Source of the DNA: Chlorobiales bacterium
Lineage (GTDB): Bacteria > Bacteroidota > Chlorobiia > Chlorobiales > Chlorobiaceae
Reading direction: 5' to 3'
Length of the DNA: 34,532 bases
NCBI GenBank assembly: GCA_022360415.1
Contig: JAKSDB010000421.1
Coordinates: 1-34,532 of the forward strand
In this document: piece by piece, positions 1 to 34,532 of the stretch
Position numbering within the stretch: the stretch's first letter is position 1
How the letters are laid out: every line of letters begins with the position of its first letter
Notes under the pieces: generated by a model
What the model was told of the DNA's origin: nothing
The model's database searches: none
Seen by the model: only the letters and a program-made list of their open reading frames with translations
Position numbers and translations under genes: made by a program

Positions 1-1
1 C

Positions 2-472
2 AGCCTTACCTCGGCCATCGGTATGGTTGGCAAGGAGTTCCCCGACCCCATAGGTCAGGAATTCAAAACCGTCTCCGATGAAATGGCTTTCGGCATCCCA
101 TTCAAAGACGCGATCGGCCAGCTCGCCGATCGCGTTAAAAGCAATGACGTCAGTTTCTTTGTCATCTCGCTCATGATCCAGCACGAAGCCGGCGGCAACC
201 TCACCGAACTACTCGACGGGCTGGCCACAACCATACGCAAACGCTTCAAACTGCGCGGAAAAATTCGCACGCTCTCAGCCGAAGGACGCTTATCTGCCTG
301 GTTGCTGGGCAGTATGCCATTTGTGCTCACCGGTGTCATCATGATCCTGAATCCCGACTATATTTCGGAGCTCTGGACCAGTCCCCTGGGCCAGAAATTC
401 ATCCTCATCGGCAGTGGGCTCATGGCCGCAGGCATCTTTGTGCTCAGCCGCATCATTCAGATCAAGGTTTAA
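2..472 (+). CDS. tadB: Tad pilus assembly protein TadB (T2SS F family), 5'-truncated by the window edge
   Basis: Frame is open from position 2. Motifs IQHEAGGNLTELLDGLATTIRKRFKLRGKIRTLSAEGRLSAWLL, C-terminal TM helices and an IIQIKV end are typical of TadB. Confidence 0.9.
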   Translation, partial: SLTSAIGMVGKEFPDPIGQEFKTVSDEMAFGIPFKDAIGQLADRVKSNDVSFFVISLMIQHEAGGNLTELLDGLATTIRKRFKLRGKIRTLSAEGRLSAWLLGSMPFVLTGVIMILNPDYISELWTSPLGQKFILIGSGLMAAGIFVLSRIIQIKV

Positions 473-489
473 CCCCAGCCACACCCACC

Positions 490-1431
490 ATGCAAGACAT
501 CCTGCAAATCCTGACTATCGTGCTCTCCGGGGCTGCTGTCACCTCTGTTGTGCTCGCATTGTACAATTGGGCGGTCGACAACAGCGCCCTTAAAAAACGT
601 TTCACCCAAATCGTTCGCCAAGGCGGGGACCCGGCCGACATCTCCTTGTCCAGGACTGCCAACACCCGCAAAGTAGCTCCCGTCATCGACATTCTTTCAA
701 AACTCTCGATCCCGGAAGAAGGGTGGCAAAGCTCCAGCGTTCAGATCAAGTTTTTGCAAGCCGGCATTCGCAATAAAAACGCACCTCAGTACTACTATGC
801 CGTTAAAACCCTTCTCACACTGGTGCTGTCGGTGGCGCTGGCGTTGTTTCTGTATTTATCCAAGTCCCAGCTCCCCTTCACTCATACCATGCTCTTTGTG
901 CTGCTCACAGCCGCCGCAGGATACTACCTGCCCGAAATCCTGCTGTACTTTATCACCCGAAAACGTGTCGAACGCATGCGCAACGGCCTACCCGACATGA
1001 TCGACCTCATGGTCATCTGCACCGAAGCGGGCATGGGTATCGACGCCGCCATTACGCGCATATCCCGCGAAATGGCCCGCACCAATCCCGAACTGGCCCA
1101 AGAGTTTTACCTCACAGTCCTCGAAATGCGTGCCGGCGCCAGCCGCCTCGAAGCCTTGCGCAACCTGGCACTGCGCTCACGCCTCGGTGACCTGGAAGAC
1201 CTCGTCTCCATGCTCGTACAGGCCGACAAATTCGGCACCGGCTTGGCCGACTCGTTGCGCGTGCATTCGGACGTGATGCGCTCACGCCGCACCCAGCGCG
1301 CCGAAGAGCTTGCCGCCAAAATCCCCGTCAAAATGACGCTGCCGCTCGGCTTGTTCATTTTCCCGGCACTCTTTATAGTTCTGCTGGGACCTGCCGTCAT
1401 TAAGATGATCCAAGTCTTCTCCAATAGATAA
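490..1431 (+). CDS. tadC: Tad pilus assembly protein TadC (T2SS F family)
   Basis: LPDMIDLMVICTEAGMGIDAAI, QADKFGTGLADSLRV and RAEELAAKIPVKMTLPLGLFIFPALFIVLLGPA; directly follows tadB. Confidence 0.92.
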   Translation: MQDILQILTIVLSGAAVTSVVLALYNWAVDNSALKKRFTQIVRQGGDPADISLSRTANTRKVAPVIDILSKLSIPEEGWQSSSVQIKFLQAGIRNKNAPQYYYAVKTLLTLVLSVALALFLYLSKSQLPFTHTMLFVLLTAAAGYYLPEILLYFITRKRVERMRNGLPDMIDLMVICTEAGMGIDAAITRISREMARTNPELAQEFYLTVLEMRAGASRLEALRNLALRSRLGDLEDLVSMLVQADKFGTGLADSLRVHSDVMRSRRTQRAEELAAKIPVKMTLPLGLFIFPALFIVLLGPAVIKMIQVFSNR

Positions 1432-1440
1432 GCCCAAGCC

Positions 1441-2145
1441 ATGAGCCTCAGCTATATGTTGCGTGTCCTCTGGGCACACTGGCCATGGTGGCTGGCCGGT
1501 GCGTGTGTAGGCCTGTGCCTGGTGCCCCTGGGCCGCTTCATCCCACACAAGGTTTTGCAGCGCGCCCAGGCCCCCCTGCATGCCTGGCAGGGCCCCGGCG
1601 GCGGCCTGGAGCAGTCCGTTCCACTTGCCAGGCGCATGTGGGTGCCTGTGGTCAACGCCTGTTTGTGGGCCTATGCGGCCGACACTGCCAGTTCCCCGGT
1701 ATTCTGGGCGGTACTGCTATGGGCCGGTTTGGCCAGCACTCTGGTGCTGCTCGCCCTCATTGACTGGGACACCACCCTGTTGCCGGACTGGATTGTCCTG
1801 CCGCTGGGGCTTGCGGGCCTCGTCAGCAGTTATGCCGGGTTTACTGCGCACAGCCTGCTCGTCAGTGCAGCGTCTGCAGCCGCAGTGCTGGGGCTTCTGG
1901 GTGGGCTTGCCTGGGTGTTCCGGCGCATCAAAGGCGAGAGTGGTATTGGCGGTGGTGACCTCAAACTACTGGCCGCACTGGCCACCTGGTGGGGCGTTGT
2001 CGACGTGCTTTACGTCGTGTTGTGGGCCAGTCTGGTTACCGTGGTCTGGAATTTGGTGTGGCGCCGTTACAAAGGCCTCGGCAGCCAAGCCGAATGGCCG
2101 TTTGGCCCAGCCATTGTGGTTGCTGCACTGGTATGGGGATTGTAG
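1441..2145 (+). CDS. Prepilin peptidase, peptidase family A24
   Basis: Polytopic membrane protein with both catalytic Asp motifs (LIDWDTTLLPD; GIGGGDLKLLAAL) and a C-terminal PFGPAI. It lacks the N-terminal CxxC zinc domain of PilD. Confidence 0.88.
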   Translation: MSLSYMLRVLWAHWPWWLAGACVGLCLVPLGRFIPHKVLQRAQAPLHAWQGPGGGLEQSVPLARRMWVPVVNACLWAYAADTASSPVFWAVLLWAGLASTLVLLALIDWDTTLLPDWIVLPLGLAGLVSSYAGFTAHSLLVSAASAAAVLGLLGGLAWVFRRIKGESGIGGGDLKLLAALATWWGVVDVLYVVLWASLVTVVWNLVWRRYKGLGSQAEWPFGPAIVVAALVWGL

Positions 2146-2186
2146 GTTTCCTTCAGGACGGCGATGATCAAGACATACCAAATTTA

Positions 2187-2328
2187 GGGCACCTCTATTA
2201 ATTTACTGCGCACCATGATTACTTCGTTGATCGGTGCTCGAAATCCTCATGTACTCCGTGTACACTCCGGTTTCTGCGCTCCGTTCGCCTCATACTCAAG
2301 GCGCTCGCGACAATTTATAGAGGTGCCC
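2187..2328. mobile_element. MITE-like non-autonomous element, 142 bp
   Basis: 17-bp terminal inverted repeats GGGCACCTCTATTAATT (2187-2203) and AATTTATAGAGGTGCCC (2312-2328) with one mismatch; flanked by TTTA direct repeats (2183-2186, 2329-2332); internal hairpin TGTAC-tccgt-GTACA; no ORF. Confidence 0.75.
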
Positions 2329-2329
2329 T

Positions 2330-3433
2330 TTATTCTATCAACTTAATTCTTCTTCCCCCTGATCCGGAAACAGAAGAGGCGTCAACAGTAACATTTGAAC
2401 CGTCTATCTTAAAGACATGAGAGACAATCCTTCCGTTTACTGTTACAGCACTATTGCCGTTATCAATCTGTACTTCATCTTTCGGCGAGTACAGAGTGCC
2501 ATTAACTACAACACCGCCCTCATCTATTTTGATATCTTTTCGCTCTGAATAAAGCAAGTCTCCATTGAACGTAACGTTTGGTGCTTCAATCTTTATTCTT
2601 CCTTTAGCAATTATGGAATGTGATAGAGTTACACCCGCTGCATCTTCCTTTATCTTTACATCTCCTGTAACATATATTGGTCCATCAGGCAGGGCGTCTA
2701 CATCTGATTGTGATTCAATTTTCAAACTTCCATTTATTGTCTGTGCCGCAGCCCTTTCAGTATCAACTAAACCAGGATCAAGCCCGATACTTGCCGCAAA
2801 ATCAGCAAGAGAGATATAATCCGCACTATCATCAAGATCTGGTATATCTATATTTCTTCCATCAAGTACAGAACCCTTTACTGCTGTCACTGCACCTTCA
2901 ACTGAAATATTCCGACCATCTGCCACAAATCTGTGATTTGTGTGAGCTCCACCTATGACAGTAATATTTCTGCCATCTATTATCAGCGGTTCACAACTAC
3001 TACCTGAGAATATAGCAGGACCTGAAGGGCCCGTAGTAATTTTCTCGGCAACCGCACGGGCGGGAACATCTGTTTCTGTATTGCCCCATATCGATGCGAA
3101 GAAATGCGGTACATTCTCTGCTGTAACAACAACCTGGATCTTCGTGTCATCTCCATTATAGGGTGTCGTTACTGTTATATTCGATCTTTCTGCCCCATTT
3201 AATTCGGCAAAATCTTTTGCTTTGCTTATCGCATTGCCTGCATTCGGCAAGTCCTGTGCACCCGCTAGCGCTCCAGCATCCGCAGCATTCTGCATTTCCG
3301 CTTTTTTCAAATGGACCATGGCTACATCTGCGGACAAAGCAGCAAAGCCCAGTAAAAACGCCATCGATAAAGCAAAGAGCACTGATACTGCTCCATCTTC
3401 ATTTTTTAACATCTGTTTTGCTAACCTTTTCAT
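2330..3433 (-). CDS. TadG/TadE-related pilus protein: N-terminal Tad domain plus C-terminal beta-helix-like repeat region
   Basis: NEDG|AVSVLFAL prepilin-like site plus TM helix; Tad motif EMQNAADAGALAGA; ARAVA motif; repeated DGRNI units; IKLIE end; strong SD AAGGGAGG upstream. Confidence 0.8.
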   Translation of the reverse strand: MKRLAKQMLKNEDGAVSVLFALSMAFLLGFAALSADVAMVHLKKAEMQNAADAGALAGAQDLPNAGNAISKAKDFAELNGAERSNITVTTPYNGDDTKIQVVVTAENVPHFFASIWGNTETDVPARAVAEKITTGPSGPAIFSGSSCEPLIIDGRNITVIGGAHTNHRFVADGRNISVEGAVTAVKGSVLDGRNIDIPDLDDSADYISLADFAASIGLDPGLVDTERAAAQTINGSLKIESQSDVDALPDGPIYVTGDVKIKEDAAGVTLSHSIIAKGRIKIEAPNVTFNGDLLYSERKDIKIDEGGVVVNGTLYSPKDEVQIDNGNSAVTVNGRIVSHVFKIDGSNVTVDASSVSGSGGRRIKLIE

Positions 3434-3783
3434 TCCAATTCCTCCCTTACAAGAAATTTTTTCAAATTAATTGTCCGGCAGTTAACAAAATCCTTTTGTT
3501 GCATATGCGTTATTTTAAGCCTAGACAGAATATAAATATACTAATAAATCAGTTAAATCTTTGTTGACCGGAAGGGGTTACTTCTGATAGCCCGAATGTT
3601 GCCGTCATTTTTATTTACATGATACCCATACCTGTACCGGACGCATTCCTTGCTTGCGTAACTTATCCTTATGCTTCTTTACCCTTTCCATAAATCCTGA
3701 CATGTCTTTAACCGAACAAAGACATAAAGACTAATAAAGCGCTTTTTTGCCTTACTGAACAACGCCCTCTCTTCCTGTTTGCC

Positions 3784-5955
3784 TTACGCTGATGATTTCA
3801 GTGGTGATGCATCGGCCTCTTCCCGCTCTTCATCAGAAAGTGCTATCAATCCTTGTTTAAAAAGCTGGATGAGCATGAATGTAGAGGCCTTTTGAATTGA
3901 AACGCCATTGATCTGCGTTCGTTTTTGTGAGAACAAGGAGATGACTTCGCTGATCGAGCGCATTCCGTTACATAAATCAAGGATTTCTTTTGATAGGGTA
4001 CTGAGTTGCCTGACGTGAATTTTTATGTCTCCATGCTCAATCTCCTTGAAGGCAATCGTGACTTTTTTTTGTTTGACAATATTGAGATCCTCTTTTTTGC
4101 GAAGGCAGTCGAGAAGTTTTTTGTAGTCTATATTCAATTCGGTGATAAAGACACTATCGGGTACGTATGGATAGGAGGAAAGAGAAAAAAGGTGACTGGC
4201 AGACGAGTTTTTTGTATCACATGCATTGTTATGCGTTTTGTTCGATTCAGTGCCTGATTCTGTCGCTTCGTCTGTATTTGCAGGGGCGTCTTTGTATGGG
4301 TGGAAAAAACCTTCGGTTTTGGTGAGTTCTGAAATGATAGCTTGATGAGAAGATAGCCGGGGAATATAGAATTCGTTGATGAAATCAAGAAAGTTATCGG
4401 CGAACTGTCTGTGGCAATAATAGGGTATTTCGTCGTCTATTGTTTCCTGAATATCTTTTTCAACACACCATTCTATCCAATGACGGCTGATTTTGAGCAT
4501 GTTGGCGGACTCCTGCTGCATGGCTACCGGCAGCCAGCGAAACCAGACTTGTAATGCCGTTACGAAATCACGGATTTGCTTGAACTCCTTGCGCTGAATG
4601 TTCGGGTTTGGAATCGAATAGAAGTCAGGAAAAACTTCGGGATGTTGTTCGATAAGGGTCAAGTCCTGATCATCGAAAGTCCACCCCTGGAACGACATTT
4701 CAGAAAAGATCTGGTCGAGCACAAGTTCATTTTTGTGTTTCCTGTAAAGCGGCGAGTCGGCAAGAGGCGCAAGAATACCGAGCTGCGGGTCGGCATTGTC
4801 AAATCGTAGCGAGTCGATAAAGAAGTTTACCGTACTGTTTAATTCTTCATCGGTTTCATCAGGAAAAGCGGTTATGAGCGAGACCGCCGTTTTGATACCC
4901 ATTTTATCGGCATGCGCAATTCTGTCAACGGCATCAGATAAATCAAGCTTCTTGTTGATTGCTTTTTGCATTCTCGTTGATGCACTTTCTATGCCGAAAA
5001 AAATCCCGTTACATCCGGCTTTTGCCATCAAAGAAAGTAAATCATTGTCTACACAGTCGACTCGGGCACTGCATCCCCAATAAAATTTCTCACCCGAGGC
5101 GATAAGTGTTTTGCAAAAAGCGTATACCTTTTCTTTGTCTGCTGCAAACATATCATGATCGAGACCTATATTATCTATCCCGAATCTGCTTTTAATGAAT
5201 CGCATTTGCTCAAGGATTGTTTCAGGGGATTTAAGTCTGAATCTTCTCCCGAAAAAATTACTGGTCGAACAAAAGGTGCAGCTATAGGGGCATCCTCGGC
5301 CGATTTCAAGCGATAGCGTTTTGTAGTTTTCAATATAGGGATCGAGATCATACGCGGGAACAGGAAGGCTGTCAAGGTCTATGACGGCATCTGCATCGGT
5401 ATTGCGAACGATATTGTCACCATTTCTGAAGGTCAGACCTTTAATGTCGTACAGATTCTCGATCTTGTTTTCCTGCATTGACTGCAAGAAAGAAACAAAG
5501 GTATATTCGGCTTCTCCTCTGAAAATGACATCAATCCCGGGAAATGCTTTCATTGTTGCGATATCAGTTGCCGAAGCTTGCGGTCCACCAAGTATTACCA
5601 TGGTGTTTGCATGTCTCTTTTTGTAGAGCATTGCCAGTCTGAGTGTCAAAGGGTATGAGCTGCAAATGGTGCTGAAGCCGATGATATCCGGCGAGGTCGT
5701 ACAGGTTTCGATATAATCTATGACAACATCTATAAACGTGTTTTTATTATTTGTTTTTTTTTCTTTGACGTATTCAATAAAAAGTTTGTTGAGATTGATA
5801 ATGGTGGTACCAATATTTTTGCACTCGCTCTGTGTTATCGACGCTAACCCGAGAACTCCAAGAGGGGCAGATATCTCTATTTGTTCTGAATCCCTTGCTG
5901 GCTCAGATGATCCTAAATCACTGATTGTAAGGGCGTTTATCAGGCAAACCTGCAT
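3784..5955 (-). CDS. Cobalamin-binding radical SAM enzyme (class B methyltransferase-like) with C-terminal PqqD/RRE-like domain; putative RiPP maturase
   Basis: B12-binding domain motifs (PLGVLGLAS, DIIGFSTICSSY, ILGGPQAS, RGEAE); CxxxCxxC in GRGCPYSCTFC (about 5269-5292); AGCNGIFFGIES; C-terminal LSTLSKEILDLCNGMRSISEV...LFKQGLI fits the PqqD fold. Start placed at ATG 5955 (MQVCLINA); the ORF track starts at 6024. Confidence 0.85.
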   Translation of the reverse strand: MQVCLINALTISDLGSSEPARDSEQIEISAPLGVLGLASITQSECKNIGTTIINLNKLFIEYVKEKKTNNKNTFIDVVIDYIETCTTSPDIIGFSTICSSYPLTLRLAMLYKKRHANTMVILGGPQASATDIATMKAFPGIDVIFRGEAEYTFVSFLQSMQENKIENLYDIKGLTFRNGDNIVRNTDADAVIDLDSLPVPAYDLDPYIENYKTLSLEIGRGCPYSCTFCSTSNFFGRRFRLKSPETILEQMRFIKSRFGIDNIGLDHDMFAADKEKVYAFCKTLIASGEKFYWGCSARVDCVDNDLLSLMAKAGCNGIFFGIESASTRMQKAINKKLDLSDAVDRIAHADKMGIKTAVSLITAFPDETDEELNSTVNFFIDSLRFDNADPQLGILAPLADSPLYRKHKNELVLDQIFSEMSFQGWTFDDQDLTLIEQHPEVFPDFYSIPNPNIQRKEFKQIRDFVTALQVWFRWLPVAMQQESANMLKISRHWIEWCVEKDIQETIDDEIPYYCHRQFADNFLDFINEFYIPRLSSHQAIISELTKTEGFFHPYKDAPANTDEATESGTESNKTHNNACDTKNSSASHLFSLSSYPYVPDSVFITELNIDYKKLLDCLRKKEDLNIVKQKKVTIAFKEIEHGDIKIHVRQLSTLSKEILDLCNGMRSISEVISLFSQKRTQINGVSIQKASTFMLIQLFKQGLIALSDEEREEADASPLKSSA

Positions 5956-6161
5956 TGTTGGTTCTGTTATTATGATGGAAGTGCAGCAAAGTAATGGAGG
6001 TACCCTTCCCTTATGATGATGCACTGCGTGTGATCCGGTATGGAGGCATATACTGTCCTGCTTCTCAATAAAGCACCATTGGTGGGGGGTGTATTCGGCT
6101 GTCCTTTTAAGGTATTGATGACCTGTGACTCAATATCAGGAGTACACATGAGATCGGCATC

Positions 6162-6200
6162 GGTATTCCGGGTCCTGAAGATATTGATACCCGGAATACC
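6162..6200. terminator. Stem-loop between the precursor-like gene and the rSAM gene (possible attenuator or mRNA stabiliser)
   Basis: Perfect 12-bp inverted repeat GGTATTCCGGGT (6162-6173) / ACCCGGAATACC (6189-6200); no clear U-tract. Confidence 0.5.
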
Positions 6201-6236
6201 TGCATTTGCGTGTGCTTGATTGAGTGAGTGATGAAG

Positions 6237-6575
6237 TTATTGGCCGCGCCACACCTGTTTGATGATGTCGTTCTTTTGGATGCTTTGATATTCCTGAATC
6301 CTGACCCGCTGTTGAATTCTTGAATTTATCCTTCTTACGGCTGCTCTTTCCCCGCTAATGGTATCGAGCAGCTCATTGGCTGTTTCAGCGGTAATTTTTT
6401 TGATTTCATCCTCCGACAAGTCCATTTCGGCAGGGATTTCAATCTGAAGTTCCCGTACTTCTTCGGGTTGTTCTACGACAACTTCTTCTCTTAACTCCTC
6501 AGGCGTAAGGTTCGACTCTTTTTCAATCCTTACTTCTTTGAGTTTTCTCGAGGATTTTTCGTCTTTTCTGGCCAT
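6237..6575 (-). CDS. Putative RiPP precursor peptide, 112 aa
   Basis: Strong SD (TAAGGAGG). Glu-rich leader with DLSEDEIKKI and ELLDTISG, resembling the ELSDEELxxVAGG motif of Nif11/NHLP leaders, then a 37-aa Arg/Gln/Ile-rich tail. Lies directly upstream of an RRE-bearing rSAM on the same strand. Confidence 0.6.
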   Translation of the reverse strand: MARKDEKSSRKLKEVRIEKESNLTPEELREEVVVEQPEEVRELQIEIPAEMDLSEDEIKKITAETANELLDTISGERAAVRRINSRIQQRVRIQEYQSIQKNDIIKQVWRGQ

Positions 6576-6941
6576 GATGCCTCCTTATAATGTTTGTTTG
6601 ACGAAGAACGTATTTGGTAATACAGATACTTAATCAATCCGGCAAGAGCTACTGATCTTCGACCTGCCATGAGCAAGTGCGCTTGCCTTCAGGATATCCT
6701 GCGTGTCAGCCGCGCTCGAATATCGCTGATAAAAAGAAGTACTTCTTGATACAGATGACGATAGGGGGTGAAGATAAATGATGGGCAGCAGCTTATTCGC
6801 TTTTTTTTCGGCACTCACCCTCGCTACCAAGGTAGATAAACGAGTGGAAAAAACAAAATACATACACTTAATCAATGCCTGGGAGATACAAGATTCATGT
6901 CTAAAAATTCACAAAAAAAACGATTATTTATCCAACAGCCC

Positions 6942-6971
6942 TTGCATTTACCCAAGCGATGCGTATATATT
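6942..6971 (+). promoter_or_regulatory. Candidate sigma70-type promoter of the eCIS operon
   Basis: TTGCAT (6942-6947), 18-bp spacer, TATATT (6966-6971); A-rich tract upstream. Confidence 0.45.
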
Positions 6972-6982
6972 GAGTAAGGGTG

Positions 6983-7075
6983 CAGTTCCCAAGCAGTACC
7001 TTCAGTTCCCTGCTGAAACCTCAGTATCCCAAGCAGTTCCCCAGTAGTTCCCGGTTTTATTCGAAGTATCCAGTC
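6983..7075 (+). repeat. Cluster of short degenerate direct repeats (CAGTTCCC / CAGTATCCC / CCCAAGCAGT) in the predicted eCIS 5' leader
   Basis: CAGTTCCC at 6983, 7003 and 7034; CAGTACC at 6994; CAGTATCCC at 7022; TAGTTCCC at 7045; AAGTATCC at 7064; CCCAAGCAGT at 6988 and 7028. Confidence 0.65.
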
Positions 7076-7184
7076 GTATTCAAGGGATTTTTCCTGTGGC
7101 TTATTGCGAATAGCACCCGGAGAAACCTGTCTATAACAAAACAGCATGTAAGTACAGCTATGTAGCACCTCTTGAACATGCCTT

Positions 7185-7826
7185 ATGATTTCTCACGCAT
7201 TGACAATAGTTCTCAACGAGCTCAACCACCATATCGAAAGCAGCTATGGCCCTTCAGCCCTTCCCCAGCCCGCAGCACTGGGCAATATCGCTGAAGGATT
7301 TCCAGGGACATCCAACGGAAGCGGGCTATCGAGAAACATGCTCTACTTTTCGGTTGTCCATATCATGGAGGAAAAAGCCCTGAAAAATCAGCCTAATTAT
7401 GTCATCAACAACGATGACAAAACCGCTTTATATCAAAATCCCCCCGTCTGTCTGAATTTCACCGTTCTTGTAACGGCGACCCATACCATCTATAGCGACG
7501 CTCTGCTCATGCTTTCGAGAACAATCAGGTTTTTCCAGTTTAAAAATGTGTTCACACCTGAAACCGTTGCACCGTCTTCTCTTACCCTCAACGCTCCGAA
7601 CAACGCCCTCGACCAACTTGAAACCTTCAAACTGGTTTTTGAGCTGTTTTCGGCTTCTATGGAAGAGATTCACCACTTATGGGGCACACTGGGCGGGAAG
7701 CAATATCCATTTGTACTCTATCGTTTCAGGGCACTTGATCTGAAATTCAGAACGGAACCTGAATCAGCACCGCTGATCTCGGAAGTCATCAATAACACGA
7801 AATATTTTTCATCAACAGACAAGTAG
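7185..7826 (+). CDS. DUF4255 / Afp16-Pvc16-like eCIS tail terminator (cap) protein
   Basis: MISHAL start; NPPVCLNFTV, IRFFQFKNVFT and HHLWGTLGGKQYPFVLY motifs; first gene of the eCIS operon. Confidence 0.85.
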   Translation: MISHALTIVLNELNHHIESSYGPSALPQPAALGNIAEGFPGTSNGSGLSRNMLYFSVVHIMEEKALKNQPNYVINNDDKTALYQNPPVCLNFTVLVTATHTIYSDALLMLSRTIRFFQFKNVFTPETVAPSSLTLNAPNNALDQLETFKLVFELFSASMEEIHHLWGTLGGKQYPFVLYRFRALDLKFRTEPESAPLISEVINNTKYFSSTDK

Positions 7827-7924
7827 CAGAATGATGACACATCAGACCTGACGGCAAATCAGCCGGCAATGAATCCATGCTCAAGATTTCTTAACTGCAT
7901 TCCTCAAACTAAACGGGAACCATC

Positions 7925-9361
7925 ATGCCAAAACCGTATAGAACCCCGGGTGTTTATGTCGAAGAAATACCGAAGCTGCCGCCGTCGATCGCAGCTGTAG
8001 AAACCGCCATTCCTGCATTTATCGGCTACACCGATAAAGCCGAAGACAAGACCGAAGACGACCTCAGGCGTAAACCGACCAGGATCAGTTCAATGGTCGA
8101 ATACGAAAAATATTTCGGTACGGCACAGAAGGAAACCGCTATCAGCGTCTCTATCAATGAAACACAGGATGAAACAGGAATAACAACATCACGCAAGGCA
8201 ATTGCATCCCTTGCTGAAAGCGCTCGGTCGAAGCACATCATGTACTACGCTCTACAGATGTTTTTCTTCAATGGTGGAGGCCCCTGCTATATTGTTTCGG
8301 CAGGAGAATATAAAACCCTTGGAGGCAGCCTGGTGCTCAATGAGCTCAAAGCAGGGCTTAATGCACTCGAAAAGGTTGATGAACCTACCATTCTTGTTTT
8401 CCCGGAAGCACAGTTTCTTCAGATTGCCAACTTCAAGGCAGTTCATGAAGCAGCACTCGATCAATGTGCGGAGAGAAAAGACCGCTTCGTTGTCATGGAC
8501 GTCCACGGCAACACCCTTTCATTATCCGATCCTCTTACAAACCTGCTCACCGCTGTCGGCAATTTCAGGCAAAACGGTACTGGTACCAATAACCTGAAAT
8601 ATGGTGCCGCTTATGCACCCAACATAGAAACCATACTTGACTTTGCCGTCGATGAAGCAAGCATCGATGTCGTTCATACCATCAATGGGACAGCTGAAGA
8701 AGCTGTCAAGCTCAACACATTGGTGGAAACAAACAATGATATCTATGAGCTTGCCAAAGCAGCGATCAGGGACTTGCCCTGCAAACTTCCTCCAAGCTCT
8801 TCCATCGCCGGCATTTACGCGTCCGTTGACAACAGCAGGGGCGTCTGGAAGGCTCCTGCCAACCTGAGCATCAACGGCGTCATCAAGCCTGCTATCGAGT
8901 ATTCCAACATCGAGCAGGACCAGATGAATATTGATGCAAATGCAGGAAAATCCGTCAACGCCATACGTAGTTTCACCGGCAAGGGAACACTCGTCTGGGG
9001 AAGCAGAACTCTTGCCGGCAACGATAATGAATGGCGTTACGTCAATGTCCGGAGGTTATTCATTTTCGTTGAGGAATCTGTCAAAAAAGCAACGGAACAG
9101 TTTGTTTTCGAACCCAATGATGCCAACACCTGGGTACAGGTGCAGGCCATGATCGAGAACTTCCTCACGGTGCTGTGGCGACAGGGTGCCCTTCAGGGTA
9201 TCAAGCCCGAACATGCATTTTATGTTGCGGTCGGTCTCGGAAAAACAATGACGGCGGTTGACATTCTTGAAGGCCGCATGATCATCGAAATCGGCATGGC
9301 TGCTGTCAGGCCCGCCGAGTTCATCATTCTGAGATTTTCACACAAGATGGTGGAATCATAA
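7925..9361 (+). CDS. Contractile tail sheath protein (Afp2/3/4-like)
   Basis: TPGVYVEEI...VETAIPAFIGYT; RGVWKAPAN; WRYVNVRR; FVFEPNDANTW; RPAEFIILRF. Confidence 0.96.
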   Translation: MPKPYRTPGVYVEEIPKLPPSIAAVETAIPAFIGYTDKAEDKTEDDLRRKPTRISSMVEYEKYFGTAQKETAISVSINETQDETGITTSRKAIASLAESARSKHIMYYALQMFFFNGGGPCYIVSAGEYKTLGGSLVLNELKAGLNALEKVDEPTILVFPEAQFLQIANFKAVHEAALDQCAERKDRFVVMDVHGNTLSLSDPLTNLLTAVGNFRQNGTGTNNLKYGAAYAPNIETILDFAVDEASIDVVHTINGTAEEAVKLNTLVETNNDIYELAKAAIRDLPCKLPPSSSIAGIYASVDNSRGVWKAPANLSINGVIKPAIEYSNIEQDQMNIDANAGKSVNAIRSFTGKGTLVWGSRTLAGNDNEWRYVNVRRLFIFVEESVKKATEQFVFEPNDANTWVQVQAMIENFLTVLWRQGALQGIKPEHAFYVAVGLGKTMTAVDILEGRMIIEIGMAAVRPAEFIILRFSHKMVES

Positions 9362-9398
9362 CGGCATCGAACAATTAAACCTTAAACCATAAAAGCAT

Positions 9399-9836
9399 AT
9401 GGCACAGGAATATCCAATCCCGAGGTTTCATTTCCAGGTAGACTGGGGCGGCGCGAAAATGAGCTTTACAGAAGTCACCGGCCTGGTGATGGAACGTGAA
9501 AAAATAGAATACCGCCACAGCGACAGTAAGGACTTCAACAAAATCGGCATGCCGGGCCTGATCAAAAACAACAATATCACCCTTAAACGCGGCAAGTTTG
9601 AAAGTGATTTCGACTTCAACACCTGGCTTGAAGAGATAGCTAATGAACGGGTGGAAAACAGACGCGACGTTACAATTCGATTGCTCAACGAAAAACACTC
9701 ACCCGTTGCTGCATGGACCGCCGCAAGGTGTTTTCCTGTTAAAATCACGGCCCCGGATCTCAAATCGGACGCAAATGAGACCGCCGTGGAAAGCATCGAG
9801 CTGGCACATGAAGGCTTGAAACTGATGAAGGTTTAA
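9399..9836 (+). CDS. Tail tube protein (T4 gp19-like, Afp1)
   Basis: YPIPRFHFQVDW, FTEVTGL, IEYR, NITLKRG, AVESIELAHEGL. Confidence 0.95.
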   Translation: MAQEYPIPRFHFQVDWGGAKMSFTEVTGLVMEREKIEYRHSDSKDFNKIGMPGLIKNNNITLKRGKFESDFDFNTWLEEIANERVENRRDVTIRLLNEKHSPVAAWTAARCFPVKITAPDLKSDANETAVESIELAHEGLKLMKV

Positions 9837-9849
9837 CAATCTCTGTTGT

Positions 9850-10290
9850 ATGGTTGACTACTATCCGCCATGGGGATTTTTCTTCAAGGTTTCATTCAAC
9901 GACATAAGCTCTGACACCAATGACGTGCGGTTTCAGTCGGTATCCGGTTTGTCGGTGGAATATGACTACGAAAGTTACAAGGAAGGCGGAGAAAATCGTT
10001 TTGAACACAAGCTGCCGGTCAGGTCGAAATATAGCGATCTGGTGCTCAAGCGCGGCATGCTGACCAACTCCAAGGTGATCGAATGGTTTCTCGATGCCTT
10101 CAATAACCGGGTATTCTCGCCAGCCAACGTCACGGTAATCCTCATGAACGAGAAAAGCGAGCCGTTACGCACCTGGAATGTCGTCCATGCCATCCCGAAA
10201 AAATGGCAGGTCAGTGACTTTAACGCCGGTGAAAACGGGATTGTGATTGAAACCGTCGAGCTGACCTACCGGTATTTCACGATTCAGTAA
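9850..10290 (+). CDS. Tail tube protein 2 (T4 gp19-like, Afp5)
   Basis: YYPPWGFFFKV, FQSVSGL, EGGENRFEHKLP, LVLKRG, IVIETVELTY. Confidence 0.95.
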   Translation: MVDYYPPWGFFFKVSFNDISSDTNDVRFQSVSGLSVEYDYESYKEGGENRFEHKLPVRSKYSDLVLKRGMLTNSKVIEWFLDAFNNRVFSPANVTVILMNEKSEPLRTWNVVHAIPKKWQVSDFNAGENGIVIETVELTYRYFTIQ

Positions 10291-10302
10291 AAAGGGGAAA
10301 AG

Positions 10303-10494
10303 ATGCCTATCGAGATCAGGGAACTGCATATAAAGGTCACCGTCAATGAACAGGCACAGGGCCCTGAAAACGCGCGGCTAACAGCAGCACAAACCGACTC
10401 TCGGGAGAGCCGATCTTCTGCTCGAAAAGAGGAGATCGTTGCAGAATGTGTGGAAAAAGTACTTGAAATCATGCGGAACAAATCGGAGCGGTAA
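10303..10494 (+). CDS. Small eCIS protein, DUF5908 / Afp6-like
   Basis: MPIEIRELHIKVTV...IVAECVEKVLEIM; typical position between the tube and LysM genes; stop overlaps the next start. Confidence 0.85.
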   Translation: MPIEIRELHIKVTVNEQAQGPENARLTAAQTDSRESRSSARKEEIVAECVEKVLEIMRNKSER

Positions 10495-11204
10495 TGGCAG
10501 AAAGCGGAAAGCTTGAAAAAATGCTGATTCTGGCATTTTCCGATTCGACAACAGCCGAAACAGGCGGCAAGAACGAAGCGGACGAGTACGTTGAAGCCCT
10601 GATCAATCCCGAGAACTATACCCAGAGCTACAAGCTCAAATTCTCGCAATCGGGACAGGGGCAGGGTACAAGCGGTCAACAGTTAAAATACGAGTATTCC
10701 GAGCCCGAAGAGATGAGCTTTGAGTTCCTTTTTGATAATACCGGCATCATCGACGGCAATCCGCGCGATTCGGTCACCGAAGACCTGCAGAAGTTTCGCA
10801 AGGTACTTACCGAGTATAAGGGAGATGCTCATGAACCAAGGCATTTCAAGCTTGTCTGGGGCGAAAACTCCATTTTCAAGGGCAGGGTTACCGAGCTTGA
10901 GATCACCCACAAGCTGTTTAAGCCTGACGGCACCCCCCTTCGCGCAACGGCCAAGGTTACTTTCAAGAGCAGCATCGAAGAGGAAAAACGTGCCGCCTCC
11001 GAGGATCGTCAGTCGGCCGACCTGACCCACATCCGAAGAGTCAAGGCCGGAGATACCCTGCCACTGATGTGTTTCAGAATTTACGGCGATTCCAGACACT
11101 ATCTCGATGTTGCCGCGACCAACGGACTGAACAATTTCCGCTCGCTGACACCGGGCATGGAGATCAGATTTCCGCCCATCGATAAAACAGGCAAGATATC
11201 GTGA
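10494..11204 (+). CDS. CIS tube-initiator / LysM-domain protein (Afp7-like)
   Basis: LINPENY, LFDNTGII, LFKPDGTPLRA; C-terminal LysM-like VKAGDTLPLMCFRIYGD...VAATNGL...LTPG. Confidence 0.9.
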   Translation: MAESGKLEKMLILAFSDSTTAETGGKNEADEYVEALINPENYTQSYKLKFSQSGQGQGTSGQQLKYEYSEPEEMSFEFLFDNTGIIDGNPRDSVTEDLQKFRKVLTEYKGDAHEPRHFKLVWGENSIFKGRVTELEITHKLFKPDGTPLRATAKVTFKSSIEEEKRAASEDRQSADLTHIRRVKAGDTLPLMCFRIYGDSRHYLDVAATNGLNNFRSLTPGMEIRFPPIDKTGKIS

Positions 11205-12967
11205 GTTCCGAGAACACCATACCGACTCCTGCCACACCGGATGTCTGCACCATTGCGGTGCTTATCGAGGGTAACGAAATTCCTGGCAGATTCCAGCTTT
11301 TGGCCCTTTCGGTATCGCACGAACTGAACCGGATACCATCGGCCATGGTGCAGCTGCTGGATGGTGAGGCATCAACTGCTACATTCGAGGCAAGCGATGA
11401 TGAACTGTTCGTGCCGGGCAAGTCGATAGAGATTCAGCTCGGCTACCGCGGCCAGAACGATTCGGTCTTCAAGGGACTGGTGATCAAGCAAAGTATCAAA
11501 ATCCGTAAAAACGGAAGCTTCCTGTCGGTCGAGTGCCGTGGAAAAGCGGTCAAAATGACAAGAGGCATTAAAAACCGTTACTTCGAGGCAGGCAAAGAGA
11601 GCGATGTCATGGAGGAGATCATCGACTCGTATGGCCTCGATGCCGAAGTGACCCCGATTGCATCCGAGCCCGACTCTGTGGTGCAGTACGAATCAACAGA
11701 CTGGGATTTTCTTGTCTGTCGAGCCGAAGCCAGCGGCATGATGGTCATGGCATCAAATGACAGCATCGTTGTTGCTCCGCCCGACACATCTGCCTCGCCG
11801 GCAGTAACGGTGCGTTTCGGGGCCACCGTGCTGGAAATTGATGCGGAGATGGATGCACGGTTGCAGGACAGCGGTATCACGGCTGTTTCATGGAGTCCGG
11901 CCGATCAGGAGATTTTGGAAACCGAGGCAAGCGAACCCTCGACAACCGGTAACGGTAATCTGACAGCCGATGAGCTTGCCGAGGTACTCGGAGGCGAAGC
12001 ATCCGTGATCCGTCACGGTGGCAATGTAAGCCAACCCGAACTGAAATCCTGGGCGGATGCACTCCTGATGAAAGAGCGACTGGCCAAAGTACGCGGACGA
12101 GTACGTTTCCAGGGCCTGGCCGCCATCCAGCCTGGCCAGATCATCGAAGTAGCCGGCATCGGCGCCCGATTTGAAGGTAATCTCTATGTTTCTGGCGTTC
12201 GCCATACGGTCAGTGGCGGCAACTGGGAGACCGATGTTCAATTCGGCCTTGATCCCGAGATTTTTCCGGAAACCTACAATCTCCGTCCGTTACCCGCCTC
12301 GGGGCTATTGCCGGGTGTCGGGGGATTGCAGATGGGTGTGGTTACGGTTCTGGAGGGCGATCCGGGCGGCATGGAGCGTATCAAGATTCGGTTGCCGATG
12401 ATCAGCGAAGCGGACGAAGGCATATGGGCGCGTTTGGCCACGCTTGATGCCGGCCGGGAACGCGGCACTTTTTTCCGGCCGGAAATCGGCGACGAGGTGG
12501 TGGTAGGATTCATCGGTGACGATCCCCGTCATCCGGTGGTGCTCGGCATGTGCCATAGCGGAGCCAAACCTGCACCGGAACCGGCCTCTGACGACAACCA
12601 TCGCAAGGGATATATGAGCCGTGAGAAAATGAAGCTTACTTTTGACGATGACAAGAAGATCATTCACCTCGAAACTCCCGGCGGCAACAAGCTTTCGCTC
12701 ACCGATGAAGACAATGGTATTGTGATCGAGGATATGAACGGCAACAGGATGACTCTCGACGACAACGGCATTACCATTGAAAGCGCAAGCGACATCCTGC
12801 TGAAAGCGACAGGAGATCTCAAGGCGGAAGGGGTCAATCTCAACCTCGAAGCACAGAGCGGTTTCAAGGCCGAAGGATCGGCGACAGCGGAAATTTCGGG
12901 GGCCAGTACCGAAGTCAAGGGAAGCGGAACAACGAAAGTCAGCGGAGGAATGGTACAGATTAACTGA
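11201..12967 (+). CDS. vgrG: VgrG-like central spike (Afp8)
   Basis: HELNRIPSA, VQYESTDWDFLVCRAE, WARLATLDAG...FFRPEIGDEVVVGF..DPRHPVVLG (gp5 OB-fold), beta-repeat C-terminus ending VQIN; GTG start. Confidence 0.93.
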   Translation: MSSENTIPTPATPDVCTIAVLIEGNEIPGRFQLLALSVSHELNRIPSAMVQLLDGEASTATFEASDDELFVPGKSIEIQLGYRGQNDSVFKGLVIKQSIKIRKNGSFLSVECRGKAVKMTRGIKNRYFEAGKESDVMEEIIDSYGLDAEVTPIASEPDSVVQYESTDWDFLVCRAEASGMMVMASNDSIVVAPPDTSASPAVTVRFGATVLEIDAEMDARLQDSGITAVSWSPADQEILETEASEPSTTGNGNLTADELAEVLGGEASVIRHGGNVSQPELKSWADALLMKERLAKVRGRVRFQGLAAIQPGQIIEVAGIGARFEGNLYVSGVRHTVSGGNWETDVQFGLDPEIFPETYNLRPLPASGLLPGVGGLQMGVVTVLEGDPGGMERIKIRLPMISEADEGIWARLATLDAGRERGTFFRPEIGDEVVVGFIGDDPRHPVVLGMCHSGAKPAPEPASDDNHRKGYMSREKMKLTFDDDKKIIHLETPGGNKLSLTDEDNGIVIEDMNGNRMTLDDNGITIESASDILLKATGDLKAEGVNLNLEAQSGFKAEGSATAEISGASTEVKGSGTTKVSGGMVQIN

Positions 12968-12981
12968 AGCTGGAGAAACTT

Positions 12982-13251
12982 ATGTCATTTGCAGCCCGCG
13001 TAGGCGACATGATCGTCAGCACGGCTACCCAGGGCGCGCCGCTGCCCATCATTCCACCCGGAGCACCGACTGTGCTCATTGGAGGTATGCCCGCGGCAAG
13101 AATGGGTGACTCATGTGGAGCCGATGCCGTTGTGATGGGTTCGGCCACCGTGTTTATAGGCGGCATGCCTGCAGCAAGAATCGGCGATCCCACTGCAGGT
13201 GGAGGAACGATCATCCCGCCGGGCGCAACAACGGTCATGATCGGAGGGTAG
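12982..13251 (+). CDS. PAAR-domain spike tip protein (Afp10-like)
   Basis: Three AARxGD repeats and TVxIGG motifs; directly follows vgrG. Confidence 0.92.
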   Translation: MSFAARVGDMIVSTATQGAPLPIIPPGAPTVLIGGMPAARMGDSCGADAVVMGSATVFIGGMPAARIGDPTAGGGTIIPPGATTVMIGG

Positions 13252-13305
13252 GTGACATCAATGAAACCGGTGATCGTATCAGGAAAACAATAGAGCAATA
13301 ATAGC

Positions 13306-13749
13306 ATGCATTATCCATTTCTCGGTCGGGGCTGGTCTTTTCCTCCTGCTTTCGACCGAAACATTCCAGGCGTCGAGATGCTTGAGGACGAAAAGGACAT
13401 TGCCTCAAGCCTTGAAATATTACTCAGTACTCTGCCGGGGGAACGGGTGATGCTTCCCCAATATGGCTGCAACCTCGATGAGCTTCTTTTTGAAAGCCTG
13501 GATACCCGTATGAAAACCCTTATGGCCGACAAGGTGGAGTCAGCGATTCTTTACCACGAACCACGTATTGAGCTGGAAAAGGTTGTTCTCGACGACAGCG
13601 CCGGTCTGGAAGGTATCGTGCTGATACGTATCGAATACCGGGTCAAGACCACGAATTCACGTTTCAATCTGGTTTTCCCATACTATAAGCTGGAAGGTAC
13701 TGACGTTAACCTTCCGGTAACCCTGAACCTCATAGCAGATAACGACTGA
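13306..13749 (+). CDS. GPW/gp25-family baseplate protein (Afp9)
   Basis: FLGRGWSFPP, ILLSTLPGERVMLPQYGC, HEPRI, TNSRFNLVFPYY. Confidence 0.95.
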   Translation: MHYPFLGRGWSFPPAFDRNIPGVEMLEDEKDIASSLEILLSTLPGERVMLPQYGCNLDELLFESLDTRMKTLMADKVESAILYHEPRIELEKVVLDDSAGLEGIVLIRIEYRVKTTNSRFNLVFPYYKLEGTDVNLPVTLNLIADND

Positions 13750-13752
13750 TAT

Positions 13753-16700
13753 ATGCCCACGGATACAGCATGCCTGCAAAAAGGCGAAAACATACTTGTC
13801 ACGGATGGTACAAGCCAGGCTCAACGCTATTTACCTGCGCTGAAGCCGTCCTATGCCCCTGTCGATGAGCACGGCATCAGCGATTACATCGTCTTTGCAA
13901 GGGCGTATTCGGCCTTTCTCAGGTATTACGATTCGAACAATGCCGTTGCGGATGACTGGGAAAACTTCTTCGGTTCGGATGTTTCGGTCCTGCTCGCAGA
14001 AACGACCATCCAGAATATCGATTATTACAGGCTCGAGGTAACGTCGTATTTCGATGTACTGAAAGACAATGCATCGAGTGATGAAGATCTGAAAGACAAT
14101 CTTGGCTACCTTTTTAGTGCCGCCGGAACATTTTTCAGACAGATTGACCTCCTCAAAGAACGTCTTCCCGATTCACAGGCACTTAAAGCAACGCTGCAAA
14201 ACCTTATTCAGCGTCAGCTTGCCTCTGTCTTCAGAAGACTGATTGCTTATTACAAGGCTGGAAAGAACAATGATTTGATTCCGGACAATGTCGCTCCGGA
14301 GCTGAAAATTCTTGAGAGTGTCTGTAAACCGTTCGAAGAATCTTATCAGCATAACTTTTCAGGAGAGTGGTTTACAGAAGATGCTGCAAACTGGGACACC
14401 TATACGAGCAATATCCCTGAGGACGCGACAGTTTATGGCAACGATAACGGAGTGTTTGAACGGATCAACCATATCGCAACGCACAACCTTTTCACAACCG
14501 CGTTCGACCTTGTACTGAAGGCTTATTCCCGCATTGTCTCGGACGCCGCAACTGCCCTTAAGGATAGTCTTTCAAGCAACAACGCCCATCAACCGCATTA
14601 CACGCTGTTCCTGTCATTCCTGCAACTCATGGAGTATGTGCGTCAACACATGAACACACTGACAGGCAAGCATCTTGACTTTTATTACCGGGAAGTGCTG
14701 CGAATGAAAAAAAAGCGCGCAGAGCCCAACCACGCGCACCTGCTCATTCAGCTGGCAAAAAAGATGAAAAGCCATGAACTGAAATCGGGAACGGCTTTCA
14801 GCGGCGGAAAGGACAGCCTTGGCAAGGAGGTGACCTATACGCTCGACAAGGATTTTGTGCCCAACATTGCTACAGTCAGCGCTATCAAATCGGTTTGCCG
14901 GACCAAATCCCTGATTTATGCATTTCCTGTCGCCAATTCGGATAACGGACGGGGAGCGGAACTGACATCGACCGACCAACAATGGCCGCTTTTTACCGGC
15001 AAAAATGAAAAGGCTAATCTTGCGATCATGGGATTCGCCATTTCATCACACTATCTTTTTCTCGGCGAAGGCCAGCGCAGAATCACACTGAGACTCGCCT
15101 TCACCGAACAGAAGGTTTCACAGGATGAAATTTGCAAGGCGTTCGATTTTCTGCTGACAGGCAAGGAGAAGTGGATTGCGGCAAACGTGCAGATAGCCAC
15201 GCCTTCTACAGACAAAGAAACGGTTCTGGAAATTCCGTTACTGCTCGATGGCAGCCAACCGCCGATCGTTGCGCTTGACAGGAAAGTGCATGGAGAGACG
15301 CTTCCCAAAGGTTTACCGGCGCTCAAGGCGGTTCTTAAACAACATGACACCGCTCCGGAAACGCTCGAAGCGTTGCGTTCGCTGAAACTTGTGCCCAGTC
15401 AATCCAGCCTTACGGTTGCTGTCGGTTATGATGACTTTACTTCCGACAGCCCGAACGAAATGGGTCTGAAGAATCTGAGTCTCTTTTCGAAATTAGGCCA
15501 GGTCAAACCGGACAAGCCGTTTCAGCCATTCGGCCCGTTACCGGAAAAAAATGATTACCTGATTATCGGCTGCGACGAATTGTTTCAGAAACAGGGCGCA
15601 AAGTTCCAGTGTCGCGTGGTCTGGAAAGGATTGCCGGATTCCGGTGAAGACATCGACTTTGATTCTTCGAACGACTCTGCGCCGGATTTCAGCCTGACAT
15701 TTCTAAAAAACGGTGCCTGGAGTTCAGAACCGGATATCAAAAACGTGCAGCTCTTTTCCGGGACCCGTTCCGATATATATTTTCCCGAGTCGACAGCATC
15801 GCTGCCTGAGGATGCAATATCTGAAATTCATTTCGATCCGCTCCCCTACACCATTGAGAGCCGGAACGGTTTCATGAAACTGACGCTTCTCGGCGACTTT
15901 GGCCACACTCTCTACCGCTTGACGCTTTCAAGGTATATGATCAAAGAGGCAAAGGGCGATATCGATCCACAGAAGGACAGGGCAACGACTGTCAGCAAAG
16001 CCCGAGAAAAGGTGTTTACCCTGGGCCCTTCGGGCAAACTGGAGGTGAATAACCCGTACACGTTTATCCCCGATTACGTCGAGGCATTTTCCGATACAAT
16101 GCCCGTTGAACCTTACACCCCCCAGATCGAATCGCTGTCACTAAGCTATTGGGCGTCAGTGAATCTGAACGACACGAGCTTCAGCTGGCTGATGCCTTTC
16201 GGCTACAAGTCGCTCGATACTGACAATCAGGTAAGACTCCTCCCGGAGTTCGATTATAAGGGCGAGGTGTATATCGGTATTGAAAAACTCGAACCTGGAC
16301 AAAACCTCTCGCTCCTGTTCCAGTTAGCGGAAGGCAGCGCCGACCCTACGGTTAAAAAACCGGAAAAACATGTTCAGTGGAGCTACCTTTCCAGCAAGAC
16401 AGGTCAACCCTGGGCGAATTTCAACGACACCGGCCTGAGCGACCGGACCGGCCAACTGACACGTTCCGGTATCATTCGTTACACGATTCCAAAAGATGCA
16501 ACGAAAACAGATACGCAATTTCTTCCAGCCGGTTACTACTGGGTCAGGGCGGTAGTAAAGGAATATCCCCTTGCTGTCTGCAATGCCATTGCTGTCGTAG
16601 CCCAGGCAGAGAAAGTTACACTCAAAGATCAAAATAATGCTGACGACTTCCTTGCCTCGCAATTACCGAAGAAAACGATCAAGAAACTTGTCGTACCAAA

Positions 16701-17454
16701 TGCTGCGGTCAAGAATGTAAGCCAGCCTTACCCGACCTTCGGCGGCCGCCCAACGGAGAGTGCCGAAACCTTCTCTATGCGGGTCAGCGAGCGGTTGAGA
16801 CACAAAAACAGGGCTGTCACGTTGTGGGATTACGAGCGACTGGTACTGGAAGCCTTTCCACAAATCTACAAGGTTAAATGCCTGAACCATACCTGCTATA
16901 AACCCGGTAACCGGAAGGCTTCCGTTTACCGGGAATCAGCGCCGGGACATGTCACGATCATTACGATCCCCAAGCTGCATAACCATAATGCCATCGATCC
17001 GCTCAGGCCCTACACCAATCTGGGCGATCTCGAACTGATCTGTAACTATCTGGAACAACAAGTATCCGGTTTTGTCAGGCTCCATGTCGCTAATCCGGTT
17101 TTTGAAAGTATTCGCGTGTCTTTCAAGGTGAAGTTCTATCCCGACACCGATAGCAGTAACGCTATGCTAACTCTGCAGAATTCATTGGTGAATTTCCTTT
17201 CTCCCTGGGCTTTCAACGAGGGAAAGGATATTTCTTTTGGCGGCAGGATATACAAATCGTCGCTTATTGATTTCGTCGAAGAACAGCCAGGCGTTGATTA
17301 TGTAATTGATTTCAAGCTGTATCACCAGCTCAGTGACGGAACAGAAAGTAATGATACCGATGTGGTTTCGGCCTCGAAAGCCATATCGATTCTCGTATCG
17401 GCCAAAGCTTCAGATCATACGATCGAACTGGTTGATGATGAGGTTGATGAATAA
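13753..17454 (+). CDS. Baseplate J / gp6-like wedge protein (Afp11)
   Basis: DGTSQAQR, PHYTLFLSFLQL, HLDFYYREVL, FQPFGPLP, RVSERLRHKNRAVTLWDYERLVLEAFP, FLSPWAF. Confidence 0.93.
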   Translation: MPTDTACLQKGENILVTDGTSQAQRYLPALKPSYAPVDEHGISDYIVFARAYSAFLRYYDSNNAVADDWENFFGSDVSVLLAETTIQNIDYYRLEVTSYFDVLKDNASSDEDLKDNLGYLFSAAGTFFRQIDLLKERLPDSQALKATLQNLIQRQLASVFRRLIAYYKAGKNNDLIPDNVAPELKILESVCKPFEESYQHNFSGEWFTEDAANWDTYTSNIPEDATVYGNDNGVFERINHIATHNLFTTAFDLVLKAYSRIVSDAATALKDSLSSNNAHQPHYTLFLSFLQLMEYVRQHMNTLTGKHLDFYYREVLRMKKKRAEPNHAHLLIQLAKKMKSHELKSGTAFSGGKDSLGKEVTYTLDKDFVPNIATVSAIKSVCRTKSLIYAFPVANSDNGRGAELTSTDQQWPLFTGKNEKANLAIMGFAISSHYLFLGEGQRRITLRLAFTEQKVSQDEICKAFDFLLTGKEKWIAANVQIATPSTDKETVLEIPLLLDGSQPPIVALDRKVHGETLPKGLPALKAVLKQHDTAPETLEALRSLKLVPSQSSLTVAVGYDDFTSDSPNEMGLKNLSLFSKLGQVKPDKPFQPFGPLPEKNDYLIIGCDELFQKQGAKFQCRVVWKGLPDSGEDIDFDSSNDSAPDFSLTFLKNGAWSSEPDIKNVQLFSGTRSDIYFPESTASLPEDAISEIHFDPLPYTIESRNGFMKLTLLGDFGHTLYRLTLSRYMIKEAKGDIDPQKDRATTVSKAREKVFTLGPSGKLEVNNPYTFIPDYVEAFSDTMPVEPYTPQIESLSLSYWASVNLNDTSFSWLMPFGYKSLDTDNQVRLLPEFDYKGEVYIGIEKLEPGQNLSLLFQLAEGSADPTVKKPEKHVQWSYLSSKTGQPWANFNDTGLSDRTGQLTRSGIIRYTIPKDATKTDTQFLPAGYYWVRAVVKEYPLAVCNAIAVVAQAEKVTLKDQNNADDFLASQLPKKTIKKLVVPNAAVKNVSQPYPTFGGRPTESAETFSMRVSERLRHKNRAVTLWDYERLVLEAFPQIYKVKCLNHTCYKPGNRKASVYRESAPGHVTIITIPKLHNHNAIDPLRPYTNLGDLELICNYLEQQVSGFVRLHVANPVFESIRVSFKVKFYPDTDSSNAMLTLQNSLVNFLSPWAFNEGKDISFGGRIYKSSLIDFVEEQPGVDYVIDFKLYHQLSDGTESNDTDVVSASKAISILVSAKASDHTIELVDDEVDE

Positions 17455-17562
17455 GGGCATCTCTAAAAAGTTGCAAGGCGGATGGAGCGCAAAAACCCCT
17501 TCCTATCCACCCAACGCAGCAATCGAGATGCGCAATAAGTTTTTAGAAAATAGTACGATCCC
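17455..17562. mobile_element. Degenerate MITE-like element related to 2187-2328
   Basis: Left end GGGCATCTCTAAAAAGTT matches the left end of the first element at 14/18. TCTAAAAA (17462-17469) pairs with TTTTTAGA (17540-17547). Right end is broken (…TTTTTAGA-aaatagtac-GATCCC). Begins immediately after a TAA stop. Confidence 0.4.
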
Positions 17563-17599
17563 TGAAGGCTGAGCGGGTAGCAAACAATTGTATCTGAAC

Positions 17600-20500
17600 A
17601 TGGCAAGCAAGTCCAGCACTATCCCGAAAAATCCTGTGCTTGAAACCAGTCAGGACTATCTGACGCTTCGCAGCATGGGGATCGAGTTTATCGAAACTCT
17701 GGGAAGCCGCTGGTGGACTGACTACAATAGTCACGATCCGGGCATAACCTTGCTCGAAGCACTCTGTTATGCCATAACTGACCTTGGATACCGGACAGGG
17801 TGGGATATCAGGGATTTGCTTACTCCCCTGCAATCTACTCCTGATGACTCGCGGGATCAGGCATTTTTTACGGCTCGCGATATTCTGACCATCAGTCCGT
17901 TGACAACAAGCGATTACCGGAGACTTCTGGTCGATACGGACAATATCGCCAATGCGTGGCTCCAGCCGAAAACAGTTGCTTGTGAAACCGATCTCTACGC
18001 CAACTGTGAAGAAGAGCGTCTTAGCTACACCTGTCCACCCGGTAAAAAGAACTGTCTTCCGGTAACACCACTTGGTACCTACGACATTCTTCTTGAACTG
18101 GAAGACGATCCAGTGCTTGGTGATCTGAACGATCGAAAAATCCGCCATGTATTTATCCTGGAGGAGGATAACGAACGATATCCCGTTACTGTTGAGCTGA
18201 GGTTTCCTGAATGGGACGCTGTAACATGGGGCGCTATGGATAACTACATCGATGAAAACGGATCGCTGCTGAACGGGATTAAAAACGTTGAAGTTATTCC
18301 CTCACTGAAAAAAAGTACCGAATCCAGTACCCTTTCGGCAACGGAGGAAAAGCAGCGATGGCAGCAGTGGCAGCGTGTTTTCTTTGCTGATATTACAATT
18401 CATTTTGAGAAGAAGGTTCTCATCGGAAACCGTTTCGTCGGCATGATCGAATTGAAGGGCGTTCCTTTCCGTATGTTCGGTGTAAGAGCGGCAATGACTG
18501 CATTTGCGAAGGAGAGTATCGATGCCTGGGATTTCAAAGAGGCAGCCGGACTGTATCTCAGGAAAATGGCTATGGTGGAGCGAACCCTGAAAGCCATTGG
18601 AGCAGAGCTCCAAAATAACCGAAACCTTTGCGAGGATTTCTGCTCACTCGGGGTGGTTCGCATTCAGGATGTAGCGGTTTGCGCCGATATCGATGTGACT
18701 GCTGATGCCGATATTGAGCTGGTGCTGGCCAATGTGCTTTTCACAATAGAGCAGTACTTCAATCCTGGAATCAAGTTCTATACGATCCAGGAACTCATGG
18801 CAGAAGGTATGGCTGTTGAGGATATCTTTGAGGGGCCGCAACTCAGTCACGGTTTCATTAAGGAGTCGTCTCTTCAAGGAACCATGCTCAAGGACCAGCT
18901 TCGCACGTCCGACATTATTGAAAAACTGGTCGAAATCGATGGAATTATTGCTGTAAGGAACCTGTTGCTTTCCCGTTATGATGAAGATGGTCTTGTTCAA
19001 AGCGGTGGAGCCGATGGAGGAGAGGACGTAAACAGGGACAAACCGAGTGCGGAATGGACGCTCGATATCGATAAGAACTGCCAACCCAGGCTGTACATCG
19101 ATAATTCCAGTTTCATCTTCTACAAAAACGGTCTTCCATTCACTGCCCGACCAAGCGAAGTGCAGGATACACTCAATCAGTTGCGGGGGCAGGAAGAGCG
19201 GCTGAAAATCCGCAAGTTGTCGAACGAAGAGCACGACCTGTCTGTCCCCGAAGGAACCTGGCGCCAACCGGGTGGTTTCGCTCCGGTGCAGTACCTTTTA
19301 CCGCAAACCTATGGCACCGGTCCTGAAGGCGTGCGTGAACCTGCCGACGACAAGCGCCGCAGTCAGGCTCGCCAGCTCAAGGCTTACCTGATGGTATTCG
19401 AGCAAGTACTGGCCAATGCATTTTCCCAGCTCGCCAACATCCGGTCTCTTTTTTCGCTGGATCAGAATCAACGGCAGAGCTATTTCGTGCACAACCTTAA
19501 CGACGAAACGCTTATCAGGGGTGTTACTGAGCTGCTTAAACCATCGTTGACAAAAAAAGAACTTGAAGCACTGGCCGAAAGCGAGCCTGAGCAGCTTGAG
19601 AGGCGAAACCGCTTTCTCGATCACCTTATGGCCCGATTCGGCGAACAGTTTTCAGAATATGCACTTATGCTGACCAGCCACTATGGAGATCAGGTGGCTG
19701 CAAGAGATTTGATTGCCGTCAAAAGCGCGTTTCTGAAAGCCTATCCGCTGATCAGCCGTAATCGGGCAAAGAGCTTCAACTACAGGCAGGTGCTGCCGAC
19801 ACCGGAAAATCAGCCCGCCTTACGTAAGCGCATATCGCTGCTCCTGGGACTCGACCCTGAAATGGAAACGAAAATCATTATAGTCGAGCACCTTCTTCTG
19901 CGGCCGAAATTTCCCGGCGACGCCCTTATGGAGGTCTGTCTCGGTAAAAGCTGCCCGCAATGCGGTGAAGAAGATCCGTATTCATTCCAATACACTGTTG
20001 TGATGCCTGGCTGGGCTAAGCCATTTGACAGCAATATCGAACTTCGGCGCTTTGCCGATCGCACCATCCGAATGGAAATGCCCGCACATCTCCTGGGAAA
20101 GATCTGCTGGGTCAGCAATCTGGAATTAGGCGAAGGGAAAGATGGCAAGGTGAAAGAGGATCTTGCCAATCTGCTTCGGGAAGAGGGAAGGAATGCCCGG
20201 AATGCGCGCCCGGGGAAGGTCAGTGCAGCAAACGGTGCCTCTAAAATATATACAGCTGCGCAAAAAACAGTCACAATTGCCTTGCAAACGAGAAAGATTC
20301 ACAACGCAGGAGAAACGGAAAACCGTAAAAGGATCATCAATTTACTCCACACTGATCTGGAGCCACTGGAGAACATCTACGGCGGCATTAAGAACTATGA
20401 TCTCGTCGGTGACCGGATCTACACATTACTTGCCGACCATTTTGCACGTATTGTCGAGGATGACTGCTGGCTGCTCTATGAGCGTTTCAGGGAGGCATGG

Positions 20501-20968
20501 GAGGAATGGCTGAAAGTAAATGCCGGATCAGACTGGCGTTCTGCCCGGGTGATAGAAAAAATTGAATCGGCTTTGCCGGTCGGGATGATTTCCAGGATGC
20601 CGAACGTGTCAAAAGAGATTGCAATGGGGTTCGGGGTGTTTTTTTCAGATGAGATGAAGCGACTTGTATCGGATGGCAAGACCATCGACCAGGAATTGCG
20701 ACAGAAAGAGGTCAAGCGGATTTTCGGCCTGGCATCCGTCGAAATTGAGAGGTTGACGGGTGGAACCCTGACTGCCTCACAGAAAAGCAGGCTACGTAAA
20801 CGCTGTGCCGAAATATATGCCGACCTTGTCGATGTATCCATGAAGCTCTGGAAAGTGCTGATGCTGTTGTCAAAGCTTCATAGTGTCTATCCGCCGGCGA
20901 CACTGCACGATTGCGATGATGGTAATGATGAAAATCCGGTTCGTCTCGGAAGCACGCGACTCGGATGA
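17600..20968 (+). CDS. Afp12-like eCIS baseplate protein
   Basis: WTDYNSHDPGITLLEALCYAITDLGYR, RNLCEDF, RRNRFLDHLMARFGE, VEHLLLRP, DPYSF, PAHL..KICW, VYPPATLHDC. Start placed at ATG 17600; the ORF track starts at TTG 17588. Confidence 0.9.
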   Translation: MASKSSTIPKNPVLETSQDYLTLRSMGIEFIETLGSRWWTDYNSHDPGITLLEALCYAITDLGYRTGWDIRDLLTPLQSTPDDSRDQAFFTARDILTISPLTTSDYRRLLVDTDNIANAWLQPKTVACETDLYANCEEERLSYTCPPGKKNCLPVTPLGTYDILLELEDDPVLGDLNDRKIRHVFILEEDNERYPVTVELRFPEWDAVTWGAMDNYIDENGSLLNGIKNVEVIPSLKKSTESSTLSATEEKQRWQQWQRVFFADITIHFEKKVLIGNRFVGMIELKGVPFRMFGVRAAMTAFAKESIDAWDFKEAAGLYLRKMAMVERTLKAIGAELQNNRNLCEDFCSLGVVRIQDVAVCADIDVTADADIELVLANVLFTIEQYFNPGIKFYTIQELMAEGMAVEDIFEGPQLSHGFIKESSLQGTMLKDQLRTSDIIEKLVEIDGIIAVRNLLLSRYDEDGLVQSGGADGGEDVNRDKPSAEWTLDIDKNCQPRLYIDNSSFIFYKNGLPFTARPSEVQDTLNQLRGQEERLKIRKLSNEEHDLSVPEGTWRQPGGFAPVQYLLPQTYGTGPEGVREPADDKRRSQARQLKAYLMVFEQVLANAFSQLANIRSLFSLDQNQRQSYFVHNLNDETLIRGVTELLKPSLTKKELEALAESEPEQLERRNRFLDHLMARFGEQFSEYALMLTSHYGDQVAARDLIAVKSAFLKAYPLISRNRAKSFNYRQVLPTPENQPALRKRISLLLGLDPEMETKIIIVEHLLLRPKFPGDALMEVCLGKSCPQCGEEDPYSFQYTVVMPGWAKPFDSNIELRRFADRTIRMEMPAHLLGKICWVSNLELGEGKDGKVKEDLANLLREEGRNARNARPGKVSAANGASKIYTAAQKTVTIALQTRKIHNAGETENRKRIINLLHTDLEPLENIYGGIKNYDLVGDRIYTLLADHFARIVEDDCWLLYERFREAWEEWLKVNAGSDWRSARVIEKIESALPVGMISRMPNVSKEIAMGFGVFFSDEMKRLVSDGKTIDQELRQKEVKRIFGLASVEIERLTGGTLTASQKSRLRKRCAEIYADLVDVSMKLWKVLMLLSKLHSVYPPATLHDCDDGNDENPVRLGSTRLG

Positions 20969-21041
20969 GAACAATGAATACGAACGGGAACTGAGCTGAC
21001 GACACTATTTAAAATTCAGTAACGTCCAAACAAAGACCGTT

Positions 21042-24000
21042 ATGATACCAACGATAAAGGAATATGGGGTTTTCGAGGCCAACCAGGTACTGACCGCCTC
21101 CCAACTGAACAACCAGAAAGATTACCTGGACGAACAGAACCGGCTGACCCGGGCGACGATTCATGGCATCGGCGTTGTCTGCGGGCTGGAGATCGGTGTA
21201 GACAAACCGGGTGGTGCGGCAAAGCTGATTATATCGAAAGGCTGCGGCATAACCAGCGAGGGTTACCTGGCAGTGGTGGGAAACCGGGACTTCATCGCTG
21301 ACAAATATCTGGACTATACCATCAACGATGACTACTCCCTCCTCTCGATCAATCATACAAACAAGTATCCTTTATGGGAATTGCTCGATGACGCCCATGA
21401 TGCCTACGACAAGGGACACGCCATAACACCGGCTTTTCTGGAAAAGAAAGTCGTGCTGTTGTATGTGGAACTTCTGGAAAAAGATCTGAATGCATGCAGT
21501 GCAGCCTCATGCGACGGTACGGGTCTGAGCATTCAGGTTACATTGCGGAAACTGCTTATCGAGGAGAGCGATCTGGAGAAGCTTCATGCGGAGATCGAGA
21601 AGAATACCGAGGCCGAAAATGCTCATGGTGACTTTACCCCTGATATGGCATCAAGACTTGAGCTGGCTGACCTCAAATTGCCGAGATTCGATGTGCCTTC
21701 ACCGAAAAACATGGAAGCTTCATCCATTTTTGATGCCTATCGTGAAATCCTGTTGCCCTCACCGAGCAGTTCTGAAGATAATAAAAGCCTTTTTGAGGTC
21801 GTTGGAGATACGCTTGATAAATGTTACAACGCTTTCAAACCGATACTGCCCGAAAGCACTTGGTCATTCACCGACAAGCTGAAAAGGATCAAAAAAACAT
21901 ATAAGAGCATTCAAGCAGATGAGAGAGTCATCTTCTCACAATATTTCTATGACTTTCTTGGCGACCTTATCGAGGCCTACGAGGAGTTTCGGTGGAAAGC
22001 CCTGGATTTCATGTCACTCTGCAATCCTCCACAAACACTTTTTCCGCGCCATCTGGAGCTTGGAAAAGCCGCAAAAGGTGATTCTCCGGAACAAAAAAAA
22101 GCGTACCGTCACATTTTTCGACCATCTCCTGCTTTGTCAACCGGCGCCTCGTCAGGCGAAGAAGTCAGGCAGCTCTTCAAGCGGCTGAGGCTTCTTGTTG
22201 AACAATTTCTGAAGAATATCCCGGAGGAGTCACGCTCTGTCAAGTCATCGATAAAAGTGACGCCAAGCCGTTCAGGAAATGCTGTACTATCAGACAAGGC
22301 GATTCCTTTTTACTATGTAATTTCCGGGAACTTGCTGAGCGCGTGGAATTATACAAAAACGAAAAGAGGCCGTGCAGACCGGAACCTTGGATATCATGTA
22401 AACGGTAGCACCGATGCGCTCCTGTACGATCTTGAACACTATAACTTTTTCCGGATTGAAGGACATATTGGCTCAGACTGGCGCAGCACGATGAAAAGCC
22501 TCCTTACTTCGATCAGAAACTACCGTTTGCCTTTTGATGTGGTCGCGCTCAATGCACATCCCTCAACGGTTTCAGCCGATGTGCTCGATGATCCTTTACT
22601 TTCGCATTGCCTTACGAATGATCTTGAAATCATTTACGATGCATGGGCAAAGGAACTTGAGTGCCTCTTCCGCGACAATATCAACAAGCTGACTGATTTC
22701 AGACTCAGATCCCCAAAGGAATCGGAAACCGTTGTCGTGAGTAAGATTAGTCCTTCTACTTCAGGAGTTAAAAAAAACGTCCGAAAGGTCAGCGTCGAGG
22801 ATGCTATTGTCACCGGAGACGGCACATTCGGCAACATTCTCGTGGATTCGATGAGAAGCAAAAAAGGAAGTTCGACGTTAACATTGAAAGAAAGTTTCAG
22901 GACGTCAGTGCTGAAAGATGTACCGGAGCTCAATGATCTGTCGTTACATGAATTCGATCTTGCCATCGGCAACCGTCTGGAAATCGTAACGGCTATGATG
23001 GATTTTACCAATACACTGCCGGATTCAGCAAGCCTGATGAAATACGATGCTGTCAGGGACAAATACGATGTAATGGCGAACGCTGTCAAGCATTATCGTG
23101 CCGGGCTATCGGAATACAAGCCGTCTGGAGAGAAACCGGTATTGACAGAGGCTCAAAAAGAGGCGACCCAAAAAGAGCTTGAAAAGGTGTTGGAAAGCTG
23201 CCTGATGGCACGTCTTGAAACGTTACACGAGGAACTTGAAGAACGCAAAAAGGAAGTGGACGAACTGGTTTTCTTCAATAAATATGTCCGGAAACATCCC
23301 GGCATTACCCATAAGGCCGGGGTTCCTTCGGGTGGCACTTTTATCCTGGTTTTTCAGGAAACACCTTCGAAATCAGGAAAATACCCGACGAAAACACGGG
23401 ATTCATACTCGATACCGGAACGGGTCGTCATTGCAGACTTTTTCCTTCCCTATCGCAGTTCTTCCGACTGTGCGCCGTTACAATTCGTAATGCCGGCGGC
23501 AAGGCCTGTTTTCAGCATGAGCCATGATTGCCCGGATGAAAACGGTATTGCGCGCGTAGACCTTGATTTCAGTTACCGGGTACCACCTTGCGAAGTCAAG
23601 ATTGACGATCGTGACTATGTACCTCTTGTCGATGACCGGATAACACTTGCAGTAGGGACACATGTCGTGACCGTAAGGGATGCGGAAGGGGGTGTTTCAC
23701 TTGCACAATCAATCGAGGTCAGCCCTGGCCTGACCGTTGAACCGGAGGACCCGGTCTGCGATGAACAGAATAACTACTCTGTAAAAATAAAAGTACAAAA
23801 TGCCCGGCTGCCTATCACCCTGAATGGAGAAGAAGTTGAGGCTAAAGAAGAAGGACCGAACCGTTACACCGTTACAACGGGTAAATTCCAGAGCGGGAGA
23901 ACAGTTCGGGTATCGGTCGGTGACGCATCGGATTGCCCTGAAAAAGAACTAACCTTTTCGCACACCTGCTGCGACTTGCCTTGTCAGGGTATCGCTCTTC

Positions 24001-24749
24001 GACGCGGCTATCGCCTTCTGACTCCCGAGCGTTCACGATCACAACAACGCGATCTTCATGTTGATTTCTGGATCGAGTATCCGAAAGGAGAAAAGCTCGA
24101 TTTATCCGATGAAGCCAAAAAGATTCTCATCGAGGGTCATGATGTCTTCAATGAGATAAACTCCCTGATCGACAGGAAAACCGGGGTTGACGGATGGATG
24201 CAATTTCATCAGGAGTCACGGTCGAACATGGTGACCAAAGTAAAAACGCTCTGGATCGAATATTTTGAATGTCTTGAAAAGAAATTCAGTTTCAACTTCA
24301 TCTGGTCAACCGTAGTTGCCAGACGACATAAAACGGTTGTTTCCATCAGCATCAGTCCGAATAAAAGTGTTATCAGGATAGAAAAGGGCGATGAATCTCG
24401 AAGAACTGTAGTTATCCCTGCTTTTGATGGTCTCAGAATAGACAAATGTGTTCCGGACAGCCCGGAGGAAATGCTGTGCAAGGAACCGCATTTGAGTCTT
24501 ACTGTTCTAAAACCGAAAATTGAAGGGAACACGGTTAGTTTGAGTGTCAAGCAATCGGGAACAGATAGGGCGGTGGCCTTTTTGTGGGAATTGCCCCGAT
24601 CGGTGGAGAAAATCGGTAACGGGAAAACAGCCAGATTTACATTTACCGGGGTTCCAGACGGCCAAATCCGTTTCAGAGTTACGGCATTTACCAGACGTGG
24701 TTGCAGGGTAATAAAAAACGATAGATTTACATTTGATAACACGCAGTAG
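21042..24749 (+). CDS. Afp13-like eCIS tail fibre protein with C-terminal Ig/PKD-like beta domains
   Basis: N-terminal FEANQVLTASQLN...EQNRLTRA.IHGIGVVCGL...GCGITSEG; FFRIEGHIG; HPGITHKAGVPSGGTFILV; VIADFFLPY; Cys-containing beta-rich C-terminus. Confidence 0.75.
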   Translation: MIPTIKEYGVFEANQVLTASQLNNQKDYLDEQNRLTRATIHGIGVVCGLEIGVDKPGGAAKLIISKGCGITSEGYLAVVGNRDFIADKYLDYTINDDYSLLSINHTNKYPLWELLDDAHDAYDKGHAITPAFLEKKVVLLYVELLEKDLNACSAASCDGTGLSIQVTLRKLLIEESDLEKLHAEIEKNTEAENAHGDFTPDMASRLELADLKLPRFDVPSPKNMEASSIFDAYREILLPSPSSSEDNKSLFEVVGDTLDKCYNAFKPILPESTWSFTDKLKRIKKTYKSIQADERVIFSQYFYDFLGDLIEAYEEFRWKALDFMSLCNPPQTLFPRHLELGKAAKGDSPEQKKAYRHIFRPSPALSTGASSGEEVRQLFKRLRLLVEQFLKNIPEESRSVKSSIKVTPSRSGNAVLSDKAIPFYYVISGNLLSAWNYTKTKRGRADRNLGYHVNGSTDALLYDLEHYNFFRIEGHIGSDWRSTMKSLLTSIRNYRLPFDVVALNAHPSTVSADVLDDPLLSHCLTNDLEIIYDAWAKELECLFRDNINKLTDFRLRSPKESETVVVSKISPSTSGVKKNVRKVSVEDAIVTGDGTFGNILVDSMRSKKGSSTLTLKESFRTSVLKDVPELNDLSLHEFDLAIGNRLEIVTAMMDFTNTLPDSASLMKYDAVRDKYDVMANAVKHYRAGLSEYKPSGEKPVLTEAQKEATQKELEKVLESCLMARLETLHEELEERKKEVDELVFFNKYVRKHPGITHKAGVPSGGTFILVFQETPSKSGKYPTKTRDSYSIPERVVIADFFLPYRSSSDCAPLQFVMPAARPVFSMSHDCPDENGIARVDLDFSYRVPPCEVKIDDRDYVPLVDDRITLAVGTHVVTVRDAEGGVSLAQSIEVSPGLTVEPEDPVCDEQNNYSVKIKVQNARLPITLNGEEVEAKEEGPNRYTVTTGKFQSGRTVRVSVGDASDCPEKELTFSHTCCDLPCQGIALRRGYRLLTPERSRSQQRDLHVDFWIEYPKGEKLDLSDEAKKILIEGHDVFNEINSLIDRKTGVDGWMQFHQESRSNMVTKVKTLWIEYFECLEKKFSFNFIWSTVVARRHKTVVSISISPNKSVIRIEKGDESRRTVVIPAFDGLRIDKCVPDSPEEMLCKEPHLSLTVLKPKIEGNTVSLSVKQSGTDRAVAFLWELPRSVEKIGNGKTARFTFTGVPDGQIRFRVTAFTRRGCRVIKNDRFTFDNTQ

Positions 24750-24764
24750 GGTAAGGTTCTACAC

Positions 24765-26600
24765 ATGTCAGACACTCAGCAACATTCAATCCGGCGCCAG
24801 TTTCTGGAAGTCGAGCTACAGGGGAGAGAATCGGATGCAACCACGCTACAAGATTCGATGTCTGATATATGTGCACGGCGGCTTGTCCCCGCTATTGAAA
24901 AGGTGTTGAACCGTTACGCCCAGCCTGATGGTTTTCTTACCATCGAACGCATTGAGATCGATGCAGGAATTGTTAGCCTTGAGCGGCTGGAGAAAGAGTT
25001 TCCCTCGGCGGTTGCTGAAGCTTTAGACAAAATCCTGCAGGATGTGACGCTTAACAATGGCATCTCAGACTCTGCGACAATTGGCAGTATCCGGCACAGG
25101 TCCAAGCCGGAGAGCATTACTGAAATTGTTCTTTTTTTTCTTGAACATGGAACATTGCCCTGGTCTTTCAGTACCCTGCCGATTACTGAATTCGAGTCAA
25201 TAATTCAAAAGAGCTGGAAGGAACTTGAACAAACTGACAGCGGCATTGCGAGCCTGAAAACAGCATTGCTTGAAACGTTATGTTCCCCGACCGCACGGGC
25301 ACGTCTGATCCGGCAATTCAGCCATGATTTTCTCGAAAAAGTGCTCGGCCTTTTCAGTGGTCAAGCAAAACAGATACTGACCCGATGGTTTGAACGCTTC
25401 CAACGTAACGATATACCCGCAATTCTCATAAAGCAGATCGAATACCTGTTCTGGGATACGGCTTTTGTCCATGTTGTCTCCGGAAAAGCTCTGTCAGAAA
25501 GAGCGATCCTGAAGGAAATACAAGCAGACTTGAACGATCTGGAGATACCGGAACCCGAACTGAAAAGTGTGCTCGACAGCTGTCTGAACGATAACACAGA
25601 AACAGGAGCAATACAGACGCCTTCAGCCGAAACTAAAGAACAGGTATCTGAAACAAGGCAACCGCTTGTGCAAGGTAAAAAAGCACCTGCTTCCGCGCCG
25701 GAACAGCAACCTGAACAACAGACCTCGGATAACAGTCGTCCAGGAGCCGAGGACACCCCAATAGCTTCTTCAGCCGAGTCCGGGAAACTTGTGGATACTG
25801 AAAAACATGAACCTGCAAGCAGTTCCGGTGACAGCCAAAAAGATGAGCATCCCGACAGGAAGTCTGACATTAGCTCTAAAGAGGATAGACAGCCGGGTGA
25901 AACACGCTTGTCTGCTGAAAGCGAAGGACAACCGGCCAGCAAACGTTCTCAGTCAGTCGAGCGAAAAACGGAACAGAAAAAACATCCTGAGCAGCCGGAA
26001 GCCGGAAAACCAAAGTTTTTTCCAGAACCGCTGTCTCCGGAAAGACTTCAGGCCGCAAAAAATCACGAAGCATTCCCTTACGACGAGCATCCCGACAAAA
26101 ACGCCGGGCTCTTTATCAATTACGCTGGACTGGTTCTGCTTCATCCTTTTCTGCCGCAATTTTTCAGAGGCATTGGGATTGCAGAAAAAGAAGCGCTTCT
26201 CTATCCCGATCGAGCCCTTTATGTGCTGCACTATCTTGCCACCGGAAAATGGAATGCGCCGGAATATGACCTTGCCTTTATGAAAGTTCTCTGTGGCATT
26301 TCCGTTGAATCTGTGACAGGCCCCGAAGACGGACCCCGGTCTGAGGAAGAAGATGAAACGGCAGCGCTTTTATATGCGGTAATCCGCCATTGGAAAGCCT
26401 TGAAAAACACCAGCCCTGAAAGTCTCAGAGAAACGTTTCTGAAACGAGCCGGGAAGGTATCAGAACAAAGTAACGGTGAATGGCTGTTACAAGTGGAATC
26501 GAAAGGTTATGACGTTCTCCTGGACCAGCTCCCCTGGGGAATTTCCATGATCAGACTGCCCTGGATGCCCCGAATGCTCCGGGTAGAATGGGTATCGTAA
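24765..26600 (+). CDS. Contractile injection system tape measure protein (CIS_TMP / Afp14-like)
   Basis: IERIEIDAG, FFLEHGTLPW, RARLIRQF, INYAGLVLLHPFL, KVLCG, LRETFLKRAG, DVLLDQLPWG...LPWM...VEW. Confidence 0.9.
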   Translation: MSDTQQHSIRRQFLEVELQGRESDATTLQDSMSDICARRLVPAIEKVLNRYAQPDGFLTIERIEIDAGIVSLERLEKEFPSAVAEALDKILQDVTLNNGISDSATIGSIRHRSKPESITEIVLFFLEHGTLPWSFSTLPITEFESIIQKSWKELEQTDSGIASLKTALLETLCSPTARARLIRQFSHDFLEKVLGLFSGQAKQILTRWFERFQRNDIPAILIKQIEYLFWDTAFVHVVSGKALSERAILKEIQADLNDLEIPEPELKSVLDSCLNDNTETGAIQTPSAETKEQVSETRQPLVQGKKAPASAPEQQPEQQTSDNSRPGAEDTPIASSAESGKLVDTEKHEPASSSGDSQKDEHPDRKSDISSKEDRQPGETRLSAESEGQPASKRSQSVERKTEQKKHPEQPEAGKPKFFPEPLSPERLQAAKNHEAFPYDEHPDKNAGLFINYAGLVLLHPFLPQFFRGIGIAEKEALLYPDRALYVLHYLATGKWNAPEYDLAFMKVLCGISVESVTGPEDGPRSEEEDETAALLYAVIRHWKALKNTSPESLRETFLKRAGKVSEQSNGEWLLQVESKGYDVLLDQLPWGISMIRLPWMPRMLRVEWVS

Positions 26601-26619
26601 CGCTGGATAAGATGTGGCG

Positions 26620-29600
26620 ATGAAAACAGCAGAGAAATCAACGACTGTGACGCAACCTTCCATTCACCGGAAGGACAACAAGCCGTTTTTTTCAAAACCG
26701 GGAAGAGATAGTTTCTTTACACCTGCCAGAACCGCGATCCAAGCGAAACTAACCATCGGTGAAACGGGAGACAAATACGAAAAGGAAGCCGATACCGTTT
26801 CCGATATGGTTATGCGCATGCCTTCCTCATCCGCAAACGGAGAAACTCTGCTGAGGCAGGAAGAAGAGAAACTCCAAATGCAGGAGGAGGACGAAAAAGA
26901 AGATTGGATTCAGACATCTGAACTGGAGGGCAACGAAAGAATACTGCAACAAGAAGACGAAATAGCACAACGATATCGTGCTGAAGAAGAACAACTGCAA
27001 AGAAAAGGTAACGGCATACCAACGGTAACTCCGGGCACGCAAGCTGCAATTTATGCCCAAACCACTAAAGGTGATGCACTTCCCTCCGATGTACGCAGTT
27101 TTATGGAACCCCGATTAAATGCCGATTTCAGCAATGTACGCATCCACAGCGACCGGGAGGCGGCAAGCCTGAACAATCAGCTCAGCGCGCGGGCCTTCAC
27201 CTATAGAAATCACATCTTTTTCTCCCGTGACCAGTATCAGCCGGGAACCAGCGAAGGCAAGCATCTGCTGGCTCACGAACTCACGCACACGATCCAGCAA
27301 AAACAGAGTTACCAGAGAGCACAGCCTGGCGCTCTAGAACAACAGATAATACAACGTTTTCCTGAAAACACACAGAGCGCGCCCGTCAATCAACAAAACA
27401 GCGGAGCATCAGCACCATCAGCACCGCCTGCTGGTCATCAAGAAGGGCAAACCGCAGCGCCGCAAAGCGGATCTGTGTCATCTGAGGCCGCGCAAACAGC
27501 ATCTTCAACACAAAACTCTGCTGCATCTGGTTCGGTATCAGAAACTTCTGCAACAACCGGAGGACAGGAAAACCTCGTGACGGAACTTCCTGGAGAGCTT
27601 TCTTCAGAAGAAAACGATCGTCTGGCTGAAATCGAACATCAAATAAGCGAAGCCGGTGATGCACAGGAAGAACTTCCATCTGCTGAAGAAAATGTCATTG
27701 AGGCGCGGGAGGCGGTTGAAGAACCAGCCGAAGAGACCTCGGGCCGAGCCGGCGGCAATGTTGCCTCTGAACTTGGTGCCACATCGCCTCCCAGTCCCGA
27801 GGTGGAAGCATTGTGCCGTAGAATAAGGACACTTATTGCCAACCGTCAACCGCCCAGTGAAGCTGCCGTTCTCGAATCAAACCCTGCAGAAGAGGCTCAA
27901 GCCGCAGGTGACGCTGTTCAGGAATCCGTTGAAGGCGAGGTCGAGGAAACACGGTCAAGCTATGACCGACTGGAAGAAGAACCGGAAGGAGAGCCCGGAC
28001 GGGAGCCCGGAGACATTGAAACGCCGCCTGAGCAGGTTTCCGCTCCGGAAATCAACGCAGAAGCGGCTACACCCGATCCTGTCTCGTCTGAAGAGGTTTC
28101 TCTTGATGCCGATGTCGAAGCTGGCCAGGCGAGTATAGACGAAGCCGGCATGAACTCGGAGCCTGCCCAACTCGTCGAAAATGGCCCCATTGCTGAAGCG
28201 CGAGAAGCACAGGGAGAATTAGCTGAAACAGCTCAACGTGCGCCACAAGAGGTTTTGGCTGAACATCAGGAGGCGCGAGAGCAGGCAAGAGCCGATCTGG
28301 CTGCATTGCGTAATCGTGCGGTGGCAGCCATGCAGGAATCCCGCAGTGAGGCCATTGCGGGCACCATTCAGCAACAGCAAGCCGGAAGGCTCGACGAAGA
28401 GACACAACGACGTCAAGCCGGCCAGCGGGCCCAGCAAATCTTCGAGTCGGCACAGAACAGGGTCAACGCTCAGCTTGAAGAGTTGCCACAGACAGCTATG
28501 AGCCTGTGGCGACAGGGCGTTCAGGTTCTTAGTACAGAATACGATCAGGCTATAGAAAGAATTCAGCGTCGTCTTGAAGAACGATATGAGGGAGTCACCG
28601 GTGCTGTTCTGGAGTTGGCTGAAAGTGTGATTGGCAAACCTGATTGGGTAACCGAAGGGTATAACGCGGCGGAACACCGTTTTGGAGAGGGGGCATGCAG
28701 ACTACTCCGCAGCATTTCACGTGAAGTCAACACAGTCATCGACTCCTGCCAGGCGATTATCGATGATGCCACAACACAGATCGATAACCTGTTTGCCAGC
28801 CTGCCGGAAAACCTTCAAGCCTGGGCACAGGGTCAACGCGCAGAGTACGCAGAACGCCTGGACGGTCTCCATCATCGCGTAATGACAGCCCAGGCCGATC
28901 TTACCAGGGATCTGGTCCAGACAGCCGGGCAAGCTGTACAGGAAATGCGTGAGCGAACACAGGAGTTGCGCAATGAAGCGCGAGGTCTGGTTGGCCGTAT
29001 TGAAGACGCAGTCAATGCATTCATTGAAAATCCGGCGCGGTTCATCATCGAAGGGTTGCTGGAACTTGTCGGCATTCCCCCGGCATCCTTCTGGGCGTTG
29101 ATTGACCGTATAGGACAGGTGATCAATGACATTGCCGACGATCCGATGAACTTCGCCAACAACATTGGAAGAGCCCTGGGACAGGGTTTTCAGCAATTCT
29201 TCGACAATTTCAAGGATCACATCCTCAGCGGTTTCTTCGAATGGCTCTTTTCCGGTTTGGGCTCGGTCGGCGTGCAACTTCCCAGCGACTTTTCGCTCGG
29301 CAGCCTGATTACCTTCTTCCTGCAACTGATGGGGATCACCTGGAACCGTATCCGTCAGATTTTGGCACGTCATATCGGTGAGCAGAATGTCGCACTGATC
29401 GAAAAAGCCTATGAATTGATCTCCATGCTTATCGAACGCGGCCCTGAAGGCATCTTCGAAATGATCAGGGAACAGCTCGACCCTCAAACCATCCTGAGCG
29501 CAATCCTCGATGCCGCCGTCGATTTTCTGATTGAAGCACTGATCCGCGCAGTAACGCCCCGGATTATCGGCCTGTTCAACCCTGCCGGCGCCATTGTTCA

Positions 29601-30798
29601 GGCGATAGAGGTAATCTACCGCATCCTTGCATGGATCTTCAACAATGCTGCGCGCATCTTCAGTCTGGTTGAGACCGTTGTCAATGGTGCTGCCGATTTG
29701 ATTGCAGGAAACATCGGCGGTATGGCTTCAGCCATTGAAGGAGCTCTCGCAAGGCTCATATCGCCGGTGATCGATTTCCTCGCCGGTTTCCTGGGACTCG
29801 GCAATCTGCCCGACCGGATTGCCGACACGATTCGCAGCTTCCAGGAAATGGTGCTTCGGATTATCGATCGTGTGATCGCATGGCTGGCCGAACGGGCACG
29901 TGGATTGTTGAGATCGTTGGGAATCGGGGCAGATGCTGATGAAGTAAATGAAGACGACCCGGAAAAAGCTGATCGTGTACGCGCCGGTCTCGCTGCTATT
30001 GATAGTGAAGAGGCTCGATTGGTAGAAAATGGTAAAATTTCTCGTGAAGATGCCGAACAGGTCGCACGAAGGGTTAAGCAGTCGCATCCAGTGTTTACAA
30101 GATTGAATGTAGTGGATGGCGGTGACTCATGGGACTACCGTTGGGAGGCCAGTCCCGGCGATACTAAAGTAACTCCACTTTTAAAAGAAGAAGGAACGCT
30201 CTATGGTAGTCCAGAAGAATTTACATCCGAATCTGTTTGGGAAGACGCGGCTCGCAGGGTTGGAGCAACAGAAGGAGCTAAAGTCACAAGGTTATCAGAT
30301 CGAAGCGCAAGCTATTGCAAAAACGTGATGAGAGAGTTCATTTATCGTAGCGGCGTTAATAATGGAGCAATGATAGTAAATAAAATCACTGAGAAAATCG
30401 ATGCTGCTTTGGAAGCAACTGATGGTGATACAATCTATAATCGGCTAAAAGATGCCCAACGCATTGTAAACAGGTTATTTAGTGAAAAGGTTGTTGAACT
30501 TCATGTTCATCATGAAGAAAGGGTAAAAGATTATCCAGCGACTTTCCCACGAACTCGACTTCAACGCATTCGTTCTAGAATCGCAAGAAGGATTAAGAAT
30601 GACGCTAAAAACTTATCGGCTGAAGAGATTGCTATTGCGAAAATTGATGATACCAATCAACGCCGTTTAATGATCCGTGAACTTTCCAAAAGAGAGCTTG
30701 AAAAAGACATCGAAAATAACCCTGAAGTTTTAGATGAAGTGGAAATGGATGTTATGACAAGGGAAGCTCATCTTGGTTCTGTTCATCGCATACGTTAA
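26620..30798 (+). CDS. DUF4157 (eCIS core domain) effector with long helical region and C-terminal putative HNH-like nuclease
   Basis: IQAKLTIG..GDKYEKEAD; acidic Q-R repeats; DUF4157 (FMEPRLNADFSNVRIH, ARAFT, LLAHELTHTIQQ); amphipathic helical middle; C-terminal HVHHEERVKDYP...TREAHLGSVH. Start could also be GTG 26614. Confidence 0.85.
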   Translation: MKTAEKSTTVTQPSIHRKDNKPFFSKPGRDSFFTPARTAIQAKLTIGETGDKYEKEADTVSDMVMRMPSSSANGETLLRQEEEKLQMQEEDEKEDWIQTSELEGNERILQQEDEIAQRYRAEEEQLQRKGNGIPTVTPGTQAAIYAQTTKGDALPSDVRSFMEPRLNADFSNVRIHSDREAASLNNQLSARAFTYRNHIFFSRDQYQPGTSEGKHLLAHELTHTIQQKQSYQRAQPGALEQQIIQRFPENTQSAPVNQQNSGASAPSAPPAGHQEGQTAAPQSGSVSSEAAQTASSTQNSAASGSVSETSATTGGQENLVTELPGELSSEENDRLAEIEHQISEAGDAQEELPSAEENVIEAREAVEEPAEETSGRAGGNVASELGATSPPSPEVEALCRRIRTLIANRQPPSEAAVLESNPAEEAQAAGDAVQESVEGEVEETRSSYDRLEEEPEGEPGREPGDIETPPEQVSAPEINAEAATPDPVSSEEVSLDADVEAGQASIDEAGMNSEPAQLVENGPIAEAREAQGELAETAQRAPQEVLAEHQEAREQARADLAALRNRAVAAMQESRSEAIAGTIQQQQAGRLDEETQRRQAGQRAQQIFESAQNRVNAQLEELPQTAMSLWRQGVQVLSTEYDQAIERIQRRLEERYEGVTGAVLELAESVIGKPDWVTEGYNAAEHRFGEGACRLLRSISREVNTVIDSCQAIIDDATTQIDNLFASLPENLQAWAQGQRAEYAERLDGLHHRVMTAQADLTRDLVQTAGQAVQEMRERTQELRNEARGLVGRIEDAVNAFIENPARFIIEGLLELVGIPPASFWALIDRIGQVINDIADDPMNFANNIGRALGQGFQQFFDNFKDHILSGFFEWLFSGLGSVGVQLPSDFSLGSLITFFLQLMGITWNRIRQILARHIGEQNVALIEKAYELISMLIERGPEGIFEMIREQLDPQTILSAILDAAVDFLIEALIRAVTPRIIGLFNPAGAIVQAIEVIYRILAWIFNNAARIFSLVETVVNGAADLIAGNIGGMASAIEGALARLISPVIDFLAGFLGLGNLPDRIADTIRSFQEMVLRIIDRVIAWLAERARGLLRSLGIGADADEVNEDDPEKADRVRAGLAAIDSEEARLVENGKISREDAEQVARRVKQSHPVFTRLNVVDGGDSWDYRWEASPGDTKVTPLLKEEGTLYGSPEEFTSESVWEDAARRVGATEGAKVTRLSDRSASYCKNVMREFIYRSGVNNGAMIVNKITEKIDAALEATDGDTIYNRLKDAQRIVNRLFSEKVVELHVHHEERVKDYPATFPRTRLQRIRSRIARRIKNDAKNLSAEEIAIAKIDDTNQRRLMIRELSKRELEKDIENNPEVLDEVEMDVMTREAHLGSVHRIR

Positions 30799-30868
30799 GA
30801 GATTAACGAATGATTTTATTTGTTATACTTCAATCTTCGTTTCAAAAGTTAAAATGCATTAAAGCTCT

Positions 30869-31747
30869 ATGGATGGCTTTAAAACCCTCTGGTCAGATAG
30901 TGAAAAAAAACGCCATTTTCTGATCCCCGACTCTTTGCAATTACCACCTGGGGAGTACCAATTACGAACCCCGACAGGGAAAAAACGTTTTGTTGATCCG
31001 GACGCCCTGAAAAACTTCGAGGTCTCCGAAGAAGAGGCCGATACATGGTTGAAAGAAGAGCTTGGTGATGTGATGCGGCAACTCGGAGCGGGGTTGCGCA
31101 ATACTTTTTATGGAAAATCTCATCAACACCAGGAAAAAAACGAACCAAAAGGCCCTGGAGATAAACAGGACGAGGAGAAGAAAAAAAGCCTCACACCCGG
31201 ACTTGATCTGCTTGCGGACATGACCGGAACGTCACGCGAAAGCCTGACGGGCGATTACCAAGCCATCGGTAAGGCTCTTCGGGCATACATGGATGATATT
31301 GCGTCCACCATTGGCAGTTCTGTCAGCGGGGATCCGAAAAAAGCAGCATCGGCACAAGAACGAATGGCTGCATGGATCGATACACTCCGAAAACACGACA
31401 TCGATGTTCCTGATCAGGAAACCGGAAGCAAAAATACCGACGATGTAGCTGACCAAACGAAAGATTTTACAACATCATCAGATACTCCGCATAAGCATCA
31501 CAATGCAGAGTCTGATCCTGCCAGGCAGAATGATCCACAATCAATGTCAGAAGAACAGCACAATGAAAATAAAGGTGCAGGTATTGACGATTCATTGAGG
31601 GAAAATCTTGAAGAATCTGCGGAAAGGATGAAACAACAGCTACGCAGCCTTGGCAATGCCTTACAAAGGCTTGCCGAAGCCGGTAAGAAAGGCGTCAATA
31701 CGCGTGAACATCATCAGAAACCTGATGATTATGATGATTATCAATAA
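30869..31747 (+). CDS. Hypothetical protein; candidate immunity or chaperone for the DUF4157 effector
   Basis: 292-aa ORF directly downstream of the effector, with a compact N-terminal domain (LWSDSEKKRHFLIPD...FEVSEEEADTWL) and an acidic, partly disordered C-terminus. Function is inferred from position only. Confidence 0.6.
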   Translation: MDGFKTLWSDSEKKRHFLIPDSLQLPPGEYQLRTPTGKKRFVDPDALKNFEVSEEEADTWLKEELGDVMRQLGAGLRNTFYGKSHQHQEKNEPKGPGDKQDEEKKKSLTPGLDLLADMTGTSRESLTGDYQAIGKALRAYMDDIASTIGSSVSGDPKKAASAQERMAAWIDTLRKHDIDVPDQETGSKNTDDVADQTKDFTTSSDTPHKHHNAESDPARQNDPQSMSEEQHNENKGAGIDDSLRENLEESAERMKQQLRSLGNALQRLAEAGKKGVNTREHHQKPDDYDDYQ

Positions 31748-31809
31748 AGGGTACCTCAATTGACCGGAAAACCCTGATCCGAACATTTTTATCAAAAAGG
31801 ACGGACGGT

Positions 31810-33135
31810 ATGCCCGCAGGAACATCCAACATTCAGGCAGTACTCACCTGGTTGCGCAATGTGGTCACAGCACGACTGAACATACATTTCAATCAGGCAG
31901 AAAACATTACCATTGAACCTCCTGCATTGTATGGCGATAGGTCATGGTTTACAACATTTATCGCGACACACAAGCCATCGTTTGAAGAGCTTGTTGTCTT
32001 TGGGTTGTCTCTGACCCCGCATATCCTGCCGCATTTCTTCAGCAAAATCATCGCCGAATACCTCCCCGAAGGTGGCGACTTCCCGGAATTCGGCGGCGTG
32101 AAAGGTGCCAACCACCGAGGCCTTCTCCCAACCGGTGAGACAGCACAGTTTATCATTGCGGGTAACGATATGGAAAAGCGTATCGAAGTGCAGCGCATGC
32201 TTGGCAGCGATCACTGGTTTGCAAAGGAACATATTCTCTGGCTTGAACCCATGCGCGAAGGAGAACCGGTGATGAGCGGGCGCTTGATCATGAACCCGGA
32301 GATCGTCGAGTTGCTGACGGTCGGGACGGTCAGCAAGCCGAGGTTCAGTATGGATTTTCCTGCCGAACACATCGAGACCGAAATGGACTGGGACGATCTT
32401 GTGCTGCCTGACAGCACGATCAGGCAGATTCATGAGATCGAGAGCTGGATCACGCACAACGACACGTTGCTCCATGAATGGGGCATGAAAAAGAAAATCA
32501 AACCAGGGTACAAAGCGCTGTTTTATGGCCCTCCCGGCACGGGCAAAACCCTGACGGCTACGCTGCTTGGCAAACAGACCGCAAAAGATGTGTTCAGGAT
32601 CGACCTGTCCCGCGTGATTTCGAAATACATCGGCGAAACGGAAAAGAACCTTTCAAGGCTGTTCGACAAGGCTGAAAACAAGGAGTGGATCCTGTTTTTT
32701 GACGAAGCGGATGCACTGTTCGGCAAACGTACCGACATTCGTGACGCTCACGACAAGTATGCCAATCAGGAAGTCGCCTACCTGCTGCAGCGCATCGAAA
32801 ACTACAACGGCCTCGTGATCCTTGCGACCAACCAGAGAGGAAACATCGACCCGGCATTCGCCAGACGCTTCCAGAGCATTGTATCCTTTCCGATGCCGCG
32901 CATGGAAGAACGGCTCGCCATCTGGGAAAAAACCGTCCCGACACAACTCGAACTCGACAAAAACCTCGATCTCCGGACTGTCGCTGAGCGCTACGAACTT
33001 TCCGGTGCGGCAATTCTGAACGTTGTCCACTACTGTGCCATCGAAATGCTCGCGAACACCTCGAATGTACTCGATGCAGAGCTGCTTGACACTGCTGTTC
33101 AACGCGAATACCTCAAGGAAGGCAGGATTACATAG
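31810..33135 (+). CDS. AAA+ ATPase (Afp15/Pvc15-like)
   Basis: Walker A GPPGTGKT; SKYIGETEKNL; Walker B ILFFDEADALFGKR; ANQEVAYLLQRIE; WDDLVLP. Confidence 0.95.
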   Translation: MPAGTSNIQAVLTWLRNVVTARLNIHFNQAENITIEPPALYGDRSWFTTFIATHKPSFEELVVFGLSLTPHILPHFFSKIIAEYLPEGGDFPEFGGVKGANHRGLLPTGETAQFIIAGNDMEKRIEVQRMLGSDHWFAKEHILWLEPMREGEPVMSGRLIMNPEIVELLTVGTVSKPRFSMDFPAEHIETEMDWDDLVLPDSTIRQIHEIESWITHNDTLLHEWGMKKKIKPGYKALFYGPPGTGKTLTATLLGKQTAKDVFRIDLSRVISKYIGETEKNLSRLFDKAENKEWILFFDEADALFGKRTDIRDAHDKYANQEVAYLLQRIENYNGLVILATNQRGNIDPAFARRFQSIVSFPMPRMEERLAIWEKTVPTQLELDKNLDLRTVAERYELSGAAILNVVHYCAIEMLANTSNVLDAELLDTAVQREYLKEGRIT

Positions 33136-33139
33136 GCGC

Positions 33140-33345
33140 TGACGACCATTTCTCGCCTGGGAAAAACCGTCACCAATCTTCCAGACCGGCTCGCCATAGG
33201 TTTGCTTCAGCCTGCCGGCGTTTGTGCAAGCCGGAGCTCAGACCCCATAGACGCTTCATGGAAACAAATAAAGGCCAGCCACGCCGCCTTGAACGGAATT
33301 TCCACCCCGAGACTTCTCAGTTCCCTCACACGCCTTTTACTGCCG
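33140..33345 (-). pseudogene. Possible frameshifted remnant of a group II intron maturase (domain X)
   Basis: Minus-strand fragments in changing frames, KRRVRELRSLGV..PFKAAWLAF / VSMKRLWGLS..LH / LKQTYG, resemble the RxRELxxLGV...AW...SxKxxWxxS pattern. No start codon and no intron domain V/VI visible. Confidence 0.25.
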
Positions 33346-33450
33346 GGTTTTCCGATATCTTTCGATAGCTCGTCAAGGAAATCTTTGGAAAGGTAATCAC
33401 CCCACAGTTTTCGAAAATCTGTTTATGAGAGGCTTTTTGAATTTATTGAT

Positions 33451-33897
33451 TTATGCCTTCCCCTCATTTTTTTTCCTCGACTGGAGCCGTTGATACCACT
33501 TCGTGTTTTCAACAGAAATCAGGCCCTCAATCCTTTCCACAAACATCGGAAATGGATCTTCGGCATCATAAGGCTCGGCTCTTGTCAGAAACAGATATTT
33601 CTCATGCTTCAATGACTCGCAGGTTGTCCTGTATTCAATCCAGTTCTCCTGAAACTGGTACAATGCGATAACGCCGGCAATCACGGTGATTACCACCCCC
33701 AGGGCACCTACGATCAGTCGTATAAAAAGCTCTCCCTGCGTCATATAAGCACTCAGAAAAGGTATCGAGGCTGCGGCAACAATTTCAATGATACGCAGCC
33801 TTTTGAACCAATGTTGATTCGTCAGGCTTTTTCGGTCGTACCAGTCGATCTGATCATCAACCCTTTTTTTCAAGTAGTCATCCTGAGCAAGCTCCAT
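33451..33897 (-). CDS. DUF4231 (SLATT-like) two-TM protein
   Basis: YLKKRVDDQIDWYDRKS..NQ.WFKRLR, two TM helices, FQENWIEYRTTCESLKHEKYLF, FVERIE.LIS.EN..W. SD GGGAGGT supports ATG 33897; the ORF track starts at 33915. Confidence 0.88.
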   Translation of the reverse strand: MELAQDDYLKKRVDDQIDWYDRKSLTNQHWFKRLRIIEIVAAASIPFLSAYMTQGELFIRLIVGALGVVITVIAGVIALYQFQENWIEYRTTCESLKHEKYLFLTRAEPYDAEDPFPMFVERIEGLISVENTKWYQRLQSRKKNEGKA

Positions 33898-34027
33898 GAT
33901 GCACACCTCCCTCATTTTCTGAAGACCTGTTGAACTCCGGCCTCATAAAGACGCAACTCGCACTCTCCAGCGCATTCCCGATATAACTCTGCGCCATGTC
34001 CGGCCAACCGGAATCGTCCTGTCCCGG

Positions 34028-34531
34028 TTATTGGATTTTTTCACACGCTCTTTCATTGGGGATATCCAACCCGATCGGAACCAGAAGCGTATTGATTCGC
34101 GATTTCAGCTGCCTCGAGTACTCAGTCTGCGCCCTATAAAACGATTGAATGGAGCATACTGTCTTTTTAACTCTATCGTTTATTGTGTTCACATCCTTTA
34201 TGGTACTTTGATCTGTTAAACCGCTCGAATAAGAAGCCAAAAGCCAGGATGCGAGCGTCCTCAGCTTTGCCATGGCTATGTAGACCCGGACCGGATGGTT
34301 TGGCGGCACATTATTGGTCTCGATCGCCTCGTCGAATCGATCGAGTGCACTCGTGAACCACTCCCTGGCTCTATCGTAATCCTTTGCCATCCGTCCGCCG
34401 TCATGGTCATAGAAGCCGAAGAGCGCATGACTGATCACCCGGTCACGGGTTCCAAGCGTCCAGTTTTTCTTATTAGCGCTTATTGTATTGATGGTCGCCA
34501 ACAAGGTTTGCCGGCGCTTTGCATTATTTTC
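34028..34531 (-). CDS. Hypothetical protein, C-terminal part only (5' end outside the window)
   Basis: Frame is open to the window edge (ENNAKRRQTLLATIN...); same strand as and just upstream of the DUF4231 gene. Family not recognised. Confidence 0.6.
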   Translation of the reverse strand, partial: ENNAKRRQTLLATINTISANKKNWTLGTRDRVISHALFGFYDHDGGRMAKDYDRAREWFTSALDRFDEAIETNNVPPNHPVRVYIAMAKLRTLASWLLASYSSGLTDQSTIKDVNTINDRVKKTVCSIQSFYRAQTEYSRQLKSRINTLLVPIGLDIPNERACEKIQ

Positions 34532-34532
34532 A

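Follow-up and report, generated by a model that had tools for sequence, protein, structure and literature searches.

A two-gene cassette in a Chlorobiales bacterium that may direct RRE-guided C-methylation of a Val/Ile-rich peptide

What does a B12-dependent radical SAM enzyme do with the short Arg-, Gln- and Ile-rich peptide encoded just upstream of it? The pair lies on the minus strand of the window (the whole 34,532-nucleotide stretch of DNA analyzed here), and the initial annotation had read it as an orphan RiPP-like unit. DNA similarity to the sister species begins and ends at 3784-6624, with unrelated genes on either side, and the GC content is 0.43 against 0.49 for the genome. The cassette and its precursor features are as follows.

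3784..6624, minus strand: whole cassette, 2.85 kb (GC and DNA similarity to the sister species)
6580..6587, minus strand: Shine-Dalgarno of the precursor gene, TAAGGAGG (read from the sequence; largely kept in the L001 orthologue)
6237..6575, minus strand: precursor peptide gene, 112 aa (open reading frame, synonymous excess against the orthologue, held-out leader profile)
6465..6575, minus strand: acidic N-terminal extension, residues 1-37 (present in the window subfamily, absent from most family precursors)
6351..6455, minus strand: family-conserved leader, residues 41-75 (residues 64-75 a predicted extra beta-strand on the RRE)
6240..6350, minus strand: putative core, 37 aa, net charge +6 (core composition; comparison with relatives)

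The cassette is flanked by a Tad-like gene and Pvc16. A tie to the neighboring contractile injection system (7185-33135) was rejected, since the similarity to the sister species is confined to the cassette, the sheath gene was not found with the window query in G014 or G017 (0/2), and six of the system's genes lack a match in any relative locus retrieved. A promoter and terminator scan returned 7 and 6 sites against 7.4 and 4.2 in shuffles.

The 112-residue reading frame and strong Shine-Dalgarno claimed for the precursor are both present, the latter ending 4 nt ahead of the ATG (6587-6580). Residues 1-75 hold 22 Asp/Glu and 12 Lys/Arg, and a recount of the tail returns the annotated 7 Arg, 7 Gln, 6 Ile and 3 Val without Cys, and also without Leu. 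In the tail, which terminates in WRGQ, the Ile/Val, Arg and near-end Trp-Arg positions are colinear with those of relatives. Because synonymous codon changes exceed non-synonymous ones against the L001 orthologue (26 vs 16 overall; 11 vs 3 in the leader and 9 vs 4 in the core), the gene is, on this codon-level evidence, under coding constraint. A held-out leader profile run over 48,666 genome segments placed the window precursor at the top with 24.5 bits (runner-up 8.9), and the precursor matched 0 Pfam families at E<=0.01.

The word orphan did not survive comparison, as there are hundreds of cassettes related to the pair. The leader profile scores at least 20 bits in 73 of 80 metagenome loci, always on the enzyme strand and at most 700 bp upstream of the enzyme, while the best other match among 11,713 six-frame segments reaches 5.9 bits. 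With profiles built without leaders at least 40% identical to the test precursor, 41 of 42 precursors were regained at 10 bits or more. The radical SAM homologues thus do have the co-conserved small neighbors that the initial annotation anticipated, each with a conserved leader and a variable core, and its leader/core split near G75 is supported. Tandem precursor copies occur in several loci. Of the 150 small-protein clusters listed, about 140 match the profile, Methanosarcina included, and the family reaches Chlorobium, Acidobacteria and Methanosarcina, with relatives in cultured Chlorobium phaeobacteroides BS1 (UniProt B3EKM4, B3EKM5). When the single protein was searched against genome contigs, 2 loci came up, one of them unrelated, and an ESM Atlas search with the family precursor P0128 gave no usable match. 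Set aside as outside the family were a second paralogue in G014 (L006), whose 66-aa upstream ORF is similar by eye and scores 2.3 bits held out, and plasmid matches H3 and H5 (2 of 5 examined), with 30-33% identity and other gene contexts. No second, tailoring enzyme is co-conserved in 82 loci, in keeping with the minimal two-gene unit proposed earlier, and we consider it very probable that precursor and enzyme are a substrate-enzyme pair.

The enzyme is made up as follows.

3784..5955, minus strand: B12-dependent radical SAM enzyme, 723 aa, of an ApyD-related clade (domain and model searches)
5491..5700, minus strand: cobalamin-binding domain, PF02310 stretch (38.5 bits; cut-off 32.1)
4822..5307, minus strand: radical SAM domain with CX3CX2C (C222, C226 and C229 at 5292-5269)
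3820..4188, minus strand: C-terminal RiPP recognition element (RRE), residues 590-712 (family PF05402 matches, structure model, fold search, complex model)

Its start is most likely ATG 5955, as read from sequence comparison; GTG 6024 was rejected because the L001 orthologue begins at the same Met, the annotated BS1 family member is also 723 aa, and the DNA upstream of 5955 carries indels relative to L001. PF02310 and PF04055 both exceed their Pfam cut-offs and the three cysteines are unchanged in 101 of 101 aligned homologues, which bears out the B12-binding CxxxCxxC enzyme of the initial annotation; an N-terminal cobalamin-binding domain followed by a radical SAM domain whose Fe-S motif is intact is the class B (B12-dependent) arrangement. 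Fold matches are OxsB, MgmA, CysS, TsrM and TokK. In the CysS/TokK alignment, Ser99 falls at the position where those enzymes have Trp. Among sequence models, ApyD (NF050148) scores best at 322 bits against a cut-off of 750, and comes first for each of the 7 family enzymes scanned (322-369 bits). Against TIGR03975, the model for RiPP C-methyltransferases to which MpcB is presumably linked, the window enzyme reaches 111.5 (cut-off 281.85).

The PqqD-like C-terminal domain that had been claimed is invisible to Pfam in the window enzyme, whose own domain gave no PF05402 match, and was confirmed by a fold search of its model. PF05402 appears at E<=10 in 47 of 53 aligned family C-terminal domains (best 3e-5), and the RRE alignment searched by sequence against the PDB returned a weak PqqD match alone (E 1.2). 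VIA-align places the structure model (pLDDT 90) with MibB (Z 9.5, rmsd 2.3, 83 aligned), TbtB (Z 8.8), TbiB1 (Z 8.4, rmsd 3.0, 84/84), and TigE and PbtF (Z 8.2 each). The best-scoring structure (Z 9.8) belongs to a protein lysine methyltransferase, which shows that non-RiPP substrates are served by this fold too. On the strength of the model, we identify the domain as an RRE. The leader-enzyme modeling that had been suggested earlier gave a leader-RRE complex scoring 0.74, with the best of 3 controls at 0.00; the mark used for this score is reached by 116 of 157 solved pairs and 2 of 215 mismatched pairs. At least 57% of contacts agree between runs, the partner pLDDT is at least 63, and precursor residues 64-75 are predicted to extend the RRE sheet along the strand of enzyme residues 644-652. 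This score may come from resemblance to solved RRE-leader complexes. The 17 core residues included make no confident contacts, and the model is therefore silent on the target residue. An RRE fold fused to the enzyme, beside a short gene whose leader is conserved and whose core varies, is the layout of an RRE-dependent RiPP. By a quick tree, one 6-locus subclade has short Cys-led cores and a 9-locus subclade has acidic cores, both with almost no Val/Ile, and the 8 complete enzymes of the latter (530-549 aa) lack the RRE; a Val/Ile-rich core and an RRE are thus not universal in the family.

The cores vary strongly across the family. Val+Ile make up 26% of family cores against a background of 12.5%. 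In 138 small-protein clusters (sequences without genomic context, found with the A4 profile, which held some core columns and so biased the search toward Val-rich tails), Val is at 2.8x and Val+Ile at 2.1x background, while Leu is at 0.33x, aromatics at 0.2x and Cys at 0.18x. Cores at enzyme-selected loci, chosen without the precursor, contain 14% Val, 10% Ile and 2.6% Leu. Val is found in 128 of 134 family cores, and 41 of the 134 hold Val/Ile runs of at least 4 (shuffles 15.5 +/- 2.9). This bias could instead reflect a beta-strand or self-assembly role of the peptide.

ApyD is an RRE-bearing C-beta methylase that methylates Tyr once (PMC10635010). The window enzyme resembles it in combining B12-binding, radical SAM and RRE domains in one protein and in probably acting on a short ribosomal peptide (PMC10635010, PMC11117315; NF050148), but lies far under the 750-bit equivalog cut-off. 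Membership in the aminopyruvatides was rejected: MNIO (DUF692) is class-defining there (PMC10635010), whereas no MNIO, partner, P450 or methyltransferase lies near the window cassette; ApyA precursors end in Asp after an aromatic, unlike WRGQ; and the ApyA leaders (supplement) resemble the window leader only vaguely by eye. As ApyD acts once, on Tyr, descent lends no support to iteration or aliphatic targets, and the iterative Val/Ile methylases that are known, PoyC and MpcB, carry CX7CX2C, which also speaks against them. Clavusporin MpcBC beta-methylates its peptide up to 8 times, at Val, Ile, Pro and Thr, and has short relatives with alternating or consecutive Val/Ile cores (PMC10849626). 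The two systems share Val/Ile-rich, partly cationic cores (Val+Ile is 9 of 37 residues here; Thr and Pro are not enriched in family cores), a B12 radical SAM enzyme that depends on a leader (here as predicted), likely the reaction, and possibly a surfactant-like use. Clavusporin membership was likewise rejected, since MpcB has CX7CX2C and a separate DUF5825 protein rather than CX3CX2C and a fused RRE, mpc clusters (found only in Actinobacteria) include an S9 peptidase and an MFS transporter, and the cassette, with two genes, has none of these adjacent. The biphenomycin-type PbsB is also a B12 radical SAM enzyme acting on a RiPP, but it forms ortho-tyrosine cross-links after MNIO and arginase steps (PMC12257519), genes and motifs that the window lacks.

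Proteusin precursors carry nitrile-hydratase-like leaders (NHLP/Nif11-type), with epimerases as partners. No NCBIfam leader model of this type matched among 42 precursors at E<=1, and the family has no second conserved enzyme. The analogy to PoyB/PoyC drawn by the initial annotation is sound as regards the likely reaction, in which Val/Ile of a long leader-core precursor is beta-methylated (PMC11285071). It fails for descent: PoyC has CX7CX2C, and the CX3CX2C motif together with the closest score to ApyD argues that the window enzyme is not of PoyC/MpcB descent.

We therefore favor, at a probability of roughly 0.5, a self-contained cassette for RRE-guided Val/Ile methylation. That the enzyme C-methylates a peptide at all is the safer part and is probable; that it repeatedly beta-methylates Val/Ile of the core is an even call. 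The C-terminal RRE would bind the conserved leader, as modeled, and the B12 radical SAM domains would add methyls, probably several, to Ile/Val beta-carbons of the variable tail. By analogy with class B chemistry, a 5'-deoxyadenosyl radical would take a side-chain hydrogen and methylcobalamin would give the methyl, yielding tert-leucine and beta-methyl-isoleucine. More speculatively, a host protease outside the cassette might release an amphipathic and mostly cationic peptide whose site of action, like that of the clavusporins, would be membranes or surfaces. Multiple C-methylation and a cationic mature product, as the initial annotation had it, are what we infer, and the cassette is likely a form of B12-radical-SAM C-methylated RiPPs.

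Four other readings are each unlikely. Slightly ahead of the rest is that the tail undergoes a different radical reaction, namely alpha-methylation, desaturation, cross-linking, or the forming of a cyclopropane on Val/Ile, given that enzymes of the B12 radical SAM type can also form cross-links (PbsB, PMC12257519) and contract rings, that OxsB and AprD4 are among the top fold and sequence matches, and that the subfamily tail shows a three-residue hydrophobic repeat. The OxsB/AprD4 matches, at 17% identity, mirror shared domains; PbsB requires phenolic residues, absent from most cores; and the nearest characterized relative is a methylase. A single ApyD-like methylation near the C-terminus, here of Trp109, is improbable: the ApyD model ranks first for the 7 enzymes scanned, ApyD beta-methylates a penultimate Tyr (PMC10635010) and the five closest precursors all keep Trp109-Arg110, but aromatics are 5-fold depleted family-wide (among 134 cores, Trp occurs in 17, Tyr in 13 and Phe in 28), so that this could apply to the window subfamily only. 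We are equally doubtful of C-methylation of Arg (as by Mmp10), Lys, or Gln (as by the MCR glutamine methylase). The five closest precursors have four Arg in common that never change, Lys is enriched 2.5x, Arg occurs in 108 of 134 cores and MgmA is among the top solved-structure matches. Against this, Arg and Gln are enriched only 1.2x and 1.4x and TIGR04014 scores 115 against a cut-off of 360. The Arg target proposed earlier may apply within the subfamily; Gln as main target is not supported, with no core Gln invariant in the five and Gln in 79 of 134 cores, which leaves Val/Ile beta-methylation the likeliest reaction.

It is also improbable, though compatible with methylation, that the small protein is never cut and acts as a modified small protein or the enzyme's bound partner. 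Neither a protease nor a transporter recurs as a conserved neighbor in the 82 loci, the cassette itself has no protease or exporter, a PF13650 protease is found in 0/1 own genome (89% complete), the family leader comparison revealed no conserved cleavage motif following the leader, and the winged-helix domain occurs in protein methyltransferases too; the conserved leader with its hypervariable tail, the tandem precursor copies and a convergent retropepsin-like gene directly after the enzyme in 5 loci fit a RiPP instead.

Literature searches by topic and by accession found no description of the cassette family, consistent with the earlier statement that its class was not recognized. A long shot is that it represents a new RiPP class across bacteria and methanogenic archaea, in which a single B12 radical enzyme, guided by the leader and linked to PoyC/MpcB only through common domains, works on hypervariable tails by chemistry unseen on ribosomal Val/Ile-rich peptides (for instance aliphatic cross-links, or repeated alpha-methylation to peptaibol-like residues). 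Its subclades would then have been re-aimed at Cys-led or acidic cores, one after RRE loss. Neither Pfam nor NCBIfam has a model for the precursors of the family, its cassettes carry none of the extra genes that mining tools rely on, and to our knowledge RiPPs are little studied in Methanosarcina. Since its two genes come from a cultured strain, the BS1 pair is cheap to test. If the methylation reading is true, this is a widespread peptide-modifying family, with no description found in the searches, performing hard chemistry, few enzymes being known to methylate unactivated peptide carbons, and a single leader-guided protein that tolerates diverse cores would be a simple tool for making peptides with tert-leucine and beta-methyl-isoleucine.

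The two genes of the cassette and their neighbors in the window are as follows.

6237-6575, minus strand: precursor ORF of 112 aa, read from the sequence
3784 (end) to 5955 (ATG, most likely start), minus strand: enzyme ORF of 723 aa, start set by comparison
7185-33135, plus strand: complete extracellular contractile injection system locus, divergent from the cassette, with (by Pfam) Pvc16, sheath, two tube, CIS tube, VgrG-like spike, PAAR, gp25, baseplate J-like and tape measure genes, a 1394-aa eCIS-core protein and an AAA ATPase, and ORFs of 1126 and 1235 aa that have no Pfam matches
23-3433: Tad/Flp pilus genes by Pfam (two T2SSF proteins, prepilin peptidase, TadE/G-like protein)
33451-33915, minus strand: SLATT/DUF4231 protein by Pfam, with two membrane helices; a possible defense-associated effector

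Re-reading of the sequence bore out the precursor ORF of the initial annotation, as well as the Shine-Dalgarno site in front of it and the amino-acid counts given for its 37-aa tail. The enzyme most likely begins at ATG 5955 and is 723 aa long, because its orthologue in L001, the locus of a sister species, begins at the matching Met, because Cphamn1_0233 of Chlorobium phaeobacteroides BS1, an annotated member of the same cluster, has 723 aa, and because indels separate the two species in the DNA further upstream. Changed codons between the window and L001 show a synonymous excess in both genes (26 synonymous and 16 non-synonymous in the precursor, 164 and 142 in the enzyme). DNA similarity to L001 is confined to window positions 3784-6624 and ends there, and the GC content of the cassette is 0.43 versus 0.49 for the genome (in L001, 0.44 versus 0.49-0.52 in its flanks). 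By this boundary and the GC offset, the cassette is a mobile two-gene unit that is sited differently in the two species. Outside the cassette, a 112-bp stretch (window 2219-2330, L001 13525-13636) is 83% identical between them and is possibly a dispersed repeat. A tie between the cassette and the contractile injection system was rejected, since the link is not conserved in L001 and the same-genus genomes; no sheath gene was found in the two same-genus genomes in which it was sought. Of the relatives that have a name, the closest, a Chlorobium phaeobacteroides MAG, is 80% identical. Among 60 relatives searched, one same-genus genome (G014) has a full-length orthologue and another (G017) only a distant match at 33% identity, and within the phylum the leader profile matches in 2 of 401 genomes, the window's own among them. 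The window's own genome holds 13 B12-binding-domain matches, so this host routinely uses cobalamin.

The pair belongs to a real and widespread two-gene family. A metagenome scan gave at least 547 confirmed relatives among at least 600 stretches, and the best 80 of the 547, partly redundant and many of them short, were kept. A leader profile built from 42 upstream ORFs chosen by eye scored at least 20 bits in 73 of these 80 loci, every match being on the enzyme strand and within 700 bp upstream; the strongest other match among 11,713 six-frame segments was 5.9 bits. Five of the seven loci lacking a match have less than 150 bp of upstream DNA, and the upstream ORFs in L011 and L037, also without a match, are presumably transposase-like. 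Because the profile derives from the same loci, we ran a held-out test, in which 41 of 42 precursors reached at least 10 bits against profiles excluding leaders at least 40% identical. The window's precursor, scored with the profile from which it had been held out, ranked first of 48,666 segments of the genome at 24.5 bits, and the runner-up reached 8.9. The expectation that radical SAM homologues would be accompanied by a small gene with a conserved leader and a variable core thus stands. The 42 precursors fit no NCBIfam model. A 64-row profile collected 236 clusters (50% identity) at E ≤ 1e-3. Among the 150 listed are 138 of at most 140 aa, known from protein sequences without genomic context, and 12 long multi-stretch proteins, which were excluded. 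When the members of ten small-protein clusters were looked up, one cluster proved to include Methanosarcina.

By Pfam the enzyme has a B12-binding and a radical SAM domain, and its AlphaFold2 model (pLDDT 87, pTM 0.87) matches OxsB, AprD4, MgmA, CysS, TsrM and TokK at 13-17% identity. With residues 380-723 as query, 179 of 3,599 candidate proteins match at E ≤ 1e-5; named sources among the 120 listed are Methanosarcina sp. UBA5, Pyrinomonadaceae, Blastocatellia and Poribacteria, and the enzyme alignment holds the query and 100 of these 120, partial and some other rows being omitted. Behind the RRE, a large clade in that alignment shares a TQQPWP tail; this tail is missing from the window enzyme. 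The C-terminal domain, modeled separately from 53 sequences (pLDDT 90), gave Foldseek matches to TglHI, PqqD, TbtB, TruD, TigE and TbiB1. VIA-align returned Z ≥ 8 for 9 of 48,161 chains, among them MibB (9.5), TbtB (8.8), TbiB1 (8.4), lasso B1 (8.3), TigE (8.2) and PbtF (8.2); the best row is the protein methyltransferase Rv2067c (9.8), and NovN ranks fourth. From these matches the modeled domain is assigned as an RRE-type winged helix, a fold typical of RiPP enzymes yet also found outside them, which agrees with the PqqD-like C-terminus proposed initially.

Docking of enzyme 1-712 with precursor 38-92 scored 0.74 over three runs (best of three controls 0.00). Solved complexes attain this mark in 116 of 157 cases and mismatched pairs in 2 of 215, figures that are only approximate with our own alignments. 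The runs share at least 57% of contacts, partner pLDDT is at least 63, and confident contacts lie nearly all on the RRE (enzyme 588-703). In the predicted complex, precursor 64-75 runs antiparallel to enzyme strand 644-652, with further contacts from 41-48 and no confident contacts from the core; the predicted contacts stop at G75, where the leader/core border had been drawn. Such strand pairing is the canonical RRE-leader geometry, so the docking result may stem from likeness to solved complexes.

Cores vary widely and group with enzyme clades (quick tree, 83 rows), which is no proof of co-evolution because kin share labels. Tails of the 138 clusters, a composition partly biased by the collecting profile, contain 26% Val+Ile versus 12.5% in the enzymes; they are depleted in Leu (0.33x), aromatics (0.2x) and Cys (0.18x), enriched in Lys (2.5x), Gln (1.4x) and Arg (1.2x), and net positive in 89 of 134. 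Cores at loci for which only the enzyme served as the selection criterion show a like composition, with V at 14%, I at 10% and L at 2.6%. A C-beta methylase would be expected to favor beta-branched residues over gamma-branched ones, as these cores do, but a beta-strand-forming peptide would show the same bias, so C-beta methylation is a reaction that we infer. Five precursors of the window subfamily align nearly gap-free across the core, with two Ala, three Ile, four Arg and the Trp invariant; Mmp10 is an Arg methylase. No core Gln is invariant among the five, which argues against Gln as the main target.

Six loci run counter to a universal Val/Ile bias, having short Cys-led cores. Precursors with such cores in L066 (4568-4876), L071 (1284-1604; weak TIGR01409 match, E 0.028) and L075 (573-875) have a twin-arginine-like N-terminus, hinting at Tat export. 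Nine loci have acidic, Val/Ile-poor cores, mostly in tandem precursor pairs with an extra N-terminal segment; all eight complete enzymes (L033, L045, L047, L050, L052, L065, L067, L083; L053 is partial) are 530-549 aa and lack the RRE, and no RRE was found encoded near these eight. Clustering of ORFs of at least 100 aa across 82 loci found no second enzyme, protease or transporter common to the whole family; neighbors recurring in 13-16 loci come nearly all from one tight clade. In L027, L051, L057, L077 and L080, which have Val/Ile-run cores (two with identical enzymes), a retropepsin-like aspartyl protease gene lies just downstream, convergent with the enzyme. Four of these five genes were scanned, and all four have PF13650; the protease is a candidate for cutting off the leader in one subclade. 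No PF13650 protease was found in the window's own genome (89% complete).

We found no published description of the family, subscription papers being thinly covered, and such enzymes may stand as uncharacterised entries in datasets from RRE-Finder or on radical SAM proteins. BS1 accession numbers and locus tags of the pair occur in the text of no paper searched, nor in one supplement file of PMC10288494. The top NCBIfam model for the window enzyme is ApyD, the aminopyruvatide C-methylase, at 322 bits (runner-up 147), and seven family enzymes scanned score 322-369 bits, all below the cut-off of 750; the enzyme descends from the ApyD side of B12 radical SAM enzymes. An ApyD-related second enzyme in G014 (L006, contig C26, 1006-3363, minus strand) has 697 aa and 31% identity and is preceded by an ORF of 66 aa; it probably represents a sister family that uses a leader of its own. 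L058 has another B12 radical SAM (6701-8617, minus strand; TIGR03975, 651 bits, above cut-off) about 2 kb from the cassette. Proteusin precursors carry an NHLP/Nif11-type leader. By their defining features, the cassette is outside the aminopyruvatide, clavusporin and polytheonamide classes. Clavusporin relatives (PMC10849626) have Val/Ile cores as here. The claim of an unrecognized class stands as to those named classes, but not as to the likeliest chemistry, which is already known: most likely, the cassette would work like clavusporin or polytheonamide C-methylation.
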